In this document: piece by piece, positions 1 to 64,000 of the stretch
How the letters are laid out: every line of letters begins with the position of its first letter
Position numbering within the stretch: the first letter of the stretch is position 1
Translations under genes and position numbers: made by a program
Notes under the pieces: generated by a model
What the model was told of the DNA's origin: nothing
What the model saw: only the letters and a program-made list of their open reading frames with translations
Database searches by the model: none
IMG/VR virus record: IMGVR_UViG_3300033068_001577
DNA length: 64,000 bases
DNA from: an uncultured virus (IMG/VR IMGVR_UViG_3300033068_001577)
Lineage: Duplodnaviria; Heunggongvirae; Uroviricota; Caudoviricetes
Direction: 5' to 3' (one strand)

Positions 1-51
1 GCCCTACGAAAATGCACGGCCTGACTTCCGGCTTGTCGAAGGAGCCCGCCC

Positions 52-381
52 ATGACTGACACGATAGACGTTGCAGCGCTGGTGGAGCGGCTGCGGTTCC
101 TCGTTTCACTCAACGAGCCACAGAACGGCGGCCCCTATCAAGGGTACGCGGCGCAGAAGTTTATCGAAACCGCCAACGAAGCCGCCACCGCCCTCCAGTC
201 CCAAGCAGACGCGCTTGCCGCGAACGAAACGGAACTCGATCTGCTACGCAAGCGCGTTGACGGGCTACTCGGCTCCCTCGCCACAATGCGGGAAGCGCTG
301 GAGGAGATTGCGCACTCCGCCGAAACGCACAGCCATGTGATCGTGGTCGCCCGCGCCGCTCTCGCCAGGGAGGGGAAGTGA
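52..381 (+). CDS. hypothetical coiled-coil phage protein
   Basis: ATG with AAGGAG RBS upstream; helical sequence ending ARAAL, typical of small phage proteins. Confidence 0.7.
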   Translation: MTDTIDVAALVERLRFLVSLNEPQNGGPYQGYAAQKFIETANEAATALQSQADALAANETELDLLRKRVDGLLGSLATMREALEEIAHSAETHSHVIVVARAALAREGK

Positions 382-632
382 GATGGGGATCGTTCGCCCG
401 GTTTCGCCGTGGAAACGCTACTGGTTCTTCCCGTGGGTGCAGCGCCGTCGTGTCGGCTGGTTTCTCAGCACCGCGCCAGATGTTCCAGTGGACATCAATT
501 CGTTCTGGACCGAATGGCGGTGGACCCCATGACCACCCGCGAACTCACAGTCACAATCCGCGCGGTCGTTGTTCTCGCCTTCATCGCGGCTGCAATAGGG
601 CTTGAGATGGGGAAGGAATGGGGGGCGACGCA

Positions 633-902
633 ATGAAGATCACCAGCTCCAAGCCATCCGAGCATTTGTCGCGCGACCCCAAGATCCTCAGCTCGCCGGT
701 CTGGACCAAACCCCCGGACAACCAGCCGGTCGGCCACCTGCTGCAACTGACCGAGCACACCTGCCGCTGGCCCTGGGACACCAGCCCGATCAGTTTCTGC
801 GGCGTGCCCGCCGAGGAGGACAAGCCCTACTGCAAGGCGCATTGCGCCGTCGCCTACCACCCCGCACCACCGCTCCGCCTGAAAAAGCCGAGGAACACTT
901 GA
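633..902 (+). CDS. gcrA: GcrA-like protein, C-terminal domain only
   Basis: LLQLTEHTCRWP...FCG...PYCKAHCAVAY matches the Cys-rich GcrA C-terminal signature; ATGA overlap with the upstream ORF; no N-terminal HTH. Confidence 0.8.
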   Translation: MKITSSKPSEHLSRDPKILSSPVWTKPPDNQPVGHLLQLTEHTCRWPWDTSPISFCGVPAEEDKPYCKAHCAVAYHPAPPLRLKKPRNT

Positions 903-1948
903 CCGAACCAACCCCCACCGAACCCTGGATCGAGATGATCGAGGGCGACGCCCTCGCGTCCCTGCGCACGTTGCCCGACCAGAGCGTGAACTGCATCGTC
1001 ACATCCCCGCCGTACTTCGGCCTGCGCGACTATGGCGTCGAGGGCCAGATGGGGCTTGAGCCGACGCCTGACGAGTTCGTCAAGGCACTGGTTGGCGTGT
1101 TGCGCGAGGCGCGGCGCGTGCTGCGCGATGATGGCACGCTGTGGCTGAACCTGGGGGATAGCTATGCCGGCAGTTGGGGCGCGCAGGGGCGGCGGGAAAC
1201 TGATAGCTACGACGACAGTTGGCACGGATCGCAGATCAAGAACCACCCCAAGCGCGCGTCCAACACCGGCACAATCAGACAGGCAGGCCTCAAACCGAAA
1301 GACCTGATCGGCATCCCGTGGCGCGTCGCCTTCGCGCTGCAGGCCGACGGCTGGTATCTGCGACAAGACATCATCTGGCACAAGCCGAACCCGATGCCGG
1401 AGTCGGTGACGGATCGCTGCACCAAGGCGCACGAGTACATCTTTTTGCTAAGCAAAAGCCCGAAGTATTTCTTTGATCACATGGCGATAAGAACACCGCT
1501 CGCAGAAACCTCGGTGGCCCGACTCTCACAGCCGACGCTCGAACAGCAGCAGGGCAGCGACCGAGTGCCAGGCAAGACGAACGGCCGGATGAAGGCTGTG
1601 CGCTTTGGCGGAAACAAGTACGGAGACGACAACCGCGAAGAGAGCAGGACCAAGAGCGGCAACGAGTGGGTAGCCTCGACCGGAGCCAACAAGCGCTCGG
1701 TCTGGACGGTCACCACCAAGCCGTTCAAGGGTGCCCACTTCGCCACCTTCCCGCCCGACCTGATCGAGCCGTGCGTCCTTGCCGGCTGCCCGGAGGGCGG
1801 GACGGTCCTCGACCCGTTCTTCGGCGCTGGCACGACCGGGCTCGTTGCGCGCAAGCACGGCCGCAACTGCATCGGCATCGAACTCAACCCTGTCTACTAT
1901 GACCTTGCCACCCAGCGCCTGTGGCCGACCGACAAGGACAGCGCATGA
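899..1948 (+). CDS. N4-cytosine/N6-adenine DNA methyltransferase (beta-class motif order)
   Basis: TSPPY catalytic motif, IIWHKPNPMPES, HFATFP, VLDPFFGAGTTG SAM-binding motif; probable TTG start overlapping the gcrA stop. Confidence 0.92.
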   Translation: MTEPTPTEPWIEMIEGDALASLRTLPDQSVNCIVTSPPYFGLRDYGVEGQMGLEPTPDEFVKALVGVLREARRVLRDDGTLWLNLGDSYAGSWGAQGRRETDSYDDSWHGSQIKNHPKRASNTGTIRQAGLKPKDLIGIPWRVAFALQADGWYLRQDIIWHKPNPMPESVTDRCTKAHEYIFLLSKSPKYFFDHMAIRTPLAETSVARLSQPTLEQQQGSDRVPGKTNGRMKAVRFGGNKYGDDNREESRTKSGNEWVASTGANKRSVWTVTTKPFKGAHFATFPPDLIEPCVLAGCPEGGTVLDPFFGAGTTGLVARKHGRNCIGIELNPVYYDLATQRLWPTDKDSA

Positions 1949-2565
1949 CCGTCAGCGCCCGCCTCCTCCCCGAACTGAAGCTCCTGCCCAAGCGCCGGCA
2001 TCGCAAAGCCAAGCCTCGCCTCGACCCCGACAGCGGCCGGCCGATCGCCCGGACCACCGGCGCCCCGGATCGCCGCGGCAAGGCGCGCGTCCTCGACCAG
2101 GTGCGCATGCGCTCCGAGCAGAAGGGCACCGTCGTGACCTTCATGCTGAGCGAGGACATCATGCTGCAGCTGCTGCATCTGCACGACTCGCTGTTCAAGG
2201 GCCTGCTCGCCACCATCCACCCCGAGCGGCGCAAGCGCATGCTGCGCGTCGAGTTCATCAGGATGGTCGATTTCGGCGTCAACGCCGTGATGCTGCGCGT
2301 CGAGGCCCCGAGCTACGACCCCAAGGGCAATCGTATCAAGCCCCCGGTCAAGGGCCGGCAATGGGCCGCCCGCATCCGGGCCCGGCGCATCGGGTTGCGC
2401 GACCATGTCACGCCCAAGATCGTCGAGCACATCTGGATGGACGAGCCGCAATACCGCGCGATCGTCCTCATCATCCCCGAGGAAGACATGCTGCATCCCG
2501 GCCCCAGGATAGACGTCCGCAAGGTCTTCGGCCACCAGGCCGACCCCTGGGACCTGCGCGCATGA
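1945..2565 (+). CDS. hypothetical protein
   Basis: ATGA overlaps at both ends; phage-like codon usage. Confidence 0.7.
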   Translation: MTVSARLLPELKLLPKRRHRKAKPRLDPDSGRPIARTTGAPDRRGKARVLDQVRMRSEQKGTVVTFMLSEDIMLQLLHLHDSLFKGLLATIHPERRKRMLRVEFIRMVDFGVNAVMLRVEAPSYDPKGNRIKPPVKGRQWAARIRARRIGLRDHVTPKIVEHIWMDEPQYRAIVLIIPEEDMLHPGPRIDVRKVFGHQADPWDLRA

Positions 2566-2819
2566 CCCCGCAACGTGGAAAGGCCCTGAAGCCCAACACC
2601 GCCGTCGACCCGCTGTTGCGCCAGATCTTCGATGAGCAGGAGCGCCTCGGCGTCAGCACACCGACCCTGGCGCGTCTCACCGACATCGATCCGCGCACCA
2701 TTGCCGACCTGCGCCACCCGGCCGTCGGCAAGGGCAAGCGCATCAGCGTTCATCACCTGCGCCGGCTGGCGGAGGCACTGGACTTCGAGTTTCCGGCAAA
2801 GCTCAGGAAGCGCAGCTGA
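2562..2819 (+). CDS. XRE-like helix-turn-helix protein
   Basis: ERLGVSTPTLARLTDIDPRTIADL...LRRLAEALD fits an XRE/cI-type HTH; ATG at 2562. Confidence 0.6.
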   Translation: MTPQRGKALKPNTAVDPLLRQIFDEQERLGVSTPTLARLTDIDPRTIADLRHPAVGKGKRISVHHLRRLAEALDFEFPAKLRKRS

Positions 2820-2860
2820 AAAAGCAGCGCCCCCGGTTGAAAGGACACAACCGGGGGCGC
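2818..2860 (-). terminator. intrinsic terminator between convergent genes
   Basis: 13-bp perfect stem GCGCCCCCGGTTG/CAACCGGGGGCGC followed by a T-run on the minus strand. Confidence 0.65.
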
Positions 2861-2940
2861 GCAACACCCAACCACCGCAGAGGAAATAGGGAGGACACCC
2901 CGCCTCAGCACCCTTTTCCTAGCAGGCCGTTTTCACTTCG

Positions 2941-3774
2941 TCAATTGGATGCCGCAGCCGCGCGGCGCCGGGCGACGGGCGAGACATGGACGTTCTTTTC
3001 GATCTGCCCCCGGCGCCGCAGCGCCAGCTTCTTGACCTGGTCGAGATCCTCGGGCGTGCCGAGGTCCTTGAGGAAATCCAGCATGTGGCGGTTCTTGCGC
3101 GCCAGCGCGTCGACCTGCTCGAGCGTCGTTGCGTCCTCGAACCATGACGAGATCGCCGAAACCGTCGCCGCGATCGTATCTCGCGTGTCGGCCCCGACAT
3201 CGTAGAGATCGAGGAAGATCGGCAAGCCATCGGGCTCGCGCCGTTCGATCACCTGCAGCGGCGCCGGCGCCTCGACCGGATCCTCGGGCACGTATTCCCC
3301 ACCATCGCCGCCATAGGGGTCGTCCTCGACCGCTTCGATCACAGCGTCGCGGGCATCGTGGCCGTTCATCCGCACCTCGTGCGTCTCGGCCGGCGCCGGT
3401 CGCCCGGCGGGCTGGTTGAGCTGCGCCTCGAGCTGCGGCGGCAGGCGCCCGAACAGCATGTAGAGCGCCGCGACGTCGATGCGGCTGCGCGCCACCAGCG
3501 AGATGTCCAGCGCCGTCGAGGGGACGCGCACCGTCACCTCGTCGAGGGCTTCGAGATTGGCCGGATCCTTGCCGGCAAGCAGGTTGTAGCGCACGATGAT
3601 GTCGTCGCCGCCCGCCGCAGCATTGGCGACCGGTGTCGCCGCGATCTCGCGGGCCGTCACGGTCCAGCCCGCATCGACCAGCGCCTTGCGCAGCTCGTGA
3701 TAGGGTGTTGCCGGGTCGAGCTCGCGCACGAAGGCGATCAGCTCGCCGCGCAGGGAGGATTTCACAAAGGCCAT
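2941..3774 (-). CDS. hypothetical protein
   Basis: 277-aa ORF with AAGGAG RBS and strong GC3 bias. Confidence 0.8.
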   Translation of the reverse strand: MAFVKSSLRGELIAFVRELDPATPYHELRKALVDAGWTVTAREIAATPVANAAAGGDDIIVRYNLLAGKDPANLEALDEVTVRVPSTALDISLVARSRIDVAALYMLFGRLPPQLEAQLNQPAGRPAPAETHEVRMNGHDARDAVIEAVEDDPYGGDGGEYVPEDPVEAPAPLQVIERREPDGLPIFLDLYDVGADTRDTIAATVSAISSWFEDATTLEQVDALARKNRHMLDFLKDLGTPEDLDQVKKLALRRRGQIEKNVHVSPVARRRAAAASN

Positions 3775-3786
3775 GGGGCCGCTCCT

Positions 3787-4026
3787 TCAGAGGTTCCAGG
3801 GGTCGTCGAGGTCGGGGCGCAGCACCGCGGGCGCGACCCCGATATAGGCCGCCACCTTGTCGAGGTGACGCTCGGGCACGGCGGTCCAGTTGCACACCGC
3901 CGCGACCGTGATGCCCAGTTGCCGGGCCAGCTCCGCCTTGCGGCGGCGCAGGCGCCGGGAATGTTTCTGCCATGCCGTGCGGGCGCGCCTGTCGATCTGC
4001 GGCCGTCCGCCTTTCGCTGTCGTCAT
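3787..4026 (-). CDS. Cro/YdaS-like HTH transcriptional regulator
   Basis: KAELARQLGITVAAVCNW...VP...LRPDL, a Cro-like signature. Confidence 0.75.
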   Translation of the reverse strand: MTTAKGGRPQIDRRARTAWQKHSRRLRRRKAELARQLGITVAAVCNWTAVPERHLDKVAAYIGVAPAVLRPDLDDPWNL

Positions 4027-4076
4027 GGGCCCCGGATACCCCGGCTCGCGCCCCTGTGCAATAGTTTAGGTGTAGC

Positions 4077-4106
4077 TTGACAAGGTTTTGCTTTAGTTGT
4101 AAGGAT
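4077..4106 (+). promoter_or_regulatory. putative sigma70 promoter
   Basis: TTGACA-17 nt-TAAGGA in an AT-rich divergent intergenic region. Confidence 0.5.
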
Positions 4107-4325
4107 CGAACGTGTCCAGCCGTGCGCCCTCAAGCGGCGGACCCAGGGGCCGGCGCGCCCACCCTCGGCGCTGCCGGCCCCGACCATTTCAGGGAGACAC
4201 CCTATGACCGCCATCTTCATCCGCCTCGCCCGCTGGCGCCGCCGCCAGCTCCCGCGCGTCAGCGTCACGCTCGACGTGTTCGTGCCCGGCACCGATCGCC
4301 GGGCCGTGCTGCACTGGAGGACCTG

Positions 4326-4649
4326 ATGAGCGAAGCTGTACCGAGTTGGGCGCGGGTCGGCGCCAAGGTCGTGTGCGTACAAAGTGTCATATACCAAGAG
4401 GCTTATAGCCCTTTGGTGCGCGGAGCCGTCTACACCGTCGCAGCAATAATCGAACCAATAGAAGCCGCCCGATGGGACGGCAACGTCGACGCATCGCCTG
4501 CGTTTGTCCTTGCTGAGGTCGACAACCCTTACAGCTATACAAACGCGTATGACATTCGCCGCTTCCGGCCCCTCGTCTCCCAGGAAGACGACATCGCCAC
4601 GCATTTCCAGCAGCTGCTCGACATCAAGCATCCGGAGTTGATCCAATGA
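4326..4649 (+). CDS. hypothetical phage protein
   Basis: ATG at 4326 with GGAGG RBS; WARVGAKVVCV...RRFRPLV pattern of small phage proteins. Confidence 0.7.
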   Translation: MSEAVPSWARVGAKVVCVQSVIYQEAYSPLVRGAVYTVAAIIEPIEAARWDGNVDASPAFVLAEVDNPYSYTNAYDIRRFRPLVSQEDDIATHFQQLLDIKHPELIQ

Positions 4650-4939
4650 CCGACCACAAGCCGCTGCCCGTCGCGGGCTACACCGACCAGTCCGACGCCA
4701 AGGTGGCGCTCGTCAACGAGTTCAAGCAGGACGAGGAGCGCCTGCTGCGCAAGCTCGACGCGATGACGAAGGCTGTTCACGACCCGCGTTACGATGTGCA
4801 CATCCCCGCTTCGCCGCTGGCTGCCGCCACCGACCAGCGCTGGCTCGCCATCGCCCGCAGCCACTTTCAACAGGGCTATATGGCCCTGAACAGGGCGGTG
4901 TTTCAGCCGCAGCGCATCCGGTTGCCGGAGGACGACTGA
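4646..4939 (+). CDS. acb2: Acb2-like cyclic-oligonucleotide sponge (anti-CBASS candidate)
   Basis: 97 aa; VAGY...VNEFK...RWLAIARSHFQQGYMALNRAVFQP matches my recollection of Acb2 (IKGY...MNRVK...[24 protein letters not shown]). Confidence 0.8.
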   Translation: MTDHKPLPVAGYTDQSDAKVALVNEFKQDEERLLRKLDAMTKAVHDPRYDVHIPASPLAAATDQRWLAIARSHFQQGYMALNRAVFQPQRIRLPEDD

Positions 4940-5298
4940 TGGCCATCCAATACACGTCCTCGCTGGCAGTGCAGCTCTTCGGCAGCTCGGCTGCGGGGGT
5001 GTTCGGCACCTCTAACACCCACATGTACTACAACAGCCCGCCCGGGCCGTACTCGCAGTCCGCCCTCGACGCGCATCACGCCGCCCAAGGCATCGCCGGG
5101 GCCTATACGCAAATGTCGGCCATGCAGGCGTATGTGCCAGAACCGACCCGGGAGCCTGTGCATATCCCGACCGATCCAATGGACTTGCGCATGGCCGAAG
5201 CCGAGGCGGAGCTCGACGCGATCCGCGAGCGCGGGCAGAGGACGCATGCGCGTATTCGCGATGCGTGGTTCGGACGGTTCGACGAGGGCTCGAAGTGA
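4939..5298 (+). CDS. hypothetical protein
   Basis: TGATG coupling to the previous gene; GGAGG RBS. Confidence 0.6.
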   Translation: MAIQYTSSLAVQLFGSSAAGVFGTSNTHMYYNSPPGPYSQSALDAHHAAQGIAGAYTQMSAMQAYVPEPTREPVHIPTDPMDLRMAEAEAELDAIRERGQRTHARIRDAWFGRFDEGSK

Positions 5299-5501
5299 CC
5301 GACACCTTCACGCTCCACGACGTCACCGGCGCCATGGGCGAGGCCCTGCGCCGCCGGCCGCCCGAGTGGCATGTCGCCCATGAGCGCGAGATCCGCCTGT
5401 TCGTCGACGACACCATCGCCATCCTGCGCGCCAGCGCCGCGCATGCCGACCGCGAATACGAAGCCTCGAGCGCGTCGCTGACAGCCGACCCGCTCGGGTG
5501 A
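5295..5501 (+). CDS. hypothetical protein
   Basis: GTGA overlap with the previous gene; coding-like bias. Confidence 0.55.
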   Translation: MTDTFTLHDVTGAMGEALRRRPPEWHVAHEREIRLFVDDTIAILRASAAHADREYEASSASLTADPLG

Positions 5502-5509
5502 TGACTTGG

Positions 5510-5586
5510 GAATGCGTAGCTCAGCCAGGTAGAGCAGCGAGCTTTTAACTCGCCGGTCCCCGGTTCGAATCCGGGCGCATTCACCA
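5510..5586 (+). tRNA. tRNA-Lys (anticodon UUU)
   Basis: Acceptor stem GAATGCG/CGCATTC plus ACCA; D arm GCTC/GAGC; anticodon arm GCGAG-CTTTTAA-CTCGC; T arm CCCGG-TTCGAAT-CCGGG. Confidence 0.95.
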
Positions 5587-5587
5587 C

Positions 5588-7135
5588 TCACCGCACCGTG
5601 CGGATCGCCGCGATGATCGCCGCCTGGTCGGCGTCCTTGCGCACCAGCGCCTCGGCCACGTCCTGGTCCTTGGAGTCGAGCGCGACGATGTGGTGCGAAT
5701 AGACCTTCGCCACTTGCCCGCGCCGATCGATCCGCTCGACGGTCTGCTTGTAGGCGTCGAGCGACCACGGCAGCGCCAGCCACGCGATGTGGTGCCCACC
5801 ATACTGCAGGTTCAGCCCGTGCGAGGCCGAGTTGGGATGCAGGGCGAGGACTGGCAGCTCGCGCTTGTTCCAGCGCGCGATGTGATCGTTCGCCACAGCG
5901 GCCGAGACGCCTTGCCCGATGAACGGCACGTTCTTCCAGATCTTGCGGATGTTTTCGAGGTCCTGGTCGAACTGGAACGCCACGAGCAGCGGCTCGCGGC
6001 CCATCGAATCGATCAGCTCGGCCAGCGCCTCGGTCTTTTCGTCGTGCAGATGATGCACCGTGCGCCGGCCCTTGTCGTCGACCTCGTAGAGATAGCCCTG
6101 GACGATCTGGCGCAGCTTCTGCGAGGCCACGGCCTCGGTCATGGCAGTGATCGGATCGGCTTCATGCCCGAGATCGAGCGCGGCCAGTTCGACCGCCATG
6201 GTCTTTTCCATGGCCGTATAGGCTTCGCGCGCCTTCTCGGGCAGCGTCACCGGAATGTCGCGCGGCGTGGCGTTCTTGGTGTAGGCCGTGGCCGGTGCCC
6301 GGAAAGCGACGCCGTTCAGGTCGCGCATCAACAGATCGAACGCCCCGAGCTGCAGGCGCCACGAGTAACCCATGTAGTCGGCGGGCGCGAAGTAGCGCTG
6401 CCGCCATTGGTAGAAGCTCTTGCCCCAGGTCTTGCCGCCATCGACCAGCTGCACCTGCCCGAACAGATCCTCGGCCCCCTCGGGCGCGGGCGTGGCGTTG
6501 AGGCCGTGCCGAACCTTGGCCAACGGCATGTGTTTCCTGAGCGCCTTGTAGCGCGGCGACTTGGGGTTGCGCGCCACCCGGCCCGTCTCGTCAACGACGA
6601 TCATGTCGAACGGCAGTTCGCCCGGCTTGAACAGCCCGAGCAGCCAGTCGATGTTCTCGAATGAGGTGACGTGCCAGTGCCCGGCGGCCGGCGGCGTCCG
6701 GCGCAGCTCGCGATTGACCTTGTTCTCCTCAGAGACAATCTCGGCGAGGCGCGCTTCCATCGCGCGGCGCTTGACCACGTCGACGATCTTGTCGACGCGC
6801 GACTCGATCCAGTTGCGCTTGCCGTAAAGGATGCGCGAGCGCTTCCAGATGGAGTCGTCCCAGTCCTCGGGCGCGCCGCCCCAGCACACCATCTTGGCAC
6901 CGGCGAGATGATCCCATTCGAAGCGCTCGTTCGGCCATGTGACCTGCGCCACGCGCAGCGGCGCGAAGACCAGCGGCGTCGTCACCACGCCCGCGGCCAT
7001 CAGCTCTTCGCCGACGGTCATCTCGACAACGGTCTTGCCGAAGCCCGTCTCGAGCAGCGCCAGGCGCTCATCATGGGAGTAGAGATCGTCGATCGCCAGC
7101 TGCTGGAGCTCGTCCAGGTCCTCGTAGCGGCGCAT
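5588..7135 (-). CDS. SNF2-like superfamily 2 helicase
   Basis: ETGFGKT (motif I), IVVDE (II), LNATP (III), SHGLNLQ (V), QTVERIDRRGQ (VI); likely ATG at 7135. Confidence 0.9.
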   Translation of the reverse strand: MRRYEDLDELQQLAIDDLYSHDERLALLETGFGKTVVEMTVGEELMAAGVVTTPLVFAPLRVAQVTWPNERFEWDHLAGAKMVCWGGAPEDWDDSIWKRSRILYGKRNWIESRVDKIVDVVKRRAMEARLAEIVSEENKVNRELRRTPPAAGHWHVTSFENIDWLLGLFKPGELPFDMIVVDETGRVARNPKSPRYKALRKHMPLAKVRHGLNATPAPEGAEDLFGQVQLVDGGKTWGKSFYQWRQRYFAPADYMGYSWRLQLGAFDLLMRDLNGVAFRAPATAYTKNATPRDIPVTLPEKAREAYTAMEKTMAVELAALDLGHEADPITAMTEAVASQKLRQIVQGYLYEVDDKGRRTVHHLHDEKTEALAELIDSMGREPLLVAFQFDQDLENIRKIWKNVPFIGQGVSAAVANDHIARWNKRELPVLALHPNSASHGLNLQYGGHHIAWLALPWSLDAYKQTVERIDRRGQVAKVYSHHIVALDSKDQDVAEALVRKDADQAAIIAAIRTVR

Positions 7136-7308
7136 GCGCGGCCCCTTATGTGATTGAACGAATGGCGGTGAGCAGTTCGCGACGGGTCGTCTCCCAGTCA
7201 CCCTGCGAAGCGTCGGCGTAGCCTTGATCGTATTGGTCGCCGGTCGAGCCATCGAGGTCAGCAGCGAACTTCTGTCGGGACACAAGTCCTACCACCCGCT
7301 CGCGTTCC

Positions 7309-7560
7309 TCAGCCCTTCCCGCCTTGTGGGGAGGCGTCCTGCCGATAGTATTCGGCCTCGTGATGCGTTCGGGCGCGCCACAGTTTCGCCTGCTGCTCAT
7401 ACCATTCTGCAACTTGGTCGCAGGCTTCATCGAAGCCGTAGCCGTGGTCAGGGTTCGTGCCGTAGCAGCCATTGCCATCTGCGTCCCACTCTCGGCAGAA
7501 GTGGCCCTCAATGGTCGCGCGGTTTTCGTGGTACACCACATCAAAACGCTGCTCGCTCAT
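7309..7560 (-). CDS. hypothetical protein
   Basis: Member of a chain of overlapping small minus-strand ORFs. Confidence 0.6.
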   Translation of the reverse strand: MSEQRFDVVYHENRATIEGHFCREWDADGNGCYGTNPDHGYGFDEACDQVAEWYEQQAKLWRARTHHEAEYYRQDASPQGGKG

Positions 7561-7775
7561 TTCCCCTCCTCCGCCAGTTCCTTGCGCTTCGTCTTGCGGA
7601 TTGAATAAAATGCCGCCCCGGCCATGAATGGGCCCATGGCAGCGAAAGCCAAAACCAGAAACAGCCCCGCCTCCGCCGGCAAAGGCTTCTCGTCATCGCC
7701 CGTTTTGCTGACCCAGTAGGCAAATGCCCACCCGCCGAGGGCAAGCCACACGATCAAGAGCGCGAACTCAACCAT
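7557..7775 (-). CDS. small membrane protein
   Basis: Two hydrophobic segments starting at MVEFALLIVW; overlaps both neighbours. Confidence 0.6.
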   Translation of the reverse strand: MVEFALLIVWLALGGWAFAYWVSKTGDDEKPLPAEAGLFLVLAFAAMGPFMAGAAFYSIRKTKRKELAEEGK

Positions 7776-8025
7776 TAGCTTTCTCCGCCAGTTCCTTGAG
7801 GACATCGTCTCCAGGGGTGGGGATGGGGCACCAGCAGAGGGCGTCAGCGAGCGGCATTGCGCCATTCTCCCACAAGATCCTGTCACCCCGGACGATGCCG
7901 ATGACGGCGAAGTATTTTTTTGGCAGGTCGCGGCGCAGACGCAGCCAAACGAACACCTCAGCGTCTTCCGGCGCCTCGCTGAAGTCCCTGCTAAACCCAT
8001 TGGGGAGGGAGGGGGTATGGGTCAT
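7768..8025 (-). CDS. hypothetical protein
   Basis: ATG at 8025 with AAGGAG RBS; FSEAPED...WCPIPTP resembles small phage proteins. Confidence 0.55.
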   Translation of the reverse strand: MTHTPSLPNGFSRDFSEAPEDAEVFVWLRLRRDLPKKYFAVIGIVRGDRILWENGAMPLADALCWCPIPTPGDDVLKELAEKANG

Positions 8026-8243
8026 ACCTGCTCTCCTTCGACGCTCGCGCGCGCAGCCTCGTCGTGCTGCCACTCCTCGATCGCCTGGCGCAGATCCTGC
8101 GCCGCGGCGATCGTCGCCAGCGACAAGAGCCCGCCATTGCCGCCCATCCAGATGCCACCCACCAGCTGCCCGCAATCGTCGCGCATCACAGCGTCGGCGA
8201 GGGCCCGGGCGCGCTTGACGAGCTTATCGACCGCCGCGCTCAT
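8022..8243 (-). CDS. hypothetical protein
   Basis: ATGA overlaps with neighbours. Confidence 0.55.
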   Translation of the reverse strand: MSAAVDKLVKRARALADAVMRDDCGQLVGGIWMGGNGGLLSLATIAAAQDLRQAIEEWQHDEAARASVEGEQV

Positions 8244-8357
8244 GCGAACGGGTTCCAGCCCGACAGCACGGCTGCGATCGTGAAGCACGCGCCCACGAAC
8301 ACCGCCATGCCGGCGATCCACTTGATGACGTTCTCGGGGTGACCATCGTCGTTGTCG

Positions 8358-8657
8358 TCAGACATTGCTAATCTCCTTGGCCAGCGCCGCCTCGAAGGCG
8401 GCATCGCTGTCGATAAAGTACACGCTGAAGCCCCGGGCACGCAAACGCCGGGCCCATTCGTCCTGCTGCGCCGAGACGCGCCCGGTGCGCAGGCGCTTGA
8501 ATTCGAGAAACCAGGTGCGCCCGGCACCGAGCACGGTCCTGTCGGGAAAGCCCCGGACGCCCGCGACCTGCAGCTTGACAGCCAGACCCCCGAGCGCTTC
8601 GATGCGCGCCACGCAGCGGGCCTCGAGATCGGCTTCCAGTTCGCGCTTCCTCGGCAT
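8358..8657 (-). CDS. VRR-NUC domain nuclease
   Basis: EADLE...GVRGFPDR...FLEFKR..GRVSAQQ, the PD-(D/E)XK VRR-NUC signature. Confidence 0.88.
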   Translation of the reverse strand: MPRKRELEADLEARCVARIEALGGLAVKLQVAGVRGFPDRTVLGAGRTWFLEFKRLRTGRVSAQQDEWARRLRARGFSVYFIDSDAAFEAALAKEISNV

Positions 8658-8686
8658 GGCTTCTCACTAGTGATCCACTTTTATGG

Positions 8687-8716
8687 TTGACTATATCATT
8701 GCGCCGGTGTAGTCAA
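8687..8716. promoter_or_regulatory. symmetric divergent promoter/operator
   Basis: Inverted repeat TTGACTA-N16-TAGTCAA at the switch between leftward and rightward operons. Confidence 0.55.
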
Positions 8717-9231
8717 GGTGCATCGAAGCTTTGAAGAGGGCACCACAATGCCACTGGTCAAACGTTCTGCCTGGGTCTGGCAGCGCCCGTCGCAAAGCGG
8801 CCACGGCGGCTACTGGCTCGACGAATGGTACGAGGAGCGCCCCGAGGGCTGGGTCGAACCGCCGCCCCGGCGCCTGCCGGCGGCGAGCGACGAGAACCGC
8901 GCCGACACTGCTCGGCACAGTGGGGAGGCTGCGTAGATGCCCGCGACCCCGATTGAACAGCTCAAGCGCGAGGCGCTGGCGATGAAAGCCGTCATGCGCG
9001 ACGGCCAATGGGTTCGAGAGCCTTACGTCCTCACCCGATCCGCATCCGGCCTGTCTGACCGGCCGCTCAACCAAGCCGCCGCTGCTCGTGTGCTGGCGGC
9101 CGAGGAGCGTGCATGCCAGCGCAGCTGATTGCCCTGTTCTTTGCCGCCATGATGCTCGGCGCCGCGCTGTGGGGCCTGATCGACATCCTGCTGCTGCCGC
9201 GCTGGCGGGCGCCAACCCGAAAGGACGATGA

Positions 9232-9444
9232 ATGAACCTCGACAGTCTCAACCGAGGCGACAAGTACGACCTGCATATCCTGCTCTTCGGCGCCGAGCTC
9301 GACGTGCTCGACGCCCTGTGCATCCGCTACAACTGCAGCCGGGCCGCCGTCATCGGCGCCATGCTCCGCGACGCCGTGGAGAAGGATCTCTCCGGCCACA
9401 TCCCACCCACCAAGACGCCCGGCGTTCGCCCGCGGCGCCGCTGA
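9232..9444 (+). CDS. small ribbon-helix-helix-like protein
   Basis: LDVLDALCIRYNCSRAAVIGAML resembles CopG/RHH helices. Confidence 0.45.
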   Translation: MNLDSLNRGDKYDLHILLFGAELDVLDALCIRYNCSRAAVIGAMLRDAVEKDLSGHIPPTKTPGVRPRRR

Positions 9445-9455
9445 AAGGAACCACC

Positions 9456-9860
9456 ATGGACCCTCGTGAATATCATATCCTCCTTGCCACGACGCAGATC
9501 ACCTGTTCCTGGATCAGCGGCCGCCCGGACATCTCCCCGACGGACGTCACCGACTTCCTCCGCCAGGTTCGCGCGGCTTTGCATGGCGAGCCGAGCGCGA
9601 CCACACCCGTTGCCGAAGAACCGCCGCGCATCCTGACGCCCAAGGAGATGAAGGACTCGATCACGGCCGAGTACCTGATCAGCTTCGAGGACGGGAAGTC
9701 CTACCGCACCATGAAGCGTCACCTCGCCAGGCACGGCCTGACGGCCGAGCAGTACCGCGCCAAGTGGGGCCTGCCCGACAACTACCCTATTACGGCTCCG
9801 GCATATTCTTTGCGCCGGTCGGAGATGGCCAAGGCCAACGGGCTCGGGGTGAAGAAATGA
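9456..9860 (+). CDS. mucR: MucR/Ros family regulator
   Basis: SIT.EYLISFEDGKSYRTMKRHL..HGLT.EQYRAKWGLP..YP..AP.YS..RS..AK..GLG; AAGGA RBS. Confidence 0.92.
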   Translation: MDPREYHILLATTQITCSWISGRPDISPTDVTDFLRQVRAALHGEPSATTPVAEEPPRILTPKEMKDSITAEYLISFEDGKSYRTMKRHLARHGLTAEQYRAKWGLPDNYPITAPAYSLRRSEMAKANGLGVKK

Positions 9861-10045
9861 AGCCCGATCGCTACCGCCTCGAGAGCGTCGGCGGCATGAC
9901 CTATGCACTGATCGACAACGTCGTCGGGTCTGTCCCTATCGCGCACTACACGGCGACGCCACGCAACGTTGCGCTGATCCCCGACGCCGAACTGGCGCAG
10001 CGCATCTGCGCGCTGCTGAACGATGACGAGAGGAAGCGGGCATGA
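9857..10045 (+). CDS. hypothetical protein
   Basis: ATGA overlaps at both ends. Confidence 0.55.
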   Translation: MKPDRYRLESVGGMTYALIDNVVGSVPIAHYTATPRNVALIPDAELAQRICALLNDDERKRA

Positions 10046-11214
10046 CAGCCATCGACCACACCGCCCGCGCCCATTCCAGCGTCGGCGGCTCCAGCGCCAA
10101 GCGCGTCATGGAATGCCCCGGCTCCATGCTGCTGTGCGAGCAGTACCCCTCGCAGGGCAGCGAGTTCGCCGACGAGGGCACGGCCGGCCATGAGGCCATC
10201 GACATGATCCTGCAGGGCAAGACCCGCAACGATCGCGACGTGATCGGGCTGACGTTCAACAAGATCGTCATCACCGAGGAGTTCTTCGAGGACGCCATCG
10301 CCCCGGCGCTGGCGATCTTCGACGCGCTCGACAAGGAACTGGGCGGCATCGACTTCTTTAACGAGCAGCGCGTCGTGTTCCCGGGTATCGAAGGGGCCTT
10401 CGGCACGGTCGACATCGTCGGCAAGGCTCGCGACCGGACCATCGTCCTCGACTGGAAGCTCGGCAAGGGCGTGCCGGTCAGCGCCGAGGAGAACGTGCAG
10501 CTGCTCTACTATGCCTATGCCGCCGCGCATACCGAACCGACCAGTCAGTTCTTCGACCGCGACACGCCGATCGAGCTGTTCATCGTCTCGCCGCGCATGA
10601 ACGAAGGCGACCCGATGACGCGCTGGATGACGAGCTATCTGCAGCTCGACGCCTTCGCCATCGATCTCAAGCACGCCGTCGAGCGGGCGTTGGAACCGGA
10701 CGCACCGTTCAAGCTCGGCCCGCACTGCCGCTTCTGCAACGGCAAGGTCGGCTGTCCGCTCTACAACAACATGGCGAGCGGCGCCCTGGCGCTGACACCC
10801 GAGCAACTGGCCGAGCAGCTGGCCGAGAAGCTCCCCTATGCCGACGCCATGATCGATCTCGGCAAGCGGCTCAAGGACATGGCGCACGCCCTGCTTGAGC
10901 AGGGCCAGCCGGTGCGCGGCTACAAGTTGGTCAACGGCCGGAACATGCGCCAGTGGCGCGACGAGGACAAGACGATCAAGTATCTGGCCAAGGTCGGCCT
11001 CCCGGCCGCTGACCGTCATGTCAAGAAGATTGTCAGCCCCAAGCAGGCCGAAGACGCCTTGAAGCGCAACGGCCTTCCTGCTGAACTGCCAGCCCACCTC
11101 GTCGAATCCGTCTCGAGCGGCACCACGCTCGCCCCGGAAAGCGACAAGCGCCCGGCCGTGATGCTGGCGCCACAGGCACTGAAACTGCTGGCCGACCGTC
11201 TATCGGCCGGCTGA
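10042..11214 (+). CDS. DUF2800-like PD-(D/E)XK exonuclease (Cas4-like)
   Basis: HS..GGSSA.R..ECPGS, ADEGT..HE, FGTVD, VLDWKLG, NVQL..YA, G.HCRFC; sits before ssb and polA. Confidence 0.85.
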   Translation: MTAIDHTARAHSSVGGSSAKRVMECPGSMLLCEQYPSQGSEFADEGTAGHEAIDMILQGKTRNDRDVIGLTFNKIVITEEFFEDAIAPALAIFDALDKELGGIDFFNEQRVVFPGIEGAFGTVDIVGKARDRTIVLDWKLGKGVPVSAEENVQLLYYAYAAAHTEPTSQFFDRDTPIELFIVSPRMNEGDPMTRWMTSYLQLDAFAIDLKHAVERALEPDAPFKLGPHCRFCNGKVGCPLYNNMASGALALTPEQLAEQLAEKLPYADAMIDLGKRLKDMAHALLEQGQPVRGYKLVNGRNMRQWRDEDKTIKYLAKVGLPAADRHVKKIVSPKQAEDALKRNGLPAELPAHLVESVSSGTTLAPESDKRPAVMLAPQALKLLADRLSAG

Positions 11215-11299
11215 GAAATTCGCGGGACCTCCTGCGCATCCGTCGCCCCGACGGTCTCGGGGCACAGCCGGAAGGCTGACAAGGAAGAAGGAATACGGA

Positions 11300-12070
11300 A
11301 TGAACGATCTTGCTCCCCGCTTCGGCGGAGGCACCGGCCTGATCTCTCGCGACGATCTGGCCCGCTCGCTCAACAACGTCGCCACGGCGGCGCCTCGCGT
11401 TGGCGGCGACAAGCAGTACCTGAAGATGGACAAGGGCAACGGCGACTGGGTCTACGGCCAGGAAGAGACCGTGGTCGAGGAGGGTAGCCTGTGGGCCATC
11501 AACCCGGCCAGCCTGACCTACGGCTATATCAGCTGGGACGCGAACCAGCAGGTCGAAGGCGAGGTGATGGTGTCGATCAGCCGGCCACTGCCGGATCCGT
11601 CGGCGCTGCGCACCCAGGCCCCTGACGGCCAGACGACTGGCGAACATGGCTGGCAGTTCCAGCAGTCCGTCGATCTTGTCTGCGTCAGCGGCGAGGACGT
11701 CAGTGTCGAGTGCCAGTACAAGCAGTCGTCCGTCGGCGCCCGCAAGCTGTTCGCCGGGCTGACCGACGCCCTTGCCGGCCAGCTGGCCAAGGGCTCCGAC
11801 GCCATCGTGCCGATCATCCGCATGGCGTCCGACAGCTACAAGCACAAGAAGTGGGGGCGCATCTTCAACCCCCTCTTCGAGATCGTCGAGTGGCGCACGC
11901 TCGACGACAGCAGCAAGCCGACCGCGGCCGAGCCGGCGCCCGCTGCCAAGGCGGCCGCCAAGACCGTCGAGGCCCCTGCCGATGAGGTCGAAGAGGCCGA
12001 GATCGAGCAGGAATACGTCGAGGCCCAGACCGAAGCCTCGCCGGCCCCCCGCCGTCGGGTTCGGCGCTAG
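11300..12070 (+). CDS. probable single-stranded DNA-binding protein
   Basis: Between exonuclease and polA; YLK..K..G.WVYG...SYKHKKWGRIF.P; acidic low-complexity tail. Confidence 0.65.
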   Translation: MNDLAPRFGGGTGLISRDDLARSLNNVATAAPRVGGDKQYLKMDKGNGDWVYGQEETVVEEGSLWAINPASLTYGYISWDANQQVEGEVMVSISRPLPDPSALRTQAPDGQTTGEHGWQFQQSVDLVCVSGEDVSVECQYKQSSVGARKLFAGLTDALAGQLAKGSDAIVPIIRMASDSYKHKKWGRIFNPLFEIVEWRTLDDSSKPTAAEPAPAAKAAAKTVEAPADEVEEAEIEQEYVEAQTEASPAPRRRVRR

Positions 12071-12073
12071 GCC

Positions 12074-12343
12074 ATGGCCGACGCGGACGAAGGCTCGCGG
12101 ACAGTGGCGATCGGAGGCAACTCCGGCCGCCAGCTCAAGGCGTATTTCGAGCGCATCGAGAAGCTGGCCGAAGAAAAGAAGGCCATCCAGGACGACATCA
12201 AGGACGTGTTCCTTGAAGCCAAGCTGGCCGGCTTCGACCCCAAGATCATGCGCATTCTCCTGCGCCGCCGCGCCATGGCCAAGGCCGAGCGTGACGAGCA
12301 GGACGCCCTGATCGAGACCTACGAGAACGCCGTCGACGGCTGA
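12074..12343 (+). CDS. gapR: GapR/DUF2312 family DNA-binding protein
   Basis: QLKAYFERIEKLAEEKKAIQDDIKDVFLEAK..GFDPKIMR..LR.R...ER.EQ.A..E.Y. Confidence 0.9.
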   Translation: MADADEGSRTVAIGGNSGRQLKAYFERIEKLAEEKKAIQDDIKDVFLEAKLAGFDPKIMRILLRRRAMAKAERDEQDALIETYENAVDG

Positions 12344-12364
12344 CGCCCGGTCGCTTTGACGGTT

Positions 12365-12397
12365 GAAGGCGGCGGTGCAAGCTGCCGCCTTCTGTTT
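12365..12397 (+). terminator. intrinsic terminator
   Basis: Stem GAAGGCGGCGG/CTGCCGCCTTC followed by TGTTT. Confidence 0.55.
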
Positions 12398-12414
12398 GCA
12401 CTAGAGGACCTGCC

Positions 12415-13827
12415 ATGCCCTTCGCCTTCATCGACTTCGAAACGCAGTCGCTCGCCGATCTCCCCGAGGTCGGCACGCTCAACTACGTGCTTGATGCCAG
12501 CACGCGCCCGTTGCTGCTGAGCTGGGCCGTCGACGACGGGCCGACGAAACTGTGGTGTCCGGACCTCGGTCCCGAGCTCGTGCCCGAGGTGTGGGCCTAC
12601 GTGCGGGGGCGCATGTCCGTCATCGAGACGGTGCCGCCCGATCTCGTCGAACTGCTAGGCCGGCCCGACGGTTACCTCTGCGCCCACAATATTTCGTTTG
12701 ATCGTCAGGTATGGCAGCAGATCGCGACGCCCGACTTTGGTTTCCCCGAGATCCGCATTGAACAAACATTGTGCAACCAAGCCCAGTCGCAAGCGAGTAA
12801 CCTTCCCGGCCGCCTCGACTGGGCCGGGCGGAAGCTCGGCCTCGGCGGCAAGACCCAGGGCGGCAAGGGCAACATGCTGCGCTTCGCCCGGCGCGGTGAG
12901 CCGTTGCCCGGATCGCCGGCCGACATCGAAGCCTTGATGGCGAAAGGCAAGACGCGCCAGCAGGCAATCGACATCGCCATCGAAGCCTGGGCCTTGTACC
13001 TCGACTATTCGGTGCAGGACACCGACCTCTTGCGCGACGTCTGGCGCTGCACCCGGCCTTTGGACGCCGCCGAGTGGCAGGAATACTGGGTTTCGGAACG
13101 CATCAACGACCGGGGCATGCTGGCCGATCTCGATGTGTGTCGCGGCGCCATGGCCTATCGCGAGGAAGAAGCGCGGCATGTCGAGGATGAATGCAAGCGC
13201 CTGACCGACGGCGTCATCACGGCGCCGACCCTGACCAAGCAGATCAACGAATGGTTGTACGAACGCCTGCCCGACGATCTCGCCATCGGTATGGTCAAGG
13301 AAGCTGACGCCGAGACGGGCGCAGCCGTGCGCCTGACCGGCGCCAAGGATGTGATCGGTCGGCTGCTGGAAGATGCGCGCGACTCGGACACGCCGCCCGA
13401 GGACCGTGTCATCGAGTTCCTCGAGATGCTGCAGTTCGGTCGCGCCTCGTCGTCGGTGAAGTTCGAGAAGATCCTCAGGCAGTCGGTTGATGGGCGTCTC
13501 GGCGGCTCGTACGTTTTCAACGGCGCCGGGCAGACGGGGCGGTACTGTCTTGCGGAAGGCAGCATGATCTTAGTGCGCAACGCAGTCGGTATCGTAGAAG
13601 ACCGACCTATCGAGCAGGTGACCCCCGATGACGAGGTGTGGGACGGTCACGAGTGGGTGGCGCATGAAGGGGTTGTGTTTAGCGGCGTTAAGGACGTGTT
13701 CGAATACGATGGCGTAACGGCGACGGCCGACCATAAGGTGTTTGTATCAGATACAGAATATACTACCTTGCGCGACGCGGCTCAACGTGGCACACCGATC
13801 GTTAAAGGAGTGCGTTCATGTTCATAA
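12415..13827 (+). CDS. polA: family A DNA polymerase, N-terminal fragment fused to split-intein N half
   Basis: Exonuclease motifs IDFET, AHNISFD, Y..QD; INDRG; ends GAGQTGRY followed by intein N-terminal blocks and a stop. Confidence 0.92.
   Translation: MPFAFIDFETQSLADLPEVGTLNYVLDASTRPLLLSWAVDDGPTKLWCPDLGPELVPEVWAYVRGRMSVIETVPPDLVELLGRPDGYLCAHNISFDRQVWQQIATPDFGFPEIRIEQTLCNQAQSQASNLPGRLDWAGRKLGLGGKTQGGKGNMLRFARRGEPLPGSPADIEALMAKGKTRQQAIDIAIEAWALYLDYSVQDTDLLRDVWRCTRPLDAAEWQEYWVSERINDRGMLADLDVCRGAMAYREEEARHVEDECKRLTDGVITAPTLTKQINEWLYERLPDDLAIGMVKEADAETGAAVRLTGAKDVIGRLLEDARDSDTPPEDRVIEFLEMLQFGRASSSVKFEKILRQSVDGRLGGSYVFNGAGQTGRYCLAEGSMILVRNAVGIVEDRPIEQVTPDDEVWDGHEWVAHEGVVFSGVKDVFEYDGVTATADHKVFVSDTEYTTLRDAAQRGTPIVKGVRSCS
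13546..13824 (+). mobile_element. split intein, N half (93 aa)
   Basis: Starts CLAEGSMILV (block A); contains TATADHKV (block B TxxH); followed by TAA. Confidence 0.88.
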
Positions 13828-14780
13828 TCTACAAAATCGTTTCACCCTCCGGTAAATGCTACGTCGGGATGACCAAGCTCAAGCTAAGCGACCGGTGGGA
13901 CGCGCATTGCACTCGAGCTTTTCGTGCCGGGCGTAAGAACCATCCTTTCTGTTGCGCTATTCGAAAGTATGGGAAGGCAGCGTTTAGCAAAGAGGTGCTG
14001 GAGCAGGTCGCAGATATAGACGAAGCCAAGGCAGCGGAGATTCGCTGGATCGCTTTCTTTCGTAGCTCAGAACGCAGCTATGGATACAACATCTCCGCCG
14101 GCGGCGACTACGACAGCGAAACCGGTAAGTTGGCTATGCGTGAGAAACGTAAAGACCCCGAGTTCGACGCTCGATACAGGGCTAATCTCTCCGCGTCGTT
14201 ACGCAACCGCGCACCGGAAAGCTACGCGGTCCTTCTTGCGAAGGCCAAAGAATGGCGGGCTGAGAACCCTCGACAAGTGTACGAGAATGGCCGCCGCGCG
14301 GTACGGATCGCGACGGCCGCGCAAGGGCGTGACTGGAGCGGCGTGCCTGGGGCAGGTAAGCGCATGCGAGGTACGTGGGGACGGCTTTGGCTACCAAGTA
14401 CGAAGGTAGAGAAGGCTCGACGCGCGTACTTTACCAAGCAAAGAGTGCGCGCTTCATGGGCAACTCTTGACGCGCAAGAGAGAAATAATAGAGGCGAGTC
14501 TATATCAAGAGCTAAAATAACAGCGAACGCAAGTTTGACTAGCGAGCAGAAAAAAGTAAGGGCGGAACAATTAGCATTAGCCCGTAGCAAAGTTGATAGG
14601 TCTAAACAGGCCGTCGCGGCTAGTGCGGGGCAGAAGACTTGGTGGGTTAATCTTCGAAAAGATCCTGAACGATACGCTACGTACATAGAGGCACGCCGTG
14701 CAAAACTTCTCAGTAACCTTAAGGCCAAGTCCGACATTCGACATCGTGAACGCGGGTCCGAGGAATCGGTTCACGACTAA
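13818..14780 (+). CDS. free-standing GIY-YIG homing endonuclease between the split-intein halves
   Basis: IIYKI...YVGMT...RW..H...IRKYG...E..WI...GYN; own AAGGAG RBS; lower GC than flanks. Confidence 0.88.
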   Translation: MFIIYKIVSPSGKCYVGMTKLKLSDRWDAHCTRAFRAGRKNHPFCCAIRKYGKAAFSKEVLEQVADIDEAKAAEIRWIAFFRSSERSYGYNISAGGDYDSETGKLAMREKRKDPEFDARYRANLSASLRNRAPESYAVLLAKAKEWRAENPRQVYENGRRAVRIATAAQGRDWSGVPGAGKRMRGTWGRLWLPSTKVEKARRAYFTKQRVRASWATLDAQERNNRGESISRAKITANASLTSEQKKVRAEQLALARSKVDRSKQAVAASAGQKTWWVNLRKDPERYATYIEARRAKLLSNLKAKSDIRHRERGSEESVHD

Positions 14781-14799
14781 TGGGCGTATTGTTTCGAAT
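14698..14799 (+). mobile_element. split intein, C half (34 aa)
   Basis: TFDIVNAGPRNRFTTNGRIVSN then Ser+1; splicing restores the PolA motif TGRY-SSRGVQVHNLP. Confidence 0.85.
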
Positions 14800-16767
14800 T
14801 CATCGCGCGGAGTCCAGGTCCACAACCTGCCACGCGACGCCTTCAAAAACGAGCTCGACCTGTTGGATATGCTGGCGGCGCAGGCACCGATCGAACAGCT
14901 GCGCGCCTTCGGGCCAGTCAGCGCCACGCTCTCGAAGCTGATCCGCCCGACCTTCATCGCGCCGGAAAAGAAGCTGCTCGTCTGGGGCGACTGGTCTGCC
15001 ATCGAGGCGCGGGTCAATCCGTGGCTGGCCGCCAGCCGCGACGCGGAAGAGGCAGTGCTGACACCGTTCCGCAACGGCGACGATCTCTACATCCTCGACG
15101 CTGCTTCTATTTTTAACGTGGACCCGGCCGCGCTGTATGAGCGCTACAAGTCAGGGGACAAAGAGGCCAAGTCTATGAGGCAGGCCGGTAAGGTGGCGTG
15201 CATAGCCGCTGGGCAAAAAGTCCTGACAGACGTAGGTCTTGTGCCGATAGAAGATGTCACCCTTGACATGCGCGTGTGGGACGGGCAAAGTTTTGTCTCG
15301 CATCAGGGTTCTATGTTTAAGGGGTACAAGGATGTCTGGGAGTATGACGGGCTCATCGCCACCCTCGACCACGTCGTCTGGACAGAAGAAGCGGGCGCCA
15401 CCAAGTTCGGTGAAGCGATCCGACGCGGTCAACATCTCGTTAAATCCGGCGCAGGTCGGGCAGCGGTTCGGCTGGCTGGAGATCATCTCCCCAGAGCGTC
15501 TGTACCTTCGACCGAAATGGGTCATGTGCTATGTGCTGTGCCGATGCACGGGCTGCGGCGAAGAGAAGTACGTCTACCTGGGGAACCTGCAGCAAGGAAA
15601 AACGCAAGGCTGCCAGCACTGTTCGCAGCCACGGCAGATACCGAAATGGCTGGACCGTCGGCTGACTGCCGCCAAGGCGCGATGCACAAACCCGAACGAC
15701 CAAGCGTGGAAGTGGTATGGAGCCCGTGGAATCGAGTTCCGGTTTTCATCCGTGCTGGAAGCGGGGCTTTGGATACAGGCGAACATAGGGCTGCGCAAAG
15801 ACTTGGAGATCGACCGCATCGACATGAACGGGCACTACGAACCCGGCAACATTCGGTGGGCGACCGAGCATCAGCAGCAATCAAACAAGCGGGATTCGAA
15901 ACTCGCGGAGAACTGGGTCTTCATTCAGAGCGAGTGGCCTTACGCCAAGCTCACGACATACCACAAGCTACTGCAGGGCTTCACTCGCGAGGAGATCATT
16001 CAGCAGGCGCGCGACGCCGTGGAGGAACGCCGGAAGGCGTGGCCCACTATCGCGGCAAGGTTGCAGTCTATGACATCCTCAACGCTGGACCCCTACACCG
16101 GTTTACCGTATCCGACCGCCTTGTCCACAACTGCCTAGCGCTGGGCTTCCTCGGTGGCGTCGGCGCCCTCAAGGCGATGGCGCGCGGCTATGGCATGCGC
16201 CTGTCGGATGAAGAGGCCAAGGCCATCGTCGATGGTTGGCGCGACCGCAACCGCTGGGCCCGGCGCTTCGGCATCAAGTGCGAGGAGGCCGCCTTCGCAG
16301 CGATCAGTTCTCCGGGCTCGATGCACAAGGCCGGGCTGGTTAGCTACCAGTACGCGCCGGGGCTGATGGCCGGGACGCTCGTGGCATTCCTGCCCGACGG
16401 CCGGCCGATCGTTTACCCGATGGCCAGGATCGAAAAGGTCGAGCGCTTCGGCAAGGAGCAGAACGCCATCACCTACCTCAACGGCATGGGCCGGCGTTCA
16501 CTTTGGTTGGGCCTCCAGGTGGAAAATTTGGTACAAGCATCTGCCGCTTCGATCCTGCGCCAGACCCTCCTCCGTCTTGAGGACGACCCCGAGGCCGAAA
16601 CTGTCGGGCACACACATGATGAAGTGATCGGCGAGGTTGACGAGACTAAGGCTAGTGGCTTTGCCGAGCGCCTGCACAGCGTTATGGTGAAGGGCTTTGA
16701 CTGGACCGAGGGTCTGCCGCTCGCCGCCGAGATCTCGCAGTCCTGGTACTATTCGAAGCTCGTATGA
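14698..16767 (+). CDS. polA: family A DNA polymerase, C-terminal fragment (split-intein C half, polymerase domain, second intein)
   Basis: Motif A DWSAIEAR, motif B RQAGK..(intein)CLALGF, ENLVQA, motif C HTHDEV; GTG start with GAGG 6 nt upstream and in-frame TAG at 14686. Confidence 0.92.
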   Translation: MQNFSVTLRPSPTFDIVNAGPRNRFTTNGRIVSNSSRGVQVHNLPRDAFKNELDLLDMLAAQAPIEQLRAFGPVSATLSKLIRPTFIAPEKKLLVWGDWSAIEARVNPWLAASRDAEEAVLTPFRNGDDLYILDAASIFNVDPAALYERYKSGDKEAKSMRQAGKVACIAAGQKVLTDVGLVPIEDVTLDMRVWDGQSFVSHQGSMFKGYKDVWEYDGLIATLDHVVWTEEAGATKFGEAIRRGQHLVKSGAGRAAVRLAGDHLPRASVPSTEMGHVLCAVPMHGLRRREVRLPGEPAARKNARLPALFAATADTEMAGPSADCRQGAMHKPERPSVEVVWSPWNRVPVFIRAGSGALDTGEHRAAQRLGDRPHRHERALRTRQHSVGDRASAAIKQAGFETRGELGLHSERVALRQAHDIPQATAGLHSRGDHSAGARRRGGTPEGVAHYRGKVAVYDILNAGPLHRFTVSDRLVHNCLALGFLGGVGALKAMARGYGMRLSDEEAKAIVDGWRDRNRWARRFGIKCEEAAFAAISSPGSMHKAGLVSYQYAPGLMAGTLVAFLPDGRPIVYPMARIEKVERFGKEQNAITYLNGMGRRSLWLGLQVENLVQASAASILRQTLLRLEDDPEAETVGHTHDEVIGEVDETKASGFAERLHSVMVKGFDWTEGLPLAAEISQSWYYSKLV
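15199..16131 (+). mobile_element. contiguous intein (311 aa) in polymerase motif B
   Basis: CIAAGQKVLT...ATLDHVVW...VYDILNAGPLHRFTVSDRLVHN then Cys+1; removal restores RQAGKVA-CLALGFLGG. Confidence 0.92.
15410..16138 (+). CDS. HNH-like homing endonuclease encoded in the +1 frame inside the intein
   Basis: GQRFGWL..CRCTGCG..GCQHC..ARCTNPN..WYGARGI..EIDRIDMNGHYEPGNIRWAT..QQSNKR; start uncertain (GTG 15410 or ATG 15254). Confidence 0.82.
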   Translation: MKRSDAVNISLNPAQVGQRFGWLEIISPERLYLRPKWVMCYVLCRCTGCGEEKYVYLGNLQQGKTQGCQHCSQPRQIPKWLDRRLTAAKARCTNPNDQAWKWYGARGIEFRFSSVLEAGLWIQANIGLRKDLEIDRIDMNGHYEPGNIRWATEHQQQSNKRDSKLAENWVFIQSEWPYAKLTTYHKLLQGFTREEIIQQARDAVEERRKAWPTIAARLQSMTSSTLDPYTGLPYPTALSTTA

Positions 16768-16813
16768 GCGCCGCGCCGGCTCCAACGGGCGCGCACCAAG
16801 GGGACACCGCCGC

Positions 16814-18115
16814 ATGCCAATCGACATCATTGAGGGGGACTCTCGCGAAGTCCTGACCGAGTTCGCAGACAACTCCATCGACTCGTGCGTTACCGATCCG
16901 CCCTATGCGCTGACCGCGAACAAGAAAGGCGGTACAGGCCCCGCGTCCGTAAATCTCAACACGCCGGCTGGGCGCGCCCGCATAACTGTCGGGTTCATGG
17001 GCAAGGCATGGGACAATGGCGACACGGCCTTCGATCCTGCCTTCTGGGTCGAGGTGCTGCGCGTCCTCAAGCCCGGCGCGCATCTTCTAGCCTTCGGCGG
17101 TACGCGCACCTATCACCGGCTGGTCTGCGCGATCGAGGACGCGGGCTTCGAAATCCGCGACCAGATCGGCTGGGCGTATGGGTCTGGATTTCCGAAATCG
17201 CATGATGTGGCTAAGTCAATTGACAAGGCTGCACGCGGCGTTCCGCATGGCGGCGCGGACCCGACGAGCCCGAACCACGGAAAGTTCAAGGGCGGTTGCT
17301 CTGACGAGAACGCAGGTGGGCAGGGATTTGGAGCTGGTCCAGGTCAATTCATGGCAGAAGCAGGCATTAAGGTCGTGCGTGAGTATGTCGATAATGCCGC
17401 GCAATGGCAAGGCTGGGGCACCGCGCTAAAGCCGGCGTGGGAGCCGATCTGCCTAGCCCGCAAACCACTGGCCGGGACGGTAGCCGAGAACGTGCTTGAG
17501 CACGGCACTGGCGCGCTGAATATCGATGGGTGTCGGGTTGGCTGGCCTGGCGACAAGGTTCCCGAGATTGGAACCCCCGCATGGGGAGGCCCGAACAAGA
17601 AGTCTACTGCGGTCCCCGGTCAGGACGGCGACACGGTTGAGCGAGTTGGCCCCTCCGAACTCGGCCGCTGGCCTGCCAACATCATCCACGACGGCAGCGA
17701 CGAGGTGCTGGCGGCGTTTCCGGATACGCGCTCTGGTGCAATGAAGCGCGAGGTTCCAGGTTACGATGGTGACAGCGTAACTGGGTTTATACGGGGCAGG
17801 AGCGGGCCATCCAATCAGCACGGAGACTCCGGCTCCGCCGCCCGCTTCTTCTATTGCGCCAAGGCCAGCAAGAAAGATCGCGGCGAGGGCAACAGCCATC
17901 CGACCGTGAAGCCGACCGAGCTGATGCGCTATCTGTGCCGGCTGGTGACGCCCCCCGGCGGCACGGTGCTGGACCCCTTTATGGGATCGGGCAGCACGGG
18001 CGTCGCGGCGCAGGACGAGGGCTTCTCGTTCACCGGCATCGAGGCCGACGCGAGCTACTTCGACATCGCGTGCAAGCGCCTTGGTCTTGACGACGCAATG
18101 CAGGCGGCGGAATAG
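16814..18115 (+). CDS. DNA methyltransferase (probably N6-adenine)
   Basis: TDPPY, GFPKS, GWGTALKPAWEPI, GRWPAN, HPTVKP, VLDPFMGSGSTG. Confidence 0.92.
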   Translation: MPIDIIEGDSREVLTEFADNSIDSCVTDPPYALTANKKGGTGPASVNLNTPAGRARITVGFMGKAWDNGDTAFDPAFWVEVLRVLKPGAHLLAFGGTRTYHRLVCAIEDAGFEIRDQIGWAYGSGFPKSHDVAKSIDKAARGVPHGGADPTSPNHGKFKGGCSDENAGGQGFGAGPGQFMAEAGIKVVREYVDNAAQWQGWGTALKPAWEPICLARKPLAGTVAENVLEHGTGALNIDGCRVGWPGDKVPEIGTPAWGGPNKKSTAVPGQDGDTVERVGPSELGRWPANIIHDGSDEVLAAFPDTRSGAMKREVPGYDGDSVTGFIRGRSGPSNQHGDSGSAARFFYCAKASKKDRGEGNSHPTVKPTELMRYLCRLVTPPGGTVLDPFMGSGSTGVAAQDEGFSFTGIEADASYFDIACKRLGLDDAMQAAE

Positions 18116-18117
18116 CG

Positions 18118-20463
18118 ATGCACCCCCACGACAACCGAACCGACCTGCGCCTCAAGCTCTATGAGAACGGCTTCACGCCGCTCGCCAACCGGCGCAAGAT
18201 GTGCCTCCTGAAAGACTGGTCACGCCTCGAGGTGACGCCCGACCTGATCCGCTCCAAGGAATGGGCGCGATCCAAGGCTTTCCCCGACACCGGCATCCGC
18301 TGCGGCGATGTCGTCGCGCTCGACTGGGACATCGACGACAAGGTGCTGCTCAACGACATGCTCGACGCCGCCGTCGAACAGGGTGTCGTTGCCGAGTCGC
18401 CCTTCGTCCGCATCGGCCGGCCGCCGCGTGAGCTCTGGGTCTATCGAACCAGCGATCGTATCGGCAAGCGAACGACTGGCCATTTCGCGCCGCCCGACGC
18501 GGCACCTGATTTCGGCGGCTATGCCGTCGAGGTGCTAGGCGCCGGCTGCCAGTTCGCCGCCTACGGCCAGCGCGACGATGAGAACTGGTACGACTGGCCC
18601 GATGCCAGCCTTGCCGATCACGTCTACATGGACCTGCCGCCGATCAGCATGGCTGAGGTCGAGGCGCTCGTCGCCTTCGCCGCGGGCTTCTTCGAGCAGC
18701 GCGGGTTGAAGCGCCTGTCGCCAGGCGGTGGCACCGACGCCGGCTACACCCACGCCTACGACCTGACCGAGGACCTGAGCTTCGAGGTCAAGGATGTCGG
18801 GCACCTGTCATTGGCCGAGATCACCGCCGCGCTTGAGGCCGATCCCGAGCGCGTCCTGCGCGTCACGGTTGACGCCCTTCGCCCCACCTCTGGCAGCTGG
18901 GCCGGCATGGCCTCGCTTGTCGGTGGCGTTCTCTGCGTCTCCGACCACGGCACTTACACCAGCCACTTCCCGGTATCCTACGACCTTGAGCGCAGCATGT
19001 CGGCGCTCGGCCAGCTCCTTGCCGGCCTCATAACGCAACCCAAGCCCAAGGAGCCGGCGCGCGGCAAGCTGCCGGACCTTGACCTCAATGCCCAGGCCGA
19101 GTTCGACGCCAACTACCGCGTCATGCTCGACAACTTCGTCTATGTCGCCGACACCGACGTGGTGATCGACCTCCGCCACCCGACGATCACCATGAAGATC
19201 CCGCACCTCCACAACCGCCTCTCGAACTTCACGACCGAAGAGGTCGGGCCCAAGGGCGGCAAGGTCATCACGCGCCTCTCTGACCTGTGGATGCGCAACC
19301 CCAACCGCATGATGGTCCGCGGCTTCGGGCTCAGACCCGACCGTGAGTGGCCGGTCTACGAGGAGAATGGCGACCGCCACCTCAACACCTTCCGCGACCA
19401 CGTCCTGCCCGAAGATGGCGATGCCGCCATGGGCTTTGACTTCCTCGAGCGCCTGCTACCGATCGCCGAGGAGCGCCAGTATTTCATTCGCTGGCTAGGC
19501 AACAAGCTGTTGCACCCTGAGCAGCGCGGCCCGGCGATCTTCATGGTGGCGCACGAGACCTACGGCACCGGGCGCGGTTCGCTGATCTCGATCATCCGCT
19601 CGATGTTCGCGCCCGGGCTGGTCCGCAACATCGACTTCAAGACGCTCTCGGGCCAGACCTACCAGAGCCAGTACAACGAGTGGCTGTCCGACAGCCTGAT
19701 CGTCGCGGTCGACGAGGCGCAGGAAGCCACGCAAACCATGTCGCGCTGGCAGACGCGCCTCAATGCCTATGAGCATCTGAAGGGCGTCATCGACCCGGCC
19801 GTCAACGACCTCGACGTCAAGCGCAAGGGCATCTCGAACGGACCCGGCCGCACCTACGCCTCGATCATGGTGATGACCAACCACATGGATTCGCTGGTCC
19901 TGCCCAAGAACGACCGGCGCATCGCCGTGCTCGAGAACGGCAACACCCAGTCCGAAGCCTACTATGCCGCGCTGCACGCCTGGCGCGCCGTGCCGGGCAA
20001 TATCGGCGCGTTCGTCCGGGCGTTGAAGGACGTCGACATGGGAACCTACAGCGCCTTCGCCGCGCCGCCGATGACCAAGGCCAAGGTCGAGATGGCCGAG
20101 GCCGGGGAGTCCGAGATCGACCGGCTGTTCAAGAGCGCCACCGGACGCTGGGCCAACACGGTCCTCGTCAAGGAACAGGTGCTGCTCGCGCTCGAGGACG
20201 AGATCGCCGACAACACTGTCGAGTTGCCCGACGACTGGCGGCGGACGGCCGAGCGACTGTTCACGCGCGCGACGCGCACGCTTCCCGAGGCGCTGCCGGC
20301 GCGGCTGCGGATCGAGGGCAAGCAACGCCAGGTGCGCATGTTCGGACGCCCGGCCCCGGCAGTTTTACAGTCCGCGCAGACTGTGCTAGACGAGGTTCTG
20401 CGCAACGGTCCTGTCTCGCGTCCAATGCGCGCAAATAACGTGGTGTCGTTCCCGTCGCGCTAG
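18118..20463 (+). CDS. primase/polymerase fused to P-loop helicase (DUF5906-like)
   Basis: Prim-pol-like TGIRCG..VALDWD and VEVLG.G.QF.AYG; C-terminal YGTGRGS, SQYNEW, VAVDE, MTNH, DRR. Confidence 0.8.
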   Translation: MHPHDNRTDLRLKLYENGFTPLANRRKMCLLKDWSRLEVTPDLIRSKEWARSKAFPDTGIRCGDVVALDWDIDDKVLLNDMLDAAVEQGVVAESPFVRIGRPPRELWVYRTSDRIGKRTTGHFAPPDAAPDFGGYAVEVLGAGCQFAAYGQRDDENWYDWPDASLADHVYMDLPPISMAEVEALVAFAAGFFEQRGLKRLSPGGGTDAGYTHAYDLTEDLSFEVKDVGHLSLAEITAALEADPERVLRVTVDALRPTSGSWAGMASLVGGVLCVSDHGTYTSHFPVSYDLERSMSALGQLLAGLITQPKPKEPARGKLPDLDLNAQAEFDANYRVMLDNFVYVADTDVVIDLRHPTITMKIPHLHNRLSNFTTEEVGPKGGKVITRLSDLWMRNPNRMMVRGFGLRPDREWPVYEENGDRHLNTFRDHVLPEDGDAAMGFDFLERLLPIAEERQYFIRWLGNKLLHPEQRGPAIFMVAHETYGTGRGSLISIIRSMFAPGLVRNIDFKTLSGQTYQSQYNEWLSDSLIVAVDEAQEATQTMSRWQTRLNAYEHLKGVIDPAVNDLDVKRKGISNGPGRTYASIMVMTNHMDSLVLPKNDRRIAVLENGNTQSEAYYAALHAWRAVPGNIGAFVRALKDVDMGTYSAFAAPPMTKAKVEMAEAGESEIDRLFKSATGRWANTVLVKEQVLLALEDEIADNTVELPDDWRRTAERLFTRATRTLPEALPARLRIEGKQRQVRMFGRPAPAVLQSAQTVLDEVLRNGPVSRPMRANNVVSFPSR

Positions 20464-20472
20464 AGGCTTTGT

Positions 20473-21078
20473 ATGAAAACCAACCAGGCAGCTCTTGATC
20501 TCATCAAGGAGTTTGAAGGTTGGCGCGCAAATGCTTACCCCGACCCGGCAACTGGCGCCGAGCCCTGGACGGTCGGTTATGGGCACACAACTGCTGCCGG
20601 GCCGCCGAAAGTTTACAAGGGACTTTCGATCACCAAGGAACAGGGTGAGGCCATTCTCAAGGCCGACCTGATCGCGGTCGAGAACACCGTGCTCAAAGCC
20701 GTCAAGGTGCCGCTGACCGCCAACCAGTTCGGGGCGCTGGTCAGCTTCACCTACAATGTCGGCGGCGGCAATCTTCGCAAGTCGACGCTCCTCAAGAAGG
20801 TCAACCTCGGTGACTTCGCCGGAGCCGGTAACGAGTTCGCGAAGTGGAACAAGGCGGCCGGCAAGGTCATGGCCGGGCTGACACGCCGCCGCCAGGCCGA
20901 GGCCCTGCTGTTCCGCCGTGCCGACAACGCCGCCGCCCCACCCCCGCCCGACGTCGAGCCGATCGACGACACGCCCGTGCAGCACCCGGTGAGCCTGCAG
21001 CTGACGCCCGTCGGCTGGCTCATCATCGGGGCGCTGGCGCTGGCCGGCGTCTTCATCCTTTTCCGCATGCTGACCTGA
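20473..21078 (+). CDS. endolysin, GH24 (T4/P21-like) lysozyme with C-terminal hydrophobic helix
   Basis: IKEFEG...AYPD...WTVGYGHT, NQFGALVSFTYNVG, GLTRRRQAE. Confidence 0.92.
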   Translation: MKTNQAALDLIKEFEGWRANAYPDPATGAEPWTVGYGHTTAAGPPKVYKGLSITKEQGEAILKADLIAVENTVLKAVKVPLTANQFGALVSFTYNVGGGNLRKSTLLKKVNLGDFAGAGNEFAKWNKAAGKVMAGLTRRRQAEALLFRRADNAAAPPPPDVEPIDDTPVQHPVSLQLTPVGWLIIGALALAGVFILFRMLT

Positions 21079-21089
21079 AAGGCAGAACC

Positions 21090-21395
21090 ATGAACGCCGC
21101 GACTATCATCACGCTTCTCCGCTACGCCCTGCAGGCGATCGGCGGCTACCTCGTCGCCAACGGCAAGTTCTCTCCCGAGAACTGGGAGACGATCTCCGGC
21201 GCCGTGCTGGTGCTTTTGCCGGCGCTGTTCGGCACGCTCGCTTCCAACTCCTCCAAGGTCGTCAGCGACGGCAAGACCGTCGCGGTGAAGGACCTGCCGC
21301 CCGGCGTGCAGAAGGACCTGAAGACCGCGGCCGACAATGCGCCGCGTGCCGGTTTCTTCGAACAGCTCATCGGCGTTTTCTTCTCGCGCCGCTGA
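21090..21395 (+). CDS. putative holin
   Basis: Two hydrophobic segments; directly after the lysin. Confidence 0.6.
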   Translation: MNAATIITLLRYALQAIGGYLVANGKFSPENWETISGAVLVLLPALFGTLASNSSKVVSDGKTVAVKDLPPGVQKDLKTAADNAPRAGFFEQLIGVFFSRR

Positions 21396-21463
21396 ACGAC
21401 TTACGGCCTGCGCCCGCCTGCGCTGCAACTCGACGCGACTTGTAATCGTTAAGCCAAGAGTGG

Positions 21464-21691
21464 GTGACGGACGTGGTAGTACAGGACCAGCAATTCGAGG
21501 CATTGCGCGACCGGGTCGTCACCCTCGAGCAGAAATACGCCGTCCGGGAGGAAACCCTTGCAGGTATCAACACTCGACTCGACCGTATCGAGAGCACGCT
21601 CTCCCGGATCACCTGGCTCCTCATCGGGGGTATCATCTCTGGCGCCATCGCTTTCATCATCCAGGGCGGTCTGCGTGTCCCGGTCGTATAG
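21464..21691 (+). CDS. coiled-coil plus transmembrane protein (XhlA/holin-like)
   Basis: RVVTLE...RLDRIE coiled coil followed by WLLIGGIISGAIAFII. Confidence 0.6.
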   Translation: MTDVVVQDQQFEALRDRVVTLEQKYAVREETLAGINTRLDRIESTLSRITWLLIGGIISGAIAFIIQGGLRVPVV

Positions 21692-21695
21692 GGTG

Positions 21696-22088
21696 ATGCA
21701 CAGCACCGCGATCTGGGTGCTGCTGCTCCTTCTGGCGTTCCTGCCGGTCTATGGGCCGTACATGGTCTATGCCGAGGGCGTGCTTCTCCCCGTTACCTCC
21801 AAGATCGAAATCGTCGAGACGCGCCCGTCGGGCACCAGGCTCGACGTGCGCTTCGCCTACACCAAGTACCGATCCTGCGAACTGGTCAGCACGTTGCTCA
21901 AGCGCGGCGAGCAGGAGATCGATTTCAGCCCGGTGCTCGGCAACGCCGCACCCCCGACAACGCGCCTCCCCGACCAGCAGATCTCGCGCCTGTGGCACGT
22001 CGACGCTCCGACGCTTGATGGCTTGGAGATGTGGTTCCTGCACCGCTGCTCGCCGTTGTGGCTGACGGCCACGCAGGTCATGCCCTGA
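21696..22088 (+). CDS. membrane-anchored hypothetical protein
   Basis: N-terminal hydrophobic helix, K.R.C and HRC..LW motifs; start may be slightly upstream. Confidence 0.55.
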   Translation: MHSTAIWVLLLLLAFLPVYGPYMVYAEGVLLPVTSKIEIVETRPSGTRLDVRFAYTKYRSCELVSTLLKRGEQEIDFSPVLGNAAPPTTRLPDQQISRLWHVDAPTLDGLEMWFLHRCSPLWLTATQVMP

Positions 22089-25000
22089 TTATTGCGTCCC
22101 GGCCAGACGCTTCCTCGTGAAGTAGAGCGCGGTCAGCCGCGCCATCAGCCGATCCTGTTCGGCTCTCAGCTTCAGTTCGATCTCGCGCTTGCGCGCATCC
22201 GGCACGGCCTCGTTCTCGCGCAGGTCGCGCAGCTGCTTTCGCAGATCGCTCAGCGTCTTGTTGACGCCCTCGAACGTGTCGATCAGTTCGACCTCGGCGC
22301 GCTTGGTTTCGAACAGCTTCCGCCCGGCCGCGACATCGCCCGTCTCCTGCGCCAGCTCCATCTCCTTGGCGACATAGCCGATCTCCTCGGCGATGGCGTA
22401 GTAGCGCTCGGTCGCGGCGCGACTGTTGACCGACCCGACAAGGCGCCGGGCGAACGGGATGTCGCCGATCTCGATGTCGGCGAAGTCGCCTTGCAGCGCC
22501 TTGGGGCCGGTGTCGAGCGTCAGCGTGCCGAGGCGCTGGACGAACTTACCGAGCGCGCCGGTCGCGTAGTCGAAGCCGTACTGCAGGATCTCGGGCGAGA
22601 TGTCGACCGTACCCGGACGAACCTCGTTGCCACCGGTCAGGGCGTTCAGCTGCGCTGCCACGTCGCGGGGGATGTCGCTGGTGTTCGACCAGTATTTCTG
22701 GCTCTCGGGCACCGGCACGCCGAAGCTCGGGCGCTCGGGCACGATGTCGTTGCCGGCATAGTCCTTGTTGCGCACGACGTCGACGAGCGGATCGACCAGC
22801 GTCGGTGCGATGAAGTTGAGGATGTCCTGGGCGCCGCCCAGCGGGTTGAAGGCGTCGAGGAAGGTCAGCAGCGAACTGGCCACGGCCTTGCCCGGGTTGT
22901 GCACCGGCGAGCCCGAGAAGCCCGCGCTCATGTTGCGGCCGAGATTGTAGAAGGCGTTGAAGCCGTAGGGCATCGGGAAGGCGAAGTAGCCCTTCTCGAC
23001 CCCCATCGACTTGAGCAGGCCAAAGGGGTCCATCAGGACGAAGTTCGTCTCGAGCACATAGTCCGGCACGTCATCATAATCGGGCACGCCGTTCTCGTCA
23101 TCGTCGCCCGACAGCGCCCGGTTGAGCATGTCCTGCAGCAGCCCGGCCATGACGACGCCAGCAACGAGCTTCTGGACGCGCTTGCTGCGCAGACCGTTCA
23201 TCAGGACGAACGAGCCCTGCACCGAGGCGTTGTAGAACAGATAGGCCGCGTTCATCGCGCCCTTCATCTCGCCGCCCTTGTTGAAGTTGACGGTGAGGTT
23301 CTTGGCGAGATAGGCCGCCTGCGGCACGCTGGTGCCGGCATCACGCGCGGCCTTGTAGGCTGCGAGCCGGAAAGCGTTCTCAGCCACCTTGTTGTAGTCG
23401 TCGACGAACTTGCCGACCTGCCCGAGATAGTCGGCGATCTTGCGCGGCGTCGTTGCCAGCCCGGTCTTGGTGACGCTGCGCCGGATGCGCCGGACCTGCG
23501 ACTCCAGGTCCTGGATGCCGAGGAACTCGGTGGTGCCCCCGGCCTCCTGCATCTCGCGGAACGTCGCGGCCCACGGCCCCGAGGTGTTGCCGTCGCGTAG
23601 CACGGCGCGGATGCCGGCCATCGCCGCCGGGGCGTCGCCGATAATCTTCCGGGCCAGTTTCGGGATGTCGTATTGCTGGCCGAGGATCGCCGCCGTCTGG
23701 GCGTCGCGGGCCAGGTTGGAGATCATGAACTCGGGGTTCCACGCCGTGTTCACTGTCGCGAGGTAGCGGTTGATGCGCCCAGCGACAGCGCCGAGGGCGT
23801 TGACCAGATCGTTGCTCGACGACACGTAGTCGGACTTGATGGCCCGTGCGACGCGCTCGTCAGTGACGCGCGCCACGATCTCACGGCCCTTGTATTTGGC
23901 CGTGACGATGTCGGGCTGCTGCCGGTAGGTCGGATCGCCGGCCTCGTGGATCATGCCGTTCGGCCCGACGACGCGGCGCGTCGGCGCGCTTTTCAGCACC
24001 GTGCCGTAGCCGATGTCGGGGTTATCCTGCAGCAGCTTCATGAAGCTCAGCGCCACCTGGTTCTTCTCGGCGCGGATCACGGCCTCGGTGTTCTGCAAGA
24101 ACAGGTGCCCGAGGATGTCGCCGGCCTTGCGCTCGCGGCCGGTCATCGAGCGGTCCTCGCGGCCACCGACGCCGAAGCCCTTGCCCGAGCGGGCCCGGGT
24201 CTGGTTGCCGCTCGGCTGGTCGGGATCGAGGTCTTCTTCAGCGAAGCCGCGCAACGGCACGTAGTGCTTGAACGGCGACTCGGTGTCGGGCGAGATCAAG
24301 CCGCCCTCGATGCGCGTCGCCGTGGTGTTGGCGGTGATGGCGCGCGCCATGCGCTCGAGGCCGTTGAGGTCGGGCAGCTTGCCTTCGAGCGCCAGCCTGT
24401 CGAGGATCGCCGTCGCCTCGGCGTCGGTCATGCCGCTCGGGTTGTCGAGCGTCGAGCCGCGGGCGCGCAGGTAGGCGTTCCGCTCCGGCGCGTGGAGGGC
24501 GTAGAGGTAATCCTCGAAGTCCTTGGGCGTCACCTTGTTCGGCCCGTCATAAGCGCGCTTCAGCGCCTCGAGCAGCGGCAGCTGCAAGGTCTCTTCGCGC
24601 TGGCGGATCTGGTCGAACACCTTGCCGTGGTAGAGCTGTTCCAGCATGTAGGTGTCGTTGGTGTCGTCGAGATTGCCGCCGCGCTCGCCGATGTCCTCGA
24701 TCATCTCCTTGACCGAGAGCATGCGGTCCTGGAGCTTGACGCGCGCGTCGAACACCGACTTGAAACCGATCGGCAGAGGCAGCACTTCGCGCTTGGAGCG
24801 CCCGAGATTGTGGAGGAACTTGCCGACTGCCGTCTCGGTGCGCTGGCGCACGATGTTGAACATCGGGCGCGGCGGGGTGTTCGGCACGCGCTCGCCCGGC
24901 GCGGCGTTGATGCTGTAGCGAATGCGCGCGTCGGCCGGGTCGAATGTCCCCCGGTTGTCGACCGACTTGATCTGGGTCGGCTCGAAGGCGACGTATTGAT

Positions 25001-28000
25001 CGCCATCGCCATACTGATCCATCACGTCGCGCACAATCAGGCCGTCGTAGCCCTGCTTGCGCGCCCACTCAGCGAGTTCGTCGATCTGGATCGTCAGGTC
25101 TTCGTTGAACCACTCGTCTTTAAGCGCCCGCGGCGCAGGTACGTGAGACCAGCTTGCGCCATCGGCGTTAACCTCAAGCGGGTTCTCAAGCGCTAGATAC
25201 GTGGAATATAGCTGCCCGCCTTTAGCGTATTTTTCGCCGACGCTCTTGCTGCTGGAGAAGAACACATTACCCTGAATGCGGCTTCCGTCCTGCCCGTAAA
25301 AGGCTGTTTTACCGAGCCTGTCGCCCCGGTAGACAACCAGCGGTGCGCCCGCCTCGTCGATCACCTTGCTGTCACCGAACCACCGCTTGAAGGCCGGATT
25401 GCCGCCGACGCCTACCGAGTAGCGCGCGCCGCGCAGATCGGGATCGAACTCCTTGAACCCGCCATGCGGCAGCGGCACGCGTGTGTTGTTGGCCTCGATC
25501 GCCGTGACCAGGCCGAGCCCGTCGGGGCGCTTTGGGTAGAGCATGACAGGCAGCGTGCTGGCATCGGGCCGGCCGGCCAGCGCCCGGGCGATGAACGCCC
25601 CGTCGCTCTCCGTCGCCCGGACATTGCCGGCGTAGCCGTCGATGACAAGGGAAGGCATCGTCGAGAACTTGTAGCCCTCGGCTGACGCCGCGTCATAGAC
25701 GTCCTGCTCGGGATTGACCGCGCGGCTCGAGACAGCGAGGAAATCGTCGGCGTTCATGTAGACCAGCACGGCGCCGCGCTCGCCTTCGCGCGCCATGCGC
25801 AACTGCTCGTCCACCATCTCGCCGCCGAAGTAGCGCGCGCTCGGCAGCGGCTCGGTCAGCACCGGGCTCGAGGTGTCGGGCTTGCTCAGGACCCCGCCGG
25901 GGCTGCGCGCCGGGTTGCCGTAAAGCCTGCCGCCGGGGAGGGCGTCGTCGAACTTGGAGAACTTCGGGTTCTCTTCAAGGATCTGGATGCGGCTGTCGTC
26001 GTAGACGACGTAGTTGTAAGTGCGGTCGGCGTTGAGTCGCTTGGCCTCCGCGTCGGCAGCGGCCTCGCTGTCGAAGAACTGCGGAGCAGCCGAGTTGTTT
26101 CGGACGTTGATGAGCGGCCACTTGCCTTTGGGTGTGCCCGGTACGTCGTCAGGATGCGCGGCAACCCACTTGCCCGGGCCGCGCGAACTCGCGTCCTCGT
26201 AGCGGTGCCCAGGGATGCCAGCGGCGCGGAAAGCCTCAGAGGCGCGCGACGGGCCGCCGAGTGCGTTGGCCACGGCGTCATAGATCGCGTTGACCGGGAA
26301 GTTGCTTGCCAGCATATCGGCGGCGCTTGGGTTGGCACGCGTACCCGGCAGGGACTTGACGACCTGGGTCAGCGCTGCCCGAACAGCAGGGGGCTGAGAT
26401 GTGACGTTGCTATCCCAATCGAGCAGTTCGTTGTCTTCGGGGATGTCGACCTTGTAGAGATTGCCGCTGCCCGCAACAGCGTCGAGCAGTTCCTGCGACG
26501 GGTCCCAGTTCGCAACGTTCTTGCTGAACGCGGCCGAGATCGCCTGCGACGGGTAATCGAAGCCCAGCCAGCCGTCAGCTTCGAGAGCCTTGAGGATCCT
26601 GTCCTGGTACGGTGTAAAGTGCCCGGTGCCTACCAACTCCATGACATCCGAAACGTCGGCGTCGTCTGGAAGCGCGTCGCGGAACTCCTTGACCGTGCTC
26701 TTGTACGACAGCGCCCGGCGGTAGTGCTCGGCAATCTCGCGCTTCCCGGCAAAGTACAGCCCGTGCCCGAAAGCCTGTGCGCCTTCGCCCGTACCGATCT
26801 TCGACGACGAGAACTTGTCGACCTTATGCGGCGTGCCGTGGTAGCCGACCATGTAGCGCGGTGATGCCTCGGCCGCCGAAGCAGCATCTGCCAGCGCCCA
26901 GCCCGGATCGGCGGCGACTAGCGGGTCGGGCAGTAGGAACGCCTTCTGCTGGGCAAACTCGCGCTGGTTGGGCGGCAGGTAGTCGACATCGGTCTGGCCC
27001 GGCACGGTGCCGTCCTTGCGCCGCATGTGCGGGCCGAAATTGTCCCAGGCACCCTGCGCCAGCGTCTCGGTGGCGAGCGCGCGCCGGGCCTCGGGCGACA
27101 GCAGCCGGGCGTGCTCGTGGTAAGCGTTGTAGCGCCCGAGCGGCGAATCATTGAAGCCGGACTGGCCGTGACCATAGACGTCGTGGACGACGCGCAGCAC
27201 ATCGTTCCAGGTCAGGTCCTGCCCGTCGACCGTCTTGATGCCCGCTGCGGCATTGAGCGGGTGCCCCGGATTGTCGGCCCCGGCCCCGAACATGTCGGCG
27301 CTCAGCCGAAGCTGCAGGCGCCCGGCGCTAAGGTCCGCGAACATCGCGCCCCGCGACGCGTAGGGCGAGCCGTCGCCGGTGAAGGCGGTTACCTTGACGT
27401 CGCCGAGCTCCTGCCACATGGCGCGCGTCTCGTCGATCAGGGCGCGGTACGCCTTGGCAACGCCCGTGCTGTCGGGGTTGTGCCCGGCCTTCTGCTGCAC
27501 GTCGGCGACGCGCTGCATGTAGGTCTCATCGACAGGCAGCAGCGTCATCAGCCGCCCGCCCTTGATCCCGGCCTTCTGCCGATAGCGCTCGGCGATCGTG
27601 CCAACGGCCGCCCGGTCCATCAGCGCGCCCGTCTCGTAGGACGAGGCGGGTGTCGTGCCGAGCACGGTCTTGGGGCCGGAGCGCCCGTAGCGATCTTCGC
27701 GCGCCTGGGTACGGGCCCGCAGATACTCGCGCGAGGCGCGACGGACGCCCGGCTCGTCGCCCGCGGCCTTCGCTACCGTGGCGACGGCGCTCGCCTCCTG
27801 CATGGTGCGCGTCGCCCGGGCCCGGGGCTCGGATGCGCCCGGCGGGCGCAGCGCGTCTTCGACCAGCTTGCCGGTTTCGATGGCCGAGAACACATCCTCG
27901 GGCACGGCGCCGATCAGGCGCTTGAACCACTCGGCCAGCTGGCTGAACACCGTTGCGGGCTTGCCCACGACATTGCGGCGGTTCGAGGCCCAGTGCCGGA

Positions 28001-30728
28001 ACGCTTCGGCGATGGCCTCCTCGACGCGGGTGTCGGGGTTCTCGTAGCCGCGCTCATTGGCGTAGTTGCGCTCGGCCCATTCGAGATAGGTCTCGCGGGT
28101 GTCCGGGCGCTTGGCCTTGCGCACGTAGTTGGACAGCGTCTTCCAGCCCTCGGTTCCGGGGGCCAGGACCTGCGCTTCGCGCAGGGCGTGGATCAGCTCG
28201 TGGTCCATGATCTGCGCCAGCCGGTCGACGACCTGCTGCGTCGACATCGACGCATCGAGATTGGCGACCGATAGGCTGAGCAGCTTGTTGAAATACATGC
28301 CCTCGATCTGGCGGCCATCGGGTGTCGTGACCTGCGAACGCAACGCGACCTTGGCGCCGAGCAGCGGCAGCCCGCGCTGGCGCGCCATGGTATTGAGCGC
28401 CGAGGCGACTTCCTCGACCCGGCCGTCGAGCGCCGCCGGCACGGCGCGGCGAGGCGCTTCGGTGGCCGCCGGGGCCCGCTCAACCTCGGCCTTGGGCGGC
28501 GAGCGCAACGTGCGCGTGTGCGCCTCGGGCGCGATCTCGGGCGCCGACATCTCGTCGGCGGCGCGGCGCATCGCGGCCTCGTCGCGCGATGACTGCACCA
28601 CGACCTGCCCGACGAGGTTGCCTTCGGCGTCGTAGCGGTTCTCGATGACGCCCCACGCCACTTCCTCAGCCGGCTCGATGGCGACAGCCGATTTCGGCGC
28701 GCCCTCTTCCTTGCTGCGGATGGCGCTGACCTGTTCGCGTGCCGCCGTGGCGGAGTCGAACACGCCAACGGACTTGCCGCCCTGGCGCACGCGCACCTTG
28801 CTGACCGGGATCCGGCGCACGGCATAGTCGCGCATCACGCCCTGCGGCACCTCATCGGGCGTCGCCTTGCGCTCGGCGCCGAGCACGTCATATAGGCGGA
28901 AGTCGTTGGGTCCGCGCTGCACCAGCTGGCCGCGACGCACCATGGCCTCGCGCAGTTCCTTGACGTCCTTGTCGTTGCGGAGGCCCGTGGTGTCCTTCAG
29001 GGCCTTGTGCGTGTAGCGCCCGGCCGTGCGCACGGCATCGACAGCCTTGCCATACTGGTCCTCGGTGAAACCTGGCAGGTCGGCCAGCGGCACCGAGATC
29101 GGAGCCTTGTGCGCCGGCATCGCCTCGACGACGCTACGCAGGGCGTTGAGCTGCGTCTGCGTCATGCGATTGATGTCGCGCGCGCCAGTGGTGCGGAGCG
29201 CCAGTTCCTTGAACGCCTCGTCGGTGGCGACGATGTTGCGCTCGGCTGCCGTGCGCAGTACGTCCTCGGCCGAGAGCGGCTCAACCGAGGTCTTGGGGCG
29301 ACGGGCCGCGATGATGGCGTTGATGCGATCCTGCGGCACCTTGGCGCGCGCCAGCTCGGCGATGGTGATCGGCGCGTCGAGCGAGCGCCCGGTCTGGACG
29401 CGCAGCTGGTTGACGCGTTGCGCCGCCGGGCCGCCGACTTCCTCGGCGCTGAACGTGCCGAGCGGCGTGATCGTCTCGCGGGCGGTGTCGAGCAGTTCGC
29501 GCGTCTCGGCCTGGCGGCTACGCTGCAAGGCGACGCGCACCTGGTACTCAAGCTCATCGCTGGTCGGCGACGCGGGTTCGGCACGCGCGGGCGCCGGGCC
29601 TTGCCGGCGGGGCTGGGCCGGCGGCGCAAAGTCCTCGGGCGACGGCAGCGCCAACGGAATACCGGGCGCGGGCAGCGCCATCTGGTTCTCGATCGGGGCG
29701 TCCGGCTCGACCGTCGGCGCGACAGCTGCAGCCTCGACGGGAGGCGCTGCGGGCTCCGGCTCGTCCTTGCGGCGCAGGGGTGCCGTCACCGCGGCGACAG
29801 AACCACCGGCGGCGGCACCGACTGTCGCGGCAGTCCTGATGCGCGTCAGCGCCTCGTCCAGCGTCATGTCGACGCCGACCACGCCGGTATCGACCAGCGC
29901 CTGGATGGCCTCGGTCGCGCCTTCGGTCAGACCCTCGGTCGCGGCGTTCTTGAGGATCGTGCCGATGATGGTCTTGGCACCATCGACGAACACCTTGCCG
30001 GCGAGCGCTTCGGTCGCGGTCTCGGCCGCGGCATAGAGCCCCGCGGCCAGCTGCGCGTCGCCGACACCCGCGCCCTGTTCGCGCGCCTGCTGGTAGCCCG
30101 AGCCTGCGCTGCGCGCCGTGAAGTAAGCGACCATCGGGCCCGGGTTGCGCAAGACCAGCGACGCGACGGCCGGTGCCGCCATGTCGGTGACGCCTGCGGC
30201 TGTCTGCGCCGCGATGTCCTCAAGCGAACCGGGCGCGACATCGACCAGTTGCTTGGACCGTTCAGCCTCTTGCGCGCGCAGCTGCTGGCCGAGCGCGCCC
30301 ATGGCCGCAGGTTTGGCGATGGCGAGCTTGACGTCCTCGGGCAACAAGGCACCGAGGCTCAGGCCGCGCGACGTCTCGGCGGCCGGGGCGTTGAGCATAT
30401 CCTTGATCGGGGCGCCGGGTGTGTTGATCTCGGCCAGCGTCGGGGTGCGCTCGGTCTGGATGGTCGGGTCGACCACCTCACGCACGCCTTCAAAGAAGCC
30501 TCGCCCAATGCCGTACTTGCTACCCGCGATGTCGGCCGGGAGGTTGCCGACCGCGGTGGCCGCAGCCTCGAGCGGGCCCTGGTAGGGCTTCAGCCCGACG
30601 CGCGCATCGAACTCGCGCCGCTCAGCATGGCTGTAGTATTTCTTGTAGAGGGCGTCAGCGAGGCGCTGGTCGTCCACATCCTTGTACTGCGGGTACTTGG
30701 TGCGGATGTCCGCGAGCGTCGTCGCCAT
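22089..30728 (-). CDS. giant polyvalent virion/ejection protein (HExxH peptidase, two ART-like domains, LPD38-like C terminus)
   Basis: 2879 aa; DHELIHAL..EEAIAE; YHGT..GLYFA..NYVVYD; FKRWFGDSKV..PLVVYRG..GYDGLI..YVAFEPTQIKS; AKNLTVNFNKGG..FPMPYG; last gene of the virion operon. Confidence 0.8.
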   Translation of the reverse strand: MATTLADIRTKYPQYKDVDDQRLADALYKKYYSHAERREFDARVGLKPYQGPLEAAATAVGNLPADIAGSKYGIGRGFFEGVREVVDPTIQTERTPTLAEINTPGAPIKDMLNAPAAETSRGLSLGALLPEDVKLAIAKPAAMGALGQQLRAQEAERSKQLVDVAPGSLEDIAAQTAAGVTDMAAPAVASLVLRNPGPMVAYFTARSAGSGYQQAREQGAGVGDAQLAAGLYAAAETATEALAGKVFVDGAKTIIGTILKNAATEGLTEGATEAIQALVDTGVVGVDMTLDEALTRIRTAATVGAAAGGSVAAVTAPLRRKDEPEPAAPPVEAAAVAPTVEPDAPIENQMALPAPGIPLALPSPEDFAPPAQPRRQGPAPARAEPASPTSDELEYQVRVALQRSRQAETRELLDTARETITPLGTFSAEEVGGPAAQRVNQLRVQTGRSLDAPITIAELARAKVPQDRINAIIAARRPKTSVEPLSAEDVLRTAAERNIVATDEAFKELALRTTGARDINRMTQTQLNALRSVVEAMPAHKAPISVPLADLPGFTEDQYGKAVDAVRTAGRYTHKALKDTTGLRNDKDVKELREAMVRRGQLVQRGPNDFRLYDVLGAERKATPDEVPQGVMRDYAVRRIPVSKVRVRQGGKSVGVFDSATAAREQVSAIRSKEEGAPKSAVAIEPAEEVAWGVIENRYDAEGNLVGQVVVQSSRDEAAMRRAADEMSAPEIAPEAHTRTLRSPPKAEVERAPAATEAPRRAVPAALDGRVEEVASALNTMARQRGLPLLGAKVALRSQVTTPDGRQIEGMYFNKLLSLSVANLDASMSTQQVVDRLAQIMDHELIHALREAQVLAPGTEGWKTLSNYVRKAKRPDTRETYLEWAERNYANERGYENPDTRVEEAIAEAFRHWASNRRNVVGKPATVFSQLAEWFKRLIGAVPEDVFSAIETGKLVEDALRPPGASEPRARATRTMQEASAVATVAKAAGDEPGVRRASREYLRARTQAREDRYGRSGPKTVLGTTPASSYETGALMDRAAVGTIAERYRQKAGIKGGRLMTLLPVDETYMQRVADVQQKAGHNPDSTGVAKAYRALIDETRAMWQELGDVKVTAFTGDGSPYASRGAMFADLSAGRLQLRLSADMFGAGADNPGHPLNAAAGIKTVDGQDLTWNDVLRVVHDVYGHGQSGFNDSPLGRYNAYHEHARLLSPEARRALATETLAQGAWDNFGPHMRRKDGTVPGQTDVDYLPPNQREFAQQKAFLLPDPLVAADPGWALADAASAAEASPRYMVGYHGTPHKVDKFSSSKIGTGEGAQAFGHGLYFAGKREIAEHYRRALSYKSTVKEFRDALPDDADVSDVMELVGTGHFTPYQDRILKALEADGWLGFDYPSQAISAAFSKNVANWDPSQELLDAVAGSGNLYKVDIPEDNELLDWDSNVTSQPPAVRAALTQVVKSLPGTRANPSAADMLASNFPVNAIYDAVANALGGPSRASEAFRAAGIPGHRYEDASSRGPGKWVAAHPDDVPGTPKGKWPLINVRNNSAAPQFFDSEAAADAEAKRLNADRTYNYVVYDDSRIQILEENPKFSKFDDALPGGRLYGNPARSPGGVLSKPDTSSPVLTEPLPSARYFGGEMVDEQLRMAREGERGAVLVYMNADDFLAVSSRAVNPEQDVYDAASAEGYKFSTMPSLVIDGYAGNVRATESDGAFIARALAGRPDASTLPVMLYPKRPDGLGLVTAIEANNTRVPLPHGGFKEFDPDLRGARYSVGVGGNPAFKRWFGDSKVIDEAGAPLVVYRGDRLGKTAFYGQDGSRIQGNVFFSSSKSVGEKYAKGGQLYSTYLALENPLEVNADGASWSHVPAPRALKDEWFNEDLTIQIDELAEWARKQGYDGLIVRDVMDQYGDGDQYVAFEPTQIKSVDNRGTFDPADARIRYSINAAPGERVPNTPPRPMFNIVRQRTETAVGKFLHNLGRSKREVLPLPIGFKSVFDARVKLQDRMLSVKEMIEDIGERGGNLDDTNDTYMLEQLYHGKVFDQIRQREETLQLPLLEALKRAYDGPNKVTPKDFEDYLYALHAPERNAYLRARGSTLDNPSGMTDAEATAILDRLALEGKLPDLNGLERMARAITANTTATRIEGGLISPDTESPFKHYVPLRGFAEEDLDPDQPSGNQTRARSGKGFGVGGREDRSMTGRERKAGDILGHLFLQNTEAVIRAEKNQVALSFMKLLQDNPDIGYGTVLKSAPTRRVVGPNGMIHEAGDPTYRQQPDIVTAKYKGREIVARVTDERVARAIKSDYVSSSNDLVNALGAVAGRINRYLATVNTAWNPEFMISNLARDAQTAAILGQQYDIPKLARKIIGDAPAAMAGIRAVLRDGNTSGPWAATFREMQEAGGTTEFLGIQDLESQVRRIRRSVTKTGLATTPRKIADYLGQVGKFVDDYNKVAENAFRLAAYKAARDAGTSVPQAAYLAKNLTVNFNKGGEMKGAMNAAYLFYNASVQGSFVLMNGLRSKRVQKLVAGVVMAGLLQDMLNRALSGDDDENGVPDYDDVPDYVLETNFVLMDPFGLLKSMGVEKGYFAFPMPYGFNAFYNLGRNMSAGFSGSPVHNPGKAVASSLLTFLDAFNPLGGAQDILNFIAPTLVDPLVDVVRNKDYAGNDIVPERPSFGVPVPESQKYWSNTSDIPRDVAAQLNALTGGNEVRPGTVDISPEILQYGFDYATGALGKFVQRLGTLTLDTGPKALQGDFADIEIGDIPFARRLVGSVNSRAATERYYAIAEEIGYVAKEMELAQETGDVAAGRKLFETKRAEVELIDTFEGVNKTLSDLRKQLRDLRENEAVPDARKREIELKLRAEQDRLMARLTALYFTRKRLAGTQ

Positions 30729-30731
30729 GTG

Positions 30732-31760
30732 TCAGAGTCCGAGGCCGAGAGGGTCCTTCTGGTCTACCACGCCATTGGGCGTGCCGCCAAGCACGAGGTC
30801 GCCGACAGCGAGACCGGCCTGCGCGCGGAACTTCTCGGCCGCGATTTCGCCGTAAGCCGCGCGGATCTGGTTGTAGGCGATCAGCTGCGCCTGCCGTAGA
30901 CGCTCGGCTGCGACAGTCGCCTCGGTGCCGGGCTCAACAAACGCCGGGGGCGGGAGGGCCTTCAGGGCGTTGTCCACGATCCTGTTGAAATCGTCGGCCT
31001 GCCGTTCGTTGCCGGTGACGGCGTTCGGGTTATAGCCGGGGTTTAGGCGCTCGTAATCTTTTTGTGCCTGCTCGTCGAGGCCCTGGAAATATTCGAATTC
31101 CAGAACGTTTACTGGCTTCTTGTCTGTCGCCAACCGCGCTTCGGCCAGATCGCGCTCCTGAGCCAATTGCCGTTCACGGAAATCACGGTCCATGCCGGCC
31201 AGCTCCTCGGCGTTCTGCAACTGCCCGACATCGGTCAGGCTGCGCAGCAGATCCATCTCGCGCTTGTCGACGCCTTCGATCCCGGTCTGGTAGGCGTTGA
31301 GCCCAGCCCCGACCCCGGCGCCGATATTCTTGAAGGTGTTCGACGAACCGCCGCCCATGATCCCGGCGCCGGCTGCGATCAGCGCCAGGGCGCGGGCCCG
31401 ATCGGATTCGCCGCTCAGCCCGGACAGGCGCTCATTGAGGCGCGAGGCAATGTCGGCGTAGTCGACGATGCCGCCGTCCGCAAAACCGACAGGCGGCGCT
31501 GCGGACACGGCGGCATCGATACCGCCCATGGCGGTGGGCGGCATGGCGGGAGCTCCGGCAACGAGGTCCTCGAGCACGGTGCTGTTCTGGCGCTGGCGCG
31601 CCTTGTCGCCGTCGTAGCGTTCGCGCATACCCTTGCGCCGGCTGATCTCGGTGAGGATCAGGAATGGCGGGGCGCTGCCGGACGGCGAGGACGCTTCAGC
31701 CTGCAGGTCCTCGTCTCGGAGGCCCTTGAGAACGTTCATCTGTTCGATCAGGCTGGCCAT
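30732..31760 (-). CDS. putative internal virion/ejection protein
   Basis: Helical, Ala/Gly-rich, hydrophobic segment; upstream of the giant protein. Confidence 0.55.
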   Translation of the reverse strand: MASLIEQMNVLKGLRDEDLQAEASSPSGSAPPFLILTEISRRKGMRERYDGDKARQRQNSTVLEDLVAGAPAMPPTAMGGIDAAVSAAPPVGFADGGIVDYADIASRLNERLSGLSGESDRARALALIAAGAGIMGGGSSNTFKNIGAGVGAGLNAYQTGIEGVDKREMDLLRSLTDVGQLQNAEELAGMDRDFRERQLAQERDLAEARLATDKKPVNVLEFEYFQGLDEQAQKDYERLNPGYNPNAVTGNERQADDFNRIVDNALKALPPPAFVEPGTEATVAAERLRQAQLIAYNQIRAAYGEIAAEKFRAQAGLAVGDLVLGGTPNGVVDQKDPLGLGL

Positions 31761-32638
31761 CAGGTGAACAGGTCCGCGATGCCGGCGCCGCCCACGGCGA
31801 GCCCGAGCAGTTGTGACAGGAAGTCAGGCGCCGGTTCGGTGACCGACGTCGTGGTGTTCTGCTGCACAGGCGTGCCGCTGAGCAGCTGCGAGTAGAGCGA
31901 CAGCTGCTGCGACGGCCAATCGCGCTGCGCCGTGAAATCTTTGTAGGCAAGATCGAGCCCGGCCTGTTCGCGCTGCTGGACCTTCGATCCGACGCCGCTC
32001 AGCGCCTCGGCATTTCGGAACCCGAGGTCGCTCTTGAGCTGCGACAGCTGGCCCTGCTGCCCGGCAGCGTCGAGCCCGAGCTGGGCGCCGAGCCGCCGGT
32101 TCGTCTCGTCATCCTGGAACAGCCCGGTCGCGCGGTCAAAAGCCGAGGATAGGCCCTCGGCATCGATGGCCTGCATCTGCTGGTTGAGATCGCGCTGCGC
32201 GAGGCTGTCCTGCACGAAGCGCCGGTCGCCGCCGAAGGCGCCTGCGGCGACGGCGGAAGCGTCGCGCCCGGCCTGCTGCTCCTGGTAGGACTGCGTCGCG
32301 CGCTGCTTCTGTACGTCGAGGACGTTGTTGATGTAGGGGTTCATGTACGCCGAGATGTCGGCGTCGGGCAGCGTCTTGGCTTGGTAGTTGGCGAGGCCGC
32401 CTGTCGTTGCCAGCGCGGCGTCGACATCGGGGTTGCCGGCGTCGGCCTGGTCACGCACCATGTCGAAGGCGGCGTTCGTATCGTCCGAGAACTCGGCGAG
32501 GCGCTGGTTGCCGTAGGTGGTGTAGGGTGTCTTGGAGATCTGCTGGGCGCGGCTCAGCAGGTCCTGAGCGTAGGGCTTGTACCAGTCGGGCAGGTCGCCG
32601 GAGGTGGTCGAAGTGGTGGTATCCCCGCCTTTTGCCAC
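31760..32638 (-). CDS. putative DNA ejection/pilot protein
   Basis: YMNPY...GAFGG.R...L..VG..Q...Q..LD..Y..F and a C-terminal GLAVGGAG segment. Confidence 0.65.
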   Translation of the reverse strand: MAKGGDTTTSTTSGDLPDWYKPYAQDLLSRAQQISKTPYTTYGNQRLAEFSDDTNAAFDMVRDQADAGNPDVDAALATTGGLANYQAKTLPDADISAYMNPYINNVLDVQKQRATQSYQEQQAGRDASAVAAGAFGGDRRFVQDSLAQRDLNQQMQAIDAEGLSSAFDRATGLFQDDETNRRLGAQLGLDAAGQQGQLSQLKSDLGFRNAEALSGVGSKVQQREQAGLDLAYKDFTAQRDWPSQQLSLYSQLLSGTPVQQNTTTSVTEPAPDFLSQLLGLAVGGAGIADLFT

Positions 32639-32641
32639 TTA

Positions 32642-33070
32642 TCAGACCCCTTCGCCCGCTACGTCGACACTCATTACCACGAATTCCTGCTGCCAGCCAA
32701 GCCGACCAAGCATCCGCAACCAGCCCGGGCGCCCGTAAAGCTCGACACCCGATAACTCCGCCTGCAAGGCGTACTCCCGAAAGGTGCGCTGCGCAAGTTC
32801 GACCCACTCGGCCATGCGCGCGCCGCCGGCGAAATCAACGACCAGTGTCCGGCGGTTGGGGTACGTCGCGACGCGCGTCACGAACGCCGCGGCGATCCCC
32901 GTCTCCGGGTGGTGCGCTACCCACAACTGGTAGCGCTTCTCCCGCAAGCCGCTCGCGAGCGTAGCCAGAGTGACGCGCCCGCCACTGCGCTTTACCGCTG
33001 GCCGCAAGAGCGGCATCACGGTCGGCCACAGGCTCGACAGGCTCTCCGGGGGAGCGCCTGTCACCGACCA
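32642..33070 (-). CDS. GNAT-like phage protein
   Basis: QLW...YP..R.L....GG..M..W...GR.GW.R pattern seen between tail and ejection genes; start approximate. Confidence 0.5.
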   Translation of the reverse strand, partial: WSVTGAPPESLSSLWPTVMPLLRPAVKRSGGRVTLATLASGLREKRYQLWVAHHPETGIAAAFVTRVATYPNRRTLVVDFAGGARMAEWVELAQRTFREYALQAELSGVELYGRPGWLRMLGRLGWQQEFVVMSVDVAGEGV

Positions 33071-33072
33071 TG

Positions 33073-34560
33073 TCACGCCGTCCGCTTCTGGAAGCTGTCG
33101 CTCAGGGCCTGCATCTGTCGCGCGCCCTCCTCGACATCGCCGCCGCCCGCCCCCGCCACGGCCGCCACCGGCATCACGAACTCGCCGCTGCTCAGCGCCG
33201 CCGGCATCGTGCCGTCGATCACCGCGGGGATGGCGTCATCGGTCGGGCCGCCGGGGCCGACGACCTGCCGGCCGCGCTCGCCGCGCTGGCGCATCTTCAT
33301 GCCCTGCTGCACCTGCATGACCAGCGACTGCATCGCTTCCTCGCCGAACATCTCGACGAACTTTTTGATGGCGGCTTCACCCTCGCCGTCGATGCCTTCG
33401 CCGCTCATGGCGTCCTCGACAGCATCTTCTGCGTCGGCGATCGCCATGACGCGGGGGTCGGCGGCCTCGTCCATGCCGACCGGGCCGCCGTCAGCGTAAC
33501 CGACGACGCCGCCCTGGGCCAGCTGCTTGCGGAAGTACAGCCACTCCTTGTCGACGCCAGGCTTGTAAGGCGGCATGTCGGGGAACACGACCTGACCAAA
33601 GCGATCGTACTGTTCGGTCACCGGGCCCGGGATCGGGCCGGGCGTCACGGGGCCCGGGGTTGTCGGCTTTCCGGGCTTCGACGAGCCGCCGATCACTGTG
33701 GTGTTTCCGGTCACGCTCGGGCGCGTCGCGGCAAATTTCGTGTAGGCTTCCTGGTTGCCGTACTTATCGCGCACGGTGTAGCCGTTGTCCGTGAGCCAGG
33801 AGGTGAACGCCTTTTCGTATTCGCGCTCGTTTTTGAACCCCAACGCCTTGGCCTTGCGCGCGGTCGGCCCGTCATTGCCGCCGCTCTTGATCTCGGCATT
33901 GTCGCGCGCCTGCTGCACGTAGTTCGCATTGCCGCGATCTTCGGGGCGCACGGCGATGGAGTTGTTGAGGCCGCCTCGACTCGTGCCGTCGAGCGGGCGC
34001 GTTCGCGGCGCAAACACCCCCATCTTGTTGAGTGCGTCGATACCCCTGCCGAGCGGCGACGCGCCGAACAGCGAACCGATGCCGGCGCCGATATCGTCAA
34101 AGATGCTGGTCTTGACCGGTTTGCCGAGGCCCTCCACTTTTGCGCCCCCGGGCGCGGCAGCCGAGAGTCCTTCCGCCGCCTGTGCCGCCAGATAGGACTC
34201 GTACCCTTCGTTGCCGGGGTCCATCAGGTTGTACTGGTTGCCGAACGGCTCAATGGTGATGCCGTTAACCGTCTGCGACGGCTCCGCGTAGGACAGCGTG
34301 TTGGTGTGCGGGTCGACGTAGAAGCCGCCCAGACCCGCGAAATCCTTTTGCGGTATGGTGCCGTTGGCCGGGTAACCCGGAGGCGCGCCCGGCGGCAAGC
34401 GGGAGTACCCGTAGTCCGGCCAGCTTCCGCCCTGCGAAGGCCCGAGGGGGTTGTTCTGCACCGGCCGCAGATAGGTTCCGTCGCTTTTCGGGGGCGCCAT
34501 GTTCCCCGTGTAAAAATCGGAGGGGTTGTAGCCGTCGGGAAACTGCGGGTAAGTTGCCAT
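33073..34560 (-). CDS. putative internal virion protein
   Basis: Low-complexity N terminus; C-terminal GPGGPTDDAIPA...ALSSGEFVMP motif common in phage virion proteins. Confidence 0.6.
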   Translation of the reverse strand: MATYPQFPDGYNPSDFYTGNMAPPKSDGTYLRPVQNNPLGPSQGGSWPDYGYSRLPPGAPPGYPANGTIPQKDFAGLGGFYVDPHTNTLSYAEPSQTVNGITIEPFGNQYNLMDPGNEGYESYLAAQAAEGLSAAAPGGAKVEGLGKPVKTSIFDDIGAGIGSLFGASPLGRGIDALNKMGVFAPRTRPLDGTSRGGLNNSIAVRPEDRGNANYVQQARDNAEIKSGGNDGPTARKAKALGFKNEREYEKAFTSWLTDNGYTVRDKYGNQEAYTKFAATRPSVTGNTTVIGGSSKPGKPTTPGPVTPGPIPGPVTEQYDRFGQVVFPDMPPYKPGVDKEWLYFRKQLAQGGVVGYADGGPVGMDEAADPRVMAIADAEDAVEDAMSGEGIDGEGEAAIKKFVEMFGEEAMQSLVMQVQQGMKMRQRGERGRQVVGPGGPTDDAIPAVIDGTMPAALSSGEFVMPVAAVAGAGGGDVEEGARQMQALSDSFQKRTA

Positions 34561-34571
34561 GCTTCAGACTC

Positions 34572-34877
34572 CTAGCTCACCGTGACGCTGGTGATCGCGG
34601 CCTCGACGCCGATGTCTCCGACCCACACTTCGCCCTCGCGGACGATCGTCAGTATACCATCGTTGGCAAAAACTTCACCCGGTTTCAAACCGTACCCGCT
34701 CACCGGCAGGCTGTCGGGCGACAGCCACAGGCCGCCACCGCGCAGATAGTAGATGCCCTGCAGTTGCTCCTGCAACGCGGTCAGCCAGCGGTTCATCTGG
34801 TTGGCGTAGTCATAGGAGAATTGCGGTTGCGGCCGGGGCGGCGGCGGCAGGACAATGATCTGCGTCGATTCGGTCAT
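34572..34877 (-). CDS. small tail-associated protein
   Basis: LPPPP..Y...GLKPGEVF pattern; ATGA overlap with the tail gene. Confidence 0.5.
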   Translation of the reverse strand: MTESTQIIVLPPPPRPQPQFSYDYANQMNRWLTALQEQLQGIYYLRGGGLWLSPDSLPVSGYGLKPGEVFANDGILTIVREGEVWVGDIGVEAAITSVTVS

Positions 34878-36751
34878 CGCTGGCCATCCGGCGCGGCGTA
34901 GAGCCGCGGCACGCCCAGTTGCCACAACGTGCCCGACGCCGTGGTCTCGATGCCGAACTGCACCGAGCGGGCGCGAAAGCGCTTGTCGACCTTGGCGGTG
35001 TACTGTTCGACCGGGAGCGCCACCGTGCGGTTGACCGGGGCGTCGGGCCCGGTCTGGAAAGCCGAGCCCGGATAGTCGCGTTTTTCGAACGTGTAGGTAA
35101 CCGCCGGTGCCGAAGCGGTTGAGCCGTAGAAATCGTTGTCGGGGATGAAGCGCGAGACGTACATGAAGTCGCCACCGGTCCCGAGCTCGAACACCGAAGA
35201 TTTCAGGTAGGAGTCGAGCATGGTGGCGGGCTGCGTCGACTGATCGGTGGCGCCGATGTCGTGGAGGTATATGTACCCGTCCGGGGACGCGGCAAGCGGG
35301 TAGTCCTCGAACCACGCGTCAAGCCACGTCGTGCGCCCGACGGCGTTGAACGAGCCGTAGTACCAGGTCGGATTGGTCGGGTCCTCGTAATTGCAGACCA
35401 CGTAGAAATTGTTCTCGGTGCTGCCGTTGACCGGCATCAACCAGATGAACTCGGCGAACTGGCGATTGACGCCGGCCGTGATCTTTTCGGTCTGAGCGGT
35501 ATTGAGGATCGAGAACACATAGGTGCGCACGTCGCACGGCATGTCGCGCACGACGCCGTCGTACCACTGGAAGCGCCCATTCGCCATCCAGGCCGTGATG
35601 GCACCTGTCGAGGTCACGGCATTGGGCGCGATCAGCTGGATGTTTGAACCGATGCGCGTCTGCCCAAAGGTGAACGGCGGCCCGATGAAGCGGAAGGAAT
35701 GCAGCGTGGTGTCGGTAAACACCAGCGTCTCTGTCGTGGTTTCGATGGCGCGCACGAACTCCGAACCGCCGTCGATGCGCAGGCTGCCCGCCGTGTTGGT
35801 GGTGTTGGGCGTCCAGTCGAGCAGGTTCTCGCTCGCTGCCCAGCGCGCGAGCAGGCGATCCTGGGTGGTGCTGTCGATCGGGTTGCACCCGAAAGCCAGA
35901 ACGTGCCGGTCGTTATCGCTGACCAGCACCTGGCGCGCGATGATCGGGGCGCTCGAGGACAGATCGCTCAGGTTGACCGCGCGTGTCGAGACCGCGCCGC
36001 TCATGTCCTTATAGTAAATGCCGCCGTTGCGGGCGTTGAATAGCAGGTCCTCGCCGTAGTTGTCCTCGCTCCACAGGCGCAGCTGGTCGGTGACGGTAAA
36101 AGAACCGCTGCCCGTCCCCCAGCCGCCTTCGCCCCACCCGCCGGTACCCCAGCCGTCGCCGAGCACCGTGGTGTTGAGACCGACGCCGATCTGATACGCC
36201 GCTTCAACGGCCGCGCCGCCGCCGCTGACACCCCCGGCACTGGCCGGCGTGGTCACTTCAATGGTGTAGTGGTCGGCGTCGATGATCGAGGTGATCTGGT
36301 GCTCGGTGTTGAACTCTGCGGCGTCGATGCCGTCGATCGGGCCGGTGGTCCCGCTGAACGTCACGAAATCGTCCATCACTGAGCCGTTCGCCACGTCGGT
36401 GACAATGATCGTGGTCGAGGCCGCTGCGTCCGTCTCGAACGGGTTGTTGGCGAGCGTCACCGTGCGCCGGATCGGCGTGATGTCAACGAGGCTCGTGCCC
36501 TGAACGATGTAGTATTTCCAGTTCGTGCCGGCGGCATAGTAGCGCGAGCCGTCCAGCGTCGACCACGGAAACAGGCTGCGGAAGGTCCCCTGCGCCTGCT
36601 CGGTGGTGTAGGGCTGCCAGCCGCCGACGCTCTGCCAGGTGCCGGTTTTTACGCGCGCAAGATTGCAGTCGTACCAACCACCGGTGTTGCCGTAGTCGGT
36701 CGTCTCCCGGTTGATGCCGGGCCGGAACTGGATCTTGATCGGTTCGACCAT
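34874..36751 (-). CDS. tail nozzle/stabilisation protein
   Basis: 625-aa beta-rich ORF (FRPGINRE.T.Y..GGW.DC..R; WS.DN.GE.L; RT.W.D); podovirus synteny. Confidence 0.7.
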   Translation of the reverse strand: MVEPIKIQFRPGINRETTDYGNTGGWYDCNLARVKTGTWQSVGGWQPYTTEQAQGTFRSLFPWSTLDGSRYYAAGTNWKYYIVQGTSLVDITPIRRTVTLANNPFETDAAASTTIIVTDVANGSVMDDFVTFSGTTGPIDGIDAAEFNTEHQITSIIDADHYTIEVTTPASAGGVSGGGAAVEAAYQIGVGLNTTVLGDGWGTGGWGEGGWGTGSGSFTVTDQLRLWSEDNYGEDLLFNARNGGIYYKDMSGAVSTRAVNLSDLSSSAPIIARQVLVSDNDRHVLAFGCNPIDSTTQDRLLARWAASENLLDWTPNTTNTAGSLRIDGGSEFVRAIETTTETLVFTDTTLHSFRFIGPPFTFGQTRIGSNIQLIAPNAVTSTGAITAWMANGRFQWYDGVVRDMPCDVRTYVFSILNTAQTEKITAGVNRQFAEFIWLMPVNGSTENNFYVVCNYEDPTNPTWYYGSFNAVGRTTWLDAWFEDYPLAASPDGYIYLHDIGATDQSTQPATMLDSYLKSSVFELGTGGDFMYVSRFIPDNDFYGSTASAPAVTYTFEKRDYPGSAFQTGPDAPVNRTVALPVEQYTAKVDKRFRARSVQFGIETTASGTLWQLGVPRLYAAPDGQR

Positions 36752-36805
36752 GGCACCTTCAGACTTTCAGGACGTCTGGCGCAATAGCCAGTCGCGGCGC
36801 GTCAC

Positions 36806-37984
36806 TTATTTGATCCCCCACAACTGCACCTTGCCGCCATCAAAACTTGCGCCACCGACACCATCGAGCCGGATTGCGTCGATATTGCCCGTGACGTTGG
36901 CAAGCGCGGGCGTGTTGAAAGCCGTGCCCGCGCTCGACACGGTGTTCGGGACGATGGTGCGCACATACGCAGCGTCCGGATCGACCCAGTCGATGATGAC
37001 CAACCCCGACAGATCGATCGTCCCCGACCCCAGCGCCGCGCTGATTGGTACGGCTGTCGCGTAGGACGACCCGTTGTTGACGCTGACCTTGAGCTGAAGT
37101 GTTTCAGCGGCAGAGAACTCCACACGGCTCAGCCGGATCGCCAGTTGCTGGTATCCTTCAGGGATGCTGGTGATGATGACGGAACCGCCTGAAGGCGTAA
37201 CTGTGGTGCCTATCTGCGTCCAGCCGCCCGAGGACGCAGTTTTCCATTCCGGCGCCGTAGCGCCAGCGTTCATCGTCAGTACCTGTCCGGCAGTGCCCTT
37301 TGCCAGTTTGGTAAAGGCCGTTGCGCCGGAGGCGTAGAGCAAGTCGCCAGTAGCGTAGCTGGCAAAGCCGGTGCCGCCGCTGGCCGCCGCGATCGGTACG
37401 TCGAACGTATAGCCGCTGCTCGCGCCCGCAAAGGCCAGAAGGTTGGCACTGTGGGTGATAGTGACGTCGTTGGTATTCCAGCTGATGACACCGCCTGTGG
37501 TAAGATCGAGAGACGTGAGCCCCGTGATCGTGCCGCCGGTGATGGCAACGTTCGCCGCCGCCTGCGCGGCCAAGGTGCCGGTCAGACCCTGAACGACATT
37601 GGTGCCATCGCAATAGACCCACTGCGCCGTGCCGGCCGCGACGGACACACCCGTACCGGCTGCCGTCTTGAACGTCACGGCAAAGCCGCCGGTCGTCGAG
37701 TTCTTGGCGAGGTAGAGCTTGTTGGCCGTCGGGACGATGACGTTCCGCGCCGCAGTCATGGCGCCGGTGACGTTGATGACGGCGTTGCGCGCCTGGTCGG
37801 AGGTGCCGTCGAGCGAGGTCAGCGTCAGGTTGGCGACGTCGCCCTGCGCCACGCTGAGCACGCCCGTGATGGCCTGCTCGAGCAGCGTTCCGAGATTGGT
37901 GTTGGTCGTGTCGCCCCAGGTGCCCGACTGATCGCCGGTGGCCATCAGTTCGAGGCGGAGGCTGGTGGAGAATGTGCTGGCCAT
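36806..37984 (-). CDS. tail fibre protein
   Basis: N-terminal LELMATGDQSGTWG..TN.N; GGTG..Y..GDLLYA and GT.GQVL fibre motifs. Confidence 0.7.
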   Translation of the reverse strand: MASTFSTSLRLELMATGDQSGTWGDTTNTNLGTLLEQAITGVLSVAQGDVANLTLTSLDGTSDQARNAVINVTGAMTAARNVIVPTANKLYLAKNSTTGGFAVTFKTAAGTGVSVAAGTAQWVYCDGTNVVQGLTGTLAAQAAANVAITGGTITGLTSLDLTTGGVISWNTNDVTITHSANLLAFAGASSGYTFDVPIAAASGGTGFASYATGDLLYASGATAFTKLAKGTAGQVLTMNAGATAPEWKTASSGGWTQIGTTVTPSGGSVIITSIPEGYQQLAIRLSRVEFSAAETLQLKVSVNNGSSYATAVPISAALGSGTIDLSGLVIIDWVDPDAAYVRTIVPNTVSSAGTAFNTPALANVTGNIDAIRLDGVGGASFDGGKVQLWGIK

Positions 37985-37992
37985 CTAGCGCC

Positions 37993-38439
37993 TCACGAAG
38001 TGCCGAAGAGCCGCAGGAGCGCGGTCTGCGCGTCGGCGGTCGGAAAGACGATGTCCAGATCCTGCGCCGACTTGGTCTTGTCGCCGCCAAAGTTCAGCAC
38101 CATCACGGCACGGTTGGACTTGCTGGTGTTGTAGATCAAGCCGCCGCTCGTCGTCAGCGAGACGTTGGTGAAGGTCAGGTCGTCGAAATCGACATAGGCC
38201 ACGACGCCCGAGCTCGCTGGCCCGTTGACTGTGAGCGCCGATCCGCCGGCCGAATAGTTCGTGCCGCTGGTTTGGTCGGCGCCCATGTCGGAGTAGTTGG
38301 TTGTCCCAGCACCGAACGTCCCGACGATCGATGCCTGCGCGCGGAACAGCGCGAGGTTGAACACATCGACGTCGAAGTCGTGGATGCCTTGCAGCAGCTC
38401 CTGCAAAAACGAGGTGCAGACCGACTGGGTGATCGCCAT
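37993..38439 (-). CDS. virion structural protein
   Basis: MAITQ..CTSF..ELL.G.HDF...Y.AGG..L...LIYN...VL.FG.DK, a phage structural pattern. Confidence 0.65.
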   Translation of the reverse strand: MAITQSVCTSFLQELLQGIHDFDVDVFNLALFRAQASIVGTFGAGTTNYSDMGADQTSGTNYSAGGSALTVNGPASSGVVAYVDFDDLTFTNVSLTTSGGLIYNTSKSNRAVMVLNFGGDKTKSAQDLDIVFPTADAQTALLRLFGTS

Positions 38440-39105
38440 TTATTCGGCCTTCCGCCTTTCGCCGTTGCGGTACACGTCCTTGCGGTCGCGCACTTCGCCG
38501 AGGTTCTTGAGGCCCTGCAGCCCGACGATGAACCGCTCCTCGTATTTGTCGCCCATGTTGTCGATGCCCGCCACGCGCTTGAGGTAGTTCGACGCTTCAC
38601 TGAGCGTGCCATAGAGCAGCGTATCATAGGCGTGATTGCTGAGCCACGTCCCGCCGGCGGGATTGGTGGTGAGCGAGGCCGGGCGGTAGAAGTAGCTCAG
38701 CAGCGTCGCGTAGCTCGACGCGGGCGTCGGCCCGATGAGGATCGTGGTGGAATCGGCGGCGGCCGTCTGGATGGCGTAGGCTGCCGGGACGCCCGTGCTT
38801 GTCGGGTTCGGCCAGACCTCGCGGATGTAGCTCAGTTCCTTGGGCAGGAGATAGGCATACTCGCCACTCGCAAGGATCACAGCGAAGCCCTCGGCCGCGA
38901 GGAAATCGTCTGGCAATGCCAGGGTCGAAACGCCCGACGTCATGCTCAGGGCCGTCGTGCTCTTCAGGTTCGACGGCGTCTGCGTAAGATAGAATATTCT
39001 TTCTTCCGCAGCTTGAATAAAACGCGGTATCTCAGCGACAAAGTCTGCGTCGTCGTACGTGGTGTACAACAATACATCGTTGGTCATCTGTGTAAGCGTA
39101 GTCAT
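38440..39105 (-). CDS. tail adaptor (tubular protein A-like)
   Basis: IPRFIQAAEERI, LP.DFL, G.P..YA, GPTP, TWLS....LLYG.L.EA..Y.K. Confidence 0.7.
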   Translation of the reverse strand: MTTLTQMTNDVLLYTTYDDADFVAEIPRFIQAAEERIFYLTQTPSNLKSTTALSMTSGVSTLALPDDFLAAEGFAVILASGEYAYLLPKELSYIREVWPNPTSTGVPAAYAIQTAAADSTTILIGPTPASSYATLLSYFYRPASLTTNPAGGTWLSNHAYDTLLYGTLSEASNYLKRVAGIDNMGDKYEERFIVGLQGLKNLGEVRDRKDVYRNGERRKAE

Positions 39106-39785
39106 TTGCTTGTATCTCGGTAGCTAAACACTAAACCTTTTACTGACGGCTTTCTACCTTTCAATACTTTAGTCACTGCGTCGTACGGCAGTCCGTAAAA
39201 ACAAGCTGCCTCTTTCACACTCTCGAAAGAATTTCCATCCGTCGTGCACACAACGGGGACACCTTTATAGTAGTTAGGGTGTCCTTTAAGAGATTCACTG
39301 GTTTTGCGACGCGCTTCCACGCTTTTAAAGCGAGCCCACGGATGTTTACTACCTGTCAGGCTTTTGCTTATTCGTGCTCTGTGCTCTTCACTAAATTTTT
39401 TGCCGAGCCAAGTTCCTGGGTAGCCTTTGCGGTTAGCGCTAATTTTTGCGCGGACTTCGGGCGGCATGCTGCCGCCGTCGCCTCCGAAAGACAAGTTGTA
39501 CTCCGGTCGGTAGCCGGCGATGGCTTCCATCTCGTACACTTTGGCCAAATCTTCGTCGTCGCCAAAGTCGCCCAGCACGCGAAAAGAAAAACTGCCTACC
39601 CCGTACTTAGCCATGGCGCGCTGAAACTTATACTGAGTTTGCTGCCCCCGCGCGGCTTTTACGTGCTGAGATCGCCGTATTTCCAGTCCCTGCGTGGTAA
39701 ACCCGATATACCGGTGCCCATTCACGAGGTTTACAGCCTCGTAAACAATGGCAGAGTTTACCGCGCGCGGAGGAGCTTGAACCAC
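39102..39785 (-). CDS. free-standing GIY-YIG homing endonuclease with NUMOD3-like repeats
   Basis: IVYEA.N..NG..YIG.T...R...H...KYG...E...I....PEYN; GKKFSEEHRARISKS; low GC. Confidence 0.88.
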   Translation of the reverse strand: MVQAPPRAVNSAIVYEAVNLVNGHRYIGFTTQGLEIRRSQHVKAARGQQTQYKFQRAMAKYGVGSFSFRVLGDFGDDEDLAKVYEMEAIAGYRPEYNLSFGGDGGSMPPEVRAKISANRKGYPGTWLGKKFSEEHRARISKSLTGSKHPWARFKSVEARRKTSESLKGHPNYYKGVPVVCTTDGNSFESVKEAACFYGLPYDAVTKVLKGRKPSVKGLVFSYRDTSK

Positions 39786-39788
39786 AGG

Positions 39789-39956
39789 CTACTTCTTCTT
39801 GCCTTCGTGGTAATTCTCGCTGGCTGCGAACGCGGCCTTCTCGCGCGCGTTGACCATCGGCGGCGCGAGCTGCGGCGACAGGCAGTAGCGATCGACGATC
39901 TTGTCGGGCTTGTTCTTGCCCTCGGCTGCGCCCCAGCCCCGACGTGTCGCGCTCAT
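39789..39956 (-). CDS. small hypothetical protein
   Basis: ATG 39956 in ATGA overlap; RGWGAA motif. Confidence 0.5.
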   Translation of the reverse strand: MSATRRGWGAAEGKNKPDKIVDRYCLSPQLAPPMVNAREKAAFAASENYHEGKKK

Positions 39957-40075
39957 TTCTTCGCCCCGTTCTTGACGTCCTTGCCCGGCGCGACGGCGGA
40001 TTTCTCGATCCGCCCGAGACCGCCCCCGGCGCCGCCGGTCATCTTGGCGGGCTTGACCTTGACCATGTTCTTCAT
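39953..40075 (-). CDS. small Gly/Lys-rich peptide
   Basis: 40-aa ORF MKNMVKVK..MTGGAGGGLGRIEK with AAGGAG RBS; too short for the ORF track. Confidence 0.55.
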   Translation of the reverse strand: MKNMVKVKPAKMTGGAGGGLGRIEKSAVAPGKDVKNGAKK

Positions 40076-40090
40076 CGCGCGCTCCTTGCG

Positions 40091-40423
40091 TCAGATGACC
40101 ACGACGTTGTTCACCACAACCTGCACATTGTTTAGCGGATTGCCGACCGGCAACCAACCGAAAAGCGTGATCGAACCCTGCCGGCTGTTGTCCGGGCGCG
40201 GATCGAGCAGCGACTGTGGATCGAAAATCTTCTGCCTGCCGAGTTGCAACTGCGGCTGGTCCTGGTCGAGGCAGGCACGGCACACGAGTAATCCGTTGAG
40301 CCTCATGTCATACGTCTCGGCTCTTAGCTGGTTGAGTTTAAATGCGAATCCGCATCGGTCGCAAAGTCCGAGAGCCCAACCGGGGCGGTTCGAGCTCTGC
40401 GTTGTGCCGCCCGAGTGACTCAT
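40091..40423 (-). CDS. Zn-ribbon phage protein
   Basis: CDRCGF...VCRAC.D...PQ...DPRPD. Confidence 0.65.
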   Translation of the reverse strand: MSHSGGTTQSSNRPGWALGLCDRCGFAFKLNQLRAETYDMRLNGLLVCRACLDQDQPQLQLGRQKIFDPQSLLDPRPDNSRQGSITLFGWLPVGNPLNNVQVVVNNVVVI

Positions 40424-41121
40424 CGCGAGCCCGTCCGGTACGAGCTCGACCGCGGCACAATGCTCAGGGTCGAGCGGTCACGATCCTCGTCGGCGGCCCG
40501 CTGCCACGCCTTGTCGTAAGCCATCTCGAGACGCGCGATCAGATTGGGGTCGTCCTGCCGGCGCTTCTCGGCGATGTGGTAAGCCAGCCCGGCAATAAAG
40601 GCCGGGAGGAAACGAAACGGAAAGTCTCCGGTGTTGCTGTAGGCGCCAGCGTCCTGGATACGGCGCAGCACCCAGTAGACCAGCGTGTAGCCGTCGGTGT
40701 TGGGTAGCGGCCACAGCTTGACGATCGGGGCGTCGCGCTGGCGATCGACGTAGATTTCCGTCGGGCGCCCGGTGATGGTCGGGTTGGTGTGCCCGGCATA
40801 GGTGCTGACGCTGGTGCGCGTCAGGTTGTAGCGCGTCACCTGCGTGGTGTTGGGTACCTGGATCATCGTCTCGATCAGATCGACAATGTCGGAACCGAGC
40901 GTGTACTCACCGTCAAACGCCGTCAGGGCCTGGGTGCGCTCTTCCACTGTCCAGAGATTGACCCCGCGGTTGGCCCAGTCGGCAAACAGCAGGTTGATGC
41001 TTCGCCGCGCGGTGCGCATGTCATAGCCGACACGCGGCCCATCCCCGGTCGCGCGCTCGAACGCCTCTTCGATGGCGTCCGTGAAGTCGGGGTTGAAGAT
41101 GGCCGTTCCGCTGGTCGTCAT
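40420..41121 (-). CDS. head-tail connector-like protein
   Basis: IEEAFER..GYD.RTARRS.NLLFADWANRG.NLWT; G.P....DR...LWP.P. Confidence 0.65.
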   Translation of the reverse strand: MTTSGTAIFNPDFTDAIEEAFERATGDGPRVGYDMRTARRSINLLFADWANRGVNLWTVEERTQALTAFDGEYTLGSDIVDLIETMIQVPNTTQVTRYNLTRTSVSTYAGHTNPTITGRPTEIYVDRQRDAPIVKLWPLPNTDGYTLVYWVLRRIQDAGAYSNTGDFPFRFLPAFIAGLAYHIAEKRRQDDPNLIARLEMAYDKAWQRAADEDRDRSTLSIVPRSSSYRTGSR

Positions 41122-41133
41122 GGCTGTGCTCTC

Positions 41134-42513
41134 CTATGCGATTGTTAGCACAGTCGAGAGTTGTTCGGCCAGCGTGCCTGCCGAATTCGCCACCACTTCG
41201 CCCGTCCGCAATGTCTTGCCGCTCGATCCGGCCGGGATGACATAGTTCATGTCGTTCGAGACCAGCGCGCCGTTGAGATACCAGTTCCACACACGCGATG
41301 TCGGGGCATAGTTGTAGAGCCCCGGCAGCACGCAAGCGACGGCGCCTGAGACCAGTTGGCTACCATAGAGACCGGCGCCGCCGGTCAGGAAGTTCGGCAG
41401 CCAATACGAGCCGATACGCGGGCCAAAACGAACGGCAGGCGGACACCATGTGGCGCGCCAGGGGAAACTGTTGCGGATGACGCTGAGCGTCTGCGTCCAC
41501 ACCGAGGCTGTGACGGTGCCGCTGCCCTGCAGCGTGCCGCTGACGTTTTCGTTGAACCAGATATTGTTGTCGCCCGCTGTCCGCGTCGCCCCGTCTGGGG
41601 TCACGCTCGGCAGGCCATCATAGACGCCACTGACGGACGTGTAAGTGCCGGGCGTCGGGTTATAGGCCGTCACCACTTGAGCGCAGAGTGTCGAGCCGCT
41701 GTTGCTGGAGCCGGGCAAGCCGCGCACCGAGAACAGGTTGTAGTCGCGGAACTTCATGTTGGTGAAGACGATGCCGCTCGAAACCTCGAAGCCACCATAG
41801 CCGCCGTTATAGCCGCGCAGGAATTCGCAGTTATCCACCGTGACGTTGGTCGAGGTCAGTTGCTCGACCACAAGCCCGCGCCCGCTCGTGCCGTCCGACT
41901 GCATCGGAATGCACAGATTGCTCCACTGGCAATCATACGAGCCGTAGTTGTTGAAGCTGTCTTCGGACCATGAGATGCCGGGAATCGGCTCATCGGAGCA
42001 GTTCGATACCGCGATGTCGTGGCAGCTCTGAAGCTGCACTGCCTGCCCCCGCGGGTACGGGCCGCGCGTCGTGTGGCTCTCGATAGAGCTGACGGTACCG
42101 TTGAGGCAATTCTGAAGCAGGATGCTCGACGCGGCATCCACAACTGTCACCCGGCGGATCGTCACGCCGTTGGTGCCAATCAGGTTGATGCCGGTCTGGA
42201 ACGTGCTCTGCGTCGGCCCCACCATCGGCGCGGCCTGGTTGATAATCATGCAGTCCTCGATGATGATCGAGGGCCCTACAGAGCCACGGAAGATACCGCG
42301 CCCGGTCGTGCTGTTGCCGTTGTAGTAGATCAGGCAATTGCGGATCGTGATCGTGCCGCTCGACCAGCTATCGAGGTTGATGCCCGTGCCGGTGGCGCGG
42401 ATCAGATAGCCCTCAATCGTGGTCGTGCCAGAGCCCGAGGGCGTCAGCCCGGCGCTGATGGTCAGGCCGTTATAGACTGCCCGCCGTGTGAGCTGAGGTG
42501 AGACCGCGACCAA
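41134..42513 (-). CDS. right-handed beta-helix protein with C-terminal Ig-like segment (putative spike/depolymerase)
   Basis: Repeating ITIRNC/IIIEDC/VTIRRV/VTVDNC strands; start uncertain (TTG). Confidence 0.6.
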   Translation of the reverse strand: MVAVSPQLTRRAVYNGLTISAGLTPSGSGTTTIEGYLIRATGTGINLDSWSSGTITIRNCLIYYNGNSTTGRGIFRGSVGPSIIIEDCMIINQAAPMVGPTQSTFQTGINLIGTNGVTIRRVTVVDAASSILLQNCLNGTVSSIESHTTRGPYPRGQAVQLQSCHDIAVSNCSDEPIPGISWSEDSFNNYGSYDCQWSNLCIPMQSDGTSGRGLVVEQLTSTNVTVDNCEFLRGYNGGYGGFEVSSGIVFTNMKFRDYNLFSVRGLPGSSNSGSTLCAQVVTAYNPTPGTYTSVSGVYDGLPSVTPDGATRTAGDNNIWFNENVSGTLQGSGTVTASVWTQTLSVIRNSFPWRATWCPPAVRFGPRIGSYWLPNFLTGGAGLYGSQLVSGAVACVLPGLYNYAPTSRVWNWYLNGALVSNDMNYVIPAGSSGKTLRTGEVVANSAGTLAEQLSTVLTIA

Positions 42514-43065
42514 TCATGCCACCAGCGCACGGAAAGACACGCCGCAGCCGGCCGGGATCTGGCCTTGCGCCAGCGTTCCCGGAGTAGCTGTGGCCGGGAG
42601 CGGGAAGGCGGATGTTTGCCGCGCCAGTCCACATGCCCGCCCGATCATCGCGCCCACGCTGCCAGACCACATAGTGGTCGTGGTGGCGTCAGCCGCGACG
42701 GCGATAAACAGGATCTGCGGATAGGCGACCACGTAGTCTGTGATGTTGAACTCTTGGAGAACGTTGGTTCCGGCCTGAGCCGTCGAACCCGCAGAGACAA
42801 CCCGAGCGGCGGGCAGCCCGGCAACGCAGGTATAGAGACCCACGTCCACGTTTCCGGCTGCGGTTGAGCCGTTCTGCATCCAGAGCTTGGTGATGATGCC
42901 CGGCGCATTGAAATAAATCGGCATGTAGATTGCGACGTTTGCCGCGCCTGCCAGCGAGGACCAAGTCTGCGAGGACATCGGAGCGCCGGTCGCGCCGATC
43001 ATTTCCGCGCCAAGCCCCTGCAACAGTGAGTATGCCGGCAGCATGATTTCGTTGGCGTAAGCCAT
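42514..43065 (-). CDS. beta-rich virion protein (paralogue of 43065-43637)
   Basis: GNVDVGLY, SAGSTAQAGTNVLQ. Confidence 0.6.
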   Translation of the reverse strand: MAYANEIMLPAYSLLQGLGAEMIGATGAPMSSQTWSSLAGAANVAIYMPIYFNAPGIITKLWMQNGSTAAGNVDVGLYTCVAGLPAARVVSAGSTAQAGTNVLQEFNITDYVVAYPQILFIAVAADATTTTMWSGSVGAMIGRACGLARQTSAFPLPATATPGTLAQGQIPAGCGVSFRALVA

Positions 43066-43637
43066 CAGACGCTCGCTTTCTGGCTGAGCCCAAAGTGAGG
43101 CGTGTAGGTCTGCGCCATCAGCGCCAGCGTCAGCGTCGAGGGCAAAGTCACCGCGCCGTTGGCGACCTGGGCAAACCCAAACCCGGCGAGCGTCGAGGCG
43201 GTTGAGGCGGTCTTGGCGAACACGGTTGCGGTGGTGTTGTCCACGCAAAGCGCGGCATAGTAGTTGCCGGGCTGCAGCGTGAAGGCGCTCGCAACCGACT
43301 GTGGCACGTTGGTGCCAGACTGAGCGGTTGAGCCAGTGGACACCAGCCGAGTTACCGTCGAGGTGCCCCCGCCGTTGTTATAGACGCCGATGTCGAAATT
43401 GCCCGAGACCGCCGCGCCGTTGTTGACGAACAGCGACGCGAAGGTGGTCGCGACGTCAAGGACGAACGGGAACAGGATGGCGAGATTAGCAACTGGCCAC
43501 GTTGCCGATGCCCATGCGGCGCCAGAGGCGAATCGGCTGTCGGCGCCGTTCATCGCCTCGATTGACCCCGGCGTGACGCAGATGCGCGTCGGCATGAACT
43601 TTACGGGCGGCGTGTAGCCGGCGGCGGCGCCACGCAT
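43065..43637 (-). CDS. beta-rich virion protein
   Basis: GNFDIGVY, STGSTAQSGTNVPQ. Confidence 0.6.
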   Translation of the reverse strand: MRGAAAGYTPPVKFMPTRICVTPGSIEAMNGADSRFASGAAWASATWPVANLAILFPFVLDVATTFASLFVNNGAAVSGNFDIGVYNNGGGTSTVTRLVSTGSTAQSGTNVPQSVASAFTLQPGNYYAALCVDNTTATVFAKTASTASTLAGFGFAQVANGAVTLPSTLTLALMAQTYTPHFGLSQKASV

Positions 43638-44926
43638 TACGCCACCTCTTCCATGTAGGCGATGGTCGTGGTCAGACCTGTGTCACAGATGGCCTGGAAC
43701 AACGCCGATGACTGCGAGGTGTACGAGGCACCGGGGATCAGCGCAAAGCCATTTGCCGTTGTTGTCGTGGCCTCTCCGATCCATGCCGTGTTGGCGCCGA
43801 CATTCAGGAACGTCACCGACATGCGGCTGGTGTTCTGCGTCAGAAGCGTGCCCACCGTTGCCGTGACGGCCACTTGGTTGTTGTTGAGCGACGTGGCGCG
43901 AGCTGCGACCACCGGGCTTGAGGCCGAGGCCGCTGCAATGCCGGGCGGCAGATAGGTCAGTGGCGTGCCGGTCGTGTCGGCGACGATGGTGAACTGGTCG
44001 CCGTACTGGTCGGTGCGGAACGGGGTATAGTCGCCGTTGGCACCGAATGCCGTGGCGGTATCGACACGCACACCGAGCGCCATGACGCCGGTATCGCCGC
44101 TGGCATGCGCTGCGTCCTCGGCCTTGCCGAGGTTGGTGGCACCGGTCCACGTCTGGTTGCTGGCAATAGCCACCGGGAGCGAAGCCGACATCGTGGTCTG
44201 GCCGAGCGCGATCGCAGCGCCACCGACCTCGATGAGGTTGACGTCGCCGCCCCCGCCACCGCCGCCGCTCGAGTTCGACGAGACATAGGTCGCGTTGACG
44301 TTGACCGAGAGCTCGGCCCCGCTCGAGTAGCTGTTGACAAGAATGCGCACCGCGGCGGCGCCGCCATCGGCGTACCACTGGTTGTCGGCCGCCTGGCTCG
44401 CAGCGATATTGATCCACTGCACCTGTTGCGCCGGGGCGCTGTAGAGCGAGGCGTCGAGGACGTTGTCGAAGGTCTGTTGCACCGAGAAGTTGGCGGTGCC
44501 TGTCACATCGACATTGATGATGACGGTGTCTTCGGCGAGGTGGTTGGTGGCGATGGTCTGCGACGAGACCTCGTCGACCCAGCCGATGTCGCCGGTATCG
44601 GCACCCCAGGTCGAGGCCGGGGTCACCGAGGTCAGCGTGTAGAAATAGCCCGTCGTTTCGACCGTGGCACTGCCGGCCGGGCCAGCAATGGTTTCCGTCA
44701 GGGCGTTACCGTCGGGATCCGTGCCGACAAAGGTGATGTTGATCCCGGCCTTGCTGTTGCCGCTGTCGTTGCGCACCGAAACCTGGTGCGCCAGCCCGTC
44801 GGTCGCGCTGTTGCGCGCCAGCGTCCAGCTCGCGCCGGTGACGTTCGAGGCGAAGCCCGTGAGATTGGCGTCTGCCAGATCATAGGTGAAAATCTGCGGC
44901 TTGGAGAGGCTCTGGCTGCCAGGCAT
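43637..44926 (-). CDS. multidomain virion fibre/decoration protein
   Basis: Ser/Thr/Gly-rich, poly-Gly linker, KAEDAAHASGDTGVM motif. Confidence 0.6.
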   Translation of the reverse strand: MPGSQSLSKPQIFTYDLADANLTGFASNVTGASWTLARNSATDGLAHQVSVRNDSGNSKAGINITFVGTDPDGNALTETIAGPAGSATVETTGYFYTLTSVTPASTWGADTGDIGWVDEVSSQTIATNHLAEDTVIINVDVTGTANFSVQQTFDNVLDASLYSAPAQQVQWINIAASQAADNQWYADGGAAAVRILVNSYSSGAELSVNVNATYVSSNSSGGGGGGGDVNLIEVGGAAIALGQTTMSASLPVAIASNQTWTGATNLGKAEDAAHASGDTGVMALGVRVDTATAFGANGDYTPFRTDQYGDQFTIVADTTGTPLTYLPPGIAAASASSPVVAARATSLNNNQVAVTATVGTLLTQNTSRMSVTFLNVGANTAWIGEATTTTANGFALIPGASYTSQSSALFQAICDTGLTTTIAYMEEVA

Positions 44927-45001
44927 CTCAGTTCCCCTTCAAGGATGGGGGGAGCGCGGCGCGCTCCCCGTTGCTGTGTCGACCCGTCAAAGGACCGCCT
45001 A

Positions 45002-45943
45002 TCAGGAGTCAGCCGCCGGAAGCAGGTAGCCCGAGGCGCCGAGGACACCGGTCTTGTAGTTGTTGAAGAACCGGACGCCGACGCTAGTGGTCATGAACAG
45101 ATCGGTGGCCGCCAGATCCGCCAGGTAGTTGCGCGCCACGAGGCCGGTCGAGGTGGTGCCGCCGACGCTGATGAAGCCGCCGCCGGTGTCAGCCGTCTGC
45201 GCGCTGATCGTCGAGTTGTCGGTGCACAAGAGGTTGGTCAGCACGCCGGCCGTGACCGTCATCAGGATCGCGGCGGTCGCGGTGCGCGCCAGCTTGATGC
45301 TGTTGCCCTGGATGACGGCGCTGTCGATATCGTTGGCCGTCAGGATGAAGCTGTTCACCGAAGTGGTGCCGAGCCCGTTCCAGCTGTTGCCGATGGCCGT
45401 CAGGCGGTCAGCGGTATTGGCCGCGCCCGAGGCGTTGACGATGTTGAGGAAGTTGAGGACGCCCGAACTGTCGGTGAAGGTGTTGCCGATCAGGTTGAGG
45501 CCGGCGGCCGTGACGGTGATCGCTGCGGCGATCGAGAGGAAATTGGCGGTGAAGCGGAAGTTCTGCAGCGTGACATTGGCCGCGCTGACCGGGATCGAGG
45601 CCGTGGCTGCCGTGGTGAAGTCGAACACCGCGCGCTGGTTGCCGGCGCCGAGGGCGATCAGCTTGACGTTGGCGACGTTCAGCAGAAGGGCCGTGGCCGA
45701 GGAAATCGTCGTGGTCGAGCCGGGCAGCACGAAGATCGTGGCGTAGGCGCCCGAGGGGATCTGCGTCAGCGCGTAGGCGACGGTCTGGTACGGGCCATTG
45801 GGGCTGTTGCCCGAGCCGGCGTTCACGCCATTGACGGTGTCGACGAAAAACACGGTGCCGGTGAGAGGCTGGCCGTCGGACTGGCTGCCGTAAACGGGGA
45901 TGCCGAAGGACGAGATGCCGTTCGGGAAATTGGTCAAACCCAC
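45002..45943 (-). CDS. virion decoration/fibre protein with beta-helix-like body
   Basis: GTG start with GGAG RBS; LTNFPNG.SSFG.P N terminus; strong codon bias. Confidence 0.65.
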   Translation of the reverse strand: MGLTNFPNGISSFGIPVYGSQSDGQPLTGTVFFVDTVNGVNAGSGNSPNGPYQTVAYALTQIPSGAYATIFVLPGSTTTISSATALLLNVANVKLIALGAGNQRAVFDFTTAATASIPVSAANVTLQNFRFTANFLSIAAAITVTAAGLNLIGNTFTDSSGVLNFLNIVNASGAANTADRLTAIGNSWNGLGTTSVNSFILTANDIDSAVIQGNSIKLARTATAAILMTVTAGVLTNLLCTDNSTISAQTADTGGGFISVGGTTSTGLVARNYLADLAATDLFMTTSVGVRFFNNYKTGVLGASGYLLPAADS

Positions 45944-46030
45944 TGTAGTTCTCCATGTGATAGCGCCACAGCCGGAGTAGCCAGGATGGGTGCCCCATGG
46001 CGCTTGACACGGACAGTAGCACGCGGGGTG

Positions 46031-46058
46031 AAAAAAGAAAGGCCCTCTCGCGAGGGCC
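46031..46058 (-). terminator. intrinsic terminator
   Basis: GGCCCTC/GAGGGCC stem followed by TTTCTTTTTT on the minus strand. Confidence 0.75.
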
Positions 46059-46163
46059 TCAAGTTGTCCATGTCAATGGAGTGTCGACGGCCCGAGGGAG
46101 GAGGATACGGGTCGTCGAGAGTTTTGTAGCGGGTGGTTTGACCAGGGTCAAGCTATCTCGGCG

Positions 46164-46388
46164 TTACCTAATGCCGAGCATTGACGCGGATTCTTGCGCA
46201 ACAAATGCCCACACGTCGTAATGAGGATGCCGCGCTGACCTGCTTTGAGTAGCGACCTTGTGTTGCGCATTGCGGTAGATTCTTTCAAGAAGTTCTCGGT
46301 GCTCAATCCACGTCCACGGCGCTAGGTTGAGATACGACGCTACACGCTGAAGGTCGTCGTCTGTCGGTTCCGGCATCTTGTCCCTCAT
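46164..46388 (-). CDS. hypothetical protein
   Basis: 74-aa lower-GC ORF next to the endonuclease gene. Confidence 0.45.
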   Translation of the reverse strand: MRDKMPEPTDDDLQRVASYLNLAPWTWIEHRELLERIYRNAQHKVATQSRSARHPHYDVWAFVAQESASMLGIR

Positions 46389-46394
46389 GATGTC

Positions 46395-47204
46395 CTACAC
46401 CGTTCCATGGTGACGTAGGTAGGCGATGGCCTTGAGCATCAGGTCGACGTCATCGTCAAACGTGCCGATGCCTTTGTTGCACCGCTGGCAGAGCAGCGCT
46501 CGGATATTACCGGTCTTGTGGTCGTGATCGACAGCAAGATGTCGGACCATGCCGTTGCGCATTTCTGTTTCCGGCTGGTGGCAGATCGCGCACTTGTGGT
46601 CTTGAGCCGCCGCCATGGCCTGCAGCTGGGCCAGTCCAAAATCTGCGCCGTATTTGCTCTTAAGATCGCTATTCCACGCGCCGGTTCCGTACACGGTCCG
46701 CCGTGCGTAGCGATGTCGCTTGGCGTATTCCTCGTCCGTCTCGTTGCGCTGACGCTCGACAAGGCGTTCGCGCCATTCGAAATTGCCGGGGCCCATAGGC
46801 TCGTGCATGCGCAAACGGTATAGGCGGTGTTTCGGTCCTGGGCGCTGACCGACCCCCGCTTCAAAAGCGAAGTAGTCTTCTCGCCATTCGGGCACGATAG
46901 GGTACGCGTCGGGGCGACGATAGGAGGCCCACACGGAGTACAGCGCCTGGTTACTCTTGAGATTGAAGTTATCCGCGCGCGGGTCGTCGAAAGAGCCCGA
47001 CACTCGTAATCTCTTGGCGTGCATTTGGCACAGCCCTCGGCCGTGCGCCTGCTTATCGCAGCCTTCCACTGTGCATTGCTTTCGCGGCATACGATGCCGC
47101 GCGACCGACCCTGTGCGTTTCCATTGCTGGTAGCAGGCGCGGCAGTACCCCTTTGCCTTAAGGTACGTGTCGTTCCCGCATCCCGCGCATACGCCGTTTG
47201 CCAT
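46395..47204 (-). CDS. endonuclease VII-like homing endonuclease
   Basis: QDHKCAIC...LAVDHDH.TG.IR.LLC..CN..IG...DD; N-terminal Cys clusters; AGAGGA RBS. Confidence 0.88.
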   Translation of the reverse strand: MANGVCAGCGNDTYLKAKGYCRACYQQWKRTGSVARHRMPRKQCTVEGCDKQAHGRGLCQMHAKRLRVSGSFDDPRADNFNLKSNQALYSVWASYRRPDAYPIVPEWREDYFAFEAGVGQRPGPKHRLYRLRMHEPMGPGNFEWRERLVERQRNETDEEYAKRHRYARRTVYGTGAWNSDLKSKYGADFGLAQLQAMAAAQDHKCAICHQPETEMRNGMVRHLAVDHDHKTGNIRALLCQRCNKGIGTFDDDVDLMLKAIAYLRHHGTV

Positions 47205-47236
47205 CTGATGTCCTCTTGTGTTGGGTTACAAAGAGA

Positions 47237-47265
47237 ATACTAGCGTAGGGCGCGTGTTTTGTAAA
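47237..47265 (-). promoter_or_regulatory. putative sigma70 promoter for the EndoVII-like gene
   Basis: TTTACA-17 nt-TAGTAT on the minus strand, downstream of the capsid terminator. Confidence 0.55.
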
Positions 47266-47314
47266 CTATTTGTTTTGATACCGGTAACAGTGTATTACCA
47301 GTGTCGAAATCGCC

Positions 47315-47348
47315 GAAAGAAGAAACCCGCCGTTTCCGGCGGGTTTCC
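47315..47348 (-). terminator. intrinsic terminator after major capsid gene
   Basis: 11-bp stem GAAACCCGCCG/CGGCGGGTTTC with a T-rich tail on the minus strand. Confidence 0.75.
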
Positions 47349-47374
47349 AAAAGCGCAGGAGAAATTTTTTCTCC

Positions 47375-48298
47375 TCAAGAGCCAGGCGACCCCCACGTTG
47401 CCAGGTAATCTGACACACCGAAGGCATATCGTTCCCTTTGACGATACCTTATGTTACCCGTGTCGAAGTCCCCGTCTGAATCTTCCGATACGGGGACGCG
47501 ATTGAAATACTTGAAGCCTTCGGGCACGTCGGTCATCAGGAACCAGGCATCGGGATCGGTGAGATAGTGGTTCACCGCGAAGCCTTCCGGAACGGCCGCC
47601 GAGACGCGAATGGCATTCACGTCGTTCTGGGCGGTGCCGGGCTGCAGCTGCGTCTCGAGGATGCGAACCGCAGTGTACTGGTTGTCAACCGGCACGATCA
47701 TCTTGCGGACACGAGCCTGGATCAGCTTGCCGCGGTCGTCAGTCCACTTGGCGATCTGGATGGTCGCAGCCTCGAGGCTGGTCTCATTCAGGTCGACGGC
47801 GACGGACGGCCGGTTGGAGATGACGGGCCCGGCGACCTGCGGGTGCGAGGTCGAGTAGAGGGGGACGCCGTCGCCAACGCCGTAGCCGCCCGAGGCAAGG
47901 GCGGTGAAGCCCGTGTTCAGGATGGCTGCGGCCTTGATCTCCTTGGTGTTGCGCATGGCGCGACCGAGCTCGCGGGAGTAGCGAGCGCTCAGGGAGTCGT
48001 AGAGGTTGTCCTCGAACGCTTCCTGGGTCAGCGCGAACCCCATGGAGATGGTCTCCATGTAGTACGTGCTGGTGTAGCCTTCCTGGGCGGTGTCGAACAG
48101 GGTGGTAGCACCTTCCTGCTTGACGGGCGCCGACTGGAAGCCGGTGATCTTCTGGTCCTGCTCGAAGCTGCGCTCCGAGGAGTGTTCGGTGTAAATGTCC
48201 ATGAACTCCATGGGATACTCGTTGTACGACATCCCGAAGAGTGCATTGAGGCCCGGAAGCAGCTCGCGGAGCAGCTGGGCACGAGAGATAGCAGCCAT
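47375..48298 (-). CDS. major capsid protein
   Basis: AISRAQL..EL.PGLNALFG..Y, S.RSFE, GDG..L....HP, NHYLTD.DAWF..TD.P.G, DFDTGN.RY..RERY.FG; AAGGAG RBS; downstream terminator. Confidence 0.88.
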   Translation of the reverse strand: MAAISRAQLLRELLPGLNALFGMSYNEYPMEFMDIYTEHSSERSFEQDQKITGFQSAPVKQEGATTLFDTAQEGYTSTYYMETISMGFALTQEAFEDNLYDSLSARYSRELGRAMRNTKEIKAAAILNTGFTALASGGYGVGDGVPLYSTSHPQVAGPVISNRPSVAVDLNETSLEAATIQIAKWTDDRGKLIQARVRKMIVPVDNQYTAVRILETQLQPGTAQNDVNAIRVSAAVPEGFAVNHYLTDPDAWFLMTDVPEGFKYFNRVPVSEDSDGDFDTGNIRYRQRERYAFGVSDYLATWGSPGS

Positions 48299-48313
48299 GT
48301 CAGTGCTCCTTGG

Positions 48314-48907
48314 TTAAACGCCCAGCGCCGTAAACAGCTGCTGGTTGTTGTTGAAGACCACGAGCACGTCCGTGAAGGCGTCGCCCGGCGCGTTGCCCGG
48401 AAGCTCCGGGAAGCCGACGATGCGGAGCGGCAGCGTATTGGTCGTGTTGACCGAGCTGGCGTTCAGCGCGTTGCGGCTCTTGCCGAAGATCGAGCTGCCG
48501 GCGGTCTGGACGATCGCGGCATTCTGGCCGATGGCGTCCTGGGTGACCGAACCGTTGGCCTGGATCTGGAACACGGCCCAGGGGAACGTGATGATCCGCG
48601 CCTTGGGCTGCTTGGCCCCGGTGGTGTAGCCCGTGGTCGTCGAGGCCGGCCAGAACTGGCTTTCCTGCAGATAGCCGAGCGAGGGGTCGATGTACTCGCA
48701 GCCGATGAAGACGCCCCAGGGCGTCAGGGTCGAGGTCCCGGTGTCCTTCTGGACATAGTTGTCGGAACCGAGCTTGACGACATCGCCGAAATAGAGGGCG
48801 GTCGTGTAGCCGTCGAGGATGGGGTAGGTCTCGAAACCCTGGGTGTTGTAGCCAGCACCCTGGTTCTGGACCGGAATCATCCCGTAGGGAGAGGCGGAAC
48901 TCGCCAT
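48314..48907 (-). CDS. capsid-associated (cement/decoration) protein
   Basis: PYG..P, GD.V, GVF.GCEY.D motifs; directly upstream of the capsid gene. Confidence 0.65.
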   Translation of the reverse strand: MASSASPYGMIPVQNQGAGYNTQGFETYPILDGYTTALYFGDVVKLGSDNYVQKDTGTSTLTPWGVFIGCEYIDPSLGYLQESQFWPASTTTGYTTGAKQPKARIITFPWAVFQIQANGSVTQDAIGQNAAIVQTAGSSIFGKSRNALNASSVNTTNTLPLRIVGFPELPGNAPGDAFTDVLVVFNNNQQLFTALGV

Positions 48908-48937
48908 GTCAGGTCTCCTGAAGGTTGAACATGATCG

Positions 48938-49426
48938 TCAGCGGCCGGTCTGGCCGAAAACGACTTTACGGCGATTGTCCGCAATCTTCTTCATCAGCTC
49001 GTGGTCCGAACGCATGTAGTGCTCCTCTGCCGACGTCAGACCCTGGCGGGTCTTGCTGTCGTAGAAGCGCCTGCGTTCATCGACCATCTCCTGCGGCATC
49101 TTGCACAGGATCAGGCCGCCCGATTCGATCAAGCCGTTTCGCGCCGGCATGTGCCAGGCTTTCAGGATCTCGGGGTGTTCCTCGGCCGTGACCGGTTCCC
49201 ACCCTTCCCTGTAACGCTTGTCGACGTTGACCTTGTCGTCCGTGCCCCGGCTTGACGCCCTGATCCACTTGAAGACCCAGCCATCGGCCGGTTCGGGATC
49301 GGGGAGCAGCGAGGGCTCGGCCCACTGACGTTTGCGCTCGGACTTCTCGCGCGTATCCAATGACCGCGGCTGTCTGGTTGCCGGACCTGCAAGGTCCCCC
49401 CAGGGATCGTCGCTATCGGTCATCAT
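48938..49426 (-). CDS. conserved head-module protein
   Basis: LP.P.P..G..F.WIR.S..G..D..N.....REGWEPV...GGL.LCK.P. Confidence 0.65.
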   Translation of the reverse strand: MMTDSDDPWGDLAGPATRQPRSLDTREKSERKRQWAEPSLLPDPEPADGWVFKWIRASSRGTDDKVNVDKRYREGWEPVTAEEHPEILKAWHMPARNGLIESGGLILCKMPQEMVDERRRFYDSKTRQGLTSAEEHYMRSDHELMKKIADNRRKVVFGQTGR

Positions 49427-50439
49427 GCGCCACCTTCGGCTTCAAGCCGCCTTCTCTTTTCCTCGGCGTATTTCGCCAGAGGGATCCTCATCTTGTTGGC
49501 GAGAGAGACTTCGGACCTCGTCAGCTCCACCTTGCGTGGGTCGCCGGAACGCGTCTCGCGCGAACCGTCAGCCACCACGTTCGTCCGTCGAGGGGTGGAG
49601 CGCCCCCCATCGTCCGTGTCGGTAGACCCCGAAGGGTCGTAGGACCTGTGCTCTGGATACATGGCTTTCAGGCCCTTGTCCAATTCTCGTGTGTATTCAG
49701 GGGACGCAGGCGCAATGCCGCGGCCCCGGATGGTCTTGTCGAGGCTCATCGCGAACTCGGTGCGCGCCGGGTCCTTGTTGAACCAGCTGTCGTTATGCGC
49801 GATCCAGGCCGCGACATTCGGCGCCAGCACCGGCGCCTGCCGGGAGGCTTCGCGCGCCGGAGCCTCGCGCTGGACAGGCGCCGCCTTTTCACGTGCGGCC
49901 TGCGCCGTGATCGCCGCAAGTTCGGCCGAGGCTGTGGCGATCTCGGCGGTCGCCGAGGCGATCAGGGCCGAGTCGCCATCGCTATGGGCCTGCGCCAGCT
50001 TGCGCTGCGCCTCGGTCATCCGGGCTTCGCGCTCGGACTTGAGCGAGTTGGTGAGGGCCGTGGTGCTGGTGCCGAGCGTGGCGCGCAGCTGTTCGGCCTC
50101 GCGCTGCACGGCTGTCGCGTGTTCGATGGCGGCGTCACGTTCGCGTTCGGCCGCCTCGCGCGCCCGGCGCTCGGTGTGCGTCTCGAACTTCAGCCGATCG
50201 ATGCGCTTCTGGACGTTCTTGCTGACGCCGCGCAGGTCGTCTTCCTGGTCGGCAAGCGAGCGGTCCAGCGTCGTCGGCTGGCCGCGATCGTCGTCGGGCG
50301 TGTCGTCGACGATCTCGTAGTCTTCGTCGGGCTTGTCGAGATCGACCATGACGCGTTCGGGCAGGTCATCGGCGCTGCGCGGCAGCTCCTGCATGTAGCG
50401 CTTGTCGCGGCCGGCGGGGGCAAAGGAGGGGCGCGCCAT
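49423..50439 (-). CDS. putative scaffolding protein
   Basis: Acidic N terminus, VQKRI..L coiled coil, W...N.WF, C-terminal V.LT..E...A......YA. Confidence 0.7.
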   Translation of the reverse strand: MARPSFAPAGRDKRYMQELPRSADDLPERVMVDLDKPDEDYEIVDDTPDDDRGQPTTLDRSLADQEDDLRGVSKNVQKRIDRLKFETHTERRAREAAERERDAAIEHATAVQREAEQLRATLGTSTTALTNSLKSEREARMTEAQRKLAQAHSDGDSALIASATAEIATASAELAAITAQAAREKAAPVQREAPAREASRQAPVLAPNVAAWIAHNDSWFNKDPARTEFAMSLDKTIRGRGIAPASPEYTRELDKGLKAMYPEHRSYDPSGSTDTDDGGRSTPRRTNVVADGSRETRSGDPRKVELTRSEVSLANKMRIPLAKYAEEKRRRLEAEGGA

Positions 50440-50867
50440 CAGAGGCCCGCCACTTCTGCGCCGCTCGGCACGACGCCGACGATATTGTCGTCGGTCAGCA
50501 TCCGATACTCGACCATCTCGCCGCTGACCTTGTCGGTCGAACGGAAGCGCATGCCGGAATAGCGCGAGAACAGCACGGTGTCGCCCACCTTGCACCACGG
50601 GCCGCCCGAGAACTTGCGGGCGTCCTTATAGCATTCGTCGCCCTGCGCCAGGACCACGCCGACCACAGTGGCCGCGCGCTCGCGCTCATTGACCGCCGCC
50701 GGGATGTAGATGCCGGACGCCGTGGTTTCGGCGAAAGTCGGGAGGGCGATGAGCATGTGGTAGCCGACGGGGTCGGGCAGTATCACCAGTTCGGTGTCGC
50801 TGCGGTCTTCCGCGGCCGGTGCAGGCGCTTTGAAGCTGAACGGCTTCGTCGCCAGATTTTTAGTCAC
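50439..50867 (-). CDS. groES: GroES-like co-chaperonin
   Basis: P.G..MLI...T.SGIYIP...G.V.A.G...PWCKVGD.V.F.RYSG...DD.I.GVV; GTG start with AAGGAG RBS. Confidence 0.82.
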   Translation of the reverse strand: MTKNLATKPFSFKAPAPAAEDRSDTELVILPDPVGYHMLIALPTFAETTASGIYIPAAVNERERAATVVGVVLAQGDECYKDARKFSGGPWCKVGDTVLFSRYSGMRFRSTDKVSGEMVEYRMLTDDNIVGVVPSGAEVAGL

Positions 50868-51060
50868 TATCGTCTCCTTGCTGCTGGATTTCAACGATGC
50901 GCTCCTCGACGAGGAGCAGGACGCGGTGCCGCTCGGCGGCTTTGGCGAACATCATGCCGGCGCGAGCGGGCTCGACATCGGCGGCCGGGCCCCCGAGCAG
51001 CGCCTCGGCGGCGCTGGCTTTCTCTTCCCGGACCCAATGCAACAGCGTGGCGTAGGCCAT
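50860..51060 (-). CDS. hypothetical protein
   Basis: 66-aa helical ORF overlapping the groES start. Confidence 0.55.
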   Translation of the reverse strand: MAYATLLHWVREEKASAAEALLGGPAADVEPARAGMMFAKAAERHRVLLLVEERIVEIQQQGDDSD

Positions 51061-51084
51061 CTCAGTTTGTGCTCCAGGCCATTC

Positions 51085-51579
51085 TTACGCCGCCAACAAC
51101 AGCAGCGTATCTTCTTCGTCGTTTGCGCGCAAATCCGCGTTGACTGTCTCGCGGCGGCCTATCGCTCCTGTTACGTCGGCGGCGTTCGGCAGCAGGACAT
51201 TCATTTCGTGGCTGCGAGTTTCAACATACCTACGAATACCGGCGCGGTCGGAGGCAGTGACGGGGGTCATCCAGCTGATGCCTACTTCTAGGAAAGCCGC
51301 GTCGACCAGATCGTCGAGATTCTCTTGGGTCCATTGGCGCGCTTTACGCTGCGCACGATAGGCGTCGTCTTCCCACCAGCGTCGACCCCAGGAGCCGTTA
51401 CCGCCACTGGAACCTGCGCGTCCCGTTTCCGTCGCTTGCGCAAAGGTGAGCGCGCCGGCCGCTGCGCCCGCGCCGGTAAGCGACGCGGACATGGCCCCAG
51501 GGTTCTGTTCGCCACCTTCGAAATAGCCGGGCGGAAAATAGCCGGGCGGGAAATAGCCATCGTTGAAATAGTCTGCCAT
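51085..51579 (-). CDS. hypothetical protein with GYFPP repeats
   Basis: N-terminal YFNDGYFPPGYFPPGYFE; C-terminal DEEDTLLLLAA. Confidence 0.6.
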   Translation of the reverse strand: MADYFNDGYFPPGYFPPGYFEGGEQNPGAMSASLTGAGAAAGALTFAQATETGRAGSSGGNGSWGRRWWEDDAYRAQRKARQWTQENLDDLVDAAFLEVGISWMTPVTASDRAGIRRYVETRSHEMNVLLPNAADVTGAIGRRETVNADLRANDEEDTLLLLAA

Positions 51580-52379
51580 CAATCCGTATCCAGCGTAATT
51601 GCCGTGCGGTTGCCGTTGGAGTCCACGGTTGCAATGATGCGGTCGGTATCTCCCACCAGCGCATTCTGGAAAGTGATGGTTGTCGTCTCGGCCCCTGACA
51701 CTGTACCTGCCGTCGCAGCCGCGATGACGCGCAGCGCCTGCCGCAGCGTCAGTCCGGTCTCGACGCCATCGGTTGCGTCGAGGATGGTATCGGCCACGTT
51801 AGCCGTGGTCAGCGCATCGCCGGTAACTGATATGCTCGCGGCCAGTGTACCCAAAGCGGTGGACAAGGCAACGAGGTCGCCGGTCCCTTGCACAGCCGCG
51901 ACGGCGCGACCGAGCGCGCTAAGCGCGCCCGCGATAGCGCCCTGCCCGGCCAATGCCGCGGCGAGCTGCAAGAACGCCTTGGCTTCGGCGCTACTGATAG
52001 TTCCGGCGCCGGCCAGCGCAGCGACCATCGAGATGATCAGCTGCCCGATCCCTGACAAGGCGCCAGTGCCCGCGAGGGTTGCGTCGCCGTTGACCCCCGC
52101 GGCCATGCTCACGACGGCCTCCCCGGCGCCGAATATCTGGTTCCGGGCCCCGAGTGCGCCGGGCGACTTTGGCATCACCCACGAGGCTTCATCCCGGTAG
52201 CCGTCCGGGATGCCTGCAAGATCGGTGGTGATTCCCGTCCCGGCGGTCATGTTGCGGCTGGTGGATGTAAACCAGAAATTCGCCATCAGCGCGGATGGAT
52301 ATGCGCTATTGCTGACCGTGGGCCCGTAGATGCGGACGCCTGTCGAGAAATCCCGGTAGCCGTTCTGCATCAAGGCCAC
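51579..52379 (-). CDS. Ala/Gly-rich virion fibre protein
   Basis: L.G.G repeats; C-terminal VETGLTLRQALR...AG..SGA...RI.ATVD..GNR. Confidence 0.6.
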   Translation of the reverse strand: MALMQNGYRDFSTGVRIYGPTVSNSAYPSALMANFWFTSTSRNMTAGTGITTDLAGIPDGYRDEASWVMPKSPGALGARNQIFGAGEAVVSMAAGVNGDATLAGTGALSGIGQLIISMVAALAGAGTISSAEAKAFLQLAAALAGQGAIAGALSALGRAVAAVQGTGDLVALSTALGTLAASISVTGDALTTANVADTILDATDGVETGLTLRQALRVIAAATAGTVSGAETTTITFQNALVGDTDRIIATVDSNGNRTAITLDTD

Positions 52380-52385
52380 GGCGGA

Positions 52386-53270
52386 TCAGCCCCCATACCC
52401 GTAGTCGAAGTCGACCATGATCGTGCCCGCCGACGTCGTTGCGCCAGTCTGGAACAGCAGGAACTGCAGGTTGGCGCCGTCTACGATCTGTGGCAGCGAC
52501 GGGAAGGCATTGAGGAAATCCACTTTGGTGTAAAGGCCCGTGGCGGGCACCGGGATTGTCCAGAGCGGTTTGCACAACCCGATAATGACGGTGCCCGATG
52601 CGTGCGCCGTGCCGGCCCAGACGAGACTGACGATGTCGCTCACGCCGGTGTCGGCTGCTGCCAGCGGCAGGAACGGGTTATATTTATTCGCGGCCGTACC
52701 CGAGTTGAGCAACTGCCCGACACCGAGCGAAGCGGTGGACGTAAACGTGGTCGTCGCGTTGGCGCCGCCTGCGGTGTTCAAATAGTTGACGATGCAAGTC
52801 GGGGCGTTGGCGCCGAGCGCCGTGTCGGCGGCCACAAACAGCCGCAGGCCCGTTCCCGACGGGTAGCGTGCGCCGCTGCCGATGGCAGTCATGGTGACGG
52901 TCTTGGTGCCGGTCGTGCTGACGTTGGTTCCCGACAGCGGCACGTAACCGACGAGGTCGATCGCCATCAGATACCAGGGGGCGCCCGCTGCGGCGACGCA
53001 CGCCGCGCCCGCGCCGAGAAAATGCTTGGTCGCGGGGGAGACGTTACCCCCTGTATAGGGAGCGCCTTCCGACCAAGTGTTGTCGGTGTCCACCCATGTC
53101 AGATCCGTGCCGGCAAAAGTTGCAGCCGGTGGTGTACCGGGGTGCCCGGACAATAGCGTCCAGTGCCCTGCGGTTCCTGCCGACGAAAGCGTCTTGTTGT
53201 AAAAAGTATTCCCGTACTTGCCGTTGTTAGTGATCTGGTTGATGAGATCGTCTTGACTTGTCCAGCCCAT
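52386..53270 (-). CDS. putative virion protein (paralogue of 53275-54171)
   Basis: PFLPLAAADTGVSDI, LPQIVDGANL. Confidence 0.6.
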   Translation of the reverse strand: MGWTSQDDLINQITNNGKYGNTFYNKTLSSAGTAGHWTLLSGHPGTPPAATFAGTDLTWVDTDNTWSEGAPYTGGNVSPATKHFLGAGAACVAAAGAPWYLMAIDLVGYVPLSGTNVSTTGTKTVTMTAIGSGARYPSGTGLRLFVAADTALGANAPTCIVNYLNTAGGANATTTFTSTASLGVGQLLNSGTAANKYNPFLPLAAADTGVSDIVSLVWAGTAHASGTVIIGLCKPLWTIPVPATGLYTKVDFLNAFPSLPQIVDGANLQFLLFQTGATTSAGTIMVDFDYGYGG

Positions 53271-53274
53271 TGCG

Positions 53275-54171
53275 TCAGTTCCACGTTGTTTCGAGAATGC
53301 CAGACAATACGCTAGACGCGAGTGACCCCGCATACCCGGCAGCAAACAGCCCGAGTACGGCGCCGTCGATGATCCTTGGCGGGCGCGTATGGATCATCGA
53401 GGCGAACTCGTCGCAAGCCCCGTAACTTTCCAGATTGCCTGTGGTCGTGCGCCGCGACCCCTGCGTCGTGTACGCGGTCAGCAGGGGCGCGACAATGACG
53501 AGCGCCATCAGGCCGCCCCCGGCAACCGAGAACGATACCGACTCGATGCTCTGCACACCGGTGTCCCCCGCCTGCAGGTGACAGAACGGGTGGAAAGACG
53601 CGACAGAGCCGACGCTGGTCGCGACAACCTGGCCCCCGCCAGTGGCGGCACGCGTGAAATGGTTCTGCGACACGCGCCCGGCAACGCCCTGGTCGTTGGT
53701 GTAGATAAACGTGAACTGGCCATTGGACGCAGCAGGGGATTGCGAGACCGCGATCACCTGGCCGCCGCTATAGCGCGGAAGACTGACTGCCTGCACCATA
53801 TCCTGCTGTTCGCCCACCGCGTCGGTGTCGATAAACGGGTAGTACAGGAGCAGGTCAGCGAGAACGAACTGCTGCCGGTCGTTGGTGGTGCCGGTCGCCG
53901 AGGCGGCGGCGCTCATGAATTTCAGATTACGCAGGTGCTGCGTGGCCGGCGCGACGGTCGGAACGTAGAACCCTCGGGCGGCGTCGACAAAAGCCGCCTC
54001 GAGCGGCGTGGAGGCGTAGAAGTTTGCCGGGGGCGAGCCCGAATAATAGCTGTAGTCCGTCCATGCGCTGGTGGTGGTTGCAACGCCGGACGCAGCCTTG
54101 CGGAACCCGGTGATCCACGATTGCCCCTGGTCTTCCGCTTTTGGCCATTGTCCGATATTGGCAAAGCCCAT
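53275..54171 (-). CDS. putative virion protein
   Basis: PFCHLQAGDTGVQSI, PPRIIDGAVL. Confidence 0.6.
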   Translation of the reverse strand: MGFANIGQWPKAEDQGQSWITGFRKAASGVATTTSAWTDYSYYSGSPPANFYASTPLEAAFVDAARGFYVPTVAPATQHLRNLKFMSAAASATGTTNDRQQFVLADLLLYYPFIDTDAVGEQQDMVQAVSLPRYSGGQVIAVSQSPAASNGQFTFIYTNDQGVAGRVSQNHFTRAATGGGQVVATSVGSVASFHPFCHLQAGDTGVQSIESVSFSVAGGGLMALVIVAPLLTAYTTQGSRRTTTGNLESYGACDEFASMIHTRPPRIIDGAVLGLFAAGYAGSLASSVLSGILETTWN

Positions 54172-54323
54172 CACTTACCCCGCGTCACAGCCGATTCGCC
54201 TGTGGCTGTGGCTGTCAGATGTGCAAGGACAGGCGCGTCCGTGCAGCTGCATTTGCGCACAAACCCGCCGTTGTTGGTCCGCTCGACATCCACGCCGCAG
54301 ATCTTGCAGGTGTACCGGGTCAT
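54171..54323 (-). CDS. small Cys-containing protein
   Basis: 50-aa ORF with YTCKICG and KCSC; overlaps both neighbours. Confidence 0.5.
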   Translation of the reverse strand: MTRYTCKICGVDVERTNNGGFVRKCSCTDAPVLAHLTATATGESAVTRGK

Positions 54324-54754
54324 GTTTCGGTCACATCGAGCGCGCCGGCGGCAAACTGCGGCTGGATGCCGTTGGCCACAGCCAAGGAGCTCGACAGTGC
54401 TCCGGCGTAAAGCACCGTTCCCGCGCCGCTCGATGCCGTGCCGATCGCGACGTGCGTGATGGTGGCGCCGGTGACGCCGCACTGAGCGAATTGCGCCAGC
54501 GCCGCGTTGGCCGTCGCCCCGCCCGATGGTACATCCCACCCCGATGTGGTCCGCACGACCGCGATCCGCACATAGTTCGTGTAGGACGTTTCGTTCGTGG
54601 TCTGGTTGTTGCCGACGCCAGGGTCCGCCGTGTGCAGCGACAGATAGAGATTCGACAGCGGTGAGGACGTGTCGTTCTCGGCTATATCCGCCCAAGCCGT
54701 GGCGTTGAAAATCAACGCCAGGATCGAGTTGCAGGTTGCGGTGGACTTGGGCAT
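54320..54754 (-). CDS. phage tail-fibre-like structural protein
   Basis: LYLSLHTADPG.....NE.SY..Y.R..V...L..G.L...L.V..G..P.F.AG.L. Confidence 0.65.
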   Translation of the reverse strand: MPKSTATCNSILALIFNATAWADIAENDTSSPLSNLYLSLHTADPGVGNNQTTNETSYTNYVRIAVVRTTSGWDVPSGGATANAALAQFAQCGVTGATITHVAIGTASSGAGTVLYAGALSSSLAVANGIQPQFAAGALDVTET

Positions 54755-54757
54755 AGG

Positions 54758-57616
54758 TCAGCCTTTCCGAATGGTCGTTGTGGACTTGGCCGCAAGGCCC
54801 TTTCCATCCCGAATTATCACAGTTTCCTTGGGCGCGGCTATGATCTCGGCAAGCCGCTGGTTCTGGTCCCCGAGAATGGCGAGCCCTTCCATTATCTTGT
54901 CCGTCTTGTCGTCCTTGGCCGGTGCTGCTGCGGCTGCGGCGGCTGTTTCAGCGGCGTGCTGTTTGGCCAGCAGGTCCAGCTCCTTCATGCGCAGGTCGAT
55001 CAACTTTATGCTGCGGTCGACTTCGCGCACGGCCGCGTCGCTCGCTGCCTTGGCCTCCGCAAGATCGGCGGCATGCTTGGCCTCGCGGTCTCTCCCCGCC
55101 TGTTCGAGCAGCGCCACCTGCGTGTTCACATACGCCTTGTGATCGGCCGTCTTCTGTTCCGTGTCCGCGTGTGCACGAATACGTTCCAGTTCCGCTGCGG
55201 CCTGAGCCTTGTCGGCGCGAACCTCGGCCTCGATTTCGGCGAGTTTGGCAAGGCCCTGTGCGTTGATCTGGTCGCGCCTGATCTGCAACTCTTCGCGCCG
55301 AAGACGAAGGTCCTCCTCCTGGGCGGATTTCTTGAGGTCCGTGTTGACGCGAAGCTCTTGCTTGCGCAGATCCAGGTCTTCGAGCGCCTTCATCCGCGCG
55401 GTATCGGCTTCCTGCGCCTTGATGCGCAGCGACTCGCGCTCGTTCTGGATGATCGGGTCTTCGAGCTGCTCCTTGATCTTTTGCTGCTGCGCCTCGGCTG
55501 TGTTCTTGTCGAGCAGCTTTCCCGCCGCCGCGGCGGCCAGCCGGCTGAGCTCGTATTCGATGTCTTCGGGCAGGGGCTCGCCGGGCGGCGGCAGCGGCAC
55601 GCCCAGCTGCTCCTCGATCTCCTGCCGATACTGGAACGCCAGGTGTTCAAGGATATGGGCGTTGGCTGCCGACATGATCGCCGGGGCCTGCGGGTTGTTG
55701 GTCAGCATCTGCACGATCTTGGGGTCTTCGGCCGCCGCCATATGGACGGTGATGTGCGCGGCGTGATCCTGCATGATGCCGGCGCGCACGGGCTTGCCGG
55801 TGAGGATGTCCATGTTCTCGGTGACCGGGTCGCGCGGCAGCACATCCTCGTCGGGCGGGATATAGTAGTCGGCCTTTTCGGAGCCGAGCACCGTAATCAT
55901 GTCGCGGTGGACGTTTTTCAGGTTGTAGATATTGGGCGCGGTCTGCGTCAGCTGGATGATCGACTGCATGACCATGATGCGCTGCGCCATGGTCGCGGCA
56001 TTCGGGTCGGCCACCGGGATGACGTCGACGGCATCCGAATAGTCCTGTTCGCGCGTCGCCTGGGCGTCGCGGCTGTCGAGCTCGAACGGGTAGGGCACCG
56101 TGCCCATGAAATCCTTGATGATCTCGGCAAGGATGCGGAACTCGTTCTTGAAGCTCTCGTAGAGACGCTTCTGCACCGCGCTCATCACCTTCATCGAGCG
56201 TTCGATGATGGCGAGCGTGGTGCCGACCGGCATGTTCTGGCCGGTCATGTCGGTGATCTTCATGTCGGCAACCGAGCCGAGGCGCCGCCCCTCGTCGACG
56301 ATCTGGCCGAGCAGCGCCGCGAGCACGGTGCTCGGCTCGCCATAGGGCAGCGGGAAGAAGCTCTCCTTGAGCGTTCCCATGCCGACATCGACATCGCGCC
56401 ATTCGCCCGGGCCGATCGGGGAGGAGTCGTCCTTGACCCGCGCCTGCTTGGTCTTGTAGCCGGCCGGAAGGTTGGCGAGCGTGCCGGCATCGACCAGTTG
56501 GCGGAGGATCGAGGTCGCGCTCTCGGTCAGGCCGCCAAGGATATTGATGAGGCCGATGCCGTAGGGCCCGAAGCCGGGCATGTATTTGTGCTGGACCAGC
56601 GTGCGCTGGCGTTCCATGGCCTTGTCGCCTTCGCGCCAGTTGCGGCGGATGCCGAGGACCTTGCGGCTGATGCTGTCGACAGTGATGATGTAGGGGTGCT
56701 GACCGTCGTCGGCGACCGTCGGGTCCTTGCCGTCGAACGACCAGTCGGTGTGGCATTCATAGAGCCGGTGCAGGCGGTCGTCGGGGGTGTTGCCGTTCTG
56801 CTTACCCTCGATCTTGTCCTTTTCTTCGGTGATCTCGGTGTGGCGCACCGTGCCTTCGCCGACCTCGACATCGCGATAGAAGCCGCTGCGGATCTGCGCC
56901 TCGATCCAGTTGCGCGTCTTAGGCAGGATCACTGTGAAGCGCGGCGTCGAATCGAGGCTCGCCGCGGTATAGGGCATGACGAGATGCTCGGGCAGCACGT
57001 ATTCGGCCGCCGGGAACCCGCGCCGTTCGTCGAACCGCCACTTACGGAAGGTCGTCCCCGCCATCGGCAGGTTGAACAGCATCATGTCGGTTTCTTCACG
57101 GTAGCCCGTGATCTTCTCGCCGAGCTGCCAGTTCATGTCGTGGCGGATGCGCCCCGACTGCCGTTCCTTCTCGTCGGTGATGCGCCCGACGATCTCGGTC
57201 TTGACCGGCCCGCCGGCCGGGAAGATGTCGCTCATGGCCTGGGCGTTGAAGCGGATGACGCTCTCAAGCAGCAGCGGATGGAATGCGCCGCAGGCGCCCT
57301 CCCACGGCTCGGTGCGCTCCTCGTACTTGAGGCCGAGGAGGTTCAGCCCGCGCGCATAGGTCCTGCGCCACTCGGCTCGGCTGCGCTCGTCGTCCTCGAC
57401 CAGCATGTAGATTTCGCCGCCGAGGCGATCGAGCTCCTGGTCGGTGAACAGGGCGGTGAGATTGTCGGCAAAACCGAGGTCCGAGACGGGTGCTTCGGGT
57501 CGCGGGTCGAAATCGACCACGGCGCCGCCGTCTTCGGTCTGGGTGATGGCGGGTCCGGCAGCGAAATCGGGGTCGGCCATTTCGATCCCGAAACCCTTCG
57601 TCGCGGCGTCAACCAT
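54758..57616 (-). CDS. portal protein with long C-terminal coiled coil
   Basis: Follows terL; SR.EW......GL.LLG...E....PW.GA....HP.L.E....F.A; LRQLVDAGTL.NLP.G; PVGTTLA..E; charged helical tail. Confidence 0.85.
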   Translation of the reverse strand: MVDAATKGFGIEMADPDFAAGPAITQTEDGGAVVDFDPRPEAPVSDLGFADNLTALFTDQELDRLGGEIYMLVEDDERSRAEWRRTYARGLNLLGLKYEERTEPWEGACGAFHPLLLESVIRFNAQAMSDIFPAGGPVKTEIVGRITDEKERQSGRIRHDMNWQLGEKITGYREETDMMLFNLPMAGTTFRKWRFDERRGFPAAEYVLPEHLVMPYTAASLDSTPRFTVILPKTRNWIEAQIRSGFYRDVEVGEGTVRHTEITEEKDKIEGKQNGNTPDDRLHRLYECHTDWSFDGKDPTVADDGQHPYIITVDSISRKVLGIRRNWREGDKAMERQRTLVQHKYMPGFGPYGIGLINILGGLTESATSILRQLVDAGTLANLPAGYKTKQARVKDDSSPIGPGEWRDVDVGMGTLKESFFPLPYGEPSTVLAALLGQIVDEGRRLGSVADMKITDMTGQNMPVGTTLAIIERSMKVMSAVQKRLYESFKNEFRILAEIIKDFMGTVPYPFELDSRDAQATREQDYSDAVDVIPVADPNAATMAQRIMVMQSIIQLTQTAPNIYNLKNVHRDMITVLGSEKADYYIPPDEDVLPRDPVTENMDILTGKPVRAGIMQDHAAHITVHMAAAEDPKIVQMLTNNPQAPAIMSAANAHILEHLAFQYRQEIEEQLGVPLPPPGEPLPEDIEYELSRLAAAAAGKLLDKNTAEAQQQKIKEQLEDPIIQNERESLRIKAQEADTARMKALEDLDLRKQELRVNTDLKKSAQEEDLRLRREELQIRRDQINAQGLAKLAEIEAEVRADKAQAAAELERIRAHADTEQKTADHKAYVNTQVALLEQAGRDREAKHAADLAEAKAASDAAVREVDRSIKLIDLRMKELDLLAKQHAAETAAAAAAAPAKDDKTDKIMEGLAILGDQNQRLAEIIAAPKETVIIRDGKGLAAKSTTTIRKG

Positions 57617-60237
57617 CAGTAGTACCTCTTGCGCATGAAGCGGCGCGGCTCAGCTTCTTCCTCAACATCGTTGGCGGTGGCCACGAGGTTGCCGGCGCGG
57701 AAACGTATCATCGCCTGCACGGTGCTGTCCACGTAGTCGTCATGGGCCCCGCCGGGGAAGTCCGAGAGCTCCGTTTCCACCTCCTCGGCCCAGCGCCGGG
57801 CCGGGCGCCAGACATAGCGCGAAGCGAACACATCGGAGATGGTATTGGCGCGGGCGATCTTGTCGTTGCTGACGCCGCGCTGGCCGCGGCCATAGCTGAA
57901 ATTCTCGACGGCGATACCCATCGACCTCAACTCCTGAATAAGGCTCGAGCCCGAGCCCTTGTCTTCGATCAGGAGCGTGTCGGGCCGGTCCTCGTCGTAG
58001 AACTCGCGCACTTTCTTTTTGAGCTCGGGAAATTCCAGCCGCGCCTTCCAGGCGCTGAGCATGATGATGTGGTTGACCTCGAGGCCGGTCACGGGGTCCT
58101 CGGCCTTGAACACGCCCCAGCTGGTGAAGGCGCTGAAGTCGGCGCGCTGGTTCTTCTTGATGGCGGTGTCCCAGCTATGGAGGATGTACTCGCAGGCCGG
58201 GGGTTCGAGGTTCTGCCAAGCGCCCGCGTGCCTCGGGCCCGGGCACGTCGCCCGGCCGGCCTCGACATCCTCGGTCTTGTCCTCGCCCCAGATGCGCCAG
58301 TATTCGCGCTTGAAGATGGCGCTCTGGCCGCTGACCGGGTTCTGCTGGTACTGCGACTGCCAGGCGCTGACCGGGAGCGCGGCGCGCGTCGCCTGCTGGG
58401 TTTCGAGCGGCCAATAGGCCGGCCACAGCGCCCGCTCGTTGGGCGTATTCTCATCAAGAATGGCCGGGAACTCGATCTGCTCCCACTTGTCGGCGACGAC
58501 GCTGTCGTCCTCGGCCATCTTCTGGAGCAGCCGGCCGGTCAGGTCGCGCTTGGACCAGCGCGTCTGGACGAGGATGATCTTGCCGTTGGGCTGCAGGCGC
58601 TGGCGCGGGCCGTAGACGTACCACTCGTAGACCTGGTCGAAGACTTCCGGGTTGGAGATGGCGAGCTTGGCTTCCTGTTCGGAATTGTGCGTGACGATGT
58701 AGCCTTCGCCGGCAAGGAACAGCCCGTCCTCGCGCTCGACCGTGATGCAGCGCACCGGGCCGCGCTGGTCGGTTTTGCGGATCGTGATCGACCGCCCGCG
58801 CCGGCTGGCGTGACGCAACCGGTCGCGCTTGCGCGAGATTCGCGCTGCGTCCTGCATCTGGAACGTCACCCGGTAGGTCGGGTTCTCGGTCGCGAAACCG
58901 GTGCGTGTCGGTTCAATGCGCTGGATTGTGCCCGTGCGCACACCGAAGCTCAGCACCAGTTGCTGCACGGCCTCAACCAGCGCGCGGTCGGTGTTGTCGA
59001 AACTGCACTGGCCGGCCTTAGAGACGGTGCCGTCGCTGTCCATCAGTCCTTGCAACAGAGCCACGCGCTGGCGCGGGGACGCCACCATATAGCTCGGTGG
59101 CACCCGCTTGCGCCCAAGAAGATCCATGGTTCGTAGCAGTGACCACAGGCCGAGCACGCCGAAGCTGCGTTCGTCCTTCAGGTCGCTCGTGGCGTAGCCG
59201 GCGGCTTCGAACTGTTCGCGCACCCACACGGTGTCGTCGGGGTGACTCGTGATCCTGGCCGCTTCGGCTGTGCCGTTGCCGAGCCAGTAGCCGAGGACGT
59301 AAGGGTCGATCGGCAGCGACTGCTCGGGATACTCAACCGGTGCAACGGTCGGCAGGATCGGGTTGTTCGCCAGCTGCCGCGCGACGATGCGCTCGGCGCT
59401 TTCCGTTCGGAACGGTGCCGAGACCTTGGTGTCGCTGCGGTATGTCCACAGATGCGCGGCATCGCACAGGATCTTCGAGCCATCGGGGGCGATGACCTCG
59501 TAGAGCGGCCGGTCGTTCCAGACTTCGGACACAGCAATGACCTTGGTCGGCTTACCGTCGGGGCCGAAGACCTCGTCGCCAACTTCTATGTCACCTATCG
59601 CTATGAAACCTTCTGGTGTTGGAAGTAACGTTGAAGTATAGAGGGCGTGCGGATCGTCAATTACAAGTAAGTCTGCCCCGCGGCCTGCAATCTTGCCGCC
59701 CACGCCAACAGCATAATACTCGCCGCCATGAGTAGTGTGCCAGTGATAGGCCGCGCCGGAGTCTTTCGCGAGGTCCAGTTCCGGGAAGACATCATGGTAA
59801 GGGTCGAGGCCCTTCTTCTCGGTCGCGATGGCTTCTCTGGAAATGACGTTTCTCACGCGCCGGCCGAAGCCCGATGCCAGATCCTGCGTGTTCATACATT
59901 GCATGATCTTGGCTTTCGGGTTGTGGCCGAGAAACCAGGTCGGCAACAGCCAGCTCGTCATCTCGGACTTGCTGTGCCGCGGCGCGATGTTGATGATCAG
60001 CCGCTTGGACTTACCGAAGACGATCCGCTCGTAAGCCTCGGCCATCAGGGTGTGGTGCGCGCCGAGGACGACATCGGGCCACATGCGCTGGACATACTCG
60101 ATGAACCGCGTGCGCGCGGCGGCGAGCTGCTGCTCCTTCTCGCGCTCCTCGAGCAGATCGAGGACGCGGCGCTTCTCGGCCGCGTCCAGGTAGTCGAGAT
60201 TGCGCCGGAGGCGTTCTAGATCGGTGTCGGAAAGCAA
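57616..60237 (-). CDS. terL: terminase large subunit containing an intein
   Basis: IINIAPRHSKS (Walker A), GRGADLLVIDDPH (Walker B), QTRW...DL.G, YQQ.P, SWDTA, IEDK.SG, HDDYVD. Confidence 0.93.
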   Translation of the reverse strand: MLSDTDLERLRRNLDYLDAAEKRRVLDLLEEREKEQQLAAARTRFIEYVQRMWPDVVLGAHHTLMAEAYERIVFGKSKRLIINIAPRHSKSEMTSWLLPTWFLGHNPKAKIMQCMNTQDLASGFGRRVRNVISREAIATEKKGLDPYHDVFPELDLAKDSGAAYHWHTTHGGEYYAVGVGGKIAGRGADLLVIDDPHALYTSTLLPTPEGFIAIGDIEVGDEVFGPDGKPTKVIAVSEVWNDRPLYEVIAPDGSKILCDAAHLWTYRSDTKVSAPFRTESAERIVARQLANNPILPTVAPVEYPEQSLPIDPYVLGYWLGNGTAEAARITSHPDDTVWVREQFEAAGYATSDLKDERSFGVLGLWSLLRTMDLLGRKRVPPSYMVASPRQRVALLQGLMDSDGTVSKAGQCSFDNTDRALVEAVQQLVLSFGVRTGTIQRIEPTRTGFATENPTYRVTFQMQDAARISRKRDRLRHASRRGRSITIRKTDQRGPVRCITVEREDGLFLAGEGYIVTHNSEQEAKLAISNPEVFDQVYEWYVYGPRQRLQPNGKIILVQTRWSKRDLTGRLLQKMAEDDSVVADKWEQIEFPAILDENTPNERALWPAYWPLETQQATRAALPVSAWQSQYQQNPVSGQSAIFKREYWRIWGEDKTEDVEAGRATCPGPRHAGAWQNLEPPACEYILHSWDTAIKKNQRADFSAFTSWGVFKAEDPVTGLEVNHIIMLSAWKARLEFPELKKKVREFYDEDRPDTLLIEDKGSGSSLIQELRSMGIAVENFSYGRGQRGVSNDKIARANTISDVFASRYVWRPARRWAEEVETELSDFPGGAHDDYVDSTVQAMIRFRAGNLVATANDVEEEAEPRRFMRKRYY
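58684..59646 (-). mobile_element. class 3 intein (321 aa) with in-frame LAGLIDADG endonuclease
   Basis: Starts ALYTSTLLPTP, CDAAHLW, PYVLGYWLGNG, LLQGLMDSDG, VRCITV, IVTHN then Ser+1; removal gives IDDPH-SEQEA. Confidence 0.9.
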
Positions 60238-60486
60238 CTATGCCTTCTTGCGGCCGCGCTTCAGGCTGCCGCCGGGCTTGCCGTCACCGTCATGGTCGAA
60301 TGCCGCGAAGCCGACGGGGTCGGCCGTCGCGGCGAGCATCTCGGCGCTGTAGACGTCGACGACATTCGGAATGCCCTTGAGGTTCTCGGGACTGTCGGCG
60401 CGGGCGATCGGCTCGCCCTCGGCATTGACGCCGATCCAGTCGTCGCCGAGATCGTCGGTGAAAGCGTTGAGGCGTACGGTCTTCAT
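60238..60486 (-). CDS. small protein with DxDxDG motif
   Basis: FDHDGDGKPGGS plus basic tail; AAGGA RBS. Confidence 0.6.
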   Translation of the reverse strand: MKTVRLNAFTDDLGDDWIGVNAEGEPIARADSPENLKGIPNVVDVYSAEMLAATADPVGFAAFDHDGDGKPGGSLKRGRKKA

Positions 60487-60500
60487 GGTCGTTTGTCCTT

Positions 60501-60809
60501 TCAGGTCCTGGGTTGCCAGAAGCGTTCCGGCGGGTCGAAGTTCCATGGGTCGGGCTCATCGCGCCGGATCTCGCGGTCGATGTCGGTGACCGCGAGCGAG
60601 CGCGGCTTGAACTTCTGGTGCTCGATATAGCCGCGCTTGCGCAGTTCGCGCACGGCCTGGATGACCGTGGTCGAACTGATCAGGCAGGCGTGCTGCAGCT
60701 CGCTCATGCTGGGGGATTCGCCATAATCCATAATGGCTTCGCGGATCGCGGCATAGACGCGCACATAGTGCGGGCGCAGCGTCGGGTCGTAATGGACGTA
60801 GGTCGTCAT
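60501..60809 (-). CDS. LexA-like winged-helix DNA-binding protein (no peptidase domain)
   Basis: I.....YG.SPS..EL....ISS...V...V..L.KRGYI......PRSL. Confidence 0.7.
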   Translation of the reverse strand: MTTYVHYDPTLRPHYVRVYAAIREAIMDYGESPSMSELQHACLISSTTVIQAVRELRKRGYIEHQKFKPRSLAVTDIDREIRRDEPDPWNFDPPERFWQPRT

Positions 60810-61006
60810 CAGGGTGCAGCAGTCCAGTGTGCTGGATTACAGGGCTGCGAAACTAGCGCAGCTTCACTGGAAAGGAAAGACCCCGTTGGCCGGTCCGTCC
60901 TGATGGTAGCCCTGGGCCGGCGCATCGGGGCGGAGCGCCTCGTAGGCCGCGCCGGCAAAGGACAGGATCACGATCAGGATGATGGCGAGGCCGGTCGCTT
61001 CGGGAG

Positions 61007-61243
61007 TCATGTCCGATCCCTGAAGCCGGTGGTTTCGGGGATCAGCGCCAGCTGTGCCTCGGCCTCGCGGCTCGGCTGCACCTGGTTGTCCTCGCACCAG
61101 TGAATGAGGCTCCGCCGGTTGCCCTTCCAGCTCTTGACCATGTCCCATCTGCCGTTCGGCTGCAGGCGCTGCACGGCCCAGCTGTCGCCGGTGCGGTGGG
61201 CTCTTGTCTTCCTGTCGAGGAGGATGGTGGCGTCTTGGGTCAT
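61007..61243 (-). CDS. hypothetical protein
   Basis: ATGA overlaps at both ends. Confidence 0.55.
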   Translation of the reverse strand: MTQDATILLDRKTRAHRTGDSWAVQRLQPNGRWDMVKSWKGNRRSLIHWCEDNQVQPSREAEAQLALIPETTGFRDRT

Positions 61244-61545
61244 CGCGCCGTGGTGTTGTTGATGAAAAACTGCTTTGCCAGCTCACAAAGCGCGATGTTG
61301 CCGTAGTCGCCGAGATGCTCGCCCCGCCCGAAGATCGTCGGGTAATCGCCGGGGTTATCGACGATCAGCAGCACCGATTCCGCGGTCACCGTGCCTTCGT
61401 CGAGCATGTCGGCAAGCAGGCGCAGCTGCCCGGGGATGTCCGAGAGCGCCGGGCCCAAGGTGATGACGTCAGCCGTGGCGCCGTCAGCGGGGGTCTCCGG
61501 TTTTGACTGCGCGGTAGGTGTGAGCGAGACGATCTCGGCTGTCAT
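61240..61545 (-). CDS. hypothetical protein
   Basis: GAGGA RBS; DIPGQLRLLAD pattern. Confidence 0.6.
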   Translation of the reverse strand: MTAEIVSLTPTAQSKPETPADGATADVITLGPALSDIPGQLRLLADMLDEGTVTAESVLLIVDNPGDYPTIFGRGEHLGDYGNIALCELAKQFFINNTTAR

Positions 61546-61573
61546 GTCGTGGGTCCTCGGCGGTTTCGTCAGG

Positions 61574-62329
61574 CTATTGGGTTGGGGTCGGGGGTGTCAA
61601 CCGGGGTCGTCTTTGCAACGGGTGCCTGCCTTTTTTGACGAGATATAGCGTGCTTAACGAGACGCCATATCCGGCGGCTACGCCGGCATCTATGCGTGGC
61701 AGGCGCGCGATCTCCGCTAGCTGCGCTAACGACAATTTGTAGCGGGTTCGCGGGGCGTATTTTTTCGGGCGCACCTTCTTCTGGCGCGGTTTTCGCGGTG
61801 TGTGCTTTTTGCTGTGCGTCTCGGTAGCGACCTTTACGAAGGCCCCCGCGCTAGGCCACGCGCCCGGTTCTCTGGCGTACCGTACCGTGGACACCGATAC
61901 CTCGTAGTTGGCGGCTATAGCGCGCAAACTGCGTGCGTCCAGCCTTATTGCCCTGACGTCTGCCTCGGTCAGTTTGGCATTGTGGTGCTGTTCACCTCGG
62001 GGTGAACGACCTTTGGCGGCCATGTCGGCGGCGTTGTCTGCATCGGATCCTACGAACAGATGCGCCGGGTTAACGCAGGCGCGGTTGTCGCAGGTGTGGC
62101 ACACGCAAAGGCTTCGTTTCGATGCACTATCGGGCAGCGCGCCATGTGTCAGCAACCATGCCCAACGGTGGGCGCGGTCAACCGACCGCTTAAAGCTCGC
62201 TACGCCGTAGCCGGCTTTTTCCACGTACCCGGTCCATAGCCAGCAATCATCGGTCTTGCGAACTCGCGACCAGAAAGACGCCTTAAAACGCTCTAGGTCG
62301 GGGTCTGTCAGGTGGTGGGCTGTGCGCAC
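61574..62329 (-). CDS. free-standing HNH homing endonuclease
   Basis: FWSRV....CWLWTG...GYG...AHR.AW...[17 protein letters not shown]...DN..DM..KGR; C-terminal HTH-like repeats. Confidence 0.9.
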
Positions 62330-62666
62330 GGTTTTTAGCTTTTTGTAAAATTTTGCAGTTTTCTGTACGCAATGAACTAATCGTTGTCAACGGGTCTGCG
62401 TCTTGACATGTTGGGCACAACCGAGGGACCCGCACACATACAGGGGCTCCCCCACCCTGCCACCCCCACCTGGGATCCGCCAGCCGACAACCCGCACCTT
62501 CCACCTTCCAGCCCGTAACCGACTCGTTACGCTTCCAGCCGAACGAGACCGACCGGACCTGGCACCTCGCAACCAACACCCGTAACCGACCAGCTACCGA
62601 TCAACGCAAACGATTGCATCGGCTGGCCTACCCCCTCGCATTGTAGAGTGAGGCACACCCCCTCGA

Positions 62667-62715
62667 TTAACCGGATGTAGGTTAACGTGCTGGTGTTAAC
62701 CGGATGCAAGTTAAC
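62667..62715. repeat. two 20-bp direct repeats with TTAAC half-sites
   Basis: TTAACCGGATGTAGGTTAAC (62667-62686) and TTAACCGGATGCAAGTTAAC (62696-62715), 18/20 identical. Confidence 0.8.
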
Positions 62716-62798
62716 AGGCTCGAGCGTGACGGGATGCCGTGACGGCGCAACCTGGCAGCTGCAAGGCTGCAGGCTGTCAGGTCACATGATCCAGGCTG

Positions 62799-63338
62799 TC
62801 AGGTGGTGGGCTTGCGGCGCCGGTCCGATGCGGCTGGCTTGGCTGTCGCTGTGCCGTCAATAGTAGTTGTGAACGAGTCGAGGCGACGCTTTAGTTCTGC
62901 GTCGATCTCTTCTGTCGTGCGAGACTTACGCTCCGGCTCGTTGGTCGGGCGGAACAGGTCGACGCCAGCCATCTGGCCGAGGAGGTGGAAGGCTCGCAAC
63001 TGTACTGCTTCTGACTTGGCCGTTGTTGCTATTCTACTTATGCCTTGGGACACGAAGTCTCTTGTTATCAGTGGAGCAAGAGTTGCCTTTGCGTCGCGCT
63101 CAATCCTGAGTTGCCGGATCTTAGCTTGGATACTCGGCATAGCGGCCAGCTGTGCCGCCCGGACTGACGCGTTACGTTGTGTTTCGCCTGCACCGTAGCC
63201 GGCTGCTCTGTACGCCTCTATGTAGTTCATGCCCGAAAAGACATGTGAAACAAAGAGTTGCTGTTGCGAGGTCAAACCTTCCAACGCATCCTCGCCCAAC
63301 TGGGCAATAGCCGCCGGTCTGAACCCGCCAGTTGACAC
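62799..63338 (-). CDS. terS: terminase small subunit
   Basis: LT.QQ..FV.....G.....AYRAAGY.......A..L...P.I...I..LR; A..LLG...G..LF. Confidence 0.8.
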   Translation of the reverse strand: MSTGGFRPAAIAQLGEDALEGLTSQQQLFVSHVFSGMNYIEAYRAAGYGAGETQRNASVRAAQLAAMPSIQAKIRQLRIERDAKATLAPLITRDFVSQGISRIATTAKSEAVQLRAFHLLGQMAGVDLFRPTNEPERKSRTTEEIDAELKRRLDSFTTTIDGTATAKPAASDRRRKPTT

Positions 63339-63457
63339 CTGCTACACGCTCCGCTCTAGGCCGTAAGCGCCCGGATAGCATAGCCGTTCGCCCGCTCGCA
63401 AGCCTAGCACATACCGGGCTTATTGCACTCAGTGCAACATCTTTCACGTCACGGCGC

Positions 63458-63488
63458 TTGACAGGTGAATGAATAGATGGATTACTAA
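63458..63488 (+). promoter_or_regulatory. putative early promoter
   Basis: TTGACA at 63458 with an AT-rich, non-consensus -10 region; divergent from terS. Confidence 0.4.
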
Positions 63489-63539
63489 GCGCATCGGGCC
63501 GACTGATTTGGCCTGCCAACCGCAAGAGGACGCACTGAC

Positions 63540-63779
63540 ATGAACGCTGTAACCATTCACGAATCCGGCCGCGGCGCTGACCGACTGCAAGTCGTCAGCT
63601 ACGGCAACGGGCTGGCCTACGCTTTCAACTTTGGCGAGGCCGGCGCTCCGATGCGCAACATCTACCTGCAGGGCGAAGACGCAGCCGATCTGCGCGACGA
63701 ATTCGACGCTATCGAAGCGCGCGAGCCCGAACGGCTGTCGCGCGACATTTGGGACTCGCTACTCGACCCGTACCTTTGA
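63540..63779 (+). CDS. hypothetical early protein
   Basis: AGAGGA RBS; 79-aa ORF. Confidence 0.65.
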   Translation: MNAVTIHESGRGADRLQVVSYGNGLAYAFNFGEAGAPMRNIYLQGEDAADLRDEFDAIEAREPERLSRDIWDSLLDPYL

Positions 63780-63811
63780 CCTGCCAACCCTGACCTAGAG
63801 GACACCAAACC

Positions 63812-64000
63812 ATGACAACCAAACCCCTAGCATTCCCTGACACGTTCGGCACGTCCGCCTATGTAGGCGAGACCTTGACCCTCGAGCACAAGGGCTTTCG
63901 CATCACTGCGACGATTGAAGCCGACGACGACATGACGCCCCCTTGGGAGCGCGAAGACGGGCACGGGCCCGTTAGTCGTCACATGCGCCATGCGTTCGGC
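63812..64000 (+). CDS. hypothetical early protein (runs off window end)
   Basis: AGAGGA RBS, ATG at 63812, open to the end; D.D..PPWE..DGHGPVS motif. Confidence 0.6.
   Translation, partial: MTTKPLAFPDTFGTSAYVGETLTLEHKGFRITATIEADDDMTPPWEREDGHGPVSRHMRHAFG

Follow-up and report, generated by a model that had tools for sequence, protein, structure and literature searches.

How can one stretch of DNA encode, in a single frame, a phage DNA polymerase interrupted by an intein and, in another frame of that same intein, what looks like an endonuclease gene, with neither reading broken by the other? The question is raised by positions 15199–16138 of the window, by which we mean the whole 64,000-nucleotide stretch analysed here, from an uncultured virus (IMG/VR record IMGVR_UViG_3300033068_001577).

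Organisation of the polymerase gene

Reading the gene from its 5' end (Table 1), we see that the N-terminal extein, which is 25% identical to the DNA polymerase I of Streptococcus phage Javan113, ends in ...GAGQTGRY with intein 1 directly adjoining. The N half of intein 1 terminates at a stop (13825–13827), and 11 frame-0 stops are found up to the C half; the gene lodged between the two halves lies in a different frame from intein 1, overlaps both of its neighbours, and matches Pfam PF01541 (E 2.3e-5) and the homing endonuclease family phrog_314 (E 1.1e-20), as well as TIGR01453 at E 1.4e-12, which is under the curated cut-off. Directly after the C half comes Ser+1, at 14800, and the extein then continues to ...RQAGKVA, the first half of motif B. 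Its second half, followed by motif C, is found in the C-terminal extein (30% identical to the Javan113 polymerase), such that an empty, intein-less motif B site would read ...GGTAAGGTGGCG joined to TGCCTAGCG...

The same polymerase gene is home to two related inteins, the first split around a GIY-YIG gene, the second overprinted with an HNH-like one. A promoter scan of 14700–16400 returned no sites, and a terminator scan of the same interval a single terminator-like site, on the minus strand and with no excess over shuffles.

Table 1. Features of the polymerase locus (positions in the window; all coordinates inclusive)
Feature	Position	Strand	Basis or remark
N-terminal extein of family A DNA polymerase (exonuclease and N part of polymerase)	12415..13545	+	phrog_17, E 2.7e-29
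Intein 1, N half (CLAEGSMILV...TADH...)	13546..13827	+	46% identity to N part of intein 2, E 1e-21
Free-standing homing-endonuclease gene (GIY-YIG) separating the two intein 1 halves	13818..14780	+	PF01541, phrog_314
Intein 1, C half (GTG start ... FDIVNAGPRNRFTTNGRIVSN)	14698..14799	+	Frame is that of the N half
Polymerase extein between inteins 1 and 2	14800..15198	+	PF00476 DNA_pol_A, E 2.3e-10, on ORF 14698-16767
Intein 2 (dual-coding)	15199..16131	+	311 codons, frame 0 open
Shine-Dalgarno-like AAGGGG	15319..15324	+	Sequence reading; putative role
HNH-like ('DR' type) endonuclease gene, +1 frame	15332..16138	+	268 codons plus TAG
C-terminal extein of polymerase, from Cys+1 (CLALGFLGGVGALKAM...)	16132..16767	+	phrog_17 and phrog_10285 DNA polymerase

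Intein 2 carries the residues of a splicing domain

Judged by its residues, the insertion at 15199–16131 is a class-1 intein (Cys1 ... His-Asn/Cys) within motif B of a phage-type family A DNA polymerase. The initial annotation had described the polymerase frame as unbroken throughout, and so it proves: 311 residues, without a stop, separate the Cys codon at 15199–15201 from the His-Asn ending at 16131, with Cys at 16132–16134 serving as the C-extein nucleophile. Across 46 aligned inteins C1, T55, H58, D292 and N311 are invariant and H310 is present in at least 90%; block B of intein 2 reads ATLDH (supplying T55 and H58) and its C-terminus VHN. Since these catalytic residues are intact, and an essential site (motif B) is interrupted, intein 2 would be expected to splice.

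The splicing parts occupy approximately codons 1–95 and 281–311, and it is these that an AlphaFold model predicts with confidence (pLDDT >90), values falling below 50 for residues ~100–280; in the model, the centre of the intein is thus a stop-free, apparently unstructured linker. The top rows of a Foldseek search with this model are inteins and other HINT domains, the best of them being the Npu DnaE intein (4kl5; E 2.7e-3, probability 1.00, 96 columns, rmsd 2.7), with no row at E <= 0.001. The frame-0 protein matches only phrog_26005, through residues 17–64 of the splicing part, in keeping with the earlier remark that its centre does not resemble an endonuclease.

Two other architectures were considered and set aside. 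A group I intron bearing an endonuclease ORF finds no counterpart in Rfam (no family at gathering score in 12000–17000), and the ORF is flanked by HINT halves; a fractured gene with a split intein is at odds with the lack of any frame-0 stop, in contrast to the 11 seen in intein 1.

An HNH-like protein in the +1 frame

The +1 reading of the same DNA had been singled out as encoding an HNH-like protein; each of the motifs named for it (GQRFGWL, CRCTGCG, RCTNPN, YGARGI and IDRIDMNGHYEPGNIRWAT) is indeed read, ahead of a TAG stop at 16136–16138, and the protein matches the PHROG HNH endonuclease families phrog_374 (E 1.9e-27) and phrog_3377 (E 2.5e-21). Searches of Pfam and NCBIfam returned nothing at E <= 0.1, and comparison by sequence with solved structures gave chance rows only (E 1). 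The conserved nuclease begins at about 15455 (GQRFGW), whilst the tail of its gene overlaps the C part of the intein and 7 bases of the extein. Free-standing relatives are 160–240 codons long, and start a few codons ahead of the same G-x-(R/K)-F-G motif. Database proteins of this type fall into 287 protein clusters, almost none of them with a Pfam domain; where the source supplies a name, it is mostly 'hypothetical protein'.

In HNH nucleases the general base is the histidine of the 'DH' in D-H-I-D, where the first beta strand ends. The initial annotation read 'DR' at this point and regarded activity as unproven on that account. The reading stands, with Arg136 occupying the position of the catalytic His, but a defect of this particular copy it is not: the arginine is invariant in 45 aligned nucleases and present in 118/118 sources that match the core motif (of 129), free-standing genes included, and is thus a trait of the whole nuclease family. 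The asparagines of the HNH motif, N147 and N159, are likewise invariant in the alignment.

The predicted structure of the nuclease (pLDDT 86) aligns with PacI (3m7k_A) over 74 residues (model 75–162; Z 5.4, rmsd 3.0 in VIA-align), a weak match that ties with an unrelated chain at Z 5.6; Foldseek against the PDB places I-HmuI at rank 15 (E 2.2, also weak), with no match at E <= 0.001. As a general observation, nucleases of this Arg-for-His family are common in phages and find no match among solved structures.

The overlapping layout is widespread

In a tblastn search of phages with the +1 protein, the seven best matches listed (47–50% identity, 95–98% coverage) all fall within genes annotated as DNA polymerase in Streptococcus and Gardnerella phages, with the nuclease in +1 and the polymerase CDS unbroken. 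The full arrangement of intein N part, nuclease and intein C part was recovered from 97 of 129 fetched sources and from 48 of 64 metagenome loci; in the search of viral contigs a single-protein query matched nothing and an alignment-based query succeeded. All 145 complete loci, which range from 38 to 67% G+C, share an identical +1 layout with no frame-0 stop. In the 97 complete sources, where the C part returns to frame 0 after the +1 nuclease, the +2 frame holds 2–26 stops. The loci, at least 145 in number, are spread over Firmicutes, Actinobacteria, Proteobacteria, Bacteroidota, Chloroflexota, Spirochaetes and other groups. These counts include close relatives: 95 inteins reduce to 75 unique sequences and to 38 clusters (75% identity over the first 270 bases), and 54 of the 75 unique inteins have the same length, 309 codons.

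Some relatives depart from this pattern. Locus L049 has an intein of 168 codons with a nuclease remnant and a +1 stop, and stops or frame shifts are present in L074, L095, L184, L188 and L189; short, remnant or possibly in-frame forms comprise L044–L047, L049, L100 and P0005. The last of these, a database protein of 962 aa, has its nuclease core in frame with the intein, and differs from locus L078, a Megasphaera elsdenii prophage, in requiring two 1-base indels, each at a six-A run.

Such a pair of compensating indels might also be suspected in the window itself. We find no inserted or deleted letters over 15000–16400 in contigs from four runs (three studies); one contig of 1207 bases, from a different study, aligns across the entire intein with 44 substitutions and no gaps.

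Frame 0 is kept free of stops, and the +1 protein is conserved

If the nuclease is the constrained product of the central region, then frame 0 should there show stop avoidance and little else, and this is what was found. When the codons of the window's +1 ORF were permuted synonymously 100,000 times, frame 0 acquired a mean of 4.4 stops and was stop-free in just 386 runs. For the 75 unique inteins, no frame-0 stops are observed against 3.3–15.6 expected from synonymous shuffles; a count of zero was reached in at most 2% of the 1000 shuffles made per intein, the +2 frame behaving as expected. The rule underlying this is simple, as a frame-0 stop requires a T-ending nuclease codon followed by one starting AA, AG or GA. 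T-ending nuclease codons stand before AA, AG or GA in 0 of 4459 cases, against 2785 of 10472 elsewhere, and since such pairs can be purged by synonymous choice, frame 0 is kept open without cost to the nuclease.

Selection is also frame-specific. Amongst 30 representatives (<90% nucleotide identity), variation peaks at frame-0 position 3 through codons 1–60 and 301–309, but at frame-0 position 1, which is the third of a +1 codon, through codons 61–285. In the centre, amino-acid identity averages 0.64 when read in +1, as opposed to 0.31 for frame 0 and 0.32 for +2, which is unused. The window's own lineage behaves likewise: compared with locus L129, the N part has 4/6/20 differences at frame-0 positions 1/2/3, and the centre 71/21/9. 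For the variant contig of another study 22 central substitutions are listed, of which 21 are silent in +1 and one in frame 0. The overlapping layout is neither chance nor assembly error, and is under selection.

That an in-frame HNH intein has merely been shifted by two compensating assembly or sequencing indels is a reading we give practically no credence, for although the in-frame P0005 indicates that such forms, or such errors, exist, the same +1 layout recurs in 97 complete sources and 48 of 64 metagenome loci from many assemblies, the contigs of four runs carry no indels here, and errors would not purge every T before AA, AG or GA.

It is similarly hard to credit that the nuclease gene is a dead relic, disused, with frame 0 open by chance or through recent history only. 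The replacement of the catalytic His by Arg, and the decay apparent in the six damaged loci described above, could be taken to favour this. Against it stand the purifying selection on +1, seen both family-wide and in the lineage of the window, the intact state of the window's +1 ORF, and the occurrence of the same Arg in every core-matching source, free-standing genes among them; together, these make a relic extremely doubtful.

Where translation of the nuclease may begin

The initial annotation proposed GTG 15410 or ATG 15254 as the nuclease start, or else a frameshift. Both codons now appear less probable than ATG 15332, or than the ATG that relatives carry four codons later together with a Shine-Dalgarno-like motif. 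From the sequence, ATG 15332 is the likeliest start, being favoured because the same +1 start position is kept in the nearest relatives: gene-caller proteins of the closest of these begin there, and the codon itself is retained in loci L129 and L130. AAGGGG lies 7 bases ahead of it, within Lys-Gly codons of the intein, and is kept in L130 and weaker in L129. The alternatives are ATG 15344 and GTG 15410.

More broadly, a +1 ATG overlies the Tyr49 codon in 58 of 75 inteins, in 55 of these with a Shine-Dalgarno-like motif 4–12 bases upstream, a frequency to be compared with 12% at other positions; in the window's subclade, the conserved ATG stands four codons before the Tyr49 position. As motif and ATG overlap conserved intein residues (Lys/Arg-Glu-Val and Tyr), their conservation may be driven in part by frame 0. 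Between the proposed start and about codon 65, the +1 codons show no amino-acid constraint. Two candidates were rejected: ATG 15254, as most relatives have a +1 stop 2–3 codons ahead of the codon-49 ATG and downstream of the equivalent of 15254; and the 'MVG' ATG, which GGAG abuts without a spacer and which the window lacks, although 55 of 66 relatives keep it.

Were there no internal start at all, the nuclease could be made as a fusion to the N-extein and intein N part, via programmed +1 frameshifting or transcriptional slippage. The onset of +1-type constraint at about codon 65, upstream of the 'MVG' ATG, would suit such a fusion, as would L078, with A6 runs at both frame junctions across which P0005 reads in frame. 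A runs of this kind are not family-wide, however, and none is found at the junctions of the G+C-rich window; nor is there conserved RNA structure at the junction (consensus energy -0.51 kcal/mol, with a double change in 1 of 13 pairs). What is conserved instead is a start codon with its Shine-Dalgarno-like motif, at a place homologous to the start of free-standing relatives, and we therefore regard frameshifting as very unlikely and retain the internal start as the preferred route.

Signs of mobility

The exteins of the window and Javan113 are only 25–30% identical, as against 59% for the intein N part and 49% for the nuclease. In run X2, a single 186-base contig passes from 15101 to 16138 by way of 103 other letters (the shorter side being 35 letters); its net loss of 933 bases is the exact length of the intein, and so the joint fits an intein-less allele. 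For APSE phages, differential loss of the polymerase intein is reported (PMC7313666).

These points bear on whether the +1 protein has instead been co-opted (for DNA binding, nicking in replication or packaging, or assistance to splicing) and is kept for the benefit of the phage rather than for homing. The Arg-for-His core could signify a changed or lost cleavage chemistry, and the layout is very widespread and stable (the intein length shared by most copies, noted above). The relatives of the protein are nonetheless of the kind that phages typically carry as free-standing nuclease genes; between distant phages the intein has diverged less than the gene that hosts it; and both the variant joint of run X2, fitting as it does a co-occurring intein-less allele, and the differential loss reported for APSE phages (PMC7313666) speak for mobility. 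Co-option is accordingly very unlikely, and a homing nuclease remains our preferred interpretation.

Discussion

We propose that the locus comprises a contiguous, cis-splicing class-1 intein, overprinted in +1 by an HNH-like endonuclease gene of free-standing type; a reading to which we assign a probability of roughly 85%. Ribosomes arriving from the polymerase start would read frame 0 throughout, giving a precursor in which the HINT halves are joined by an unstructured linker of ~185 residues, itself merely the nuclease gene's out-of-frame reading; the intein would then excise itself and restore motif B. Other ribosomes would start within the coding region of the intein N part, at ATG 15332, and in +1 produce the nuclease, which presumably cleaves intein-less polymerase alleles and so promotes homing. 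Splicing, internal start, nuclease activity and homing we infer from sequence.

On this proposal, ~650 bases can for a long evolutionary time serve both an intein and, in a second frame, the selfish endonuclease gene sheltering in it, the polymerase surviving because the junk reading of the nuclease gene would be spliced out with the intein. If correct, the ribosome-binding site and start codon of the nuclease are embedded in conserved HINT codons, and one simple synonymous-codon rule holds the host frame open. For annotation there is a practical consequence, in that gene callers give one long polymerase with an unexplained 200-residue insert, and miss the nuclease; the ~185-residue stop-free linker also indicates a length of unstructured insert that this type of intein would tolerate, which may interest intein engineers. 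The co-existence of two intein types in one gene, taken with the short, remnant and possibly in-frame relatives, could make a long-argued route directly testable: from free-standing endonuclease gene, to overprinted intein, to split intein or canonical in-frame intein. The sum of these points, a dual-coded intein family larger and more widely spread than any seen before, with a codon rule, a start and ribosome-binding site within HINT codons and a testable evolutionary route, is something we put forward tentatively, as slightly less probable than not when taken whole.

An out-of-frame intein endonuclease is credited to Gorbalenya (1998) by Phillips, DeSimone and Gogarten. The initial annotation had suspected that the architecture is rare rather than new, and this is borne out: out-of-frame intein endonucleases are in print (two preprints, 2025–26) and a nested gene is annotated in APSE-1, and so the layout belongs to a known kind. 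No open paper or preprint that we found describes a +1 HNH gene in a family A polymerase intein, although supplements to the preprints may list such cases.

The actinophage inteins of one 2025–26 preprint resemble the present case in combining a splicing-competent intein with a same-strand endonuclease in another frame, the extein/intein frame staying open, and in their proposed origin by invasion of an intein by a free-standing endonuclease gene. They differ in having an endonuclease VII-like enzyme in 'frame 3', with HNH reported only in frame, and in their hosts, which are terminase, capsid, thymidylate synthase and DNA polymerase genes (the polymerase named is DNA polymerase III alpha); here, we see an HNH-like protein, in +1, in motif B of a family A polymerase and across many bacterial phyla. 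For the cyanobacterial DnaX intein, which holds an out-of-frame LAGLIDADG endonuclease, Phillips, DeSimone and Gogarten (bioRxiv 10.64898/2026.09.14.751524) describe two overlapping frames, of which that of the endonuclease has low dN/dS whilst that of the intein is under relaxed constraint, all as here; the co-existence of full, mini and empty alleles is a further likeness. That system differs in its nuclease type, in using the +2 frame, in its host gene, dnaX, and in being cellular rather than phage-borne.

APSE-1 (a Hamiltonella phage; NC_000935) is a close parallel. Its family A polymerase, P45, contains an intein that matches intein 2 in HINT type (VWDG...TADH...VHN/C) and leaves the frame open; within it P46, annotated as 'HNH endonuclease', is nested in +1 on the same strand. 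The 'DR' core recurs in P46, whose identity to the core of the window's nuclease is 29% (E 8e-16), but P46 is shorter (140 aa) and without the N-terminal zinc-ribbon domain; the intein occupies another polymerase site (...YGGKS/C...VHN/CENICQAAARD). We found no open paper that discusses the P45/P46 overlap. ShiLan, too, has an HNH gene hidden in another frame (the third; 195 aa, with a GTG start lacking a ribosome-binding site), through an insertion that brings no stop into the host frame; there, by contrast, no splicing domain is present and the insert stays in the protein.

Finally, fractured genes, in which split inteins surround a free-standing endonuclease gene (Dassa et al. 2009; PMC2677866), have that gene inserted where an intein's endonuclease belongs and running at its 3' end into the coding region that follows, much as here. 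Intein 1 (13546–14799, with its GIY-YIG gene) fits that layout. Intein 2 does not: since there is no stop in the intein frame, the polymerase is one polypeptide and its splicing would be in cis.

A polymerase gene with two inteins

The polymerase gene of the window is interrupted by two related inteins, whose N parts are 46% identical (E 1e-21). Following the gene downstream, intein 1 (CLAEGS...) begins within the conserved TGR-x-SS stretch of the polymerase, and its halves are separated by 11 stops in frame 0 (that of polymerase and inteins); the GIY-YIG gene overlaps the N half by 10 bases and the C half by 83 bases, an arrangement corresponding to the ‘fractured gene’ layout of Dassa et al. 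2009 (PMC2677866). Intein 2 splits polymerase motif B (RQAGKVA / CLALGFLGG). At the other end of the gene, a DNA methyltransferase-like ORF overlaps the polymerase 3' end, and a further large ORF lies downstream.

Features of the polymerase region, and of the phage APSE-1 locus used for comparison
Feature	Position	Strand	Basis
Family A DNA polymerase, phage-type	12415-16767	+	phrog_17; Pfam PF00476
Intein 1, N half	from 13546, frame closed by stop 13825-13827	+	frame read
GIY-YIG endonuclease gene, other frame	13818-14780	+	Pfam PF01541, E 2.3e-5; phrog_314, E 1.1e-20
Intein 1, C half (...FDIVNAGPRNRFTTNGRIVSN, then S)	GTG restart 14698, original frame	+	frame read
Intein 2, then Cys+1	Cys 15199 to His-Asn 16131	+	frame read
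Putative nuclease, +1 frame of intein 2	candidate start ATG 15332; stop TAG 16136-16138	+	phrog_374, E 1.9e-27; phrog_3377, E 2.5e-21
DNA methyltransferase-like ORF	16697-18115		DPPY and related motifs, by eye
Large ORF, 781 aa	18118-20463		
APSE-1 polymerase locus (L193, NC_000935)	828-3809	minus	public record

Two frames are open across intein 2

As claimed in the initial annotation, intein 2 reads without a stop in frame 0, giving 311 residues, and the motifs listed there for the +1 frame are all found in that frame. The +1 protein, described as HNH-like, matches PHROG families that are labelled HNH endonuclease; Pfam, NCBIfam and solved-structure sequences gave no match. The observation of dual coding is confirmed and its interpretation supported; expression of the +1 protein, its nuclease activity and splicing of the intein are predicted.

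A pair of compensating indels had been raised as a possible artefact. Across 15000-16400, contigs of four sequencing runs from three studies contain no inserted or deleted letters; those of run X1, which may itself be the source run, are identical to the window, and over 15017-16223 a 1207-base contig from X4 (wastewater, another study) differs by 44 substitutions and is free of gaps. Between 15440 and 16050, 21 of the 22 X4 substitutions listed are synonymous in +1 and one in frame 0, none of the 22 creating a stop; 10 further differences lie beyond that listing. In run X2, one short contig of 186 bases runs from 15101 straight to 16138 through 103 other letters, skipping 1036 bases for a net loss of 933, the exact length of intein 2. 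This single contig would suit a related polymerase in that sample whose allele lacks the intein and is diverged just upstream of the insertion site.

The extracted set of 95 inteins comprises 75 unique DNA sequences, and for each we permuted the synonymous codons of the +1 ORF (1000 shuffles per intein). All 75 have zero frame-0 stops, where 3.3 to 15.6 are expected, a result reached by ≤2% of shuffles, whilst stops in the unused +2 frame agree with the shuffle expectation; for the window alone, the shuffle mean is 4.4 frame-0 stops, with none in 386 of 100,000 shuffles. An open frame 0 by chance is excluded. The codon usage shows how: for frame 0 to gain a stop, T must close one +1 codon and AA, AG or GA must open the next, and T-ending codons make up 0 of 4459 +1 codons in that context, versus 2785 of 10472 elsewhere.

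Selection also switches frame along the intein, in line with the frame-specific conservation that the initial annotation had anticipated. In 30 representatives at <90% nucleotide identity, drawn from 54 inteins of exactly 309 codons, frame-0 position 3 varies most over codons 1-60 and 301-309, and frame-0 position 1 (the +1 third position) over codons 61-285, all three positions being conserved at the ends of the overlap (~codons 65-95 and 286-300); central amino-acid identity is 0.64 in +1, versus 0.31 in frame 0 and 0.32 in +2. The pattern is repeated within the window's own lineage: differences at frame-0 positions 1/2/3 number 4/6/20 (N part) and 71/21/9 (centre) against L129 (its nuclease 85% identical to that of the window, the sole indel being of 3 bases), and 6/6/23 and 89/40/29 against L130.

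Conservation of the layout

A tblastn search with the +1 protein matched 770 of 50,697 phage records, the best seven listed matches (47-50% identity over 95-98% of the query) falling within genes annotated as DNA polymerase in Streptococcus phages Javan113, 101, 107, 104, 255 and PhiSdyV1524, and in Gardnerella phage vB_Gva_AB1. Both Javan113 and vB_Gva_AB1 likewise have the match in +1 relative to a polymerase CDS that is unbroken, at 43-45% G+C.

Alignment-based scans, for which 47 viral and 79 genome loci were fetched, led to a survey of 129 sources, the window and 128 loci. Matches to both parts of the intein, N and C, and to the nuclease are present in 97, and in every one of these the nuclease is in +1, the C part returns to frame 0, and the central ~220 codons lack frame-0 stops; the +1 frame is stop-free in 93 (exceptions L048, L049, L074 and L095) and the +2 frame has 2-26 stops. 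Five sources have no C match and 27 no N match, the latter mostly free-standing relatives. Of 64 further metagenome loci, 48 are complete, share this layout and keep frame 0 open; ten lack an N or C match, two are cut at the N end, L192 is partial, L184 has four frame-0 stops, and L188 and L189 are frame-shifted. Among nine odd loci inspected, L012, L157 and L169 form a truncated group, and L090 proved full-length, having been overlooked by tblastn. Hosts named in record titles include Lachnospiraceae, Peptoniphilus, Anaerococcus, Gardnerella, Corynebacterium, Megasphaera, Synergistaceae, Spirochaetaceae, Ignavibacteriaceae, Pedobacter, Caldilinea, Lentisphaeria and Methylobacterium, together with alpha-, gamma- and deltaproteobacterial MAGs.

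Between the window and Javan113 the exteins are 25-30% identical, versus 59% for the intein N part and 49% for the nuclease; the insert is therefore better conserved than its host gene, a comparison of identities that would fit horizontal spread.

Variant forms

Shortened inteins of 255-263 codons (L044-L047, L089, L100, L181, L185-L187) carry a nuclease without its helical C domain, the +1 frame remaining open, and in L049, an intein of 168 codons, only a piece of the nuclease survives, its +1 frame broken by a stop; frame 0 is open in all of these, L049 included. In P0005, a 962-aa database polymerase, the nuclease core is in frame with the intein. Relative to Megasphaera elsdenii L078 this requires a one-base loss and a one-base gain, both at runs of six A (within L078:2060-2125 and L078:2500-2570), which may reflect a real transition to a canonical in-frame HNH intein or else homopolymer sequencing error. 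In five loci (L012, L013, L157, L169 and L170) the intein ends just after ...VYDI of the C part and unrelated A+T-rich sequence follows; in L157, a shift inside block B also brings nuclease and intein N part into one frame. The five loci resemble prophage copies that have decayed or been rearranged.

A candidate internal start for the nuclease

The genes of free-standing relatives (e.g. L109, L114, L118, L121 and L124) have 160-240 codons and begin 2-11 codons ahead of the G-x-(R/K)-F-G motif, often with a clear ribosome-binding site in front. The inteins, for their part, have two +1 ATGs that are conserved. One (‘MVG’), two codons before the motif and abutted by GGAG, is present in 55/66 sequences and absent from the window and locus L102. 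The other lies over the intein Tyr49 codon (TAT+G) in 58/75 sequences, 55 of the 58 having a Shine-Dalgarno-like motif 4-12 bases upstream (often AAGGAGGT; background at other positions, 12%). This motif coincides with the intein Lys/Arg-Glu-Val codons, and frame 0 may therefore account for some of its conservation. Gene-caller proteins for the nuclease ORF, at 243-271 residues, fit the upstream start.

The subclade of the window has its candidate start four codons before the Tyr49 ATG. ATG 15332 follows AAGGGG (15319-15324) by 7 bases, falls where the closest database proteins (P0008, 86% identity; P0009, 76%) have their first Met, and is kept in L129 and L130, ATG 15344 being found in the window only. 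We infer that the nuclease would be made from an internal start within the coding region of the intein N part, probably ATG 15332 in the window. Around intein 2 we find no promoter-like site, Rfam family or conserved RNA structure.

Structure predictions and the DR core

Folded with 46 aligned sequences, the frame-0 intein model has pLDDT >90 for ~residues 1-95 and 281-311, the intervening ~100-280 having pLDDT <50 and no secondary structure; Foldseek ranks inteins and other HINT domains highest for it (Npu DnaE 4kl5, E 2.7e-3, probability 1.00). The nuclease model (45 sequences; mean pLDDT 86) divides into a beta-rich N domain, which bears four invariant Cys, the core, and a helical C domain. 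Foldseek returned nothing for it at E <= 0.001, and the likeness of its core to the HNH enzyme PacI is weak (Z 5.4, rmsd 3.0 over 74 residues) and tied with that to an unrelated chain.

The core does, as initially remarked, read D-R where HNH enzymes have D-H. The Arg is invariant in the nuclease alignment and present in all 118 of the 129 sources that match the core-motif pattern, free-standing genes included, and DR is thus, from these alignments, a trait of the whole putative nuclease family.

Comparison with known systems

That the layout might be rare rather than new is borne out by descriptions of out-of-frame endonucleases in other inteins. In actinophages, one preprint describes endonuclease VII-like enzymes on the same strand in frame 3, with HNH reported there only in frame (bioRxiv 10.1101/2025.01.02.630785); a cyanobacterial DnaX intein has a LAGLIDADG endonuclease in +2, in a preprint that credits Gorbalenya 1998 (bioRxiv 10.64898/2026.09.14.751524), and the ShiLan domain is an out-of-frame HNH without an intein (PMC11855218). 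In the open literature we found no text on a +1 HNH inside a family A polymerase intein. In the public record of APSE-1, a CDS annotated ‘HNH endonuclease’ is nested within the polymerase CDS on the same strand in +1, as in the window; it shares the DR core, and its identity to the window's nuclease core is 29% (E 8e-16). The APSE-1 intein is of the same HINT type but sits at a polymerase site different from either intein of the window, so inteins of this type seem to be accompanied by out-of-frame nucleases at more than one place in the polymerase, several sites being involved. The layout of intein 2 is of a kind already described, and its family is very large.
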